Part shown: positions 1 through 64,000 of the stretch, piece by piece
How the letters are laid out: the number at the start of each line of letters is the position of its first letter
How positions within the stretch are numbered: position 1 is the stretch's first letter
Source of the DNA: Eledone cirrhosa
Taxonomy: Eukaryota
Reading direction: 5' to 3'
Length of the DNA stretch: 64,000 bases
NCBI GenBank assembly: GCA_964016885.1
Contig: OZ024740.1
Location: 285,820,001 to 285,884,000, forward strand
The notes under the pieces: generated by a model
The model's database searches: none
Told to the model about the DNA's origin: nothing
The model's input: the letters and a program-made list of their open reading frames with translations, nothing else
Program-made: the position numbers and the translations under genes

Positions 1-225
1 AAAGAGAGAGGAATGTTGTATAACTGGAAGTGTTGACATTTGAAAATTTTAAAGAAGTGAATATTTAAATAAACGATAAAATATCTTTAATCTTCTAACG
101 AAATTTAGAAGACAAAAATACCCTCACTTTCTTGGAAAAGTTATATCTATGGTGCAAATTTGGCCCAGCCGTTTGGCGAAAAGTTTGTTACATATATACG
201 GCTGTCAGCTTTATAATATAGAGGA
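1..225 (-). mobile_element. Helitron-like non-autonomous element fragment (5' end; runs off window)
   Basis: Minus strand begins A|TCCTCTATATTATAAAG, a Helitron-like 5' TC start. Positions ~21-85 are the reverse complement of an internal segment (~20545-20607) of the Helitron at 20399-20879. Confidence 0.4.
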
Positions 226-1213
226 TTAGGTATTTTATTAAATTCCTCCAGTATTAAAAGCCTCCTTTGGTCATGACTGACCATGGGCTTGCACTCTGAA
301 AGTGCCTCTTCAAGGCACAAGACTGGGCAAGGATATTTGTGGAAGACCAGCAGTTGCCCATGCATGCTAATCTCCTCTCCACACCACTGATGTTTTTCAA
401 AGAAAAAGCAAAAGCTAATACAACTTGGCACAAATGATTTTGCAATGAATATTCTCCATCTGAGTGAACTGGAACAACATAAGATGAAGTATTGTGTTCA
501 AGGATATGATGCACTATCTTGTCCATGACTTGAACTCTCAACTTTATTATTGCAAGCCTAACACCATAATTACTAAGCCTTCATGATTCTCTGCAAATCT
601 GTGATTATTTTAAAGTTTAAGTGAAACATCAAAATGAGTATTTCTTTGAAAATACTGTTACAAAAGAGTTAATGGCTATTTTTTAAATATTTTATTTCTC
701 AGCTATTTTTAAATGATTTGAGATAGATATCAATTAATAATAAGTAAAGAGAAATAGTCTGGATAAAGTTGTTGTCTGTTCATTTACTCTCTACATAACT
801 GCATTTATCTTTTTCTTAAATCGGATGTAACAATTGTAGCAATTTGTTATAAACTGATAATGTAGTTATTATACTTGTTGTTTTATAGAACATGAATTAC
901 ATAGAGTAAGCTTAAATAATTGTCATATGAATTTGCTGCAATGAGAAGAGAAAGGGAGAGGATATCGGAGAAAAGAGAGAGTAATCAAAAACTGTTGTCA
1001 TGGTGATATCTTGTTACTAATTCTGTGTCATAATTCCCAACAAAGAGTTGAATTGTTAGAGAAGAAAATGTGTGCAGGTCAAGGCTGCCGATACTTTGAG
1101 AAAAGAGGCTTTCATTAAACAGCAGGTAAAAGAACAATTTCTTGTCATTTGAAATAGCTGGTGAATTTCATTGGAATATAATAATAATAGTTTCTTTATT
1201 AGCCATAATAATA

Positions 1214-1737
1214 ATAATTGTTTCTACTTTTGGCACAAGGCCAGCAATTACCAAGTACATTACTGGTACTTTATTTTATTGAAAGGCAAAGTTAACCTCG
1301 GCAGGATTTGAACTCAGATTGGAAAGGGCCGTAACTATGCGTCAAAGCATGGCGTCCGACCTTCTACCGATACTGCCAATCCACCGCCCTAATAATAATA
1401 ATAATAGTTTCTACTTTTGGCACAAGGCCAGCAATTACCCCAGTGCATTACTGGTACTTTATTTTATCGACCCCGTAAGGATGAAAGGCAAAGTTAACCT
1501 CAGCAGGATAATAATAATAATAATAATAATAGTTTCTTATTTAGGCACAAGGCCAGCAATTTGGGGGAGGGGAAAGTCGATTAAATCAACCCTAGTACAT
1601 TACTGGTATTTTATTTTATCGACCTTCTAAGGATGAAAGGCAAAACTAACCTAGGCAGGATTTGTTCTCAGAACATACAGCTCTGTTGTAAAGCATGTTG
1701 TCTAATGCTCTACTGATACTGCCAATCCACCACCCTA
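1214..1737 (-). mobile_element. Cluster of three tandem tRNA-derived SINE copies (Meta-domain-like family) with (TAA)n tails
   Basis: Repeated reverse complement of the SINE at 44092-44283: TTTCTACTTTTGGCACAAGGCCAGCAATT...CTGGTACTTTATTTTAT...GAAAGGCAAAGTTAACCTC...GCCAATCCACCGCCC. Confidence 0.8.
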
Positions 1738-1974
1738 ATAATAATAATGATATTAATGATAATGTTTTTCTATTAGCCACATGGGACTAACATTAAGAAA
1801 TCATAAAGGATGGCACAGGACAAAGTGTGGGTTTTTGTGTGTAAAGAAGCTTATAATAAAAACTAAAGAAATAAACATTTGAAAATCAAACAAAAAAAAT
1901 TCCAGAATGGGAAGAAGAACTCTGTGGGTTACTTGTGGAGAAAGCCCACAAAAGCCATGGCCACCCTGACCTCT

Positions 1975-3700
1975 AGCTGTTCTCCAATCTACAGGCATAC
2001 ACCTAGAGTAGGTATATTTATTCAAGCAATGCTCTCACCTACCTTTTGATAAACTAGTTGGAAGGCAACACTTCCCTACCCACACTGATTTTCCCCTTGA
2101 AGTGAAACCTGAGAAACTTAATCAGGGCTTTGCTGTAAAGAAAAGTGCTTGTCTTCAACCATTTCACATGTGTCCACCACCCACCCTCTTTCACCATGGC
2201 CACTAGGCAGATAAAAACTGTTTGTCTTTCCCAGCTAAAGAAAAGTGGTTGGGTGATCTTCACTATGGACTCAGCTGATTGCTGGATCCTTCCTACACGT
2301 GATAGCAGGTGTTTGACATAAACCCACAAGTCAGCATGTTTGAACATTGCCTGTAGAGTTTGTCTCAAACTAACATTGCTCCCCAGTAGCACTGCTAGGC
2401 CAGGGATTTCTGGAAGTTATCCATAGACCTTGGACCAAAAGTCGTTTGGAAAATAGTGGCTAATTGATTTTCGTCAATGTTGAGAGTCCTCCTCCTCCAA
2501 GAATGTCATTGTTTTTACCTACCACCAATCCTCTATAGAATGCCAAGGTGGAGTTTCCACCGATCATGCACCCTGATTGGCAGGGGGCAGCAAGCGTTTG
2601 AAATCATTCCAGTTTCCAAGTGCTCTCTCTTGGTTTTCGCTTGACCCAGGGCTACAGCTCTGTGAAGGCAATGAACTAGGAAACATGTCTAGCAAATGGT
2701 GACCACACCTATTCACCTTCAAAGCAAATCTGGAGATGACGTAACCACAGCACATGTTTGCACATCATTAGCCAGGGCATGCCCAGACCGCCATGCAGTG
2801 AGTCTTGGCAATAAATGGACTACCTGACAAGTGAAACATGTCCCTTCCACAAACAAATGAGAGCAAATGCTTGAGTGCAGTCAGATCGGGACTAAGACAA
2901 GGCACAACAGTCAGACAGTAGTAGTTGATGGATGCGATGCATGACTTTTTAGGGATAGCTTTCTTTCAACCCATCTCTATGTGAGACTGGCCACCCTGCT
3001 CATTACTTTATCCTAGTGTTTGTCCTTCTGAAGGTCTGGACCAAACCAGACCCTGAGCAATTTCACTGGTCTGTCTGTCCTGCACCCGACAATACTGATG
3101 GACAGTATGGATCTGCTTCTCCAGGTGCCCGAGTCATAGGCCCACCAATTTTTCTTAGTTAATTCTCGCTTCTGTTACCACTTTGTACTGCCTGAGGGTG
3201 GTGCTGATCACCTCAGTGTATGACACCTCTATGGTGACATCATTGACATATGCTGACATGGATCTTCTACATCCTCAACCATCTTGATTTGATTTGGATT
3301 ACCCAATGTGGTTTGATCATATTCACATTGGCACATTCAGGAAATCCAGTTGGTACCTGTCGGACAGTTGAAAAGTACTAGCCCTACACAGTCCCAGTTT
3401 GCATCTAAGATACTGTACCAGTCGCTCACTAATTCTAAACAGTAGGACATTTTTAGAAAGGTCTCCAGGCACCTGAAGAAATCAGGTCATCCTGCTCCTG
3501 TCAGAGCATAGACAGCCACCAGCCTGAAAGCATGTCCTTCACTCCTGGCTATGTCCAGCACCACCAACCTTACCTTCTGATTCCAGGAAGATGGTCTGTA
3601 TCATGAAATCCAAACCTTTCTGAAACAACATAGCAACTACACCTCCAGATCCCAAAAATGGGAATGAAGGCTCATGCCTTGAACATTTTTTATTGGCAGC
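1975..3700 (-). mobile_element. Degenerate Tx1/L1-clade LINE ORF2 with large internal deletion
   Basis: Minus-strand translation gives APE endonuclease-like GRLVVLDIARSEGHAFRLVAVYA...FF..LETFL...LVSDWYSILDA (~3380-3575), a decayed YADD motif SAYVNDVT (YVND at 3239-3250) and a Tx1-like C-terminus ADLWVYVKHLLSRVGRIQQSAESIVKI...FLRFHFKGKISVGREVL (ORF 2054-2392). Stops and frameshifts throughout. Confidence 0.75.
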
Positions 3701-3796
3701 TGGCCACTTTTTCTCTCTTTAAGAATATTTTACCCAATTTTCTAAAGCTATTATCATTGTAGCAATTCTGTTTTCAATGTTTTCAAGTAATGATGA

Positions 3797-3975
3797 TTTC
3801 TACTATAGGCACAAGGCCATCAATTTGGGGAGAGGGGGGGGGGGGTCGATTAAATTGACCCAGTGCATTACTGGTACTTTATTTTATTGGCCCCCATAAG
3901 AATGAAAAGCAAAGCTAACCTTGCCTTTCATCCTTACGGGGTTGATAAAATAAAGTACCAGTCATGCACTGGGTT
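3797..3975. mobile_element. Fold-back SINE (minus-strand half joined to plus-strand half of the same family)
   Basis: CAGTGCATTACTGGTACTTTATTTTAT...GCAAAGCTAACCTTGCCTTTCATCC...ATAAAATAAAGTACCAGTCATGCACTGG forms an inverted repeat centred near 3917. Confidence 0.7.
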
Positions 3976-4642
3976 GATAATGTAATGATTTCTTAATAAA
4001 TGAGAAGAATCTCAATTGTATATTCATTAAAATACTGTCTCATTTGAACACAACATTGAGTCAGCTGATCAATAATGTTTTTGAAAATTCACAATCTTCA
4101 GCTATTTGTTTGACCATACTCTTTGTCTTTAAAACTAAGTTTGTGGAATTCAGTTGCAATTCTGGGAAAAATAAAAAAAAAGATTCTTTTATGTAGATTA
4201 GGAAGCCACTAAAATATTCTATTGTATATGTGAGTAGGTATAAGTAAGTGAGAGAGAAAGAGAGAGATTAAGGCCAATCTATTAAAGTATGCTGCAACTC
4301 TTCTTTCTATATTTATAAGTTATCAATTTTCTCAAATATTTAATGATTAATTTGTTTTTCCTGTACAGTTTTTGAAATTGAACTCTTAATACATGAAACT
4401 ACATTAGCAAGACATTCTTCAATTATACAAAGCAACATTACGACAACATAACATTAGAAATTCAAATCTTTACTCTAATACTGCAAATTTTCACAAAGAT
4501 CTGCCTCCTAGTAAGGATACTGTAAACATTTGAATTAACAAACCTGTTTTTAGATATTTTCTGTTAAGAATTGATTAGATTTTATATGTAAATCGTTCAC
4601 AAACACATTAATCTTTTGTGAACTAAGTAGAGTATGTATATG

Positions 4643-4760
4643 TGGAGGCACGTGGCCTAGTGGTAAGGGTGTTGGACTTGCGATCATAATGTTGTGGGTT
4701 CGATTCCTGGGTTGCGTGTTGCGTTCTTGAGCAAAACGCTTCATTTCCCATTGCTCCAGT
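4643..4760 (+). mobile_element. tRNA-derived SINE head (truncated)
   Basis: A box TGGCCTAGTGG and B box GGTTCGATTCC, followed by the SINE core GTTCTTGAGCAAAACGCTT. Related head at 19462-19605. Confidence 0.7.
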
Positions 4761-4894
4761 ATTTGTGTTGTTTAGTATGTGGTTGAAACTTCTATATTGA
4801 TGTGGACGTATGAATAGGATGACTGATACAATAACATCAACAATTGTTTTAAGGTAATTTTCCCTGCTAAAGCAATGGTTAACTTTGACGACCC

Positions 4895-5336
4895 TGTAGC
4901 GGCCCCTTACGGCTGTGACTCAGCACGTATAGGAGTTGCGTCCCTTTGTGACGGGTGCGACTTCAGCAGCAGACTCATGTACTAAACGAAGTTTAGGGGA
5001 CTATATAGTCGAGGACAATCAAGGCATAAGCCACTCTCTCGCATCCTGAACTTCGAAGGGACAAGAAGAACACCTGAGACCTTGTCAAAAGATGACTCGT
5101 GTTTCACTTCCTTCGTACCCAAGAAGAAGAACACTGGCAGCCTAAAGAAACACCTGAACCTTACCAAGAGAAGATTTTCTGTTCTTCTCCACACACTCCA
5201 GTCTGGGAGTTGTGACCACCTGAACATCAACATGTGGTAACAATTATTTATAACAATTTATTGGACTTCTGTGAAGTAAAACCATGTCACAACTCTCACC
5301 TGCATTTATTGTCATTCTTGATAATATTTATATACA
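4895..5336 (+). mobile_element. Possible solo LTR
   Basis: CpG-richer non-coding block bounded by TGTA...TACA, with CTATATA at ~5000 and AGTAAA at ~5275. No clean target-site duplication, and the left boundary could be ~4801. Confidence 0.3.
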
Positions 5337-5708
5337 CTGATACTAATTTCCTAAAACCCCATGGCAGGTTTCATACTCATCACAAGATCCTTTTTTGAGG
5401 CAATGTTTTATGGCCAGATGCTCTTCTTGTGCCAACTCTTTTAGTTGCTTCTTATATCATGCAGGGATACATGTACCTACTCTAAACTGAATGTACGCAG
5501 TAATGAATAGATGACACAAGCCACTGGTTATTGGTTACCAGGACAACTGTTAACCAATGAAAGACCATAAGGGAAATATTTAAGACTTAACATAAATAGT
5601 TAATTTTGTATAAGAAATTAACAATGAATAGTGGATAATTTAAGAGAGGAAGCAATTCTGAAAATCATCCAACTAGTGCCAGTATTATGAAATGTATGTG
5701 AAACTGCT

Positions 5709-5755
5709 GCTACCACCACCACCACCACCACCACCACCACTACTACTGACCACTG

Positions 5756-5819
<64 letters not shown>

Positions 5820-5868
5820 TACTACTACTACTGCCACCACCACCACCACTACTACTACTACTACTACT
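5709..5868. repeat. (CCA)n/(CTA)n compound trinucleotide microsatellite
   Basis: Direct reading; source of the poly-P/T and poly-V ORFs. Confidence 0.95.
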
Positions 5869-6461
5869 GATGGTGGGGATGACAACAATAATACATGCAA
5901 TTTATATTATGGCAATCTTTTCCCTTTTCTGATTATGTTCTTTCATTGAGAGAAAAAGTATATCTGAATATCTATCTACACACTGAAAGGATATCTGAGT
6001 ACTTGATACTCTTCCTGTTGTTATTGTACCTTCTGTAGGATATCTATAATTGGTATTTAGTCTGTATGCTATTATGAGGAGATTTTCTTCCCTTGTCTCT
6101 TAACATTGAGGAATATGTTTTTCTTTTCTTTCTATCTTTAGTGCATGTCATGTGACAATAAGTTCTGGGCTAAGTGAAATTTCTAACTTGCATTACTTCA
6201 TTGCTCTTGGAAAGGTCTTGCAAAAAAGAAAAAAATGATGCTACTATTTTCTGTTTGTCTTATCCTTTAAATGAGTAAATAACAATATGTTTTTAATTCT
6301 TTTACTTGTTCGAATCATTGGACTGTGTTCATGATGGGGTACATTTTTTTAAAAGTACTGTTTTTTTCCCAAACTAAATTACCTGACATAAACCAACAGC
6401 ACCATTTTTTAAAGGAATGTCAACAAAAAATAGATATGTACACGCACACACACACACACAT

Positions 6462-6629
6462 ACACGACAGGCTTCCACACAGTTTCCATCTACTAAATTT
6501 CATTCACAAGGCATTGGTCAATCTGAAGTTGTAGTAGAAGACACTTGCCCATGATAACATGCAGTGACTTTGAACCTTGAAACTACCTGGTTATCAAGTG
6601 AAATTTTTAACCACACAGCTATGCCTGCA
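6462..6629 (-). mobile_element. tRNA-derived CORE-like SINE (second family; other copies ~8930-9060 -, 12820-12990 +, 35750-35866 -, 36085-36200 +)
   Basis: Shared CACAGTTTCCATCTACTAAATTTCATTCACAAGGC...AGAAGACACTTGCCC...AACCACACAGC across copies. Confidence 0.65.
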
Positions 6630-9600
6630 GCATATGTAAGAAATTAATTTCTATGCTCTCTCACTCACTCCCAGGCATACATTAACTTTTCAGTTTCCTG
6701 GGATTTAAAAAAAAAAATAGCTTCTAGTGCTTGTGAATGAATTGAAATAAACCTCAGATTTTGATACAATCCCAAGATTGCAACTGTACTTGTTGAATCT
6801 CATTGGATTGTTGGATTATAACATGGAATTGATATTTATTTCACTTTGTTTTTCATATTCACTTTTGCTTTGGAATTACTGGAGTGGTTGTATTGCCATA
6901 AACACCCCCTTCGGTTTATGGATGGTGGGGGGGGGGGGGGTTGTATCTAAAGACTTTATAGATATGACATTCTTCTAATAAAAGCTGCAGTCTTGTTTGC
7001 ACTGGAAAACCTGACTTGTTTGCAGATATGTCACTAAAATAAAATTCCTCCATGCATGCATCTATTCCAACTACATCATTCTGTCATTCATCCTTTTATA
7101 TTTCTATCCTGTGTTTGACATGTTCAGCAATTCTCATATTTTAAGAATGTCTAAAACTTTCTTTACTCCCTCCTCTCTCTCACACGCACAAGAAAAAATA
7201 CAATTATATGTTATATAATTAGCTATGAATACATGCAGATGTGAAAAAGCCAACAATAAGAAATTAGGCAGGGAGTGAAAGAGAAGAAAAAGAGTATAAT
7301 AATTACCTGGAGGATTAACAAGCAACCAGTCTTCTCTGCAATTATTTGCAGTCATTAATGGTGTCACAACCATACAGAATGTTTTTCAAGTGGATCAGCA
7401 AAGATTTTAACGCTATTTTTGTTAATTACTCTATTAGCTGCTGTCTTCAAAAGTGACAAGTTTCATTTATTGAAAAATTCCTCCTCAAAAGGGAAAGCAA
7501 TCTCTGACATCATCTTAAAAAAAGATGTGGGGGTTAAATCAGCAATAGAAGTTTGCCAAAAGCTACAAATGAGAACAATTGGTGAAGAATAGGTGGAAAA
7601 GAAAAAAAAAATGGCCAACAGAAAACAGGAAATTTTAACTAAAGATAGAGGAGGTGCAAAAGCTTTAATACAGAAAAGGCAGACAACCTAATCAGAAATA
7701 ATGTGTATCATCACCTTTGTACAAAACCGTCTATTGCATTGATTATAAAAGAGTATTATTCCCTGATCATTGAGGAGAGATGATTTTACTAAAGAGTGGG
7801 GAAGATGAGAGAAATGAGAGGTTGTTGTTGTTGTTGTTGTTGTGTTAATTTAGGAAATTTCTTTGGAATTCATAGTTAAATTCAGTGCTCATACAATTTC
7901 AAGAAAGTGTTTTTTTTTATTATCCTCATAATTACTATTTGATTCTAACTTGAAGTTTAAATGGCTATAATATTTGATTATTTGTCTAAATCTCAGATGA
8001 CCTTACCAGACAAAGCAGCTATAAGTTTTAAAATCTAATATTTTATTTAAAAAAAAAAACAAGAAAATTGAAAGCAGAATTTAAACATTTTCTATTTGGT
8101 GACCTTCCAATTAAAAATGGCATCAAAGACGGATTTGTGTTTCATCTGAGATCCAAATGTTTCGTTCAATCATCTATCTACTAGATTAAAGATACATATA
8201 ATTGCAAATAGTTAATAGCTGTGATGTCTGAGACAAGCATTTATCAGGATGCTTATGTTTCTTCATATCTTCTGAATTAGCTTCTTCAAAGAGGACTTTT
8301 TGGCTCTGGTTGTTTAGTATATAGATCTATATATGTATCTTACATCACAAACATTTCTCTACATATTGGTTTCAATTTTATCTATAAACCATAAATGCAT
8401 TTACTTTGCTGTTAAAATATCAAGTGAAGACAAAAAACATATTTCATTTATCTAAAATTGCTAAAAGTCAAATACATATGCAGTAATGACATTCTAAGTA
8501 TTACTTTGAAATAGTACACCCCAGAATTATATTGAGTCTATACTGCTCAAACTATTCAAACTCTCCTTCTAGTCATGTTCTAACTATGACCATTGATGAA
8601 GAACATTATTGAATAGTTGAATTATTTAGCTTGATTAGGGAACTAAAGAAACTGTAATATTTTTCACAAGCTGTTTCTAGGCTTGTAATCTCTCTCTTTT
8701 TTTCTTTTAATGGCTTAGTCAGTGCCCACAACATTTTTTAGGGTCTCTGAGACAGGTGGGAACAAGGAATAAGTTATCTGCAGATTGAAGACCTGGCTAG
8801 AATGCTTGCCGTGGACTAGACCCCACTAAAGGCTCTCAAAGGTTGGTTGGTGATGTTAAACTAGGTAATGGATTAAGTCTACCACTCAAGAACAAGAACT
8901 ATCTCTCCAATGAACTTCCAGGCAAATAGCTTCAGCCTACCAAATTTCACTCACAAAGCTTTGTTAAACTAGGGCTTTGGTTGACTAGGGTTATGGTAGA
9001 AAACACTTGCCTAAGAATCCGTGCAATGGAATCAAATATAAAACCACATAGTTCAGAAGTATGATATGGTCTTGTGTATGTAATATAGTGGGTTGAAAAA
9101 TTCTGGTTAATATGCAATTAGTAGGGAAAAATATTCCCTCTCAGGACTTGTAGAATATCTTGCTATATAAAAATAAAATGTGAGTTGGAAAGACTAAATT
9201 CACCTGAGATGAGATATAAACATCTAATGTGTGTACCCATTAAATCTGTAGATTGCTTGAGATTTCTTTAAGTGCAATATAAGTTTAAAAGAAAAAAATA
9301 GCAACTATGAAAGTCAAACAGTTTTATCAATTTATTTAAGTCTTATTTATTAGATTAGTCAGTATATCTGAGCGATTGAACATTTTCAAACAAAAATTTC
9401 ATCACTGACTTATCTTCTTAATGTCAATCATTTCATTGTTGTGGGATTGGTACCCCTTTACAAGATATATAGACTATAAAGTAATGGTTTTCCCCAAAGG
9501 TACAACACAGTATAATAGAATTTGAATATATGAATGTTAACTTAGGTGTCCAGAATCTTAAATCAGTACTTAATATATCTCTATCTTTACATATTAATGA

Positions 9601-10771
9601 AGATATATTTTCTAGAATACCCAATTAGGCAAACTTCTTGCTGTGAATAATGATTTTCAATCTTAATATTATTCATCATCTATTTATCATTTTAATTGTA
9701 TTCATCTGTATATCTTTTCTTTTGTTATCTTTTATTGAAAACTAAATTTGATCCCCTGAAGCTTAATATTTTTTTAAGTCAAGGAGAGAAAGGCAATGTT
9801 CAAACTTGTTCAAGGCCTTTAGGACTTGTGGAAAGAAGGAAAAAAAGTTGTCCTCAAACTGGAGACCTGGCCCAAAAATTTGCAATAGAGTGGACTCTAC
9901 TAAAGGTACCTAATACTGTGGGTATTAAACCAGGTTATGGAGAATGTCTATCACAGCAGGATTTGAATTAAGAGCATAAAGAGCCAGAGGCATCTCATTT
10001 GATGATCTAATAACTTAACTCCACTAATCCACCACTCTGAACTGGCATCCTATTTTGTTAACCTCAAAAAGGTTGATAGGCAAAATTAACCTCAATAGGA
10101 TTTGAACTCCTGCAAAGAATAAGAAAAATACTGCAAAGCATTTTCTCTTACACTCTAATGACTCTGCCAATTTGCCACTGTGTAACATTAAATTTGACCT
10201 CTTTGAAGCTAAATATAGTTGTGTAACATTACGTTTAAAAAACACATATATATTGCTAGCTTGATTTGAAATTAACCGACACACTATAAAGGCATATGCT
10301 ATTTACTGTATGTTCCATTCTCTAATATGGTATGCATTTCTTCTTAAATACTAACTCTCAACTAGTACCAGCACCACAAAGTAGAAATTTCAGCTCCAGT
10401 GGGCAGCTATTTCTGTTTTTATCGTTGAGCAATTAAAAGTTCAGTGTAGCATTAAACATAACCTTTAATCTGTTGTCTAATTGTAGAACTGGTCAGTAAA
10501 CATCAATACTGTTGATGCAACTTTGCTATCAACAAGGCATAGGGCAATATTTGCTCTCTAGTTATTTAAGCTGGATATCATCATACATAGACAGAATAAT
10601 GCATTATGAAAATTCAGTCATTTTTACTTCTGTCCTTTAGATTTGCTAGACTTGATAAATGCATAATGTATTAGTATCTCTTTTATGAAGTTTATATAAC
10701 TGTTTCTCTTTGTGGAAAATCTGCTTGAAATAAGAACCAGAGAAAGACAAAGTGGAGAGATGATGAATCAT

Positions 10772-10774
<3 letters not shown>

Positions 10775-10846
<72 letters not shown>

Positions 10847-10880
10847 TCTCTCTCTCTCTCTCTCTGCACACACACACACA

Positions 10881-10957
<77 letters not shown>
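10775..10957. repeat. Compound (TA)n(CT)n(CA)n microsatellite
   Basis: Direct reading. Confidence 0.95.
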
Positions 10958-11483
10958 TTATATATATTTACATACATATAAACTTATATGAGATATACAG
11001 GAATTATATCAATGTGAAATTTATCATTGTTTATTAATATTAATTTTCTCATAACCATATCATAACTTAAACATTCGTTTTAATCTTCAGAGTTAAACAT
11101 GAGCAAACAACTGTCTGGGAAATATATTTAAATATAAATCAATTGATACATCACATTGTAAAACAATGGAGACTGCCAAACCATAAGAAACACAATATTT
11201 ATTATACAAAACAATAGATAATTCTGAGCTCTATGTCACACAACCTGAACAGTTAAAAATAGTCACTTCTAAGAAGACAAATAAAATTAGAATTATTGGG
11301 AATTAGAATACCTACCCAAAATGTTCTGAAGCCTTCATGATCACACAAGCCTGGCAATGTGCTTGCCATGTAAGTGGAATTTGGTAGACAAAAACTGCAG
11401 AAACCTGTTGTATATAATAGAAAAATGCATGTAAAATGCTGTTGATTGATGCGTGTGTGTGTGTGTGTGTGAGAGAGAGAGAA

Positions 11484-11514
<31 letters not shown>

Positions 11515-12163
11515 ATGTCAGGTTTTATATCTCGTAACTTAGCAGTTTGACAAAAAGATACCAGTAAAATAAATATCAGACTTGGAAAGAAAAAGTATTG
11601 GGATTGATATGACCAATTTAAGATGATTCTTCAGCATGGTCACAATCTGAAACCAGTAAATGGAATTTAATTTGACTCTCTGCTTTTTTAACAACTAAGT
11701 GTTAGAGTGATATATATATTTTCACTTTTCATTCCAAGTTCAAATTCCACTGAAGTTAACTTTACTTAGCATCCTTTTGGGGGTTCAGTAAATAAAGCAT
11801 TAGTTCAAGGTACTGAAGTGGCAGGGTGACCTGACTGCGGGATTGGATGCTTTGCAGTATTTGTTCCAGCTTATTGAATTCTGAGTTTAAATCCTGATGT
11901 GGCCTGCAAACCACTATGAAAGGGATGGAAGCCCTACCATATACACACACCCATGGTTAATCATAAATAGAGTTAGAGTGATCCATGGGATACAACAACC
12001 TGCTGAGAGCAGAGAATACCTGATGATAATGAATATTGCAAATATTATAAATATGTTAAAATATCTTATAAATAAATATAAAAATATATAAACAAACATG
12101 GAGAGTGGTGAGATGCTGCAAGTGTGGAAAAATGGACATAAAAGCAATGATGATGAAACATTA

Positions 12164-12796
12164 AAATGCTGAGGGGATGAATTCATAGATGTAGGATGCT
12201 CAAACATAGAAAATAACTGCAAGTACAGTGAGTTGCTATAAAATAGCATATAAAAACAGGGTAATGACCCTTATAGATGGAAAAAAAGTTGCCAGCAGTT
12301 GCTATGAGGGATCAAACCTTGTCTCTCAGTTACTGAGTGCTCCCACCATTGAGCTAAAGTATCTCTGACCATCTAAATTAAGGAGATGAATCAAACAGCT
12401 TTTGATAATGTAGCCAAACATCATGTGTAAAGCTCAAACTGTTGAACTTACGAAATGCTGAGGGAATGAATTTATAGTAGCAACTGACTGTATTTGCAGT
12501 TATTTTCTACACAAGAGCATCCTATACCCATAAATTTCAGCATTTCATAAGTTTGGAAATTTAAGCTTCACACATTCTCAAAAGCCGTTTGATTCGGCTC
12601 CTTAAGATGTTGTCAGAGGCCCCTCAGCTCAATGGTGGGAGCACTCAGAGAGAAATGAAGTTCAATCCCTCGTAGTGACTGCTGTAAATTCTTTTTCCAT
12701 CTCTAAAGGTCCTTACCTTATTTTTATATGTATTTATAACAACTGACTGTACTTGCAGTTATTTTCTACACCTGAGCATCCTACACCTTCTATAAA
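12164..12796. mobile_element. Inverted pair of circularly permuted ~260-290 bp units with tRNA-like segment and decayed hammerhead-like motif
   Basis: Left copy 12164-12477 has a terminal direct repeat (AAATGCTGAGGG..ATGAATT.ATAG at 12164 and 12453). Right copy 12478-12796 is the opposite-strand homolog with its own direct repeat (CAACTGACTGTA.TTGCAGTTATTTTCTACAC at 12481 and 12740). Both contain AGCTCAATGGTGGGAGCACTCAG...GTT(C/T)(A/G)ATCCCTC. Confidence 0.7.
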
Positions 12797-15420
12797 TAAG
12801 TATATTATGAATTATATTATAGGCACAGGCTTGGCTGTGTGGCTAAGAAATAGTTTACTCTGGAATCACACGGTTCAATTCCACTGTGTGGAATCTAGTG
12901 CAAGTGTCTTCTACTATAGCCTTAGGTCAACAAATGCCTTATGAGCACATTTGGTACATGGAAACTTTAAGGAAGCCTGTCATACACGTATTCAATCACA
13001 CACTCACATGCACATTGAGATTGTTTATAAAAATGGCAATATTTTTTATGTTCCCCATAAACAATGTGTTCTGAAGCATAGTAATTTGACAAATATTAGA
13101 GGTATATATATACGATACTTAGAAAATAGAGTATGGATTGACATCAGGAAGATCATTTGGCTGTAGGAAATCTGCCTCAAAAAGTTTTATCTCAACCCAT
13201 GCAAGCATGGAAAAGGCAGGCATAAAAATGACGATGATGATATTTTGAATAATATTATTTTGTAATATAAATATAAACATAAATTATATACTGTGAACAA
13301 CATTATTTATAATGTAAATATATTTAATTTGAAAGAAAAAAAAAAGAAAGAAAAGTATTGAGTTAAATTTTTTAATGATAAAATATATTATTCTTATTTA
13401 AGATTTATTTTTGTTCCCAGAGCTTAGATTATATAACCAACCACTTCTTAGTTTAATCTATTATACCTCCATTGTTCTTGTGAATGTTAAAACCTAAAAG
13501 AGCATTGACCTAGCTGGCTAATTTAGATTGTTATATATAGCACTGGAATAAGATTTCTGACCACTTGAAAATAGAGCTAAGAACCACTTGACTGAGTTGT
13601 GGTTATAGATGGACAAATAATCTTGATATAATTGGGTAAATATATATAAACACACACACAGTTTCCATAGGATGGTTATCTTGTACACCACCTACTTTAA
13701 TCTTATACAGCAGGCAACTATAACTTTCAAAGTTATTATAAATGCTTGGCCTCACAATCACTGATGTTGATATTGTTGTTTAGTTCTAGGTTAGCTCTGA
13801 CTATGCAAACCTTTGCTCAAATGCATTCCAGATATGACCATCCCATTTTTTTTTGCTATGTGCAGGGAGGGAACCCAACATCATGTTATCCAATGTAGTT
13901 TTTTTCCAAACTGGTGGGGTGTGATTTGAGGGAGATTTGGCTGCTATTTCTAACAGGTCAAGCAACCATGTAGAAACCCTCTTGTTGGCTCATCCCAATC
14001 ATTAATGATCTCTCATAGCAATCTTGCATTCATAACAGCAAAAATTGGGTCCCATAGATTAGTTCTTTTCTTCGGGGTCTGAAAACACAAAGCTTAAGTA
14101 AGAGTCACAATGAAATACTACCTCTGTTACTACACACTTCAACATCAGAGGCTACACACAAAAGAAAGGCTATTGATTTGGACACTCACTCAACAATGCA
14201 CCACAACCTCTGAACCATAGATGCACTGACTCTTCACTCTTCTTTTTCTACTGATACTATACTGACCTTTACCACTACTACAAAGGCCAGTTTTATGTAG
14301 TTTTGTATCAAAAGGGTTAACCCATGCTTCAAAATAAACAGCTTTGTACCAGGGCATTTGATACCATTTGATACCAGCATTTGATACCAGGGGCAGTTTC
14401 AGGTGGTTTGATATCGAAAGGGTTCATAACCCTTTTGAGACAGAACCACCTGAAACTGTCCTTGATGACACAAAGCTGTTTATATTATCTAAAAACCTTC
14501 CTTCATAATTTTATGTAAGAACATGTTCCAAACACCAGTTTAATAATGAGATTCCTGATTATTTTCAACATTTTTGAAAAATGTTAAGCAATGTCTTTTG
14601 TTAGAAATATGGTAACCAATGCATTAAACCCCCTTTTTTTCTATGCCAGGTTGGCATCTACAATTTGCCTTCAATATTTTTTAGAGTTTCTTCTGTTTTA
14701 TGCCTTTAGTTTAACTCTTAACATTACATAAAAAATGTTCAGAACAATCTATCTACTAGTAATAATAATATTAACAAACCCGTTTTTACATATTTTCTAC
14801 TAAATCATTACTGGACGTTAAGAGTTGATAATCAGTACAATTATATTTTTACATGTATGCACTTTTTACCACTCAAACAGAAAAGTAAACAATGGTGGGA
14901 ACAGAGGCATAGCAAGGGAGTGAAAGGTAGGGGTGGGTAAAAAGTGTCACAAAGTTTCCTATATCTTATTATGCCTGTTAATTAAGATGGAGCATCAAAA
15001 GTGTCTCTACTCCCAAGCACTGAGAGCCCTTGCTTCATCAGAGGTGAACTTGTTTTCAGTCAAGTAAACTGAAGCAAGTAAAGTTGTATGACTTTCTCAG
15101 AGACTTCACAATACAAGCTAACAAAGAAACCTTCACATGATAGCTCGATTGGCTAGAATCAACAGCCAAATCTCCCTCATATAACATCTTATTGTCTGAT
15201 TTAATCAAGGATACACTGAATAGTCTTACATTATGTCTGAATAAAAAATTAGATTGTCATGACTGGAACAAGTTTGGTTGTATAGGTCAACTTGACCAGG
15301 GCAAACCTGTGGTTAAACAACAACATAACAGTAAGTATTTGAACATCTTCACATTTGGTCATTTGTCTAGCATTGTAACCTCACAATCACTGCTCCACTT
15401 GCAAATAATAATAATTATTA

Positions 15421-15615
15421 TTTCTACTTTTGGCACAAGGCCAGCAATTACTCCAGTGAATTACTGGTGCTTTATCTTATCGACGCCGTAAGGATGAGAG
15501 GCAAAGTTAACCTCTGCGAGATTTGAATTTGGGACGTAAAGGGCTATAACTCTGTGCTCCAAAGCATGGTAGAGCATCAGACGATGCTCTACCAATACTG
15601 CCATTCCACTGCCCA
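15421..15615 (-). mobile_element. tRNA-derived SINE (Meta-domain-like family)
   Basis: Reverse complement homolog of 44092-44283. Confidence 0.8.
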
Positions 15616-16925
15616 GTAATAATAATAATAATAATGATAATAATAATAATCATTCATTCATTCATTGAGAAATCTTTACTTCCTCAGTATATACTCATAA
15701 TATACTATTTCTGTTTACTACTAGAAATTATTCTATATTTTTTTAATGGAATTATGCTGTAGTATTCAGTGTAATAACATAAAAATACTTTCTCTTTTGC
15801 TTGACTGCAATTGAAGAGCTTTAAGCTTCCCCTTAACCTGATTCTGAATTACTGTCTATTATTCTAGGAAAAATCTGCTTAAGATAAACTGTAATAACTC
15901 ACTAGTTTCAATATCAGTTAAAAACCTCTCCAGCATTTCTCCTTATTATGACAGTATATAATAGTGGAAGTAAGTATCATTAGTAGAGAGTAGAGAGTCG
16001 TCTTCACAGTGTTGAGCTTATTCCCAGTTAGAGATAAACTTGTTAATGGAAAGCATTCAATAACTGTTTTTCTTTCTCCAGTAATACTTGATATGGTTCA
16101 CAGCGTTTCTATATTTTTTTCACACTTCATCTTCTCTTTCCTCGAGCTTGTACTGTTGATGTTGTTTCTATTGCCTCTTTATATAATACATTCTCAGAAA
16201 ATATAATCTTTGGGTTTTCATTACCAATTCCAATGACTTCTTTTCATCAATACTCTTAGTACAGTTATGAATATCAAAATTTCTTGTTTTCTTCTTTTGC
16301 ACAGTGTTACAAAATCATGATCATGACAATCTGCACGAATATGTGTATATGTGTGCAGGTGTAGATAATCACGTGTGTAGTTAAGATTTTTATTTAATTT
16401 TGCTGTGACCTGTTCTCTCTTTCTCCCTATGTACTTTGTCGCTATCAACTCTTCCCCTCTCTTTCTTTCTCTCCCTTTCTCCCTCTCACTTTTACACTCC
16501 CTCTCTCTGCTAGCTACCATGCTACTTCCACTGTTTTTCTCGACATTGCCTCTTTTCTACTCTCGCAGAGGTCAGACCTGTTTTTTTTTTTGCTCCCTGT
16601 TTCACCGTCTACTCAGCCTCGGTCTTAAGTCCAGTAGCTGTTGTTGACAGCCTTTCTTTCTCTTCTGTTGCTACTATATGTGCTTCTCGTGTTTCCCTCT
16701 TCGGTATGTTTTTTCCAATTTTTTTTCCGTTTTATTTTACATTCTTTTTTCCCTTCTGTTATATTTTTTTCTCTCTCTCTCAATTTCCCCCCAATATCTT
16801 CCTTTAGTTATTGACGCACTGGAGCTAGACATATTGTCTTTAATGCGTAGAAATGTCCACGATCTCCAGAAGACAACTGATGAAGGGAAACTACCTCCGT
16901 TCATGCTTTCCTCTTATTTATAAAT

Positions 16926-16960
<35 letters not shown>

Positions 16961-17569
16961 TCATTTATTTCTGAATGGCTTGATATTTCTTGTATTGATT
17001 TCTCAAGCACAAGCCTGTTTTCTACAAGAAACCTAGTGCTCTTAGGTATCTAGCATGCCATCTAGAACGGAAACTGACAGACTGTACTAACCCATCTTTC
17101 CCATGCCAGCATGGGAAACAGACTTCTGAAAAAGTTGATGATGATGATGGAGCGACAGACTCCTAGTCTTCATTAAGGCATCTCTCTAGAAGGTCACCCT
17201 GATATAAAACCTGCGACTTCATTTGCATCCAATGATTTAGATCAGTGCTACTTTTTGGGTAACTGCATTTGATGTTCAGAGAGCGTGATTGGAGCCGTGC
17301 AAAGCCTTTCCTCACTTACAAAAGCTTCAAGCATAGGCACCGCTTGATGTGACATTTTTTGTGATGCATGGTATTGCTGGCCATAGGCAAGTCCCTAGCA
17401 GGACTAAAAAGGACTAAAAAGCCATGTCCATGATGCTCATGCTTAAGTATCAAGCAATGGCATAACTTGAAAACAAGTTGCAGCCATCATTATATACATT
17501 ATATACATATACATATACATTATATACATATACATATACATATAAATACGTTTACCAATATATATATCA

Positions 17570-18847
17570 GGCAAAAGTACCACAGACGCTCTTTTCATTG
17601 TACGACAACTACAGGAGAAGTACCTAGCTAAAAGTAAACCCCTATACTTAGCTTTCGTCGACTTGGAGAAAGCCTTCGACAGAGTCCCCCGTTCCATTAT
17701 CTGGTGGTCTCTTAGAAAACTAGGTGTTGACGAATGGCTTGTGAGAGCTATACAAGCCATGTATAAAGAAACAGTCCGTAAGGTTAGAATTAACGACGAA
17801 TATAGTGAAGAGTTTAGCGTAAAAGTTGGTGTCCATCAGGGCTCTGTTCTTAGCCCCCTACTATTTATTATTGCCCTTCAGGCTATAACAGAGGAGTTCA
17901 AGACCGGCTGCCCATGGGAACTCCTATACGCAGATGATCTAACGCTCATAGCTGAATCAATGACCGAACTAGAGAAGAAATTCCAAACATGGAAGCACGG
18001 CCTAGAATCAAAAGGCCTTAAAATTAACCTGGCTAAGACTAAAGTTCTAGTTTGTAGGAAAGAAAATAAGGCGGCAGTCCCATCTGGAAAATGGCCATGC
18101 TCAGTGTGTAGGAAAGGCGTAGGTAGAAACTCCATTTTATGTCCCAAATGCAAAGTATGGGGGCATAAAAGATGTAGTGGGATCACAGGTAAGCTAACTA
18201 AGAACATAGATTTTACATGTGGCCGGTGCTCTGGTGCAATAAGTAGCAGCAAGTGCCCACAAAATACTAGCTCCTTCAACTGCGCAGAGGGTTCTATAGA
18301 AATAGTGGACAGCTTCCGTTACCTGGGCGACAAAATCAGCAGTGGGGGAGGGTGCTCTGAAAGTACAGTAGCTAGAGTCAGAACTGGATGGAAAAAGTTC
18401 AGAGAGCTTATACCACTATTAGCCGCTAGAGGGTTCTCCCTAAAAATGAAAGGCAGGTTATACGATGCCTGCATACGAACAGCAATGCTGCATGGCAGTG
18501 AGACCTGGGCATTGTGTGCAGAGGACATACGCAGTCTAGAGAGGAACGAAGCTTGCATGCTCCGCTGGATGTGCAATAGTAATATACGTGAACGGCAAAG
18601 CATAAACGAACTAAGGAAAAAATTAGAAATAAGAGGGATCAGATGTTGTTTACTCGAGAGAAGGCTACGTTGGTACGGTCACATGATGCGCATGAAAGAC
18701 GACAGCTGTATAACAAAGTGCAGGGCAATAAAGATAGACGGTAGCCACGGAGTAGGCAGACCCAGAAAAACATGGGACGAGCTGATAAATTCCGACCTCA
18801 CACGCTTACACCTCTCCAAGACAATGTCACTGGACCGAGACCTTTGA
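17570..18847 (+). pseudogene. RTE-type reverse transcriptase (partial ORF) with internal PHD-like zinc finger
   Basis: Open frame GKSTTDALF..LAFVDLEKAFDRV, GVHQGSVLSPLLF, LLYADDL, KINLAKTKV, FRYLG, MLHGSETW, RRLRWYGH, GRPRKTW. TGA at 18845 is likely a mutated TGG, since paralogs read DRDLWRHAV, giving an ancestral stop at 18883. Confidence 0.92.
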
Positions 18848-19389
18848 CGGTACTCAGTAATAGAGAAGACCCGCCTTACCTAAATACAAAGTAAAAACCT
18901 ACTATAGTCAGTAGGCATCTCTATCAAAACACCCCCCCCCCCCCCCGTCCCACCACCTCCACCCCATCCACACCGCCCCTTTCAATGTAAAGTTATGTTG
19001 GTCCCACAACATCCAGGCCGAAACAAATGAGATCGTGTAGGTGTCACGACAAAAAAACACACAGTCCACGCTGTAAATGTGGCCGTGTAGGCAACACGGT
19101 AAAAACCTCCCAGCCCCACACTGTAAATGTGGTTGGTGTTAGGAAGGGCATCCAGCTGTAGAAAACCCGCCAGACAGTCCACGCTGTAATGTGGCCGTGT
19201 AGGCAACACGGTAAAAACCTCCCAGCCCCACACTGTAAATGTGGTTGGTGTTAGGAAGGGCATCCAACTGTAGAAAACCCGCCAGACAGTCCTATGCGAG
19301 CAAGACAACCACTCTTGCCTCAAGTGGGAAAACCCGCGTCCAAACCCATGCAAGCGTGGAACACGGACGCTAAACCTGATGATGATGAT
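17570..19389 (+). mobile_element. 5'-truncated RTE-clade LINE with long 3' UTR and (GAT)n tail, inserted in TA-rich repeat
   Basis: The RT frame starts abruptly after (TA)n. The 3' UTR ends AACCCATGCAAGCGTGGAACACGGACGCTAAACCTGATGATGATGAT, the same terminus as the other RTE 3' ends in the window, and contains a ~117-bp tandem duplication (~19062-19292). Confidence 0.9.
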
Positions 19390-19461
19390 ATATACATATA
19401 TATACAGTTGGTTGTGGGTTCGATACTACGGGGTATATATAAATATAAATATATATATATA

Positions 19462-19605
19462 TGGAAGCACATGGCTTAGTGGTTAGAGCATTGGCCTTGG
19501 AATCGAAAGGTTGTGAGTTCATTTCTCAGACCGGGTCATGTGTTGTTTCCTTGAGCAAGACACTTTATTTCACATTGCTCCAGTTTACTCAGCTGTAGAA
19601 ATGAG
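19462..19605 (+). mobile_element. tRNA-derived SINE head and core
   Basis: TGGCTTAGTGGTTAGAGC (A box), GAGTTCATTTC (B-box-like), TTCCTTGAGCAAGACACTT core. Confidence 0.65.
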
Positions 19606-19930
19606 ATGATAGGGACTGGGGTCCATATCATTCCACTGCAAAGTGGTCGTGGAGGTGCCACGGCAAAAAAGCACCCAGCACTCACTGTAAATGAGGTTGG
19701 TGTTAGGAAGGGCATCCAGCTGTAGAAATCAAGCTAGAATCAGTTCCCGTCCCACCCTTGCAAGCAGGGAAAGTGGGCGTAAAATGATGATGATGATGCT
19801 ATAACAAAGAGGGTGTGGTAAGATACCAGGTGGACCATAACGCAGCAGAGTACTCAATACTTAGGGCAGTAGAGTTCAGATCTAGCTGTCGAAATGGCCG
19901 GAATCCAGCTGTCGGGGTCCTGACTCTTTT

Positions 19931-19983
<53 letters not shown>

Positions 19984-20014
19984 AAGTGGTAACACAACAG
20001 TTAGTTCACCATAC

Positions 20015-20055
20015 CGAGAACAATTGTTTCACCTTAGCAGCAGATCTTCAGCTCG
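20015..20055 (-). ncRNA. Minimal type I hammerhead ribozyme motif (CUGAAGA core)
   Basis: CGAG-CUGAAGA-UCUGCUGCUAAGGU-GAAAC-AAUU-GUU/CUCG: 4-bp stem I, both core boxes, palindromic stem III ACAAUUGU, GUU cleavage triplet. Stem II is weak. Confidence 0.65.
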
Positions 20056-20127
20056 CAATGGTCATGGTTATACGGAACAGGAAGGACATGCGGTTGTTCT
20101 TCCTGTTCCGTATAACCATGACCAGTA

Positions 20128-20165
20128 TGAGCTGAAGATCCGCTAAGGTGAAACAATTGTTGTCG
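20128..20165 (+). ncRNA. Mirror hammerhead motif with disrupted stem I
   Basis: UGAG-CUGAAGA-UCCGCUAAGGU-GAAAC-AAUU-GUU/GUCG; the first stem I pair is a G.G mismatch. Confidence 0.45.
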
Positions 20166-20273
20166 GTATGGTGAACTAACTGTTGTGTTACCACTTCTAC
20201 CTAACTCGTCCCATGGACTGAGTGCTCTACCACTATGGATATTACCTTCCAGTGTTCTACCCCTATCTCTCTC

Positions 20274-20312
<39 letters not shown>

Positions 20313-20398
20313 AATATATATATATATATGTGTGTGTGTGTATATATATATCATCATCATTAATGTCCATTTTCCACATTAGCATATAGCTGGATATA

Positions 20399-20879
20399 TC
20401 TAAACTATAATAAAGTAAGGAGTGCGGGACTGCGTCCAGAATATATTTTTTGTCCCGTTTGTAAAATAAGTTGGATTACTTTGAATAAATAATGAATGAA
20501 TATTACATAATTTATCTACTAAATTTCATAGCTGTTGATTAAATATATTTTATAGTTTATTTAAAGATTCACTTCTTTAAAATTTTCAAATGTCAACACT
20601 TCCGGTTAGCGATCGCTTAAATAAACATTCATATATTTCTGTCACTAATTTTCTCCTAATGCAGTTTATATATAATATCGCCTTTTTTTAATGTATCATG
20701 GATTACGTTACTGATTACATAAGAGAGTGTAACGCAGTCTTCGTTCAATTTCTGTGTATATTGTCAATTACGATTTTATTTGATGCATCATATCTACATG
20801 CATATATACTTGCGTATAATATCAATATGCACACTACTCATGCAAGCTGAAAACCACCCGAAGGGTGGTTTTCTGCTAG
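20399..20879 (+). mobile_element. Non-autonomous Helitron
   Basis: A|TCTAAACTATAATAA 5' end, subterminal hairpin GAAAACCACCC-GAA-GGGTGGTTTTC (20849-20873), CTAG|T 3' end, inserted between A and T. Confidence 0.85.
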
Positions 20880-23875
20880 TATATATAATGATGTCTAGCA
20901 AATTCCTCTTACATAGTACTGGAAGTTATGGGAGGAAACAAAGGCCAAAAGTACAGTGAATGTGATAGTGTTAAGAACATGACAACCTCTACATTGATTG
21001 TGCCATGATAAACACGCCCTGTGCACTTTGTCATTAGGAAAGGCATCCAACTGTAGAAACCATGCAAAAATGAAATGTATCTAATCAAGACACATTTCTA
21101 AGTACTGACTGACTTTCCAAATCATACCAGCATGGAAAAGCAGACATAAAATGATGATAATAATAGAAATCTCCATTTACTTTATTGAAATATAGCCTCT
21201 TTCAGGAAGGGTATTATATAGAAAATATAGTAATTGTTTCTACTTTTGGCACAAAGCCAGCAATTACCCCAGTGCATTACTGGTGCTTTATTTAATCAAC
21301 CCGTAAGCATAAGAATGAAAGGCAATATTATTATATTGAATATTATTATGTTCAATATTATTATATTGGAAAAAAAAAAAAAAAATAATAATCCAGAAAT
21401 GTCTGGGCTGCAATTTATTTAACTAAACATGCAGTTTATAATTAAACCTTCTATGTAATGTTTGCTATAAGACCTTTTTTTAAAGGAGAGATTTGTTAAA
21501 GTAGAATTTCTCCTTTGTTGTGTTATTGATAAATCTGTTCTCATACATATATTCTCTCCGATCAATAGAGCCCCCACTAAGATCTGTGATCCTAATAATG
21601 TTAATCTAAATACTTTGATATTAGTCATTCTGTTCTGATTAGGAACACTCACTATTGACCAAACAACATGCTACATTAGGAAATGGGAGGAGGGCTCCCC
21701 AATCTTTCATATACCTGCAGTGTGCCTGAGTGAGTCATGGATATAATGATGATAAACACAGAAATTATTAGCTGTCCAATGTTTGATTTATTAAAAATCC
21801 AATATTACTACTTGTTGCAATTTCTTTCCTTTTTTTATTCATATATGAGGTTTTATTTCTTAGGAGTCTTCATTAATATTTTTATATAATTTCTTAATAA
21901 GAGTCTATTAATCATTTTTAACTGACTATTTGTTTTAAATTGTATAATTTAATACATTTTGTTTGAAATATTAAATACACCTGCATTTTCTATAATAGTG
22001 TTGTTTTTCTGTTATGCGGCCAAAAAAAAAATCTATTTTTCATGATCTCTAAATATATGTATGTATTGAATGAGCTTTTTAAAGAAATCTTATGAATTTT
22101 TTATATCGAACAAAATTTTTCATCCTACACTATTAGTGGTTCCCAAATAGTGAGTTGTTGCAAAGTAAGCTATGAAAATAATAAACTTAAGTAGTTTTTA
22201 TTTTATATGAATCCATGTGAAATATGTGGTTAGGGTTGTTTTGGGGAAACTGGCACAATGCAAGTTGAAAACAAAGGAGTGGAAATTAGAGTAAAAATGA
22301 GATAAACAAAACTGTTTACACTTTTACCTTATATTTCATGTTATTTTGAGGATAGGACCATTTCTTTTTCTAAAGAAAGGAAATGGAGTGTGATGTTGAT
22401 GATGAGTTCAGTGTTAAAAATGAGAAAAGATACAAACTGAAATTCAAAATATAATGTCATAATAAACATTTATATACATATTTCATGTGATATTGGTTTG
22501 AAATTATTTAAAGACCAAGAATAGGTTTTTATATCCAGCAATACTAAACAGAAATTAAGCATGCAGAGTTACATATTGACACTTTTTAGATTTCTGTTGG
22601 TGTAGTAAAAATCCTTCATCTATTTTGATTTAGTTTTCAACCTTATAGACAAAGGTGCCCTGTCTAGAACAGTAGTCACTCTGAATAAAAATTGATACAA
22701 TGTAAAGAGGACTCTTAAATCCCGACTGATAACCTCTCTTGTGCCAGTGGCACAATAAAATGCACCTAGTTAATGGTGAGAGAAAGGACATTCAGCTAGA
22801 AAATCCATACAAAAAAAAAAAAAAAAATCACTATCATCATCATCATTATGCCCAACACATGCAAGCATGGAAAAGTGGACATATGAGGATGATGGTTTAT
22901 GTTAATTAGGATTTTCTTCACCCTAATATTCAATGCAAAAACAGAGAACATATGAGCAAGGAAATAGTCCTCTGCCTGTCTAAGAGAGTGGTAACTTTGA
23001 ATAAGAACTGACTTGGATCATAACAACCTATTCAACTCATAACAGCATAGAAAGCAGGCTTAAAATGATATTGAGAGAGAATTTATTGCATTGAAGGTGA
23101 AATGAGGCTGTTTATCCTATGTCCAAACAGAAAATATTGCCAAAAAACATCAAAGACTTGATAACTATGCTTCATTTATAGGTTAAAATATATGAATATC
23201 ATTTTGTAATATATTTTTGATGCTATTCACAAGGTATGCCAAAATATATTTATTTATTCTAAAACGCGCTGGCCCATATTCAAACACACATAGTCAGAAT
23301 CTTTCAAATATCATCAATGTCAATGACTGTTGTCAACTTCAAGATAAGGTTGGTGTGAATGGTTGAATTCCAAATGGGTGCTTGAACTTCTGCAATAGCT
23401 AATACTGAAGAAGGGCATCTGTCCATAGAATACTACCTTAAAAATTCTCATCTAACTATGATGTAAAATGATGATGACTGTGACATCAGATTATGAGGAG
23501 AAATTTGAGCTGGGAGGTAAGCTGGTAGAAATGTTAAACTAATGAATTTATTGTTTAATTGTTTTTCTAATTTATTTCATGTTTCTACATTGAATTCTTT
23601 GTGGTCTGTTTTGTCTTTAATTGCATCAATCTTGATTGTATAATATTAGGATCAACCAGTATAATATTAGGATCAATGGCCCTGTACAATATGCAGAAAA
23701 GGAGTAAGCAGAAACTCTGCATGCTATACACAATGCAAATCTTATACACGAGTGGTATAGTGGTATAGCAGGCAAACTAACAAAAAGGAAAACTTTGTAT
23801 ATAATAGATGCACAGGGGTAATTGATAGCAAAAGCATCCGTGATACAAATATTTTCCAATCACATGAAGGATCTA

Positions 23876-24484
23876 TAGCTTATGCTGCCTAGATGATCTA
23901 ATTAATAGTGGAAGAGAGTGCTCTAATAGCATAGTAGTTAGATTAAGGATAAGATGGAAGAGGTTTAGAGAGCTACTCCCTCTGTGGACAACAAAAGGTT
24001 TCTCCCTATGAATGAAAGGGCAGTCATATGACACCTGTGTGTGAAGTGCTATGTTGCATGGCAGTGAAGCATAGGCAGTGACTGCAAAGAATATGCATAG
24101 GCTGGAGAGAAATGAAACAAGCATGATTCGATGGATGTGCAATGTTAATGTGAGAGAATGGCAGAGCTTGGATGAACTGAGAGAAAAACTGGATTTAAGA
24201 GTAATCAGAAGTAGTGTTCAAAAGAGAAGACTGCGTTGGTATGGACATGCGATGTGCATGGATGATGATCGCTGGGTGAAGAAGTGCCTGGAAATCCCAG
24301 TAGAAGGAAACCACAATAGAGGTAGAACAAAGAAAACCTAGGTGGAGGTGGTGAGAACTGATCTCAATTTGTTGAAACTCAGAGGAGATAACAACGAAAT
24401 GCAATGACTGGGAAGATGCTGTGCTAAAAGGGACCCGTCCAACCCTTGCAAGTGGGGAAAAGTGGACATAGAAAATGGTGATGA
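23876..24484 (+). mobile_element. Degenerate RTE LINE 3' fragment
   Basis: Translation homologous to the 17570 RT C-terminus (RWKRFRELLPL, RLERNETSMIRWMCN, RRLRWYGH, RGRTKKT) with stops, followed by the CCCGTCCAACCCTTGCAAG...GTGGAC...GATGA tail. Confidence 0.85.
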
Positions 24485-24540
24485 ATACTAAATTGGCCTT
24501 GTAGATAAATGAAATGTAATTAAAATATTATGAAGATATT

Positions 24541-24837
24541 TTAACCCTTTAGTGTTCAAACCAGCCAAAACCAGCCAGAATTCTCTACCTCTTTCTGTTG
24601 AAACTGGCTGTAACTGGTCGCTGAAACTGATGTTAAGGTATTGTTCTCAAAATAAATACTTTCAAAATCTCATAGATTCGATATTATGTGAGGTAAAGCC
24701 ATGAAAATATAATAGTATATCTACCATGGAAATATAATAGTATATATAAAATAATTGTTTCTACTTTTGGCACAAGGCCAGCAATTACCCAGTGCATTAC
24801 TAGTATATATAAAATAATGTGAATGCTAAAGGGTTAA
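24541..24837. mobile_element. TTAA-flanked (piggyBac-like) MITE family A, with a SINE tail inserted at ~24750-24800
   Basis: TTAACCCTTTAG...CTAAAGGGTTAA termini; homologous to 45063-45287 and partial copy 36597-36810. Confidence 0.7.
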
Positions 24838-25241
24838 AGTGCGCAGGCTCTTTAACTTTGTCAGGGACAAGGCAACCTTTCTCATGTTGGTGCCATAATA
24901 AAATGCATCTGGTGCACACTGTGAAATAGTTGGTGTTAAGAAGGGCATCCAGTTGTAGAAACCATGCTAAAAATGGTTTGGGTGAGACATAGTTCTTTGA
25001 CATATCTAGGAGGGTAGTAACTACAAATAAGGACCAAATCCAGACTGTAATGATTCCTTCAACCCATGCCAGCATAGAAAGTAGATGTAAAATGATGATT
25101 ATGATGACACATTGTCTGACTCACCAATTTATGAAATCATTGAAATATTCATCATTTGTTTTTCTTATGTTTCATCTCTAGTATTAAGATTATAAATAAG
25201 ATCCAGTGAAAGACAATTTAAATGATTTTCTCTATTAGATT

Positions 25242-25298
<57 letters not shown>
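25242..25298. repeat. (TAG)n microsatellite
   Basis: Direct reading. Confidence 0.95.
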
Positions 25299-28200
25299 CT
25301 AGCAGCTACAGCAACAAATCATTTAATACTTTTACTTAATGAATGGATTATTTCATATTTATGAATGACAACTATAGATATATTTTAAAATTAGTTGAAC
25401 AGCTCTATACTCAATTTCAACAGCAACAACAAACATTTTAGGCCATTTCTCTAGCTAAAGCAAGGTTTATTTACCTTGCAGGTTGCCCCATGACAGCCTT
25501 TTCCATTTTACCCTATTCTCTACAAACATACCCCCCATCAACCCTCTAGCTTTCATTTCCTCCATCATCTTTAGCTATGTCTTTCTTGGTCTTTCCTTTC
25601 CCTTCTTCTACTTCTGTCCACATTCATTTCCATTGCTCCTCTCACCCAATCACTTTCATGTGAAATAAATAGTTAAGTTTTGTATTGAAAAATATCTTTT
25701 AAAAAATTTATCATTTGTCAAAGTAATGTGATTTTGTTCAAGCCACGTTCTTCCCAAGAAGTAATGTAACATTTATGTCACATTTGGTCAGATTACTTTG
25801 CATGGTCTTAGTTTTATTTTCTAAATTTAACTCTTTTATGGCCAAACTATCTGAAAATGTGCCTTGTTTTACGATGAAAAAATAAACATTTGTTTTAAAT
25901 TGTTCATGTTTAAACATAAACCTTATATTTTCTTATAAATATAGTATTGAAAGGGTTAACCCTTTTTTTGAGACTAAACTGCCTGACATAGCTTTGGTTA
26001 TACAATACTAAGCTGTTTGTTTTAAAATGTTTATATTTATCTAAAAAAAAAATTGATCATCATTTTATGTAAGAAACTATACTCCACACGCCAGCTTAAT
26101 AATGAGAAAATTCATTATAAAACTAACTATTTCTGATTTCTTGATTATTTAAAAAAAATTATTGTGTCTTTCAGTAGATATATGGTAATGAAATGGTTAA
26201 GCCAGGTTCTGGAAAGATTAAGCTATTGCCTTGGAAATCTGTTATCATCCTGATGTAACTTGGTTTCTTACAAGCTGCTGTCTAATATTGTATATTGGAG
26301 TTTTTCCAAAGACATTTGTATTTAGTATTCAGTTCTTCCAGAGATGTTAGATACTAATAATGGGAATATATATGCTCATATAATGATGCATATATGTGTG
26401 TACTCATGTGAATGCATTGGCTCACACTTTAACCATTCATTTCATTACAATATTTCTAATGAAAGACACTGCCTAAATTTTAAAATCATTTTTTAAAATA
26501 ATCAAGAATATGGAAGTATTTAGTAATGTAACTAACTTTTTTGTTATTAAACTGGTGTTCAGAGCAACTTAAAACTTTTTACATAAATTATGGTAAGTTT
26601 TTAGATAAATATAAACACCTTTGTATCATAGAACTGGTAACAGTTTCAGGTGGTTTGATATCTCCAGGTTAAGATTAAGTTAAAGTTGTGTGTTGTGTCC
26701 CAACATGGCCATGGCCCATGGGCTTGAACAGATAGAATACTATGCATATCTGTTTTTGTATGTTATATATAGATATATTAACTAAAATTATTTAATGTTA
26801 TCCAGGAAACATGTTAGGTACCTTCTCTAGATGTTTAATTTACTCAAATATTGCTACTTGTGTGTGTGTTTTCCTATACCAGTGTAAAATGGTGTGTCAA
26901 GTTATGTTCTCTATGCCAACAGATGCCCATTCAATAAACAGAGATCAAAGGATATGATTGACTAAAACACTTCAAGGCAGTGCCCCAGCATGGCCACAGT
27001 CCATTAAATTAAATCGGTAAAAGAGTAAAACTTTACAAAAATAACAAAAACAACAAAAAGGAATAGCTAAAAATAGAGGTAAATTGCATCAAAGAATGTA
27101 ATGCAGTTTGTTTCTTTGAGATTTTAAAGAATTGCATTGGAAACTTGATTGATTTTAAAGTAGAATCTCATTTCTGAAATTTAAATCAAAATGCTGTTAA
27201 AATTTTTTATTTCTACTTTAAATTTGTCATGGCATTTCAGAAATTGCTAATGCCTCACATTGCCAAAGGTGAAGAAGATGCGGTCAAGCTAAGCGATGAA
27301 AAGAGTTTCAAGTTAAATGTGAAGACAATATTCAAGTATGACTGTGTTGCTCAATAATTAGGCATGGTTGACATGATTTAACCAAGATAGAGGGAGGTTG
27401 TGTGAAAATTATAATTCTTAAAGTTTCAAAAGAAGAAAAGGTTAACCTACTCTTTTGCTTTTCTGTTAATTTTATTTTCATTGTATATTTTATTTCCCTC
27501 TGTTATATAAATTTGAAGGTACCTGCTTATGTAAAGACATTCTATAATAAATACATAATAATAATAATAATTTTAATAATAATAGTAAAGGTTTCTTTAT
27601 AATCATCCATTTAACAACTATTTTCCCCTGCCAACAAGTTGGATGAGTCGTTACAAACCAAGTCAGTGCTCAAGTGGAACTACTGATCTCTCAGATGAGC
27701 CAGGAGCCTACATCTTACTTACATTCCTGTGCTCTACTGAGTGCATTTTATTGTGGTACCAGCTCGAGGGAGATTATCATGTTTTTTTACATAGCTGAAG
27801 AGTCCTCTTCACTCTTTGATTAAAAGGTTTTCTGTGGCTGGATGCCCTGCCTAACACCAACCACTTTACAGAGTATACTGAGTGTGTGTATCTTGTAAAT
27901 CCTGAAACACTAGTGAGGTTGTCCTATTTTTGACATATCTGGTTCACTGGAGCCTTTGTTTAGCATATATAAAGTGGTTGGCATTAAGAGGGGCATACAG
28001 TTATAGAAATTATACCCAAAATGGAATGTATGAGCAGGACATGAACCCTCCTGACTTGTCAAGTCACAGACCTTGATGACCCATTCAACTCATACCAGTA
28101 TGGAAAGTTGGGATAAAATGATGATATATATATATATATATAAATCATCACCATTTAGCATCCATTTTTCCATGCTTGCATCGGTTATATATATATATAT

Positions 28201-29197
28201 ATGTATGTATATATATCATCATCATCATCATCATCATTTTACGTCAGATTTATATATAAACACATATATATAGTTAGATAGATAGATTTAGATATGAGCA
28301 AGACATGATCACCTAACCTTGCATTGCCCACAACAGGACAACCCGTCTAACCCAAGCTAGCATGGACGTAAAATGGAGGTGATGATATATTTTTGTGTTT
28401 ATATACATATATCATCATCATCATCGTTTAACGTCCATGTTCCACGCTTGCATGGGTTTGGACGGGAGTTTTCCCACTTGAGGCAAGAGTGGTTGTCATT
28501 GCTCGCATAGGACCGTCTGGCGGGTTTTCTACAGCTGGATGCCCTTCCTAACATCAACCACATTATATATATATATATATATATATCATTATTATGATAT
28601 GTGCCAGCATAGTTACGTCCTTTTATGATCTGAGTTCAAATCCTGCCGAGGTTAACTTTGCCTTTCATCCTTACGGGGTCGATAAAATAAAGTACCAGTA
28701 ATGTACTGGAATAATTGCTGGCCTTGTGCCTAAAGTAGAAACAATTATTATGATATGTGCGTTTGTGTGTGTGTGTGTGTTATGTTGGTACCACAAAACA
28801 CCCAGCACACACTGTAAATGAGGTTGGCGCTAGGAAGGGCATCCAGCTGTAAAAAACCAACCAGAAACAGTCCTGTATGAGTGAAACACAGTCACCTGAT
28901 CCAACTTGCCTCTAAATGGAACAAACCCATCTAACCCATGCTAGCGTGGAAGATGGGTGTTAAATGTTGATGGTGATGATGCTGATGAATACATATATAC
29001 ATAACATACACACAGGCTGAACCTCATAAATCCAACACTTTGTTGTTCAACAAATTTTATTTTTGGAATCTGCCATTGTAATATCATTTTTGGTTTCAGA
29101 CTTTATATAATTTAAAAAAAAACAAAAAAAAAAACACTTGTTTGGAAGCATTGGTTGTATTATTTGCTGTTTTAAGCTTTATCTAGTTTTGATAAGA

Positions 29198-29244
<47 letters not shown>

Positions 29245-29246
<2 letters not shown>

Positions 29247-29500
29247 AATGGAAATGCAAGACTATGTTTATATAGAGGCTCTCCTTAATGGTCATTTTCT
29301 GCTGTTCCGCATTTTTCTGTGGTCGGGCGCAATTGACTGATCTGTGTTGCTAAATTTAAGGTATCCAACTTGTATGAGTTTCTGAGAGTAAATTAGACAA
29401 TCTGTTCTGGCAGCTGCTAGTCTGTTTGGTTGTAAATCTTGTAGTTCTTTAGATAGTTCTTATTTCTGTGTCTGCATTTGGAAGCCAACTCTTGTTTTTA
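29245..29500 (-). mobile_element. Penelope-like element 3' fragment (end of GIY-YIG-containing ORF plus 3' UTR) next to (TA)n
   Basis: Minus frame 29497-29417 reads KQELASKCRHRNKNYLKNYKIYNQTD*, matching the ELxSKCRHxNK motif that ends many PLE ORFs. It abuts (TA)n at 29203-29244. Confidence 0.6.
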
Positions 29501-29828
29501 CTGACAGTTTCATAAGCTATATTAATATACTCCTATAACTAGACTATTTTAATATTTCTGAAGATTCAGTCAGATCAAAAATTAATACTTGTAGGGATAT
29601 TTTCCTTTTTCTTTTCTTTTATCATTACTGTTTTTGTTTTTCCTTTTTTTTTAAAAACATAGTTAATTGTATATGGATTTACTTCTATATACTGGTATTT
29701 TACTAAATGATAAAACTATTTTTACTCCTACCTATCTGTAGATTTTACTTCAGTTGGTTGTTTAAAGGTAGATAAAACTAATAAAATGTTATAAATTCTC
29801 CCTTAAATCCTTGGTTGAATTTTTATTA

Positions 29829-30570
29829 TCTGTATATATATAAAATTAAGTATGTGTGTTACCTATAGGGGCCTACATCTTACGACCGATTTTCATGAAA
29901 CTTTACAGGCTCATAGATTAGTCATCGGGGAGTGTTTTCTATATATCAGCATATCGTTTTTTTATTCCGGGATCATTCTGCAAATAAAAATCGATAGGGG
30001 GGGTCACCTTTTTTTAGGTATCGAAATATAAGATTTTGGGCTCTAGCTCCCACATTTTGGCACCGATTTCGTTCAAATTTTAAAGCAAAATAGAATTTAT
30101 CATTGCACATCCTGTAATGGCTTTATATTTTGCATTTATTGTTCAGGGACGGCGTGGCAGCCGCTTAGATATTCAAAAATACCACCTTTTCACTCAAATT
30201 TCCACTTTTTCGGCTCTAGCTCCCACATTTTTCAACCGATTTTGTTCAAATTCGAAACTTCGGCTCCACCTCACACATAAATCAATTTATTTGGTTCAAC
30301 TTTTATACTACGATAGAACCTATCATTGCACATCTTATAGTAGCTTTACACTTGGCATTTTTTGTTCAGGGACGGCGTAGCAGCCGTTTAACTCTTCAAA
30401 ATACGATTTTTTCCACCTCCCACATATTCCATACGATTTCACTCAACATTTCGCCATTTGCTACACCTTACGACCGATTTTCAAGAAACTCGCAGTCGCT
30501 AAGATCAACACCTTTTCATCAAAGAAGATATTATTTTACCTACCCAGGCAACGCTGGGTACTGCTGCTAG
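29829..30570 (+). mobile_element. Non-autonomous Helitron with internal subrepeats
   Basis: A|TCTGTATATATATAAAA 5' end; TACCCAG-GCAACG-CTGGGTA hairpin then CTAG|T. Four CCGATTT...AAA subrepeats and an internal duplication (~30040-30200 vs ~30212-30415). Confidence 0.85.
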
Positions 30571-30821
30571 TTATAATATATATAAACAGGTGTAAAAGGC
30601 TAATGATTACATAAACAGATGTAAAATGCTGATGTTTATATATAGATAGATAGATAGATAGATAGATAGATGTGTAAAATCCTGACCGCGGTGCTAAGTG
30701 GTTTCGGCTTGGCGGCATGGGCGGGATTTTAGGCATCTCTATATCCACTCTATATCTCCCCCATGTATTGAGTACTCACATGATTTGTGGTCTCAGTCAC
30801 AGCACCACAGACTCTCTCTCC

Positions 30822-30883
<62 letters not shown>

Positions 30884-31090
30884 ATAATGATCATCATAAT
30901 TTAACATCCATTTTCCCTGCTAGTCAGGGTTAAATGGGTTATCATAGGCAAAGTCAATACTTAATCGGAGCTACTGGCCTGCATTGTACTGAGTGCACTT
31001 GTTGCATTTTATTTTGGCCCCAGCACTAAGAGTTGTCATATTTTTAACATAGTTGAGTCTTCCTTTGTTTGGCAATATGTATGTATACAC

Positions 31091-31125
<35 letters not shown>

Positions 31126-32129
31126 AAACTTAAGCCAAATGAGTTGATATTTTATCTTTATTGTTTATCTTCATTGAGATGTCGAATATTAGAGACAAAT
31201 AACTTTTAATTGATATGATGATGATGTTGATATATAGTACAATTTGTTATATTTAAAAAAGATTTGATTCACTTTCCATGTTAGTGGGTTGGATTACCCT
31301 AGTTATCAATGTACATTCATATAGTTTATACTTGACAGCTATTACCACATATGTGATAAAGTGAGATTGGCACTCGTTTTCTAATTTGATGATCTAAGAA
31401 GACTATTGTAATATGTATTGTAGGAGGGAGGAGAGATAGAAGTGTTGACACAATTTCAACTTCCTTTTCAATGAATTTAAAATATCAAACAGTTTATTTC
31501 AGTAAGATGTCTAATCAAAAGATTATTTCTCTGTACTGCTGAAATAACAGTTCAACATGTATATACGCATCTGTGTAAGCTTCCTCTTGTGTGTATTTGC
31601 ATACATGTGGGTGTGTTTATGTGTGTTTTAGTATGTGAAAATTTATGTGATTTTTATAGCTGGTTGAATCTTTACAGCAAGTATATTTATCCCCATACCA
31701 ATAATTCAGGACCCTACCACCACCACCACCATTGTAACTAACACTAACACCATTCTCTCCCTTATTATCACCATAATCTCCTAGTCTGTTTTCTACTTGA
31801 AGTGGTGAGAGCTGATCTCAAATCACTGAACCTTACGAAGGGGAACATGAATGAATGCAACAAGTGAAGGGAAGTTGTTTTAGAGAAGACTCATCTTACA
31901 CATGTAGTTGGTGATGATGATGATTCAATGGTATATTTCCATCATCGTATATCTATTACGGAGAACAAATTATATGCAAAATGTCATGTTTTGGTGATAC
32001 TCAGTGCCATACTTGCTCAACATTTTTTGTTTGTTATTTGGAGGAAGGTTCTTTTTTTATTCCTTTCACCATATTGCAGTTGCACTTTCGGTGGTCTTAC
32101 TTGTACCAGTCACCAATCTTTGGTGACTA

Positions 32130-32484
32130 GCGTGGATGGAGTTCCACTGAAGCAGGTGGAGAAGTTCAAGTATCTTGGGACCGTGTTCAGAAGTGATGGG
32201 AGGCAAGAGGGTGAATTAAGTGTAAAAATTGAAGGAGCTGGTACAGTAATGCACCAGCTTCAACATTCGGTAATCAGAAGAAGGGAGGTAGACGTAAAAG
32301 TCAAACTCGCTATCTTCAATTCATTATTCGCGCCAACCCTTACCTATGGTCATGAATCTTGGGTAATGACTGAAAGAATACGATCGCGAATACAAGCTGC
32401 TGAAATGGGATTCCTCCAAAAGGTCTTTGGAGTAATATTACTTGATAGAGTGCATAGGTTGGAGATTGGAGAGTCACTCCAGAT
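32130..32484 (+). mobile_element. RTE LINE RT C-terminal fragment (second RTE family)
   Basis: VDGVPLKQVEKFKYLG...KLAIFNSLFAPTLTYGHESWVMTERIRSRIQAAEMGFL within ORF 31928-32575. Confidence 0.85.
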
Positions 32485-32698
32485 GACTCCAGGAGTACTT
32501 GTACTCAAATGCCTGAATTCTTCATTCCATGTTAGCTGTGAGAGTCCAACTCTCATACCCATACAAAAGGATTGAAATCATCAAGGACTTGTATAATTTG
32601 AGCTTTGTTGGAAAACTCACGGAGTTACTTTTCCATATGATATTCTACTTTTCCATGGCAGAAGTGCTCAGGCCAAGTCTTGTCAGTATCTCCATTAC
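32485..32698 (-). mobile_element. RTE LINE RT fragment, antisense (third RTE family)
   Basis: Minus strand reads EILTRLGLSTSAMEK*NIIWKSNSVSFPTKLKLYKSLMISILLYGYESWTLTANME*RIQAFEYKYSW. Confidence 0.8.
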
Positions 32699-34346
32699 CT
32701 AATTTCACTCAAAAAGTTTGTCAATTTGAAACTATGGTAAAATACACTTCCCCAAGATGCCCCACATTAGGATCAAACCTGGTACTTTGTGATTGTGAAA
32801 CGAACTTCCTAACCACTGTTTGTTGTACTTCAACATACTAAATTCACTTTAACCCTTTTGATAGCAAACCACCTGAAACTGCGCTTTTTTCTAGCTACGA
32901 TAGGAAACTGTTTATTTTAAAGTGTTTGTATTTATCTAAAAACCTTCAAACATAATTTCATGTAAGAACCTTTGTTAAGCTGTACTTCAATTACCAGATA
33001 AATAATGAGACAGTTATACTACTGAATCACTCTCTAAATTCTTCCGTATTTTCAAAATTAATGGAAAATCATGGGCAGTATTTTTTATTAGAAATATACT
33101 AATAAAAGGCACATATAAATATTATATGTGCCTTTTAAATTTTGATGGTTGGTGACTCCTATAGCACTTTCTTCCCTCTTTTGTTTTCCTGCAATATCTA
33201 CCTCTCTTCTTACATTTTAAGATAGACAGAGTTTGATCCAGTCCATTATACTACTCTATCCTTGCAGTATTGTGAATACCTTTTAGCAAATAATGTTGTT
33301 TGTAATTCATAGACAATAATGTTGCATAACTTCTAGTTAGGTGGCAGCAAATTGGCAGAGTCAGTAGAATGTCAGATAGATTACTTTGCAATATTCGTTC
33401 TGGTTCAAATCTTGCTGTAGTCAACTTTACCTTTCAATTTTTCGAAGTTGATAAAAGAAGTCCCTGTCAGTACTGGGGTTGATTCTTCCTTTATGTATAT
33501 CTCTTTCTCACTTCCTCTCATTCTCTGGAAGAAATTAGCTGTGTTCAGACCTAGAGAGGGATGAGCTCCACCAGCTCTAAAATGTTCATGACACACTGTA
33601 TGCCATGACGATACCCCTGTGTCTTCATCAGGTGTTACAGGTTTATACATACATATTACTCTCCTACAAACTTGATGTATCAATGTAAAAAAAAAAAAAT
33701 TGCTATTGTTGTTGTCATTGCTTTTGTTAGTATGTTCAGCCATATTCGATTTGAACTTTCATCTGTTTAGGATCAATAAAATACTATGAATAATATATTG
33801 TGGTGGGGGTGGAGGTCAATTCAAATCTTTTACATAAACAAAGTAAATTATTTTTCTGCCTGATTCTACACATCCTAATTTGATGTATTTTCTCACACTA
33901 CCCATAACCATCCTTTCTCTTCTCTGACTTCATCCTCCAATTGTTCAATGAATTGGACTCTGGATTCAGAGTTTGGTTGTGTTTCGTGACATCATCATCT
34001 TTCTTTTCTTTCTATGGTTTAGTAGTGGGGAAATGGACTCTCCCTGTCTTCCATACTATTTCTGGTAGAGTGCCAAGAGTTTCATCTATGGTGATTTTTT
34101 ATTATTATTATTATTATTATTATTGTCACTGTAGCACTTTTTTTTGTTATTTGGGTGTGGTTAATATTGCTATTTTTGTTACTATTGTTGCCTTTTGGGA
34201 TGGACACTTTTCCTCCTTCCCTCTTCTCTGTCACTCCTCCTCTCTTCTCTAACCCTCATCCATTGCTTCTCCGCCCCACCCCTCCTCCCCCTAAACAAGT
34301 ATTTTGCACATAGTCCTCTTCTTCATCATTATAGTTCTCACCCTCT

Positions 34347-34407
<61 letters not shown>

Positions 34408-34824
34408 ATCTTTCACATTCTCCACCTCCACCAACTTTCCGCCACCATTTTTTTTTATGTTCACTTTATCCATGTTTGGATGGAACTTTTCGAAGCAGTG
34501 TTTTGGGGTCAGATGCCCTTTCCAAGTCCAGTCCTTTTAGTTGTCTCTTACTTGTTCTTATTAGATGTCTTTGTACCAAGGAAACCCTTATATAATAATG
34601 AAAATTATTGTATACAGTGCTCAGGTGCACTTCTAAGTAATTAATAACTATCTACAGTTGTTATATTTTTAAAATTCCATTATTAGAATCATTTATAAAT
34701 TTGTCAATCTTTATGTGGTCTTTTATCTTGTAATTATTTTTTTAAACAATATTCTACATTAACTCCTTCAGTGCCAGTTTTGTTATTTTACTACCCTAGG
34801 CCAGAATTTCATGTTAAGTTTGGC

Positions 34825-34859
<35 letters not shown>

Positions 34860-35866
34860 AAATGAGATTGGAAAATATAAAATGGAAGATACTTTTGGTG
34901 AAATCTGCTTCATTTACTTTGTCTGGGTCTGTGTTTGACTCTGATTGCTAAAGATGCACCAGTGCATTTTTTACAACCAAAGAGTTAAATGTAATTATTA
35001 TAATGCTTTTTCAATTATCAATACTAATTCTCTTTAATATATTTGTTAGAACATTTTCTAAAATCTTTTAACCCATTTGTCACCATATTTCTCAGGAAAT
35101 CCATTGCCTTTCTGTTTCAATTAATTTTGAGCATAATTAAGAATTTAGAAAAATTCAGTAAAATTTAGTAAAATAACATTACGTAAGAAGGTTTTAATAT
35201 AATTATGAACACTTAAAACTAGGGTGGTTATAAGTGGGTTGGTATCAAAAGAGTAAAAATCTACCTTAAAATCATACATTATTCTTTATAAAACCATATA
35301 ATTTTCTGAAAGTTTGTCATTATTTCTAAACTTAGAAGTTGAACTGTTTTGGCAATTTCTTTTTCTTTCCATTTGTTAGCTCTCAGCTTTTCTCTTTAGT
35401 TATTTCTCTGTCCCTTTCTTCTTCTCTCTCTTTTCTCTTCCCCATTCTTCCTTAACAGTTAACTCTATATGTAAGCTTGCTAAATGAAACAAAATTCTGG
35501 TGTGGTTTCCGTTTAAAAAATCAGGGAAGTTGCGATTCTTAAGTGTATTTTTTTAAAGCACTTTCTTTTTCACACTCTTTTACTGGTTTCACTCATTAGC
35601 CTGTGGCCATGCTAAGGCACCACCTTAAAAGGATTTAGCCAATCATGTTGATCCTAGTACCTATTTTTATTTTTTAAGCCTGGTACTTATTTTATTAATA
35701 TCTTTTTGTTAAACTGCTACACATATACACACACATATATATATATACACACACTTCCACACAGTTTCTGTCTAATAAATTCCACTCACAAGTTATTGAT
35801 TAATTTGATACTTTACTAGAAGACACTTGCTCAAGGTGCTACACAGTGGGACCGAACATGAAACCA

Positions 35867-36064
35867 CAAGGATAGGCTGAAAAGTTCATAAGCTGACTAT
35901 GAAGGAGTGATGATAGTGCTGTGAAATTTTGCATGCATTAATTTCAACTCTTCTTATTAATAACTGCATTGTTTCTTTCCAGGGACTATGTTGAAAAATA
36001 GACCTCATTTGATTATTCCATGAGAGTATCTTGGTCAGCCTATGAGCTTTTCATCTGACCCTCA
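35867..36064. mobile_element. Mariner-like MITE
   Basis: Imperfect TIRs GCTGAAAAGTTCATAAGCTGAC / GTCAGCCTATGAGCTTTTCATCTGACCCTCATA. Confidence 0.55.
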
Positions 36065-37007
36065 TATTTAGTTCCACCACAATTAAGAAATTTACGTTGC
36101 AATCATGAAGTTCTGAGTTCGATTTTACTGGGCGACATATTGGGCAAGTGCTTCTTACCATAGCCTCAGGTCAATTGAAGCCTTATGAGTGAAATTATTT
36201 GGAATCCTATCAAATGGACTGTAACTGTATCTTAAATGGTGAGCCATGTCATACACTGAGTCACACTGAATTTTCCTGAGAATTACAAGTTACTTACATA
36301 TAAACTCAATTGATCAAACAACTACAACTCTCTTCATTGAAACCAATAGAGGCCCATTTACGATTTAGTTATGACCCTTTATGTTTTGAGTTCAAATAGC
36401 ATTGAGTTCAAGTTTGCCTTTCATCTTGCAAAAAAAAAAAAAAAAAAGATTACTGGTCTTGTGTGCTTAGATTAGAAACTATTATTATATTTGTTCTGGC
36501 TCTTTACATTGAGTTCATACCTTACCAAAGTTAACTTTGCCTTTCATCCTTCTCATGGTTGGTAAAATATAGTACCAGTCAAATACTGAGGTTGATTTAA
36601 CCCTTTAGCATTTACATTACCCTATATTTACTATTGTATTTTCATGGTAAAGGCTTTACTTCATATAATTATCTCACACAATATCAAATCTATGAGATTT
36701 TGATATTATTTATTTTGAGAACAATACCTTAACATCAGTATGAGCAGCCAGTTACAGCCAGTGTGATCAGAAAGAGGTGAGTGAATTCTGGCCAGATATG
36801 GCCAGTTTAAAGTCTGGTCTTGTGCTTAGTTAGAAATCTATAACCAATTATCAATATTATTGTTGTTACCAGTTGAATGTCTTCGCTAATGCTTGTAAAA
36901 AATGCACAAAGTCACAACATCCCATCTCTGTTAAATTAATAGAAAAAAAAAAATCAATATGAATATATGTATTTGTTTTTCTCGTACTATCCAAAAAAGC
37001 AAACACT

Positions 37008-37008
<1 letters not shown>

Positions 37009-37048
<40 letters not shown>

Positions 37049-37410
37049 AACATATACAGATTGATATAGAAATAGATAGTGAGATATCTATATAGATCGA
37101 TATACAAATAGTGAGATATAGATAGAAATACACACACACATGCACGCACGCACGCACACACACACACATACACAGAGAAATAGATAGTGAGATATCTATA
37201 TAGATTGATATACAAATAGTGAGATATAGATAGAAATATATATACATACACACATATATACATATTGATATAGAAATAGATAGTGATATATATATCGATA
37301 TATTGATATAGAAATAGATAGTGATATATATATATATAGATATATTGATATAGAAATAGTGAGTTAGATACACACACACACACTCACACTCACACAGAGA
37401 GAGAGAGGGA
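37009..37410. repeat. (TA)n/GATA-derived minisatellite with (CA)n and (GA)n
   Basis: Repeated GATATAGAAATAGATAGTGA units interleaved with dinucleotide runs. Confidence 0.85.
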
Positions 37411-38859
37411 GATGTTGAGTTTATCGTTTTCCAATAAGTGGCGATGGAAAAATGGTTATACATTTTATTTTAATATTTTATTTTAAGGAAGCCTGGGTTT
37501 GATAATTTCTTTAGCCACAAACTGTTATCCTAACTACAGCCGCTACAGTAATCAGAGACTTTCCCTTGGTGCTGCTACATGCTTAGAGTGAGTCAGAATT
37601 CATTGGAGGGTATAGCACAGCTATGTAAACGTCTGCTACTCTTATGTTAAACAGCTTCCTATCTTTCTCTATTCTTCTTCTTCTTCCTCACTCATTCTCA
37701 CTCACTCCCTTCTTTCCTCTTCTTTCGGTTCCTACCACCATTTCCTATTCTTTCCTTTCACTCATCATTGAGTGGAAGCTTTTCCTTCATCCATTCTACA
37801 GCTACATCTGGCACTGATCCAGTCACAGTCACTAGTCGTTAACTGGCCAGACCTTGGCTGTGTGGTCATAGTGACACCCTTGGAATACTAAAAAAAAAAA
37901 AAAAAAAGAAAGCAAACAAAATCTGATATCTATTCTGTCTTTTTCTTTTTCTTTCATTTAACATTTCCACAATATATTGATACAACAAACATATAGACTT
38001 ATATATATCGCTCTCTATATATATATATATAAATATATAGCCTTTATATATATATATATATATATTTGAATGTGTGTTTAAAATAACATAGTATATATAT
38101 ATATATATATGTGTGTATACCTACACCCATATACACATACATTTATATGACTCTTATTGTTGAACTGTGAGAGTATCTTGGAGTAATTTTTGGGGTCTGG
38201 ATTCTACCCTGAAGCCTGCAGAATTTTTATTTAAAATTATATATTGCGGTTCCTGGCATTGCTGGTTCCTGGCATTGCTGGTGTGTCGGTGTCGGTTGGT
38301 GAATCTGTCATCTGAAATTGTGTTTAGGGAAAAAACTAAGTGAAAATGTCTTGGTAAGAAATCTTACAGTCTTTCATTCCAGCTTGCTTGAAATTATTGA
38401 TGATGATGATAATAATAATAATAATAATAATAATTTCTTCTATTAGCTATAATGGCCCAAATGATGATGATTATTTCATTTATTTGCCACAAGGGCATCA
38501 GATGAAGGGGACATTACAAAAAGACATGTTACAACATGATGGGAGAGGGGGAGGGGGGTTACATGGAAATGGTGAAACAAGGGGACGGAAGCTAGTAATA
38601 ACACTAGAAATAATAACAACACTAGTAATAAAAATAACACTAGCAATAATAGTAGTAATAATAAATAGTTAAATAAACTATTAAGATATATGAAAGTAAG
38701 TCTGTTTTGTAACTTGCATACCTGAGATTAAAATCTTAATTTTTTTTTATTATTATTTTATTTTATTTTTTTACCTTTCATGCTCGCCAATATTTGAATA
38801 TTGTGTATCATTACTAATTTTTTTAAAAAATCTTATTTTATTTCTCTAATCCATATATA

Positions 38860-38935
38860 CAAAGTGTCTCGAAAGTCACTATCTATTTTGAATAGCAATA
38901 AATACACTAAAATAGATAACTTTTGAGACACTCTG
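38860..38935. mobile_element. 76-bp Tc1/mariner-like mini-MITE
   Basis: TA|CAAAGTGTCTCGAAAGT...ACTTTTGAGACACTCTG|TA; the inverted symmetry extends inward (TATCTATTTT/AAAATAGATA). Confidence 0.65.
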
Positions 38936-38985
38936 TATATCTATCTATCTATCTATCTCTCTCTATATATAATGTGTATCTATCT

Positions 38986-39034
<49 letters not shown>

Positions 39035-40034
39035 GATAGATACACATTATCACTTCTAATTAATATTTATATTTAGCTTTGGTGGTGGGGAATGAGAGGA
39101 GGGGATACCTGTTGTATTTTTATGTCTTCTTTTCTTATTCTTTTTCTGATTATTTCATATTTCATATTAATGTTGTTGTTGGTGTTGGTGTTGTTGGTGA
39201 TGATGATGATGATGATAATAAAGTAATATGATTTAAAAACACCAAATAGCTTCCTTTGTTTCAAAGTAACCAAAGCTAGTTCTGACGGACAGCTTGATAA
39301 ATAGATAGATGGATATTTAGTGAAGCAGGTGTTTTAAATACTAGCATACATAAACGTTCAAACTTTACATGAATGAACACCTAAACATGTGAACAGAGTG
39401 TAAGATTTATTTTCTGAAGAGAGATATGACAGTGACTTCGAAGTTACACTTATTGCTTCTTCTGACTGCCTATTTATTTATCTATTTATCTATTTATTTA
39501 TTAAAAAGAATGTTGAGGTAACATGATTGATTCTGTATAACTGGAATTCAATAACATTTACAATTGCAGCTCAATACATTTTAGGGATTAAATCAAATTT
39601 CAGAAAATTGATTGATTGATTGATTTCTGATTTTACTGATTTCAACAAGTCTCCGGTACATTCTGAAGCGAAAAGAACTACTAATACTACTACTACTATT
39701 ACTACTACTACTACATCCACCATCACCACCACCACCACCACTAACAACTTAAATCAATTTTTCATGATGGGGAAATAACCCCCCCCCCCCCTGTCTTTCT
39801 TTACAATCAAAGGTACTTTATTTTGTTTTTGGTTTTTCTCCATTGTGTGGTATTAATCAGTAAAATGATGGTTTGTTGATGGTAGTAGCTAGCTGCTATG
39901 GTTGTTTTGATTGAGAAGATGCTTTTGTGTCAGCTCTGTTGTGTGTATATATATATAAGTAAAAGGTAAAAAGAAATGACAAAAATAAAGCAAACTGCAC
40001 AGTTCATGAAAGAAATATATATATATATATATAT

Positions 40035-40196
40035 AGTAATAATAAATGTGAAGACTAAAATCCGAAGAGGGCTCAATAAGGATTATACATATATATAAAC
40101 TATATATATATATATATATATATAAAAACTCTGAGAGCAAATATTTATTATAAGTACAGATTAAAGTTTAAATGAAGAATTGCTGTTTTCACCCTT
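40035..40196 (-). mobile_element. Truncated paralog of the 46627-46847 PLE-like element, between (TA)n tracts
   Basis: Shares GAAGACTAAAATCC.AAGAGGGCTC.ATAAGGAT and CAGATTAAAGTTT...GAAGAAT.GCTG.TTTCACCCTT with 46647-46770. Confidence 0.7.
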
Positions 40197-40937
40197 ATAT
40201 ATATATATATATATATATATAAGTTATATTTAATTTGTTGGGAAGAAAAAAAATATATATATATATATTTTTTTTTTTTTCTTCTATCTTGAATTATATA
40301 TATGTAGTATTGTTGAATATTATATATTTCAATTAATTAATGAAGAATTTGTAGAGTCTTCACTAAAATTATTAATTATTTCATTCTTAAGATAGTAATT
40401 GTAATGTAAATTAACCATAGTTTGTGTACCCAATTATGTTGGAAGATCTTAATTTAAATAGGAACTCTTTCAAATAGGTTATTGTTTTATAGAATCAGGA
40501 CCGGTTTTGGCAGGATTAATATCAAAAGTGTTAACTATAGGTTTTATATATAAAAGACACTTCTTAGATTTCAGTCACCCTTTGTTTTCTTGCCTTGTTT
40601 TATTTGACATAGTATATATACTGTATTTACCTGTGTATAAGTTGTATCCCCTATTTGGCATACAATGTTCTTGGTACCGTATTTGACATGCATAGAAAGG
40701 TTTTGCAGGTCTAGTAGATGAGTCGAAGTCGCATGCTGGTCTTTTTACATTGTTTCTTTTTGTGTGTGTGAAAAATAATGTGACTTATATGTACACGTGT
40801 ATGTGAGTGTGTGTGCATGTGCATGGAAATTGGATTTCTTCCACACAAGTAGAAATAAAAGGAAAGTTTTGGGGTTGAAAATACATTTGATGGTCTTTGA
40901 ACAAATTTTAGTTATTTATTTTTTTAAAATTCTATAC

Positions 40938-40940
<3 letters not shown>

Positions 40941-41005
<65 letters not shown>

Positions 41006-41057
41006 TATTAATATAATAAAATTCTATTAATATAATAAAATTCTATTAATAAATATA

Positions 41058-41119
<62 letters not shown>

Positions 41120-41135
41120 AATCTATTAATATAAT
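40941..41135. repeat. (TA)n tracts with short TCTATTAATATAATAAAAT tandem units
   Basis: Direct reading. Confidence 0.85.
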
Positions 41136-42896
41136 ATTTGCTTTATGATAATAAAATATCATCTGTTGAATCTTGTTACAATTTTAAATTGCAGACAATT
41201 TTTTTTTTTTAAATCTTTATTTATTTATTCTGATTTGTGATATTCTTTCATTTAATAACTTAAGATTGCAGAAGATGTAGTAAAACTTAAGGTCAAAATA
41301 AAAATGCAATATATAACAAAGAATAATTATAAAGAGAACTAAAACAGCAAACTGTATATTTCTTTAAATTCTCTGTATTTAAATTTAAAAAAATATATTT
41401 TATTTCAAGTGGATTCCAATACACCATAGTTGGTAGCCATTATAACATTTTCAGAATATTTTCTTCTTCTTCTTCATGCTTCACCGGATATATATTGATT
41501 TTTGATATATAAATATTATTATTGTTACCATTATTATTACTATTATAGTAACTAACCCAAATATTTTTTTTGGGGATCTGATTCAGTTTATATTTTGAAA
41601 GTACTTAAGTTATTCTTGTTAACATTTAGATAACACATAGTTGATATACAGTTAACATATAGTTAATGTATACTTAATAACTATTTAAGAACATACACAG
41701 CTGCTACTTTTGGTGTAATATATATTTTTTTAAATCTATTTTTTAACTAATATATATATACTCTCTTAAATATGTACACACGTGTATGTATATAATGTGT
41801 GTATATGTTTATTTGTAGAGATGTGTGTCTGTATTCTGTGTTCATAAGTATATACATGAAGTGGAATTGTGTGTCTGTGTGTATACACACACATAGAGAG
41901 AGAGTTGTGTATGTGTATAAAAACACATACATGTATATACACACACATAGTCCATTAGTTGATTTACACCATGCTGGAGTAATGCTTCAAGTTGCTGTAA
42001 TTTTGCAGGGAATCTTATTTTGGGGTGCCATTTTCTCCCATATTTTGTTTGAACAAATTTTCTTTTCTCTTTTATTCACTAATTACTAAATAGCACTTTG
42101 AATTGACGAAAATTGATTTTCTTTGTTGTATGGCTTATTTGCTGAAAAACAAGATCTGGTATCTTATTGTGTGTGTTTGTGTTGGTTGAGTGAGTGTTCC
42201 TTTAACTCAGCCATTCCAAACTTGAGGTCATGGAGCTAAATTCAAAATTTTTATTACTTTGTTGAAAATATAACATACACACATTATTGGCTATCTATTC
42301 TTCTCTTTTGATAGTTATTCTCACAGTATAACAATCTGGGAAGGAATTAATTGTAGTGAGAGGGGAAAGCTCATGGAAAAATTTTAAATAAAAGCTGTCC
42401 TTGCTAGTAAAAAGGTTGAGAACCATTGCTTGAATTCTATTAATATCAAGCTTTCTGAAACTACCCTTTGATCTATGATACAAGCTGTTTATTTTAAAGT
42501 GTTTATAAACCTTCCATCATAATTTTATGTAAGAAGTTTAAGATATGTTCCAAACACCACCTTAACGAGAAGATAAGTCATATTACTAACCCCCCCCCCC
42601 CCCCCCCCCCCCCTAAAAAAAAAACTCTTTGAAAATCATAGGCAGTATTTTTCATTGGAAATTTATTACTGAAAGGGTTAATGTCCATGAGGTGCTGTCA
42701 GCTTTGGATAATGATACTATTAATGAGATCTTCCTTCTCAAAAGTCATGTAATTGAGGGTTTGAATCGGGTAGTGTCAGTTAGAGAGAAACATCTGTTAA
42801 ATAATTATACTGTATTCTCTTCCTGCTGAGGTCAACTTTGCCTTTCATCCTTTCAGAGTTGGGGTTAATCCACCCCCCACCCCTCTCTGTCACCTA

Positions 42897-43070
<174 letters not shown>

Positions 43071-43898
43071 GGAAGAAATTGGCTGTGTTCAGATCTGGAA
43101 TGGGATGGACTCTACCAGGTTTAGAATGCCCATGTTATGTATCACAACAGTACCTCTATGACTCTATTAGGAGTTCAAGTAATGGTTGGTAATGATAGTA
43201 TTCTTTGCTCTTTATAAAATGAATTGTGTGTGTCTATGTTGCCTGTATACTGCTAGGTAGACTGTGCCAGTGGCTGTTTTGTTAAATACTACACTTAAGA
43301 TAAGAAATGAAGCACCTATTCTTCTGGTCAGCCAAAGTCAGCAACAATGTTACATTATACAACAGATGTTTAAGGCCTTTTTCCATGCTGCAACAGGAGT
43401 TAGCTTTGCAAATTCCATGATAGACATCATGATGTCCTTTTTTGAGGCAGTATTTTACAGCTGGATGTCTTTTTTGGTACCAACCCTTTTAGTCATCTCT
43501 TATGAATGCAGAGTTTCAGTGTACCAACTCTAAACTGAATACACACATTATGTATGCAAAAAAAAAAAAATGCCAGGGTATTTTACGGGCAAAATCAACT
43601 GGCAGAAAACCCAGGGATAGACCCTGAGCAGGATGGTTGGACAACATCCATAAGCTAGGCTGGTCTTGCTTGGGGATCCAGCTGGATCAGTTGGAGATGG
43701 TTGCTTCTGACAGAAGTCACTGGAAGGAGTGTTTGAGAACTCTGCCTCCACAACCCTCTCAGAAATAAGTGGGTGAAGAAGAAGAGGGGGGAGGTGACAA
43801 TAAATCAACTTATCAGTCAATCATTGAGGTCAATTAATTCAACTTAACCTACCCCACTAATTTGAAGTTTTGTATCTATGCTAAAAATTATTATTATT

Positions 43899-44283
43899 CA
43901 GTATCGGTAGAGGGTTGGACGCCATGCTTTCTAGCATAGTTACGTCCCTTTACAGTCTGAGTTCAAATCCCGCCGAGGTTAACTTTGCCTTTCATCCTTA
44001 CGGGGTCAATAAAATAAAGTACCAGTAATGTACTGGGTAATTGCTGGCCTTGTGCCAAAAGTAGAAACAATTATTATTATTATAACAATGAGGGCGGTGG
44101 ATTGGCAGTATCAGTAGAGGGTCGGACGCCATGCTTTGACGCATTGAGTTACGGCCCTTGCCATTCTGAGTTCAAATGTCGCCGAGGTTAACTTTGCCTT
44201 TCATCCTTAGTGTCGATAAAATAAAGTACCAGTAATGCACTGGGTAATTGCTGGCCTTGTGCCAAAAGTAGAAACAATTATTA
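43899..44283 (+). mobile_element. Two tandem tRNA-derived SINEs (Meta-domain-like family); full copy 44092-44283
   Basis: GGGCGGTGGATTGGCAGTATCAGTAGAG...GAGTTCAAAT (B box)...GAGGTTAACTTTGCCTTTCATCC...GTCGATAAAATAAAGTACCAG...GGCCTTGTGCCAAAAGTAGAAACAATTATTAT. Further copies at ~28600-28750 and 54751-54930. Confidence 0.85.
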
Positions 44284-45062
44284 TGGCTGTTGTCTTGTTA
44301 TTAATATATTTGTGTAACAAAAGACAGAATCTTTAGATTTGCCTATACCATATTGCCTAGGAAACAGTATTTATTCTCTTCAGTCTTGTTTTTATCTGCA
44401 GTTAGGCTATGTGGGGTGAAAATGGTATTTTTTATGTTGAAATATGGCAGCAAATATTTCAAGTGAATGAAAGAGATGTCAATTTTCTCAACCAAGCCAC
44501 AAAATACATGTATGCATGTGAACATATGGACATACAATATTAAAGTAGCATTATAATAGAATGTTCCAGAACTAAACTATCTTTGGCATAAATAAGATTT
44601 TTAAAATACATTTTATTTCCTGTTAAGAAAATTTATCAAAATATTCTTTTGTTTTCAACTATTCAATATTATTTTTCTTCTTGATAATATATATTTTTCT
44701 TAATATATATATATGTGTATTTAATATGAAGTATTGTGAAATATGTAGTAAAAGACCGATAATTTAAAAAAGCCAGTACAATGCAGTAGAAAAATATGAA
44801 AGGCAAATAATAACAAATAAAACAAAACATAGTAATGTTTTACCCAGTGTATTTTAACATATTTCAGGGCTAATACCCTCTTTTCAAATGTGGAACTGAA
44901 ACAGTTCAAAACAAAACAAACGATCACTATATTCTTCCTTAATTGGCCTATGTGTCTGGAATATGCATATGCCAAGTCATTACAGTAACCATTCTGCCTC
45001 GTACATTTCCTATCTATTATTTATCCTTGTTTTTTTTTTTCCGGCTGATGATAATGACCTCT

Positions 45063-45287
45063 TTAATCCTTTAGCATTTACATTACTCTAATATTTACTA
45101 TTATGTTTTCACGGTAACAACTTTATCTCACATACTTATCTCTCATAATATCGTATCGATTTTGATATTATTTATTTTGAGAGAAATACCTTAACATCAA
45201 TATGAGTGGCTGGTTATAGCCAATTTGAACAGAAATAGATGAGAGAATGCTGGCCGGATATGGCCGGTTTAAATGCTAAAGGGTTAA
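45063..45287. mobile_element. TTAA-flanked MITE family A
   Basis: TTAATCCTTTAGCATTTA...TAAATGCTAAAGGGTTAA TIRs. Confidence 0.75.
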
Positions 45288-45479
45288 TACTTACATTGTC
45301 CATATTCCTTTCTGTTGCCTCTATGGTGACCTCAATGTCTTGACTGCAGCATCTGTCAAGATGTCTTTTAATGGAAGATACTTTCATCATCATGTGCTTT
45401 GTTTAGTTGTATTTGGCATTATTTGCCCTTCATATTTTTGTATTGCATTGTTCCAGCTTTTTGAAAATTATTGGTTGTT

Positions 45480-45959
<480 letters not shown>

Positions 45960-46311
45960 TTTCTTTTGTATTTCAGTAGCAGATTATTAATATGAAGTTA
46001 GTATTTCATTCTGCCTCTATGGAAAATTTCCCCACTTATATTCATCCAGGCTAATATTTCATCTGATCGAACTTGACAAATGAGATATTCAAGTATTTGA
46101 TGAAGCAAAGTACCAACTTTGTGTCTGCTGGGCTAGATTATCCATTAAGGAATAAGATATATTGTATTCCTCATTCTAAACAATTTCTTTTTTTTTTTTT
46201 ACAGACATTAAATATGGGAGGGAAGGGGCACCATAATCTTTTATGTGGTTTTGGCCTCAAAAGGATTTAAACCACTCTTTAGTGTGTATATGTATATGTT
46301 TGTATGTGTGT

Positions 46312-46355
<44 letters not shown>

Positions 46356-46447
46356 CTGGGCAGTTATATCCGTAGTTGGTAGAGCACTCAGTCCAAACGA
46401 TGAGTTCAGTATCGAGTTAGTTCCACAACAAATTAGCAAACCATAAA

Positions 46448-46484
46448 CGAGGACGCGCGTTTCACCAGATGGATTTTCAACCCG
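46448..46484 (-). ncRNA. Minimal type I hammerhead motif, U3-A8 core variant
   Basis: CGGG-UUGAAAA-U-CCA-UC-UGG-U-GAAAC-GCGC-GUC/CUCG: 4-bp stem I including one G.U, 3-bp stem II, palindromic stem III ACGCGCGU, GUC triplet. Confidence 0.65.
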
Positions 46485-46537
46485 TGTATGGCTGCAGTGA
46501 GAACAGATTATATTTCTGTTCTCACTGCAGCCATACA

Positions 46538-46574
46538 CAGATTGAAAATCTGTCCAGTGAAACATGCGTCCTCG
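46538..46574 (+). ncRNA. Mirror hammerhead motif (U3-A8), stem I decayed
   Basis: CAGA-UUGAAAA-U-CUG-UC-CAG-U-GAAAC-AUGC-GUC/CUCG. Confidence 0.4.
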
Positions 46575-46626
46575 ATTATGGTTTGCTAATTTGTTGTGGA
46601 ACTAACTATATATATATATATATATA

Positions 46627-46840
46627 TAGTAATAATAATAAATTTGAAGACTAAAATCCAAAGAGGGCTCGATAAGGATAAATATATATCAAATATATAA
46701 GAACCGTAGAGCAAATATTTATTAAAATAACAGATTAAAGTTTGAGCGAAGAATCGCTGCTTTCACCCTTAACGGGATCTTCAGAAGATCCTGTTAAGGG
46801 TGAAAGCAGCGATTCTTTGGTTAAACTTTAATCTATTTTA

Positions 46841-46847
<7 letters not shown>
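46627..46847. mobile_element. PLE-like element ending in a fold-back (46715-46847) centred on a hammerhead CUGAAGA box
   Basis: Apex GGATCTTC-A-GAAGATCC. The minus arm reads CUGAAGA-U-CCC-GUUAA-GGG-U-GAAA followed downstream by AATAAA. Flanked by (TA)n. Confidence 0.65.
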
Positions 46848-46908
<61 letters not shown>

Positions 46909-47488
46909 TCATCATCATTGTTTAATGTCAGTTTTCCACACACACACACACACACACATACAGACACACCAATCAATCTTGCCTTAAATAGGACAATTCT
47001 CGTCTAACCCATGCTAGCATGGAAGATAGATGTTAAATGATGATGATGATATATATATATGTGTAAGAGCCAAAGTTTATTTCCCATTAGTTTGATTCAA
47101 TTATTCCTTATGATAATATTGCACTTTGTTTGGTTTTGCAAGATTTCTCACTCTGCATCATTGAATAGTGTATTTTCTTTCTCTTAGAAAATACATAATG
47201 ATAATAATAATAATGTGGTTTAAATGTTACAGCGACTTAGTTTTTTCTTGACTTACAACATAAAAGAATTGAAGAGCCAATTCTGTTTTATTGTGTAGAA
47301 GCCAAAAATAGCATGAAAAATATTTATCAACCTTTTAGGCTTAATAGTTCACTTTGAGCTGGGTTTTTTTCAATGCCATTTGAAAGCAAAGATAAATTTG
47401 TTGCCAGAATATTTGGTGTATTGATATATCTTCATATTAAAAGCCACTGTTCACATGCAGGTTTATAGAATAGTATGGACAGAACTCA

Positions 47489-47702
47489 TTAACCTTTTGT
47501 TACCATATTTCTAATGAAATACCTTGCTTATATGCTGCAATTAATTTTGAAAATGAAAGGTTTGGAAGAATTTAATGAAATTACTTAGTATGTTGATATT
47601 TGGAACATTACTTAACACACATTTCTTAAACGAAATGATGGCAATTTTGTATTAAAATAACCAGAGCTGTTTCAGGTGAGTTGTTAGTACAAAAAGGGTT
47701 AA
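47489..47702. mobile_element. TTAA-flanked MITE family B (others ~14428-14627, 25955-26200, 26430-26672, 32849-33110, 35068-35255, 42460-42681, 49611-49855, 50296-50506)
   Basis: TTAACC(C)TTTTGTTACCATATTTCTAATG...TTTCAGG..GTT...CAAAAGGGTTAA recurring in both orientations. Confidence 0.7.
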
Positions 47703-50700
47703 ACGAGTTTGAAGAACAGGCTAGAAAAGAGGGTTAGAAGTTTTATTATAGTTTATATATAAATTTATCGTTTTAGGAAGTTCAATTTGATGCTATTGAT
47801 AATTTTTAAACAAAAAAAGGGAATGTCTTTTTTGTTTCTTCTTGCTATCTTAATTTAATCTGCAAACTACTGTGAAACTAATGTGATGTTGGATAATAAC
47901 AAATATATATGAATCACTTTCAATTGAAGTTTTAATGGTTGGCATTAAAAAGGTCATCTGACTATTTATTCTGGTAATTCAAAGGAAGATATCCAAATGT
48001 GTAGAACCCATTAGTGTAAAGTACCAAATCAAATGTTTGAAAATAATGAAATATCTTCTACATTGACTAGATATTGTTAAACAATAATGATGCTGTAAAT
48101 TTATGAACTTTAGTTTCCAATCATTGATTTTTGTAAAATATACATGAAACTTCTTTTCATAAAAATTGATCTAAGGCTTCATGTGTAAAATGTAGAAGAA
48201 ATCAAATATCAAGCTTCTATATTTAAATAATATTGAAGATGTGTTAATAAAATCTGGTGTTTAATAGTTAATAAAAGAAATAAACCAAGAAAATGACAGC
48301 TTATTTCCTTTCGTTAAATAATCTGGACTTTTATTTCTAATATCTAAGCTAATTATATATTAAAGATTTTGATAGAACATTAGAATTTATACATGATGTC
48401 AACCAAACTAAAGACTAATCCATTCCAAAGGCGGTCTTTCTGTTGGTTTAAATATAGTTTGTTTAAATAGAAAATATATAAAACCAATGATAAAGATTAG
48501 GTTAAAACTTTTTGATAATGGCTAAAGTGAAAATATCATTGTCAGTCGATGTATGTGTATTATTTTAAAATTATAAGTCCATATAAAACAACTACACAGA
48601 GTATGTCATAATTAGCTAACTGTTAAGATATGTGAATAAAAAAAATTGCAGTGATATTAGACTTTATTCCAAAATTAATAGGTAGACAGTTCATTAAATG
48701 ATCAAAATGCTGCCTGTTTGCAAGCATGCCATTACTTTGTTTCTTTGTAATCAGTAAGCTGACTATGGCCCACCTTATATATAGCTATAATAGTGTAAGT
48801 TGTTGTTTAGCATTAGGTTAGTCTTTATTGAGTAAAGTGCCAAAGGAGTTCCATTCGTGACCATCAAATTCTTTTTCCATAGTTTATCTAGAACTGTACT
48901 ATTTTTTGCTGGTGAAGCTACAACACATAGAGGCTCCTTCATTGGCTTGATAAAGATGTAAGTTATTTTGATTGTTAGATATGTAATTGGTGGATGTGAC
49001 CAGTTAAAATCAAGAATTTGCCAGCTATAAAAGTAATTTTCTAAAGTTACATATAGTATCTCAAGTGCTGTAGATTACAGTTGCATCAGGATAAATCATA
49101 TCTTTAATAAAAAGATACAGTAACAAGAGAAAAGAATAGTACAAGTTGAGGTATTCAAAGTAAAGAAAAAATAGAAGCAAATAGAACTAAGATAAATAAG
49201 CCAAACAACTGATAAGATTAAGTATGCAAGTTATCTATTTTTATCAAATATTGTCTGTGGGTGTGTGTCTGTAATAATTGTCATTTGATTTTATCTGTTT
49301 GTTTTTTTCTCATTTTCCTTATATGTATATGTGAATGGGTTGGACATGTCTTGAAGACAGTATTTTTCTAACTTCTTGATTCTGTTCACTTCAGCCTCAA
49401 AGATGTTATGATAGTGGGTTTCTATAGCTGAAGATCTTTATTGTCACTTCATTGTTTTGATATGTGTATGATGTGTGGTAGATGTTACTGTAAGCTATAC
49501 CTATTTGTGGAGCTTTGGAATGGTTTGGATAACTACTTTCTGGACAACTTTTGAGTTTACAAAGATATCCTACTTCTTAATGTTTGAAACAGCTAATGGT
49601 TAGAATGATTTTAACTCTTTCATTACCAAACTGCCTGAAATAGTTCTATGATAAAACTGTTTATTTTATAGTGTTTATATTTATCTAAAAATTTTCCATC
49701 ATAATTTTATGTAAGAATCTTTAAGTTATGTTCCAAACATTAGCTTAATAAGGAGATAGTTAATTATTTTACTAAATAGCTCAAAATTCTTGATTATATC
49801 AAAAATTATTTGAAAATTATAGACAGTGTCTTCCATTAGAAATATAGTAATAAAATATAACATAATTGTTCATCACTCTAAGGTTAACACAATCAAGATC
49901 TGAGTTTGCCAAGCTAGTCAATAAAAGAAGCTTGCCTCAAGGACTTCAGTGAAGTTAATGGAAGATCTCTCAGAACAGAACTAATCGTATCAAGTTCAAC
50001 TCTTTTCATACTCAATGAAAAGAGTTTATTAAAGAAAGATATATAAAGATGTTCTGAGATTCAGTTTATCTAAGGCTTTTCTAAAATGATATGCTGGTTC
50101 TGGTATTTTTGGCTGTCATATCATGAGTTGGCTTTCTCTATCTTCCTCTTAGTACTTTCTATACTATTTCATAATTTGCTTCTGTATAACAGGCAAATTC
50201 CTAGGATATACCCTTATATAAACATGCATATATGTTAAGGTATGCATGTATGTAGCTATTATACTTATGTATTTATTATACACACTATATATTTATTAAC
50301 CCTTTCATTATTATATTTCTTATGAAGAATCTTTACTAAAATTATTAATTATTTCATTAAGATAGTATTTGTAACATAACTTATCGAAAAGTTTTTATAT
50401 CAAATTATGTTGGAAAGTTTTGATTTATATGGGAACCCTTTAAAATGATTCATTTTGTTTCACATAAATAGGCAATTCTGAGTAGGTTGGTATCAAAAGG
50501 GTTTAAAGTTTTGCTGCAAACTGATATTAAACATTATGTTTAATTTACCTATACAGTCTGGTAAATATTTCTGTACTGGTTTTTATTTAACTAGTTTTCA
50601 GGTTATCTAACTTATTACATAATTGATTAGTTTAACATTAGATATACACTTAGTAGGGTAATATTAACAATTTCATTTTTAATTGTCTAATCTGTTAAAA

Positions 50701-51584
50701 GCAATAAAATTTGGAGGCTAAATTAAAGAGAAATTTTATCAAAATTCTTCACTGGCTTCATTTATGTTGCAAAATTTATATTACTATCAGAATTTAATTG
50801 AATGGAAGCCAAAATACCAGCTGTCCTTTATATTGAAATCATGATGATTGGTAGCAGTGGTAATAATGATGATGATTGTAATGGTGGCAATGTTGTTTAG
50901 TTTACCATTTATTCTTTCACACTTTTTACTTCTCTTTTCCTTTTAACCACCATCATCAACATATCACTGATTTGATTTTCTTCTCCACTATGAACATTCT
51001 ATATATTTGAGGATAAAATTTTAAATGTTTTTATCTGCATTAGTCTAAAAAAAAGTTCAATAATTATTTGACCCTATCTTGTTTCCCATTTTTTTTCCTT
51101 TTTGACTCTTAAAGTAATTTTTCTATGGGAATGATGTCAAATGTTTATAGAAATATGCATGCTATATGATTTGTATGTTATCAAAGATGTTAGTCATTAC
51201 TTGTGTTGGATATCCTCTGAGATATGTTGGCATGATAATATCCTAAAACAGACATTTTGCAGGTGAATATCGAATATCTGATATACTTCCAAACTTATTG
51301 AATATGAAATATTTGATAATATGTGTCAATTAGTCATAAATATAGTGAATCATTCTATCTTTATTTGATAGTATTTTGCACTGTCTTTTATATGACTGTG
51401 CCAAGTTTCTGTCAGTTCATTTCAATATGTATAATTTCAGCTTTTGGTAATAGTTTCATAATCATGTTATGATTTCAGTTAGTTATATATCTCACATATA
51501 TAACACACCATATATGTCACACCTGTAGTTAAGGTGCACCATACAACATACAACATTCTTAGCTCAGTACTTAACTAGCATATA

Positions 51585-51788
51585 CCATATAATCTCAAAT
51601 ATAAGCCGATTAGAATAGAAAACGACTTCACTATTTTATGTGTGAGAAATGGGCAAAAATCCAAACTTTACGTAAAATTTGAAGTTGGTGAAAATCATCA
51701 AAATATTGCCCCCAAATATAAACCAGGCCCCTTTTTCCATCGATTTTTTAAATCACATATTCCTGTGCTTATATTCGAGTATATACAG
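51585..51788. mobile_element. Tc1/mariner-superfamily MITE with TA duplication
   Basis: TA|CCATATAATCTCAAATATAAGC ... GCTTATATTCGAGTATATACAG|TA imperfect TIRs. Confidence 0.65.
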
Positions 51789-54541
51789 TAAGCTTTGGAG
51801 TTCCAGTAGATAAGTTGCATGCTAGATATGTCATTTATTCCCCCCATGGAAACAGGTATCACTTAAATATGAGTATATATGTGTCTTTTATGGCTTTTAA
51901 AATATATTTTAAATTGTAATCTTTTAATTTAGTCTAATTGACAAAGTTATTGGAGCATGGCACACAAAATGCAAATCCTGCTCTGGTCAACTTTGCCTTT
52001 CATCCTTCCTGAAAAATACCAGTTTTGGGCAGTGAACTGGTGCAATCATTAGTATGTTAGATGGAATGCCTTGCAGTATTTATTCTGGCTCTTTCTATTC
52101 TGAGTTAAAATATTGTTGTGGCCTACTTAGGCGGTAGGCATGTTGCTTACATTCATTCCTGCACTCTACAGAGTGCACCAAGTGCATTTTATCATAACAC
52201 CAACACTAGGGAGGTTGTCATGTCTTTGGCACTAAAACATTGTTGATATCTTGAAATCTTTTTCTAAATACTTTACTTTGGAAAATGATATTTTCTGCCT
52301 TGTTATTAGAAACTATATTTTGATAATTCGTGAAACATGATAATGTTCCTGTTTTAGAATGATTTTATTTCCTGCTTCTCCTTCCTCCAGTGTTTCATTT
52401 TTTCTTACAAGTTTGTGCTGTGAAGGTTACATATGAATTTGGAATATAAATGTTCCTCCACTTCAACTACTTTGTATGTAGTCAGTTAAAGTACTCTCTA
52501 GTTCAGTAATCAAATTAGATTAACTTCTATTGCCCTTATGATTTGATGAGTTTCTGAAATAATGCTCCTAGGTTTAGTATGAGCACAGTCTACAATATCT
52601 CTCTCCATAACTGTAATCCAATAAGACCATTACTACAGTGTTATATAAGCAGTAACAGAAACAATAACCCTAGTATCAATTACAAAATAAAACTGCTACG
52701 TTTGTTTCTATTTTATTATTTACTCTGGTTTCATTTCTTCTTAAAGATTTTGGGTGTATATTGGATAAGTTACTCTTAAATATAGTTCTAAAATATTCCC
52801 CTGACATATCATGTTGTTCCAAATGTTATAAAATGAATGGCGAAAGTAACTCAGTGCACACACAGAAATAATCTGATATTGTGTCTCTTAGCAAGGCATT
52901 TAACTCTACTTGCCACCAGCTAAGGCAGGAGCCTCTACAACAGTCATAGCACCTGGGATACATACACCCTTTTATGACTTTTTGAATGACATGCAATATC
53001 ATGATTTTTTTCCCTCCTTTTCTTTACCATTTAATCTGGAAGGAAAAGGCAACACCCATGGCTATTTTATTTTTGTTTCAGGGCCTCCAAGATTAGTGGG
53101 AAGAAGTTAGTTATCCTTAAACTGATGACTTGGCTTGTATGTTTGCAACAAAATGTAAACTCTGCTGAAAGCACCCAAGTATCAGGTAGTGATGTAAAAC
53201 TCCACAACATTAAGTTTATTATACTACAAAAGAACAAAATGCAAGTAGCAAAAACAGATATTGCAAAGTATCTTGTCTGATGCTGTAACAATTCCACCAG
53301 TTCATGACTCTGTACTGATACTTTCTTTTATCAACCTCGAAAGGATGAAAGGCAAAGTTGACCTTAGTGGGATCTTAATTCAGTGCACAGAACAGGAACA
53401 AATACTGCTCTAACTACTCTGCTAATTTGCCACCGATTATATAAACAATCTTTTTGCTAAGATGTTGTAACTTTAATCTTTAGGTTAGACTCCATTTATC
53501 TGAATAATTTCGTCTCTTTCTCTCTTTCATTCACTCATGCTTTCTCCCAACCAACATTTGGTTTAGCTGGCCAATTCACCTAATTGTCAGTGCTATGTAC
53601 TTTCTATTCCATGCAATTTTTTGTTAAATCATTCTATTAGAAATGTGGCCTAATTTACAGTGAACAATATTGCATAAATCCAGCTGTTAGAAAAAGGTTG
53701 TTTATGCCTACTCTATGTAGTCACTTGACCTGCTTGGAACAGCAGCCAAATATTCAGTTCACATTGTTTAATTTGGTTTAGGTTGCATTCTGTCTAGGTA
53801 AAAGCTAGGATGGTCTCCATCAGTATGCCTTTAATTATAAGTTTATCTATCAGGGTTGAGTTTTGGCTAAACAACAGTAGCTATACTTGTCTAATATCTG
53901 TCTTTGAAATCTTATTGTGAGTAATTATATCAAGCCAAGAAGTTCGCCACTAAAGTCTTATCTGCAGTTTAACAGTAATTCTTTCCAAGCTAGCATGAGT
54001 TAAATATGTATACATAACCATTAATATTCTTTATTATCTCTTCAAATGAATTATGCAAATATTGAAATCACCAGCAACAGCTTCATCATCACCACCACCA
54101 TAATTATATTCATTTCTTCATGCTTGTGTGAATTAAATGCATCCTCTCCAGTATAGCATCTCTCTACTTGTTTCTTTCCTTTGAAATGTATATATAATTA
54201 CCATCACAAATGAAGCATTCACTATGCTATCAACTTTTACTGTTATCTTGTTTGTAACATAAATTTTTGTCTTTACAATATATTTTTCTGTCATAAACCT
54301 TCTTACACTTTGTAGTAATAATATATATATTTTTTTTGATGTATAGAACTTGTTGTTGAGGCTGTTTTTTAAAAGGCATTGAGCAAGCATTTTAATTAAC
54401 TTATATTAACAAATATCATCATCATCATATCAAGTATGGGATCAAATTAACCAACTTTTTCTTCCATCAAAAAATTGCTGGCCTTATGCTTAAATTAAAA
54501 ACCATTATTATTATTATTATTATTATTATTGTTATTGTTAT

Positions 54542-54693
54542 TCCTTGAATCTCAGTCATTGATGTTGGTTAACTGGAAAGTCCGTTGGATTGAATATCAA
54601 GCCACTACCTGCAGCCTCAGATATTCAGGACGTATCGGAGGGTTCTTGCTGTTCCAAGCAAGCATGCCTTTTGAAGCGTTCCAAAAAGCGTGA
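54542..54693 (-). mobile_element. Dong/R4-like (RLE) non-LTR retrotransposon 3' end inside (TAA)n
   Basis: Minus frame LFGTLQKACLLGTARTLRYVLNI* (stop 54617-54619) matches the LQKxxLLGTAxxLRxVL terminus of R4/Dong ORFs. (ATT)n on both sides. Confidence 0.75.
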
Positions 54694-54697
54694 ATTA

Positions 54698-54750
<53 letters not shown>

Positions 54751-57700
54751 CAGTATCGGTAGAGGGTTGGACGCCATGCTTTCTAGCATAGTTACATCCC
54801 TTTACAGTCTGAGTTCAAATCCCGCCAAGGTTAACTTTGCCTTTCATCCTTCCGGGGTCGATAAAATAAAGTACCAGTAATGTACTGGGTAATTGCTGGC
54901 CTTGTGCCTAAAGTAGAAACAATTATTATTATTATCATTGTTCCAATTCTTTGTTCTTAGTTCAGATCTTGTCATGGTCAACTTTGTCTTTCACACTTCC
55001 CTGTGTTCATCCCACCCCCTAACAAAAATACTGGCCTTGTAACTAAATTAGAAACCATTTAAATATTTTCCGGATTTTTTTTAAAATACACTGTGATCAA
55101 ATTTTGTAAAGAGGAAATGCTGGTTTTATTATGAGAAAGAAAATTTAATTACTAATAAATCTAGTCAATCATCATCATTATCATCATCGTTTAACATCCA
55201 TTTTCCACGCCAGCATGGGTCTTTCAAAATTTTATACTGGTAATTTTTGTTGGGTTCACTAAATTATAATTTTTTTTCAACTCCATATATTGCATATTTT
55301 ATATTTATTCCATTAAAACAATGTAAATTTATGAAATACGCTGGTTTTAAGAATTTCTTCCAGTTGTAATTTAGATTTCAGAATTACTAACCATGGAATA
55401 AATGTGATTTTGTTTTCATGTCTCCTTGGAGGGTAGACCATGGAAAAGATAGCTTTGAGGAAGCTAACAATATCCTATAACTGCCTACTCTTTAAACTGA
55501 AACAGTTTTAATTGAATTCCCATCTTGAAGCCTGTTCCTGTGAACATTTATTTTGTTTGCTTTATATATATAAGCCAGCAGATTAATATTCATACAGGAT
55601 GTAAGCATTCATTTGACCTTGCCATTGAAATTTTATATAATGTAGTTTTTACTATTTGATTCCTTGAGCAGTTATTAGCTATCAGACACATATGAGTATC
55701 ATTTGTCATATGTTACTTTATCTTTCAATGCTTGGAGCTGTTCTCTCTCTAAAAGTCAACCTGTGTGTGTGTGTGTTGTTTGGAAACTCAAATACATTAT
55801 TTTACTGCTCTATCGATCTGGTGAATATACAACTATATATGTGCATGTGTATGTACCCCCCCCCCCCCTCCACACACACACTTTTATGATTGAAATTTCT
55901 ATGATTTTTATTATCTTCATTACTAAAAATTATTCATTAAGAAGGGCATTCAGTTGTAGAAACTATGCCAAAAATGAAACATAGGAGCAAATCATGACTT
56001 TCGAATCTTTCTCATCTCAAATTGTGATAATCTTGCATGGAGAAATAGATGTAAAATGATGACGAATAAATAAGATTCTACAGTTGAATTTTATTGCTAA
56101 TGTTTTGGCTGTGAAATATAAAATAATTTCTCTTCTCTCACTCTCATGAAAATAAAATTAATGGACCAATCAGAATGAAGGTTGTTGTTGTTGAAATAAT
56201 TTAGATTATTACCAGAGTTTTATACTTTTGTTAATTTGTATATTTGTTATAGCAGGTTGTATTATCTTGAGAAATTATCTTTAATCCTGCTGTGAGGTTA
56301 CACATATCCTACTGTTAGGTTAGAATTTTAGTCCTTGCTTAAGCCTTTCAGGCTGACTGATTTTATCAGCCATATATGATTTCAATTATGTGATAGGAAT
56401 CTCTAAGTTCAAGATCTGAATAACATATAGTATATCCATGACAGGTGGAAAGAGGCTGAATGGTTAAATAAGGATTCAAATCCAGCTATATATTTTAGGT
56501 ACCAATTTCACAAATTTGATGTATAGAAAAACATTAAAATACATGAATGTAGCAGCCCCTTCCCTCTAATCTATGCATGAAAAACTAATCCCATTTTACG
56601 CTAGTTAGCATTAGGAAAACTTATTCATCTGTAAATTATATCTATATATATATATATTATACATACATACGTATATATATGCACACACAACAAAATATAT
56701 TCAATATAAAAGAGTTCCCTCTGAATTTTTGTTTTCTTCAATAAAAATTCAGTTTTGTACTGCCAATGTACAAATGAAATAAAACAAAAGAAAAATAACA
56801 TCAGCAATAAACTTTAAGCAATTATTATTATTATTATTTTAGATCGTATTTAATCTATGTTCTTTTTAAAGATAAATCAATAAATGCAAATCTAGGAACA
56901 TTTTTGTTCTTTAAATGTTCAAAAACATTCTCTTTTAAAATTGAATATAAACATTCGATCTCAAATCAAAGCCCCCCTCCCCACACACACACATCTACCC
57001 TAAAAAACACCCTACAAAACAAAACAAAACAAAATATTTGGTAAAGATCTTTAAAAGTAAATTAATAATCTCTTTGTGTATCAGTTAAATAACTTTTTCA
57101 TTATGGATGTTGCATCTTATTTGTAAGCTTTAATCCTTTTATTTGCCACAAAGCCAGATTTCATTATGATTGAAATATTTCCAGTAATAGTTTTTGCTAT
57201 TGATTTTATTCTCTATTTATATTTCTTTGTTCTTTTTTTAATTCTTTTATTGGTTTTAGTGGTCATGCTGGGGCACTGCCTTCAAGGTTTTTTTTTCTTT
57301 TCTTTAGCTAATTTTATTGACTCTAGTACTTTGTCTGGTAAGATTTGAAATGCAAAGTGGATATTGTTGTAAGAAGAGGTTATTCCATTTAACTTTAATG
57401 CCATATGGTATTTATGTACTAGTTCTCATCCCACACTGATATAAACATGTGTATGTACACACACACATGCAAACAGACATGCCAAAAGAAAATGGAACAA
57501 AGGAAGAAGACTTGGACTTCACAAGCTGTAGCTTAGGCAACCTGTCTAGTAAGCCAGTAACTTCAATAAAAAAAATGATGCAGCTTAGAGCAGTCTATTT
57601 AGTTCGGCCAGACCTACTACACGGATTGAGGGACAATGATATGATTTCAGTCCATGCTGTAATGATAAAATGTTGGTGATAGGAAGAGCATCCAGTCATA

Positions 57701-57877
57701 AAAACCTTGGAAACTTCCTCTGTTGCTATATATGCCAGATGGTAAAGAACAACCACATAAAGTAAGATGATTTGAGACCTATCCAATTCATGCAAACATG
57801 GAAAAAATGATGTAAAAATCATTAATTTATATTTTTTATACATATGGCATGCTTCCATACAGTTTCCATCTACACCC

Positions 57878-58197
57878 GACCTCCCATGGGTACAAGCTGA
57901 AGCATATAGACAATATGTCCCCACTCCCGCCACCGCAAGGTGGTCGTGGAGGTACCACGGCAAAAAAGCACCCAGCCCACACTGTAAAGTGGACGTGTAG
58001 GCGCCACGAAAAAGCACCCAGCACTCACTGTAAATGAGGTTGGTGTTAGGAAGGGCATCCAGCTGTAGAAATCAAGCCAAATCAGTTCCTGTATGAGCAA
58101 GGCATGGTCAGCCGACCAGACACTGCCCACAACAGGACAACCCTTCTAACCCATGCTAGCGTGGAAGAACGGACGTAAAATGGTAATGATGATGATG
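57878..58197 (+). mobile_element. RTE 3' UTR copy
   Basis: Near-identical to 45655-45926; ends GGACGTAAAATGGTAATGATGATGAT. Confidence 0.75.
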
Positions 58198-59550
58198 AAG
58201 ATATTGGCCAACCCAAGACACTTACCCAAAGTACTGCACATTGAGATTGAATCTAGGAACCATGTGGTTGCAAAACAGGCTTATTTCCTACAGCCATCTT
58301 AATGCACCCATTGTTGGGTACACCCCCTATTTTAATCGATTACTTTTTCTTTGTGTTTTTATTTACAAGATCTAAATTATCATTATCCATTTCATGCCAA
58401 GGGACATGGCAACCCCCTAGTGCTGGTAACATGATGAAATGCACTCACCACACTGTGTAAAGTGGTTGATGTTTGGACAAGTATGCAGCTGTAGAACCCC
58501 CCCCCCCCCCAAGAATGTACTTGAGTCCAACGCGCCAAGGAGAGTAGTAAATCAGATACAGTCTGTAATTACCCATCCAACTCATTCTGACATAGAAGAA
58601 AAGATGTAAAATAATGATACTGATGAGGATGATGATGATGATGAACATAGTCACTTTTAATACAGTTGTTTTCCTTCTAGCAATAGAAATGGATATATTT
58701 TGTCTAGCTTTAACTAAATTATGAAATAATATCCATTAGCTGTTCTTCAGCATACAATGGGGGGTTTATCCAAGTTTCTAGGACAATTTTGTTGTGTAGG
58801 ATAATTTAGTTTTGTTTTCAATGTATTATTTCTACTTAATACAATTCATTTGTACTACTACAAACATCAATTTGTTAGGTTTTGCTGTTGGTGTCCTTAA
58901 AAGAATCACATGTTCAACAAACAAGAATTGATTTATATTTTGCTTTCTCTTTGATGTAACATTTATCTAGTTTCCATCTTTTTTTTTATAAATTTTGATA
59001 TGCATGTACGTATGTTTGCAAGCATTTTTGTGTGAATATTTTCACATGAACTTATGTATGTATGTATGTATGTATGTATGTGTGTGTGTGTGTATATATA
59101 TATGAAAATTGAATTGGATTAGTAGCTTTCACTGTAGTTTTGACTGCAGAAAATGGTGATGTCCATTCTGGAAGCTTATATGCCCTGTTATTATTAGACT
59201 ATTTTCTGTAGTAGAAAATATGGCGAAAGTTACTAATTCAATTCAGTTTTCAAATTCCATCGGCATCTTCTAATCATGCGATGTGTGTGTGTATGTGTGT
59301 ATATATATATAGAGAGGGGGGGGGAGCAAATAGGTGTTGTCCTCAAGAAGGGCATCTGACTAAACCACTGGCATAAAAAGTTCTGTATAAACCATGTCAG
59401 CATGGAAAACAGAAAAAAGATGATGCTATAAATACACACATATATACATGTATGCTCATGTGTATACATAACACACACATATATACATGTATGCTCATGT
59501 GTATACATAACACACACACGCACAGATATGACCTCTAATAATATACGGTA

Positions 59551-59890
59551 TCATCATCACTGTTTTACATCCGTTCTTCCACGCTAGCATGGGTTAGACG
59601 GGTTGTCCTGTTGTGGGCAGTGTCTGGTCGGCTGACCATGCCTTGCTCATACAGGAACTGATCTGGCTTGATTTCTACAGCTGGATGCCCTTCCTAACAC
59701 CAACCTCATTTACAGTGTGGGCTGGGTGCTTTTTTGCCGTGGCATCTCCACGACCACCTTGCTGTGGGGGGAGGGTGTGGGGGCATATTGTCTATATGCT
59801 TCAGCTTGTACCCATGGGAGGTCGGGTACTCTGTATTACTGCGTGACGCCAGAGGTCACGGTCGTGTGTCATTGCCTTTGAGAGGTGTAA
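59551..59890 (-). mobile_element. RTE LINE 3' end
   Basis: Minus strand LHLSKAMTHDRDLWRHAVIQSTRPP matches LHLSKTMSLDRDL of the 17570 RT, followed by the shared 3' UTR. Confidence 0.8.
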
Positions 59891-60505
59891 TATATATATA
59901 TATATATACACATATATAATTTACTTTTCATTTGTACAGATTCAATACCTATATAGATATTGAAGCATTTGTACAAGTGTAAAACAAATTATGTGTGTGT
60001 ATATATATGTATGTATATATATATATTTGTGTGTGTATTTGTACTTGTAGTTATCTTCACCATAACTACATTTGCTGTGAGAAAAATAAAAATAAACAAA
60101 CAGCAAATCTATTGATAACTTTGGAATAAATTCTGTATCTTTTATTAGTAACAGTTCCTGGCTCTGTGCTCTATTTCTTCTTTGCATTGGTTTTCAATTC
60201 ATTTAGTTTTCCTAATTAATTCCTTCACCTCAACAGGTATATAATCCGGGAATGTTAATTAATGCCTGATGAGCAATACAATTGTGGCACACAAGGGAAA
60301 TTGTACTGAGATGCCATTAAAACTCAGACTATTCTTGTTATTATTAACATTGGAGAAGCCTGTTTTTATATCTAATGGATTACATATCCACCAAGCAACA
60401 ACATTGCAGTGTTTTCATTGCTTCATTGTAGAGTATGAAATATATACTATATTCTATTTGCAGAAGCCATCTTCTTTTCTATCCCTACTCATTTTCATTC
60501 ATATA

Positions 60506-60548
<43 letters not shown>

Positions 60549-60689
60549 ATATATATATATATATATATATGTGTGTGTTAGTGTATATATATATAATGAA
60601 TGTATATATGTGTATATGTAAGGAAAAAAAAAAGGATGAAATCGAAAATGCAACTGGAGTCTTTTTTTTTTTAAATATATTTATTTGGT

Positions 60690-60729
60690 TCCTTTACCGC
60701 TTTCGCAGTTCTTGTGCTTTTCAAAACTA
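60690..60729 (-). ncRNA. Mirror hammerhead motif (UUGAAAA core), stems I and III partly decayed
   Basis: UAGUU-UUGAAAA-GCA-CAAGAAC-UGC-GAAAG-CG-GUA/AAGGA. Confidence 0.4.
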
Positions 60730-60769
60730 GAATCGAGATGGAGGGTTTGTGTTTCCTCCATCTCAATTC

Positions 60770-60809
60770 TACTTTTGAAAGGCACAAGAACTGCGAAACC
60801 GGTAAAGTA
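60770..60809 (+). ncRNA. Minimal type I hammerhead motif, U3-A8 variant (A9G in this arm)
   Basis: UACUU-UUGAAAG-GCA-CAAGAAC-UGC-GAAAC-CG-GUA/AAGUA: 5-bp stem I, 3-bp stem II, palindromic ACCGGU, followed within ~5 nt by AATAAA. Confidence 0.6.
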
Positions 60810-60934
60810 ACCAAATAAATATATTTAAAAAAAAAGACTCCGGTTGCATTTTCGATTTCATCTTTTTTTTCCTTATACCTTCACTCGTGTAAGACACCTC
60901 GTTTTTTTCATTTTGTAAAAAAAAACCTCATTTT

Positions 60935-60983
<49 letters not shown>

Positions 60984-62094
60984 AATATGAGGAGCAGGAG
61001 AAAGATGGATCTTTTTGATGATGAGCTGTTAGCTTAACAATTCAGTTGATAAAATAACATGTAAGTGGCTGAGTATTCCATGGATATGTACCCCTTATGT
61101 AATTCTCATGTTGAATCAGTGAGATGCAATATTGGAAGGCTAAAGCTTTGTGCGAGAGGTACAATCTATCTGCTGGGCTTTCACATAGTTTCTGTCTATG
61201 CTATTTTACTTTGGAACAAAAGCCAAGTTGATCTGAGGTTCCTAGTTCAATCCATGTTACAGAAATATCAAGGGATTTGATATATTTAACAGTATCTTAA
61301 ATATATCCCTATCTAAGTTGGAGTATAGAAAATGTCACTGAATTACTTTCTATTTATTTTATGTTTTGTCAATTGAAAGGTAAATATAACTCAAATACAA
61401 TTTGACTTCCAAAGAATTTGATTCTAGGTTTTGCTTCCAAGTTTATTTCCTTTGTAAATCTTCAACTGATTTAACTGTGGGAAATAGGTCATTGCATACA
61501 AGATTTCCCATAAGTAACTGGTCCTTTAAAGCATATATAAAATGATGATAATGATATGCCTGCTTTTTATGTTGGTATAGGTGAATGAGTTGGAGGGTCA
61601 TGTCGCCATTGTCATGCCTCCTTTTTGACATGGCCTCTATTGCTGGTGGTTCTTTGAAACACCAAACATTTACAGAGTGCACTGGATGTATTTTATCATG
61701 ACCAAAGCAACTGAGTTTATCTTGTATCTTGTTAGGCATCATGGCCCAGTGAGTGGGTGAATGAAGTGAGAGTATGATGGAAGAAACAGAATGATTGGGA
61801 TGAAAAGGTGAATGAAGAAGGATTACAGAAGGAAAGAGACCAAGAAACAAAGAGAGTATGTGAGAGGGAGTAATAGAAGAGAGACAGTAATTGCAGTAAG
61901 GAGTGGGTGTGTGATGGGGGAAGCAGTGTAGAGGGAGTAGTAATGGAATAAAGATAGTGGTGGTGGGAGTCATATTAGAGAGGTTGTAAGAGTAGCTACA
62001 TGTTAACTGGTGCGAGAGAGAGAGACAGAGACAGAGTGATGGGGGGTGACAAAGTGATGCATGTCTATAAGAAGTGGCCTTGAGGCCACTTGCA

Positions 62095-62113
62095 TACACA
62101 CATATATATATAT

Positions 62114-62160
<47 letters not shown>

Positions 62161-62161
62161 C

Positions 62162-62243
<82 letters not shown>

Positions 62244-62280
62244 GTACACACACACACATGTATATATATACATATATGTG

Positions 62281-62328
<48 letters not shown>

Positions 62329-62332
62329 TATA
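62095..62332. repeat. Compound (TA)n/(CA)n microsatellite
   Basis: Direct reading; source of many YI/CV/TH ORFs. Confidence 0.95.
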
Positions 62333-62849
62333 TTCATTCATTCACCATGCCCTTATTGTTTATTTTAAAATAATCTAGTAGTTTATCTGGCTCACCTTCC
62401 AAGTACTCATTTCATCATCATTTCTATTTCCTTCTTGCTGTGTTTTCTAACCACTTGACCAGACTATTTCCCTCTGCCAAATTGGCAACTGTTAGGTCTC
62501 CCAGTAATTAATTTACTGTAGAAATAGCAGCAGATTTACTGCATTGATAGACATTGATCATCTTGACAAACATAAAATTTAAATCTAACAGCTACTAGTA
62601 ACTTGAACTTCATCGCCGGCTTCTAAACTTGTTCTTTCTCAGTTTAATATTTCATAAAAATATATTTGTTTCTAATTATACCAGCAAATTGGAAGTGGAT
62701 TGATCTCAATTCTGATATGATTAATTATACATAGGAAATAAATTTAAATTTAGGTTAGCTAAGTAGCCTCTACTATTTAATATAGCTTGATTCTCAGCCT
62801 TGGCAAAATGGAATGCCTTTTGACTGGGGGTGTATGAACTTATAAGATT

Positions 62850-63211
62850 CATTATCATCATCGTCATTTCTACATCTGTTTTTCTGTGTTTGTGTGGGTG
62901 GCATGAGTCCTCTTCAGTGCAGTATCTCTTTGCTTGTTGCACTCCTTTATCATCTCCTTTGCGAAGTTCAGCATCATGGGATCAACTTTTACCACCTCTG
63001 CCCAAGTCTTTGGTCTACTTCTACCACAGCCCTTCTTTTATTTGGAACTTCTAGCACTTCTTCACCCAATGGTTGTCATCTTAATAGATTACATATCCAA
63101 ACCAGTGCAAGCTTCTCCATTGTACACTATATTTGATTCCTCTTATATCCATCTTTTCTCTCAGCTCATCCACATCTCATCTTTCATGCACACTAACATT
63201 ACACATCCAAG
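62850..63211 (-). mobile_element. Degenerate RTE LINE 3' end
   Basis: Minus strand WMCNVSVHER*DVDELREKMDIRGIKYSVQWRSLHWFGYV...RPKTWAEVV, then the GATGTAGAAATGACGATGATGAT tail. Confidence 0.8.
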
Positions 63212-63278
63212 TTTATAAATAAGATGGAATTTACAGTAGCTGCAAATAGCATTATGGTAAATTTGTTTGGTCTTTACC

Positions 63279-63312
<34 letters not shown>

Positions 63313-63753
63313 TGACATTCTTATTCAGTTTTTCTAGACTGCATTCAGAAAAAGGCCACTCATCTGATTGGCATAAAGTTGTTGACAGACATACTTCAAC
63401 TTCTGGCTCACAGATATTCTGTCTCCTCTCTCTTTTTCTATTACCACTATTGAGCTTGCTAACCCCATGCCACCTCTGCTGAAGCATTCCCACCTCACTC
63501 ATCTCTCCTCCTCTCATCATCCATATTCTGTCCAAACTGCTAGGACCTGCATTAGCCACTACAACTAATCTTTCTTCTACAGAATCTCATCCCTCTGAAA
63601 TTCTCTCCCTGTACATGCCTTTCCTACAGTAATCAATCAACCTGTAGCAATTTCAACTGAACATCAACAGCATCAACAGCATCAATCTCATGAGTCTCAG
63701 ATGGCTTGCAAAGGTCATGGACACAGTCACATCCTCCAAACCTAGTAAATAAT

Positions 63754-63951
63754 TGTTTCTACTTTTGGCACAAGGCCAGCAATTACCCAGTGTATTACTG
63801 GTACTTTACTGGTACTTTATTTTATCGACCCCGTAAGGATGAAAGGCAAAGTTAACCTCGGCGGGATTTGAACTCAGAATGGCAAGGGCCGTAACTCTAT
63901 GCGTCAAAGCATGGCGTCCGACCTTCTACCAATACTGCCAATCCACCGCCC
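63754..63951 (-). mobile_element. Full-length tRNA-derived SINE with ~20-bp target-site duplication
   Basis: Reverse complement of the 44092 family; CTCCAAACCTAGTAAATAAT at 63734-63753 and 63968-63987. Confidence 0.88.
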
Positions 63952-64000
63952 TTAAACCTCCACCACACTCCAAACCTAGTAAATAATAAAACATAATCAA

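Follow-up and report, generated by a model that had tools for sequence, protein, structure and literature searches.

A Hydra-type PLE family of Eledone cirrhosa whose short double-ended insertions mimic a SINE with a hairpin

The window, by which we mean the whole 64,000-nt stretch of Eledone cirrhosa DNA analysed here, contains a hairpin at 19982-20198, the two arms of which (19982-20088 and 20091-20198) are about 90% complementary. It folds at -181.9 kcal/mol with a z-score of -23.2, and none of 200 shuffles folded as well. The arms meet at an apex (20087-20091), and an unpaired extension runs beyond the hairpin to about 20262. Microsatellite lies on either flank: a (TA)n run at 19933-19981 and a (TC)n/(TA)n/(TG)n run at 20263-20350. 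The first-pass annotation had described this locus, read on the minus strand, as an element that begins with a tRNA-like head, continues through a long hairpin and ends in (TA)n. Indeed the head sequence is located on that strand at about 20243-20213, the hairpin is real and the (TA)n end is present, but the start has to be moved to about 20262, some 20 nt beyond the head, where the element is again bounded by microsatellite.

We are all but certain that this hairpin consists of two short 3' ends of a Penelope-like retroelement (PLE), placed head to head inside a (TA)n repeat. The arm at 19982-20088 is a 5'-truncated PLE 3' end in minus orientation (PLE sense) which carries no tail, and we refer to its outer end as site 2. 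The other arm, at 20091-20198, is a 5'-truncated PLE 3' end in plus orientation and continues on the same strand into the PLE tail (20199-20262), a segment of about 66 nt between two fixed ends, the outermost being site 1; read in antisense, the tail is what had been taken for a tRNA-like head. The apex is thus the head-to-head junction of both truncated arms, and its position varies between copies. The minus strand carries at 20015-20055 a type I minimal hammerhead of the pLTR with a stem I of CGAG/CUCG, a core of CUGAAGA with an additional U, and the palindromic stem III ACAAUUGU; the motif and its GUU cleavage site between 20019 and 20018 are located where they had been annotated. A second sense hammerhead lies on the plus strand of the other arm (20128-20165), with its innermost stem I pair broken.

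Other repeats share this DNA. Next to the (TA)n run, at 19805-19932, is another high-copy repeat, which elsewhere in the genome is often a neighbour of copies of the family described here (family 1). At 46363-46606 (+) there is a second family, with a related tail, a long hairpin and a hammerhead with a U3-A8 core and a CG-rich palindromic stem III; a first look gave 1,853 candidates for it, some of which adjoin Hydra-type ORF fragments. At about 46713-46846 lies a third palindrome, which ends in (TA)n and whose minus strand has, at 46784, a hammerhead-like core of the form CUGAAGA...UGAAA; it is likely to represent a further PLE family within the cluster of microsatellites found there. Finally, a 433-aa open frame with reverse-transcriptase motifs at 17546-18847 (+) presumably represents an RTE-like LINE.

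The identity of the arms follows from copies that are longer than the one in the window. Copies that do not turn back at the window's apex go on into a region that codes for endonuclease and has the same sense as the hammerhead. In one of them, L112, the window arm and tail follow, at 94% identity, some 140 nt behind an ORF of 585 aa (20100-20262 against the 3' end behind this ORF, over 162 nt), and L112 also has a tail-less inverted copy at the 5' end of the ORF-containing element. Another one, the natural full-length copy L142, is arranged as pLTR-ORF-pLTR with direct repeats of 385 nt that are 96% identical, and in L145 the corresponding repeats are 270 nt and 90% identical. The frame of L142 stops before the C-terminal end, hence L142 is a broken copy. 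The window arm at 19982-20088 matches positions 68-170 of L142, tail-first, with 88% identity, while the plus arm together with the 'head' matches both L142 pLTRs at 90%. In L142, L145 and L147 the tail runs on into the 5' UTR; in L142 this is the tail behind the upstream repeat. Of the two readings offered at first pass, the one that combined a pLTR and its antisense tail with an inverted duplication was right.

The 585-aa ORF of L112 shows the motifs FDIVDFYP, YRDD and VVY..YVG, that is, reverse transcriptase followed by a GIY-YIG-type domain. DKT stands in place of DKG in L142, L144, L146 and L148-L151, and translations of L112-L118 contain a CxCX5C linker as well as CxxC and CxH around E and N. 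DKT, CxCX5C, CxxC and CxH are the hallmarks of the Hydra clade as given in section 11 of PMC8557442, where the clade is also described by a short single ORF with RT then GIY-YIG, by (TA)n targets, a 3' hammerhead and an inverted 5'-truncated copy, as we see here. In four copies we find RWR or KWR, where the published Hydra description has RWK; among 120 ORF relatives RWK occurs in 65 and RW[KR] in 85. These relatives are about 700 aa long and 36-50% identical (best 120/308). Pfam gave no match with either the endonuclease fragment or the 585-aa ORF, and among the 41 relatives scanned it gave only matches below the cut-off, to RVT_1 in 2 and to GIY-YIG in 2. The ORF family has a weak profile match (E 4e-4) to a Pfam-positive GIY-YIG PLE fragment, and a search of PDB sequences with ORF and profile queries returned nothing significant. 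Because Pfam is nearly blind to this family, our domain call rests on motifs and on by-eye likeness to the printed Hydra alignment. An assignment of the ORF to Neptune was considered and dropped on account of the CxCX5C linker.

Taken as a PLE, the family has a single RT and GIY-YIG ORF, pLTR direct repeats, a hammerhead in the pLTR, an optional tail and an inverted 5'-truncated copy. ORF motifs, (TA)n targeting and the style of the hammerhead all match the Hydra clade, in which we place it on sequence grounds, the reference proteins having been compared by eye. There are published precedents for PLE insertions that are inverted and tailed, for hammerheads of the Hydra clade and for a Hydra family in octopus, the last being Hydra-1_Obim of Octopus bimaculoides in the supplement of Craig et al. 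2021 (PMC8557442). The protein of Hydra-1_Obim is similar by eye, whereas its hammerhead is different, and none of five motifs of the window family occurs in the supplement text; we therefore regard ours as a different, new family. It departs from the clade as described in PMC8557442 by RWR for RWK, by a stem II of only 2 pairs, by a tail of about 66 nt where 30-40 nt is given, and by its thousands of copies, many of them short hairpins.

A genome search for the element gave 2,655 first-look candidates. Exact motifs of 30-31 nt were found genome-wide 2,882 times for the tail and 5,132 times for the hammerhead arm, while the reversed controls were not found at all. Our main sample consists of the first 90 tail-motif matches on one contig, in order of position; behind the tail, 1.5 kb of sequence was taken for 30 loci and 3 kb for the other 60. 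In this sample 85 of 90 tail-bearing copies start at positions 1-9 (site 1), and 4 continue into a tandem unit. An inverted arm, mostly tail-less, is present in 51 of the 90, and 41 of these 51 end at positions 61-73 (site 2); 5 further copies have only a stub of an inverted end. Thirty arms that were selected by the hammerhead motif alone, some of them from one and the same insertion, divide equally between site 1 and site 2, with 15 ending at each. Away from the window, 78 of 89 site-1 ends adjoin (TA)n or (GA)n and 37 of 40 site-2 ends adjoin (TA)n or (TC)n; pure (TA)n accounts for 65 and 28 of these ends, respectively, and most of the others are GA/TC runs.

Hairpins shorter than 420 nt make up 36 of 89 tail-bearing copies (about 40%), a share calculated after one duplicate locus had been dropped. 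Extrapolated from the 2,882 exact matches, this would correspond to roughly a thousand short near-perfect hairpin loci; what the window holds at 19982-20198 is an ordinary and abundant transposon remnant. The reach of the arms ranges from 64 to 2,577 nt across copies. When 29 hairpin copies, chosen by similarity, were aligned, their outer parts were constant and the apex differed from copy to copy. The question of whether the hairpin is fixed in the family or specific to one locus thus has neither answer, as an inverted arm is common and its apex is variable. Contigs of three sequencing runs from one sample also show varied apex joints, as well as loose ends that pass at 20199 into (TA)n; since they may come from the same sample as the assembly, we do not count them as independent support. 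Single loci show further arrangements. In L152 the apex holds 22 nt copied from the tail, and L015 begins at an internal repeat of the terminal word, which is possibly a third start site. Three copies (L021, L049, L064) are fully palindromic with a tail on both arms, hence site 1 is usable at both ends.

How do such insertions come about? Since nearly every copy has an apex of its own, each insertion probably generates its hairpin afresh. We hold it very probable that the window copy is a truncated PLE insertion with Hydra-clade motifs, in which a tailed and a tail-less 3' end are joined head to head, likely after reverse transcription from two starts. For the more specific step, reverse transcription primed off both target strands, our confidence is lower, although we do prefer it. 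The GIY-YIG nuclease would nick (TA)n on both strands; one cDNA would start at the tail end (site 1) and another at site 2; both would stop early, and their 3' ends would be joined through short, often palindromic microhomology. We infer double priming and microhomology joining because the data on the arms, with outer ends at two fixed sites about 66 nt apart, are in line with work in vitro, where a PLE protein cut both target strands and extended them, the starts falling at two sites on either side of the tail (PMC11167929). That protein belongs to an element of the Poseidon clade, not of Hydra. In the literature searched on PLE twin priming, on tRNA priming and on Hydra hairpins with small RNA, nothing on point was found.

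The element used in that study, PAc of Anolis (Frangieh et al. 2024, PMC11167929), shares with ours, as described there, AT-rich targets, a hammerhead upstream of the tail, and a tail of which both ends are fixed and carry AC-rich words. Its sites were mapped in vitro, whereas those of the window family are known from genomic ends alone.

The comparison of arms was done with 88 hairpin copies from three samples, from which 3 doubtful copies and one junction column were dropped. Of 438 subfamily sites compared, 400 are concordant between the two arms of a copy, and in the position-ordered subset 132 of 140 are; among 2,000 sets of shuffled pairs the concordance averaged 54% and never exceeded 67%. 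The remaining discordance between arms, 8.7% at subfamily sites, is near the background of 6.2%, and in 3 of 85 copies, one of which is that of the window, the arms disagree at two subfamily sites. Private changes are confined to one arm in 65 cases and shared by both in 4, therefore the arms have mostly aged separately. The lengths of the arms were compared in 49 copies, a duplicate and one tandem case having been left out. Here the tail-less arm is longer by more than 25 nt in 15 copies, the tail arm in 6, and in 28 the two are within 25 nt, where 17.7 would be expected; the Spearman correlation of arm lengths is 0.66. For short hairpins, measured against four natural references with a margin of 20 nt, the tail-less arm is longer in 7 of 36, the tail arm in 3, and 26 are within the margin.

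These data have to be weighed against the alternative in which the PLE identity is the same and the hairpin arises by fold-back, a single cDNA snapping back on its 3' end and serving as its own template as far as site 2. We consider it unlikely as the general explanation, yet it is the most serious competitor. Both arms usually share a subfamily, and coupled arm lengths are predicted by fold-back too, which counts against the two-primer step; most short hairpins are near-symmetric, 7 of them exactly so, several centred on palindromic words. On the other hand, symmetric junctions would be expected as well if two same-sense cDNAs annealed at a palindromic word. Fold-back gives no reason for a stop at site 2, and it does not lead one to expect the copies, that of the window among them, in which the arms differ at two subfamily sites. 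Simple fold-back is also insufficient for the 15 of 49 copies in which the tail-less arm exceeds the tail arm, by as much as 1,947 nt; such copies can be explained by it only if later deletions are assumed. The symmetric majority may have arisen by fold-back.

The other proposal made at first pass, a Pol III-driven hammerhead SINE whose minus-strand transcript would start from the tRNA-like head, resembles the Sm-alpha SINE of Schistosoma, a repeat with a type I hammerhead (PMC6765202), and we judge it to be very improbable. The order of parts on the minus strand does agree with it, for the head comes first, the sense hammerhead last and (TA)n stands at the end. There is also a likeness to tRNA: the head contains 17 nt that match tRNA-Thr as its best local match (12 of 500 shuffles were as good), and the tail of the second family matches it over 20 nt (0 of 500). 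This test was post hoc and used a small set of 9 tRNA genes from the same genome. Some of that control set came from a group of dispersed, near-identical tRNA-like genes with varying anticodons (L184, L186-L194), possibly a young tRNA-derived repeat and not true tRNAs.

As a promoter, however, the head is not tRNA-like. ARAGORN found no tRNA gene in the window, and Rfam gave no match there at the gathering score; with the limit relaxed to E 10 it gave 47 weak matches, generic hairpins with no tRNA or hammerhead family among them. As for Pol III boxes in the head, the best A box has 7/9 and the best B box 6/10, where real tRNAs have 9/9 and 10/10. Read in antisense, the head belongs to the interior of an autonomous PLE and, in full-length copies, enters the 5' UTR of the ORF. 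The head end is constant and the far end truncated, the opposite of a SINE, and the ribozyme is predicted to be sequestered in the hairpin. Moreover, since the apex differs between copies, there is no master hairpin being amplified. As described in PMC6765202, Sm-alpha has its Pol III promoter on the ribozyme strand and forms direct tandems, whereas the window element has no boxes, its head is antisense to the ribozyme of the parent and its arms are inverted. Likewise, non-LTR retrozymes (bioRxiv 10.64898/2026.07.22.740005) resemble it in being PLE-derived and non-coding with a type I hammerhead, but they are described as direct tandem units, unlike an inverted pair with a copy-specific apex.

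What had been called a tRNA-like head is therefore no promoter; it is the antisense of the PLE tail, in which one short word resembles tRNA. The tail (20199-20262) contains a small bulged hairpin in addition to the 17 nt that resemble tRNA-Thr. Its word is complementary to the part of tRNA-Thr from D-loop to anticodon stem with which a 5' tRNA half ends, so one could imagine that these 17-20 nt are a real tRNA-binding site between the two starts of reverse transcription and that in this clade a host tRNA or tRNA half is a cofactor of double priming. We think this improbable, as the word is a repeat of the one at the terminus of the element, at a distance of 30 nt, and the literature searched holds no case of a PLE that uses a tRNA or tRNA half for double priming. 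Priming by a tRNA half at the tail was rejected: no copy begins at the expected point (0 of 30 arms picked by hammerhead and 0 of 51 inverted arms).

A MITE-like DNA element with long terminal inverted repeats in TA sites, or a miRNA precursor, might be suggested by the long near-perfect hairpin with TA flanks and by sub-threshold Rfam miRNA matches (57 bits vs 110), but its chance is practically nil, as it is refuted by the full-length copies, by the continuity with the RT/endonuclease ORF, by a tail on one side only and by the wide range of arm reach.

The hammerhead deserves separate comment. The first-pass annotation called the CUGAAGA motif intact-looking, and for the core this is correct, while stem II of the window copy has a 3-nt insertion and a C-to-U change relative to most copies. 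Among 51 matched arms of family 1, to which these counts apply and in which the search patterns fix part of the core, CUGAGGA occurs in 23 and CUGAAGA in 19 (42 together), and stem III is ACAATTGT in 45. In family 2, 6 of 8 arms have U3-A8, and the palindrome in stem III is a different one. Judged from these alignments, the core appears conserved with covariation across both families. The layout of the minus-strand motif matches Hydra hammerheads in File S2 of PMC8557442, and U after A9 and U before GAA are shared with many of them; a U...U closure of stem II, which might have passed for a new variant, is seen in many Hydra hammerheads and does not count as one. With the minimal PLE hammerheads of Cervera and De la Pena 2014 (PMC4209133) it has in common type I topology, a short stem I, a palindromic stem III, an extra base after A9 and, in family 2, the U3-A8 core variant; it lacks their G10.1-C11.1. 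That paper describes such covariation, dimer dependence and low activity for PLE hammerheads, and in Schistosoma also PLE hammerhead pairs on opposite strands 100-700 bp apart.

The predicted probability of stem I is 0.9 in a 54-nt piece of L142 and 0.01 in a 188-nt piece; for the window it is 0.1-0.2 in the isolated motif and 1e-39 in the whole element, where forcing stem I would cost a predicted 59 kcal/mol. Hence cleavage of a read-through RNA is unlikely: according to these folding models the ribozyme is locked inside the hairpin, and cleavage of the full minus-strand RNA would be blocked. Whichever strand is transcribed, the antisense arm comes first and would pair with the hammerhead, so that silencing is predicted in a hairpin copy. 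The hammerhead belongs to the pLTR of the parent and would likely act in the parent RNA, as a dimer or with assistance of protein.

The hairpin structure as such is already known. What this family adds is a large natural data set, with thousands of young copies, two sharp ends and copy-specific junctions, which bears on how PLEs make inverted, tailed insertions and agrees with the two start sites in vitro. Its short hairpins are also a trap for the annotation of SINEs, MITEs and miRNAs. A-to-I editing is extensive in octopus. If they are read through, the short hairpins would be ready dsRNA for such editing or for siRNA production, and siRNA from inverted Penelope copies has been reported in Drosophila (PMC3681739).

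Follow-up and report, generated by a model that had tools for sequence, protein, structure and literature searches.

Hammerhead motifs in Penelope-like elements

The section of PMC3088659 considered here describes natural hammerhead ribozymes with a U3-A8 pair, with U10.1-U11.1, with a stem II of two pairs or with an insertion after A6 and, citing its ref. 32, reports that swaps of the 3-8 pair, U3-A8 included, are active in vitro. In the part of PMC4209133 used here, Cervera and De la Pena (2014) report about 1,300 minimal hammerheads with U3-A8 in the Cercyon elements of Schistosoma mansoni. A dimer model has been proposed for minimal hammerheads in pseudo-LTR (pLTR) elements, with low activity in vitro and an unproven role in vivo (PMC4209133, PMC6765202, in the parts considered). 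With regard to the Hydra clade of Penelope-like elements, the portion of Craig et al. (2021, PMC8557442) covered here includes an octopus member whose hammerhead is different, and retrozymes have been linked to pLTRs in a preprint of which the same holds (bioRxiv 10.64898/2026.07.22.740005).

A Hydra element with U3-A8 was not found described in the open-access papers to which the search was confined; the supplements of PMC4209133 and PMC3088659 may list similar motifs. What is new here is U3-A8 in the Hydra clade; its occurrence in natural hammerheads and in Schistosoma Penelope elements was already known. The locus described below matters little by itself, and its interest lies in family A, which extends the U3-A8 hammerhead variant to this clade.

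Layout of the locus

The locus lies in a 64,000-nucleotide stretch of the Eledone cirrhosa genome (assembly GCA_964016885.1, contig OZ024740.1, positions 285,820,001 to 285,884,000, forward strand), hereafter the window, in whose coordinates positions are given. The interval 46352..46607 is mostly an ordinary transposon remnant, a Penelope-like end beside an upside-down copy of itself. It is one of the hundreds of decaying copies of a family that we call A, and the element at 19982, with which it is compared, is a member of a younger sister family, B.

46300..46351, no strand: (TA)n/(TG)n microsatellite target, left side, from the sequence (Hydra elements insert in (TA)n according to the part of PMC8557442 considered)
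46352..46414, minus strand: 3' tail (extension) of the Penelope-like element, a unique 63-nt stretch, called the head in the first-pass annotation; other loci have the tail at one end
46415..46507, minus strand: 5'-truncated pLTR end of family A (Hydra-type Penelope-like element), left arm, within family A at 100/99 on the pLTR tree
46441..46491, minus strand: predicted type I minimal hammerhead of the left arm
46508..46514, no strand: 7-nt AT spacer at the inversion junction
46515..46607, plus strand: inverted, 5'-truncated, tail-less copy of the same pLTR end, right arm, from the arm comparison
46531..46581, plus strand: decayed second hammerhead motif, right arm, with intact core and damaged stems
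46608..46629, no strand: (TA)n target, right side, from the sequence
19982..20262, plus strand: comparison element of sister family B (C3-G8 core), laid out alike but oriented the other way (inverted arm, sense arm, tail)

The inverted repeat recognised by the first-pass annotation is real, the two arms differing at 9 of 93 nt across the spacer, and its caveat about CpG decay holds, 7 of the 9 being CpG-type. Sequence comparison also bears out the leader and arm ends that it had found common to this element and the one at 19982. Its reading of 46352-46414 as a head had to be given up, the stretch being the 3' tail of a minus-strand element. It coincides with the beginning of the 5' leader of the following unit and lacks a final ~5 nt that other copies have; we equate it with the tail, or extension, of PMC8557442 (as described in the part considered) because in a near-full family B copy (L104) the tail sequence continues into the 5' UTR and the ATG of the ORF.

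Relatives were sought in the 3.0-Gb genome, and 92 matches were obtained from the best 40 of 1,835 candidates. Among 28 distinct fetched loci, 13 carry both orientations and 15 show no second orientation; the tail stands at one end only in 12 of the 13, the length of the inverted arm varies from locus to locus, and insertion in (TA)n is seen at this locus and at the ends of most of the 28. Since so many copies have no inverted arm, the hairpin at 46352..46607 is a by-product of insertion (integration), and it corresponds to the inverted 5'-truncated copy of PMC8557442.

Hammerhead-like motifs in the two arms

On its minus strand the left arm reads CGGG, UUGAAAA, U-CC-AUCU-GG-U, GAA, ACGCGCGU, C and CUCG, and its parts, followed by the core of the right arm, are placed as follows.

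46491-46486, minus strand: 5' strand of distal helix I
46484-46481, minus strand: proximal stem I
46480-46474, minus strand: core UUGAAAA, U3 at 46480 and A8 at 46475
46473-46464, minus strand: U.U-flanked 2-bp stem II with a 4-nt loop
46463-46461, minus strand: GAA
46460-46453, minus strand: palindromic stem III
46452, minus strand: C17, followed by the 3' strands at 46451-46441
46542-46548, plus strand: core UUGAAAA of the right arm, U3 at 46542, intact

UUGAAAA had been reported for both arms, with CUGAAGA in both arms of the 19982 element, and we find the same, namely a hammerhead-type motif whose 3-8 pair is swapped, U3-A8 here against C3-G8 there. The 3-8 pair is of Watson-Crick type in both arms, and the motif has GAA. 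The stems given with them, stem III ACGCGCGU and stem I CGGG/CUCG, hold for the left arm and not for the right, which reads ACAUGCGU and CAGA/CUCG; the former is no palindrome (predicted self-duplex -4.5 kcal/mol, vs -13.3 for the left arm), and the latter keeps 2 of 4 pairs. In family A, ACGCGCGU is the commonest form of stem III (11 of 68 arms), and most of the others are CpG-decayed versions. A distal helix I, in which CCAU pairs with AUGG, had been overlooked; its fifth pair is A-U in family A, U-A or C-G in a subfamily A3 and G.U in part of family B, with some mismatches.

No hammerhead family appears among the 52 Rfam covariance-model matches at E<=1 within the window. The motif is not a chance arrangement, since the three patterns used genome-wide gave 249, 120 and 2,139 exact matches and reversed-pattern controls gave 0.

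Like the Cercyon hammerheads, as described in the part of PMC4209133 considered, the motif is of type I, lies in a pLTR and joins a palindromic stem III, implying a dimer, to a U3-A8 core; as there, copies are mostly single and dispersed, with opposite-strand pairs, which in that report lie 100-700 bp apart. It differs in helix II, which in the Cercyon motifs is 7-8 bp long, includes G10.1-C11.1 and bulges after A9, and here has 2 bp flanked by U.U, so that the G10.1-C11.1 pair and long helix II are absent, and in helix I, which is longer and interrupted. The features described in the PMC3088659 section are not combined there in one motif, whereas U3-A8, U.U and a 2-bp stem II occur here together.

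A member of the Hydra clade

Longer copies run upstream, on the motif strand, into an RT/GIY-YIG coding frame. Four extended family A loci (L097-L100) align to aa 84-704 of a 713-aa relative, with identities of 31-45%. A family B fragment had retrieved this relative within a set of 64 proteins of ~700-900 aa; DK[TS] occurs in all 64, RW[KR] in 56, CxCX5C in 46 and N..CxH in 62. The CxCX5C linker is present in one family A locus (L100) and in three of family B (L103, L109 and L111); RWR and DKT, for the RWK and DKT of the clade, are found in the family B copy L104, the fetched family A copies being truncated or broken at that region, and CxxC..E..N..CxH, with no CCHH, occurs in family B and subfamily A3 copies. 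The endonuclease DNA of family A groups with B and A3 sequences at 98-100 support. L104 is near-full, covering aa 1-707, with same-strand pLTR motifs 2,537 bp apart around its ORF and an N-terminus that resembles the printed sequence of Hydra-1_Obim when compared by eye. Every copy seen is broken; the organisation is that of a single ORF, with RT and then a C-terminal GIY-YIG, in a unit of <3 kb. The four long family A loci examined yielded no intact ORF and no tandem copy, a tandem direct pLTR being seen in family B only (L104), and Pfam gave nothing above cut-off for six ORF pieces. Judged by its diagnostic motifs, and with published reference proteins compared by eye, the element belongs to the Hydra clade.

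Several further traits agree with this clade as described in the part of PMC8557442 considered. The C-terminal GIY-YIG without CCHH, CxCX5C and, in family B, DKT are shared with Hydra-1_Obim, Hydra-1_Ajap and Penelope-13_HM, and the unit of <3 kb, the (TA)n targets, the 3' hammerhead, in which U.U often flanks stem II (U-flanked stem II being common in its hammerhead table) and the tail at one end are likewise typical; an inverted 5'-truncated copy with a second hammerhead is reported for Penelope-13_HM. The differences concern the hammerhead and the tail. In its File S2, all 26 Hydra rows (25 families) have C3..G8, the form that the descriptor used there favours, whereas A and A3 have U3-A8; stem II has 2 bp here and 3-7 in its table; stem III is here an even 8-nt palindrome, unlike those Hydra elements; and the tail measures ~63-68 nt instead of 30-40. 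The motifs of families A and B, and of a third family C described below, are absent from the supplement of PMC8557442 as far as it was covered, so these look like families other than Hydra-1_Obim. Non-LTR retrozymes, as presented in the portions considered of PMC7229834 and bioRxiv 10.64898/2026.07.22.740005, resemble the element in being non-coding, with a type I hammerhead and an origin from Penelope-like pLTRs, and differ in consisting of head-to-tail tandem hammerhead units, whereas a single, dispersed, truncated sense unit with an inverted arm is found here.

State of the 3-8 pair across copies

U3-A8 is a feature of the lineage, with 249 exact motif matches genome-wide. Among family A arms collected by similarity (68 in all, seven of them with an 8-nt core), 52 of the 61 seven-nt cores are U3-A8, 4 are U-C, 3 C-A, 1 A-A, 1 U-U and none C-G, whereas 60 of 61 family B arms are C3-G8. 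An A-type pattern left open at 3 and 8 gave 120 matches; the 100 listed comprise 12 eight-nt and 88 seven-nt cores, the latter divided into 74 U-A, 7 U-C, 2 G-A, 2 A-A, 1 C-A, 1 U-G and 1 C-G. The other arm of the sole C3-G8 case among these 88 (L210) has A at both positions. A mixed pattern gave 2,139 matches, and among the 100 listed the 89 with a five-nt loop are 80 C-G, 4 U-G, 1 C-A and 4 other, with no U-A. In a joint alignment of 98 arms we counted 57 U-A, 32 C-G, 1 U-G and 8 other, and stem III pairs swap as well. Subfamily A3 combines B-like flanks with U3-A8. U3.G8 is found in only 6 exact four-nt-loop motifs genome-wide, against 249 for U3-A8, the two patterns differing slightly.

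The proposal that positions 3 and 8 covary is thus upheld between families, which a double change separates, and not within a family, where the two sites change singly, as in decay. The accompanying remark that CUGANGA-only searches miss the U3-A8 motifs of this lineage is correct, and such searches undercount the Penelope-element ribozymes of this genome; an unrelated family in the same window, D, is also U3-A8.

Departures from the pair are not all isolated: U3-C8, U3.G8 and 8-nt cores recur among copies, and strict 3-8 pairing is possibly not required for amplification because mismatched cores occur more than once. The change of A8 to C arises in different subfamilies (at least 7 of 88 rows; L005, L025, L076, in one arm only, L093 and L205-L209) and is an unexplained mutational hot spot. 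The 8-nt cores, in which a G or U is added near position 7, form a subfamily nested in family A (L013, L017, L023, L028, L030, L197-L204) and are like the low-activity A6a insertion in the section of PMC3088659 considered. Three A3-type arms (L236, L240 and L252; also L231, L247 and L248) share an upstream variant together with G8, two of them clearly with U3, and such U3.G8 arms are a possible small source sublineage.

How often the pair switched

In a tree of the endonuclease region, A and A3 form one clade (98/100); a clade of A3 with B is not rejected (p-AU 0.22), so that two switches of the 3-8 pair are possible. The pLTR tree, built with the core left out on 48 rows, of which 7 are mis-anchored, separates B from A3 plus A at 100/100 and places the window copy within A; family B contains two of the U3.G8 motifs on this tree, and A3 a further U3.G8 arm. 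C-G is likely the ancestral state, and one switch the simplest history, because all the Hydra rows of File S2 (in the part of PMC8557442 considered) are C3..G8; on this sequence comparison, U3-A8 likely arose once, in the parent lineage. The branch that carries the switch has ~0.2-0.24 changes per site, and both changes are transitions (C>U and G>A), which give a valid pair automatically. In the 98 arms, the pair count reflects a single event passed down to many copies, and pairs with double changes (7) are no more numerous than in shuffles (484 of 500 as high), a control that ignores relatedness. A CUGAAGA at 46784, considered as a replicate of C3-G8, was not counted because its family (C) reads CAGAAGA; it is an inversion-junction artefact.

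The copies could also be read as a graded fossil series, from C3-G8 in family B through a U3.G8 wobble sublineage to U3-A8 in A3 and A. According to this doubtful scheme, the swap would have followed a compensatory path through a wobble intermediate and been paid for by a stronger stem III palindrome and a re-paired distal helix I, giving an active minimal dimeric hammerhead. The predicted energies of the dimer palindrome (-13.3 kcal/mol in the U3-A8 form vs -6.4) go in this direction, and the series itself depends on three or four copies. Of the arms with the upstream variant, three in number, two are absent from the pLTR tree and one is mis-anchored in it.

Selection or decay

The first-pass annotation had suggested selection for ribozyme structure. 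This is retained for the past, in the source elements, from lineage differences that preserve structure, and abandoned for the genomic copies, in which none is seen after insertion. Families A and B agree in every other core letter while their flanks have diverged, and two stem III pairs change on both sides; N7 is variable in family B (A 39, G 20 of 61). Transversions in family A number 27/272 in loop 2 and 5/272 in stem II, cells that count copies and not events, and variation common to both arms of an insertion reaches 17/64 in loop 2, partly by parallel CpG decay, against 1/176 in the core. Taken together, the changes at the 3-8 pair, at two stem III pairs and at the distal helix I pair, with a variable N7 and loop 2, likely indicate past selection in the source elements.

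When the two arms of 16 loci are compared, the core differs at 17/176 and the flank at 49/351 positions (p=0.21), and A/T sites give 13/144 and 21/239 (p=1.0). CpG columns are changed in 33% of cases among family A arms, and 6 of 68 arms pass the full-structure filter. Because cores decay like flanks and mismatches are single, selection therefore likely acted on past active elements and not on the copy at 46352..46607. If departures from the most frequent letters of the family are counted instead, the core comes out somewhat better preserved (38/748 changed, against 124/1491 in the flank; p=0.006), with p=0.046 for G sites, p=0.043 for transversions and p=0.5 for A/T sites; this difference may reflect constraint in the source lineage, search bias or weak selection on some copies.

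Proposed origin and alternative readings

At a probability of roughly 0.85, we regard the locus as a Hydra-type Penelope-like retrotransposon truncated to its 3' end, with an inverted copy of that end; the motif was likely a dimer-dependent self-cleaving ribozyme in the active parent, its 3-8 pair likely went from C-G to U-A in a single switch, and the present copy is likely inert. In this model, with a layout borrowed from family B, a full pLTR-ORF-pLTR transcript would carry two same-strand hammerhead motifs, and these would dimerise by way of the stem III palindrome, with cleavage after position 17; the unit-length RNA so released would serve target-primed reverse transcription into (TA)n, and early termination with the inverted 5' copy typical of such elements would leave the hairpin. 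At 46352..46607 the two motifs are on opposite strands, with none paired on the same strand as in L104, so no dimer would form within one RNA. The predicted folds give -159 kcal/mol for the hairpin of a read-through RNA and -6.7 for the hammerhead monomer, which is itself not the minimum-energy fold (-8.7). A 93-bp duplex would accordingly hide the motif in read-through RNA, and the left-arm hammerhead could fold only in a transcript that begins within the spacer and encounters another copy in trans. Since the motifs are opposed, the right one is broken and the read-through RNA is a duplex, the model predicts no activity at the locus. The sister motifs with C3-G8 and U3-A8 make a matched natural pair for asking whether weak dimeric ribozymes cleave.

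The same retroelement origin could be accepted while denying the ribozyme: the U3-A8 motif would have lost cleavage or never needed it, the swap would amount to a pair of neutral transitions along a long branch, and the motif would have been kept by descent or for another role such as protein binding. We consider this unlikely. In its favour, only one switch is supported, on the branch given above, the two changes restore pairing of their own accord, and mismatched or lengthened cores were amplified or recurred; three features expected to weaken the ribozyme, U3-A8, U10.1.U11.1 and a 2-bp stem II, are stacked, such motifs have low activity in vitro according to the part of PMC4209133 considered, which leaves room for other functions, and the sister Hydra-type families C and E have non-canonical cores. 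Neutral drift accounts poorly, however, for all other core letters being the same in A and B while the flanks diverged, for two stem III pairs and the distal helix I pair changing on both sides and for the variable sites being N7 and loop 2; moreover, U3-A8 is reported to be active in vitro (PMC3088659, in the section considered, citing its ref. 32).

The arms might instead have been kept for the structure of the hairpin itself, as a mobile hairpin element, a host-adopted ribozyme or a small-RNA precursor. The fold is very stable, similar hairpins recur genome-wide and the left arm belongs to the small set of intact motifs (6/68, a count biased by its use as the query), but we disfavour this reading as very improbable: the inverted-arm length varies by locus and 15 of 28 loci have no second orientation, the arm differences are mostly CpG decay without compensation, the right-arm motif is broken, and the hairpin excludes the hammerhead fold. 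Matches to Rfam miRNA families in the window are hairpin or microsatellite matches far under gathering scores (47.4 vs 90 bits). Scarcely credible is the suggestion of a plus-strand SINE, with the shared 'head' as its Pol III promoter, derived from a tRNA. What we take to be a D-loop-like stretch on the plus strand near 46372-46385 speaks for it; ARAGORN found no tRNA gene in any of the 8 loci tested, B-box-like letters are not kept in family B, copies truncate away from the tail end and extend into an ORF on the minus strand, and in L104 the ORF has this stretch as its 5' leader. The tRNA-derived head was thus rejected in favour of an element tail and leader.

Neighbouring and related elements

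Adjoining the locus, 46630-46848 holds a young Hydra-type insertion of family C, with the same layout of inverted copy and tail. Its core reads CAGAAGA, with A at position 4, followed by U-CCC..GGG-U-GAAA, and there is no clear stem III palindrome. A further Hydra-type family, E (L167-L196), carries CUGAUGA-like letters downstream of the ORF in most displayed copies, with no canonical GAAA half; CCAUAC/CCAUGC just before its core is common to families A and B.

The unrelated hairpin family D, at 60664-60860, has U3-A8, a stem II closed by G-C and an ACCGGU palindrome. Its U3-A8 is of possibly independent origin, and its hammerhead status is less clean because position 9 varies (A 21, G 8 and C 1 of 32 arms, 2 being shorter). 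A longer family D copy (L115) has upstream what we presume to be a Neptune-type GIY-YIG.

Elsewhere in the window, 17546-18847 and 31868-32575, both on the plus strand, are presumably LINE-type reverse transcriptase fragments. Two inverted copies, 58009-58193 and 59550-59734, are 96% alike and belong to a common interspersed repeat ending in (ATG)n, with no hammerhead core seen in either; 59896-60012 is an imperfect AT-rich hairpin between (TA)n tracts and possibly another inverted retroelement end. In one copy of family B, the two inverted ends flank a fragment of a different non-LTR reverse transcriptase (L101:923-3288).

The tail also contains a stem-loop, at 46383-46405 (minus strand) and 20204-20224 (plus strand), whose stem is constant between families and whose 3-nt loop is UUU in 35, CAU in 21 and other in 16 of 72 cases. 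It is only a lead, because the search motif fixed most of the stem letters, and represents a candidate recognition signal for the element's protein.

Follow-up and report, generated by a model that had tools for sequence, protein, structure and literature searches.

In the 64-kb stretch of DNA analysed here (the window; positions count from its first letter), a near-perfect palindrome of 257 bp occupies 60619-60875 and carries TA at each outer end. Its left arm (60619-60744, minus strand, 126 nt) and right arm (60755-60875, plus strand, 121 nt) both point outward from an unpaired 10-nt spacer (60745-60754, minus strand). In the arm alignment there are 115 matches, 6 substitutions and 5 gap columns, the latter in A/T runs. 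The RNA fold of the palindrome reached -167.2 kcal/mol (z -27.6), a stability matched in 0 of 200 shuffles, which bears out the hairpin that a sequence-only reading had placed here. A tail of ~61 nt (60876-60936, plus strand) follows on the right side only, and the whole remnant including this tail measures ~320 bases. It lies between microsatellites that presumably served as the target, namely (TG)n/(TA)n and degenerate TA-rich repeats on the left (60508-60618) and (TA)n on the right (60937-60979). The window is AT-rich and microsatellite-rich, contains many short dispersed repeats, and holds no second copy of this hairpin family. One of its other repeats is a SINE-like sequence, of which two copies to the left of the hairpin (58009-58193 and 59550-59734) are inverted, 96% complementary and 1.36 kb apart; the family recurs at 19.0-19.8, 28.4-29.0 and 45.6-45.9 kb.

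Each arm contains a hammerhead copy, at 60770-60809 in the right arm (plus strand; descriptor search and family letters) and at 60690-60729 in the left arm (minus strand; sequence and family majority letters). The plus arm has the layout of a type I hammerhead: the core spans 60775-60781, with U3 at 60775, A8 at 60780 and G9 at 60781; stem II pairs 60782-60784 with 60792-60794 (3 bp); GAAA at 60795-60798 includes G12 at 60795; and the palindromic CCGG is followed by UA, as in the family majority, with U16.1-A17 at 60803-60804 and a predicted cut 3' of A60804. As claimed earlier, this arm is intact apart from A9G, a change that lowers hammerhead activity. The minus arm, also as described before, keeps the UUGAAAA core with A9 (predicted cut 3' of 60695) but has lesions in stems I and III; both are private to this arm and lie at 60727 in helix I and at 60700 in helix III, the latter breaking the palindrome. 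The letters private to the plus arm are G9 at 60781 and T60808. Helix II opens with G10.1-C11.1 and has 3 bp in either arm. A longer helix I formed through a 2-nt bulge, noticed by eye, was discarded, as the family often has a variant at 60767 that disrupts its pairing.

Taken alone, one arm is only modestly above chance as a hammerhead. A descriptor allowing at most one core mismatch, with stem I of at least 5 bp, stem II of at least 3 bp and a palindromic helix III, matched the window once, whereas 60 shuffled windows averaged 0.07 matches, or 0.22 with stem I of at least 4 bp. With a stricter core and looser stems, the descriptor matched 49810 instead, outside any fold-back. That match (plus strand) has a perfect U3-A8 core and a 2-bp stem II, lies within a dispersed repeat at 49611-49856 and may be due to chance. 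Single arms folded no better than shuffles (z 0.8, -0.44, 0.03 and -0.32). Rfam returned 0 matches at gathering score in the 64-kb window. With the E cut-off relaxed to 10, the surroundings of the locus gave 20 matches, all below gathering score and none of them a hammerhead. Most of the Rfam models matched were of miRNA precursors; a miRNA was rejected, as these models match the hairpin shape and all stayed below gathering score.

We next turn to the family to which the arms belong. Four of seven public runs listed, none of them recorded as RNA, were matched to 60750-60935 at 80% likeness. Family records amounted to 2,778 contigs in run X1, 2,468 reads in RAD run X5 and 2,895 reads in RAD run X6; the source of these three runs is the window's species or a relative (35% of words shared). 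Run X4, from a second organism that shares 15% of words with the window, gave 0 family records. Contig depth and RAD reads do not equal copy number, and RAD reads over-weight few loci; the thousands of matching contigs and reads nevertheless indicate an abundant family in the organism of X1, X5 and X6. Scans with family patterns found 0 loci in metagenome contigs (two patterns), viral contigs and prokaryote genomes. We found no paper on this repeat family, although Repbase or Dfam may contain it; the portions of the octopus-repeat literature bearing on it (PMC13282606) make no mention of hammerheads or hairpins, and the relevant part of PMC7151607 holds nothing decisive for the family.

The U3-A8 minimal hammerhead with A9 is a trait of this family. 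At 60781, A accounts for 99.8% of X1 depth, 1,447 of 1,525 X5 reads and 1,643 of 1,674 X6 reads; with 95-99.8% agreement, A9 is the family letter. U3 is unchanged in all variants listed, and A8 is changed only in 111 of 1,673 X6 reads, from three starts. At 60785, G, which adds a fourth stem II pair, is found in 82% of X1 depth, 723 of 1,529 X5 reads and 1,014 of 1,678 X6 reads; with these shares (82%, 47% and 60%), a 4-bp stem II is the commonest family form. Against this, the non-pairing U at the same position reaches 7%, 32% and 28% in X1, X5 and X6. A minority C60785 is common to both arms, which indicates that they had one template. At 60808, the minus-arm letter G holds 99%, 91% and 95% in X1, X5 and X6; T60808 is therefore private to the plus arm, and helix I of the family has 3 bp (CUU/AAG). 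The complete hammerhead assembled earlier from the two arms was thus right in its core and A9, and the family majority keeps U3, A8 and A9, whereas the 5-bp complementarity of its stem I is absent from that majority.

Two common variants within the motif are C-to-U changes. One affects C11.1, in 18-23% of RAD reads and in 83 contigs; the other replaces the second of the two Cs in the helix III palindrome, in 10-11% of RAD reads. G-U pairing is kept in both cases. Counts per kind of change leave at most one G-to-A change among five further variants, so that the matching G-to-A changes are not both common. This pattern hints at selection on the sense RNA, although the RAD reads over-weight few loci. 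Stretches of the arm outside the core are also well conserved, and core conservation alone is therefore no proof of selection.

Family reads and contigs resolve two classes of 3' end. The first stops at 60868-60875 and runs straight into (TA)n (23 contigs, 289 X5 reads and 276 X6 reads); the left arm likewise ends straight in (TA)n without a tail. The second continues into the tail at 60876-60935, covered in three of the four runs, with common letters at 60879 (74 X1 contigs) and 60892 (63 contigs). Because other contigs share these letters, the ~61 nt to the right of the palindrome are a one-sided tail belonging to the family. One RAD locus, represented by 221 X5 and 224 X6 identical reads, has a shortened tail with sequence other than (TA)n behind 60900, which is either flank or a continuation of the element. 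On the other side, upstream of 60755, family sequence continues in 41 contigs, 253 X5 reads and 413 X6 reads, with an agreement of 0.63-0.78. The spacer, read on the minus strand, resembles this upstream sequence by eye, suggesting that the left copy is ~10 nt less truncated at its 5' end. At the hairpin turn there is a microhomology of 3-4 nt.

The hairpin centre looks copy-specific, with non-mirror upstream sequence elsewhere and no strand-change joint listed, in reads that under-sample hairpin centres (numerous RAD reads stop at 60765, and contig assembly breaks off at hairpins). The only joint listed in family reads is a 54-nt skip in one contig, with no strand change and no go-back. Read ends accumulate at 60765; a ribozyme or element boundary was considered there and rejected, as the position falls on an AATT site in RAD libraries; 85-92% of the reads spanning 60765 lack that site.

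At the locus, (TA)n lies no more than 70 nt away on either side of the hairpin; under this cut-off, chosen after the locus had been seen, 322 of 20,000 random intervals show the same. The arrangement holds for three of four hammerhead-like hairpins in the window, two of them beside a common run, and none of 4 other fold-backs tested has it. In such TA-rich microsatellite flanks, no target-site duplication is readable. The AATAAA at 60814-60819 (plus strand), in an AU-rich stretch 3' of the hammerhead, is internal: 56 nt separate it from the short end and ~115 nt from the long end, and the window has 3.3 such hexamers per kb. The published consensus of the minimal hammerhead (min-HHR) includes AU-rich sequence on the 3' side (PMC4209133). 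The earlier argument that AATAAA is the poly(A) signal of a pLTR end finds no support in this internal placement and hexamer frequency.

The four hammerhead-like hairpins in the 64 kb have tails of 60-85 nt. Besides the one at 60619, fold-backs at 19982, 46415 and 46715 have hammerhead-like cores and adjoin (TA)n. Only the minus arm of 46415 (U3-A8) passed the relaxed descriptor; 19982 and 46715 read C3-G8 by eye. No similarity of the 60619 hairpin to 19982, 46415 or 46715 was detected, the scores being matched by 117, 156 and 135 of 300 shuffles, and MAFFT agrees with this test in leaving the core of the 60619 family unaligned with the other three. By contrast, the local score between 19982 and 46415 was matched by 0 of 300 shuffles, and these two are related. 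The earlier statements that the 60619 hairpin is unrelated to the 19982/46415 family, and that U3-A8 is used by at least two families here, are both upheld.

Several properties of these other fold-backs were recorded along the way. The one at 19982-20198 directly follows (TA)n and has a 14-nt spacer, a C3-G8-like core in both arms (by eye) and a ~65-nt one-sided extension to about 20264, while that at 46352-46607 combines a U3-A8 core with a one-sided extension of 63 nt. U3-A8 in 46415 and C3-G8 in its relative 19982 amount to an apparent covariation of positions 3 and 8 within one family. The 46415 arms also differ by paired stem II changes, which opposite decay of two CpG sites can explain. 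On the opposite strand, the tails of this family (46352-46414 and 20199-20264) look like a tRNA 5' half with a D-arm-like motif; ARAGORN reported 0 tRNAs. The fold-back at 46715-46848 has a 1-nt spacer, ends in (TA)n, has by eye a core of C3-G8 type and a poorly defined helix III, and is weakly similar to 19982 (3 of 300 shuffles). An older fold-back at 12181-12797 (617 bp, 72% arm identity) is not beside (TA)n and has no hammerhead match.

Open reading frames were surveyed as stop-to-stop ORFs of at least 70 aa, which number 145 in the window. Pfam was run on 72 of them, taking in all ORFs of 58.4-64 kb except five frames over the microsatellite at 62 kb. No RT or GIY-YIG ORF of a Penelope-like element (PLE), upstream of the hairpin or elsewhere, was present among these 72 of 145 window ORFs. 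All matches above cut-off, an RT and a PHD finger, fall in one ORF, and the sole RT is thus a 433-aa frame at 17546-18844 (plus strand, E 5e-26), which is followed by a PHD finger, has no GIY-YIG match and lies 42 kb from the hairpin; we take this RT and PHD frame to be RTE-like. A fragment 69% alike to this LINE-like frame lies at 23907-24295. For a truncated copy, the absence of a PLE ORF is expected. Counting against a PLE end, the sense strand of arm and tail has no ATG, whereas some pLTRs overlap an ORF start.

The locus is probably a single insertion, now dead, that derives from the 3' (pLTR) end of a high-copy PLE family, or of a non-coding derivative of one, with a minimal type I hammerhead of the U3-A8 kind. 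It consists of two head-to-head copies of the family end that differ by ~10 nt in truncation, one of them tailed, set between TA-rich microsatellites. Three PLE traits are present: an inverted 5'-truncated copy at the 5' junction, an optional one-sided tail of ~61 nt, and insertion in (TA)n, as in targeting of the Neptune/Naiad type. Direct partial-tandem pLTRs are absent from the hairpin locus, and other loci are visible only to read length. The family sequence seen upstream extends for only 30 nt, which speaks against this explanation. The sequence-only reading had proposed a PLE pLTR end from the hammerhead and its poly(A) signal; the layout fits that proposal, and that of a TIR element does not, but the poly(A) argument fails and the 72 of 145 ORFs scanned hold no PLE ORF. 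Since no PLE ORF was found, the label draws on layout and literature and membership is inferred. We conclude that the locus has the workings of a PLE end that carries a minimal hammerhead, and that membership is likely, though not proven.

Of the competing explanations, the one that survives best, though improbable, is a short non-coding hammerhead retroelement, similar to a non-LTR retrozyme or a SINE, that never had an ORF, used PLE protein in trans and was inserted here in truncated, inverted form. It would account for the very many short copies and for the lack of a detected ORF or a nearby ATG, and retrozymes, which bear type I hammerheads, have been put forward as pLTR derivatives (PMC7229834; bioRxiv 10.64898/2026.07.22.740005). 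They are, however, head-to-tail tandem arrays, whereas the locus is inverted and no go-back joint is listed, and the tail and the (TA)n target are PLE traits. Mechanistically this explanation overlaps with that of a PLE end. Less room is left for a TIR-type miniature DNA transposon (MITE or fold-back element) that moved to TA by cut-and-paste as a whole hairpin, with an incidental hammerhead. Near-perfect palindromes with TA ends are routinely annotated as MITEs, and the 257-bp palindrome with its outer TA has just this appearance; yet what follows the right-hand TA is family sequence present at just one end (74 and 63 contigs), and other copies continue into non-mirror sequence upstream of the centre, with no strand-change joint listed where centres are under-sampled. 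A TIR transposon with a target-site duplication, named earlier as the outcome that would count against a PLE end, is thus at odds with the one-sided common tail and the non-mirror upstream copies. It is just as implausible that the hammerhead arose by chance within an AT-rich repeat belonging to some other class: a single match for one arm against 0.07-0.22 expected per window, no folding excess of single arms and no Rfam hammerhead up to E 10 would allow it, but the family letters improve the motif at A9 and the fourth stem II pair, the unrelated hairpin family 46415 has the same U3-A8 core, and UUGAAAA is the core of a published PLE-linked min-HHR, Schistosoma mansoni(4) (PMC4209133).

If the locus is a PLE end, its history may have run as follows. 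The element's endonuclease would have nicked (TA)n DNA, and reverse transcription would have begun at one of two sites, the tail end or the CCTTA end, and stopped ~120-190 nt later. The new DNA may then have folded back on the 3-4 nt microhomology and copied itself, yielding the palindrome, after which neutral decay would have added about three private substitutions per arm. In the source element, the hammerhead would cut when tandem copies form a dimer by way of the palindromic helix III, or with the help of protein. At the locus itself cleavage is not expected, as the copies lie on opposite strands and each is mutated. In either direction the antisense arm would be transcribed first and the motif would be buried in ~120 bp of dsRNA; in the full plus-strand hairpin, the predicted pair probabilities of the hammerhead helices are 1e-20 to 1e-38. 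The hairpin copy is best read as dead, and the locus most likely has no function, although read-through could possibly yield dsRNA.

The family adds to the high-copy animal families with a U3-A8 minimal hammerhead, and its natural variants lend themselves to tests of core tolerance. It also implies that, in animal genomes rich in microsatellites, hairpins that look like MITEs can turn out to be PLE ends, a point of importance for repeat annotation. A broader and rather unlikely idea is that in this genome various PLE families, unrelated to one another, mostly leave behind near-perfect hairpins of their hammerhead-bearing ends that lack an ORF, some of which might re-mobilise as units. If true, there would be a fold-back class of non-autonomous PLE derivatives that is easily mistaken for MITEs; such hairpins would silence their own ribozyme, and the host would gain long dsRNA in large supply, as a substrate for A-to-I editing or a source of small RNAs.

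For PLE ends, both the U3-A8 variant and opposite-strand pairs have already been published (Cervera and De la Pena 2014, PMC4209133). That account describes U3-A8 min-HHRs in the pLTRs of Cercyon PLEs of S. mansoni (~1,300 hits), with a consensus helix I of 3 bp, opposite-strand pairs 100-700 bp apart, and low activity that is seen only as dimers. Natural U3-A8 covariation is also reported, with in vitro activity cited, in PMC3088659. The present family resembles the Cercyon min-HHRs in its type I layout, U3-A8, short helix I, G10.1-C11.1, palindromic helix III, and U-rich 5' and AU-rich 3' flanks; the Cercyon copies, too, are mostly solo, truncated and in opposite-strand pairs. In helix III the loop is palindromic and 2 nt long, a form also shown by the shrimp and fly examples of the same paper. 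Unlike Cercyon, the family has a stem II of 3-4 bp rather than 6-8, no extra base after A9 and no ORF found here. G10.1 directly follows position 9, and the absence of the extra base typical of min-HHRs speaks against a PLE min-HHR; some sequences in the published alignment likewise lack that base or have it incorporated in the stem (PMC4209133).

With regard to insertion, the closest counterparts are the endonuclease-bearing PLEs, for which an inverted 5'-truncated copy, a one-sided tail of 30-40 bp and a (TA)n target (Neptune, Naiad) are described (Craig et al. 2021, PMC8557442), and whose head-to-head palindromes have been read as self-priming (Arkhipova et al. 2013, PMC3846280). The locus shares with them the head-to-head inverted 5'-truncated copy, the palindromic junction, the one-sided tail and a (TA)n target without a readable duplication. 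It differs in that the insertion consists of two inverted ends alone and in that the tail is ~61 nt, against the published 30-40 nt. As Naiads lack canonical hammerheads in that description, a Neptune- or Penelope-type parent appears likelier. In the Poseidon PLE of Anolis, the tail corresponds to the distance between two RT start sites, and a hammerhead near the end cleaves only with protein (Frangieh et al. 2024, PMC11167929). Ends with and without a tail, an AT-rich target and a hammerhead near the end are common to Poseidon and the present family, whereas the Poseidon core is C3-G8 with the ORF start in stem II, and here it is U3-A8 with no sense-strand ATG. Finally, non-LTR retrozymes (PMC7229834; bioRxiv 10.64898/2026.07.22.740005) are likewise non-coding, abundant in animals, linked to PLEs and equipped with a type I hammerhead, but they form direct tandem arrays that give circular RNAs, where the locus described here is an inverted pair.
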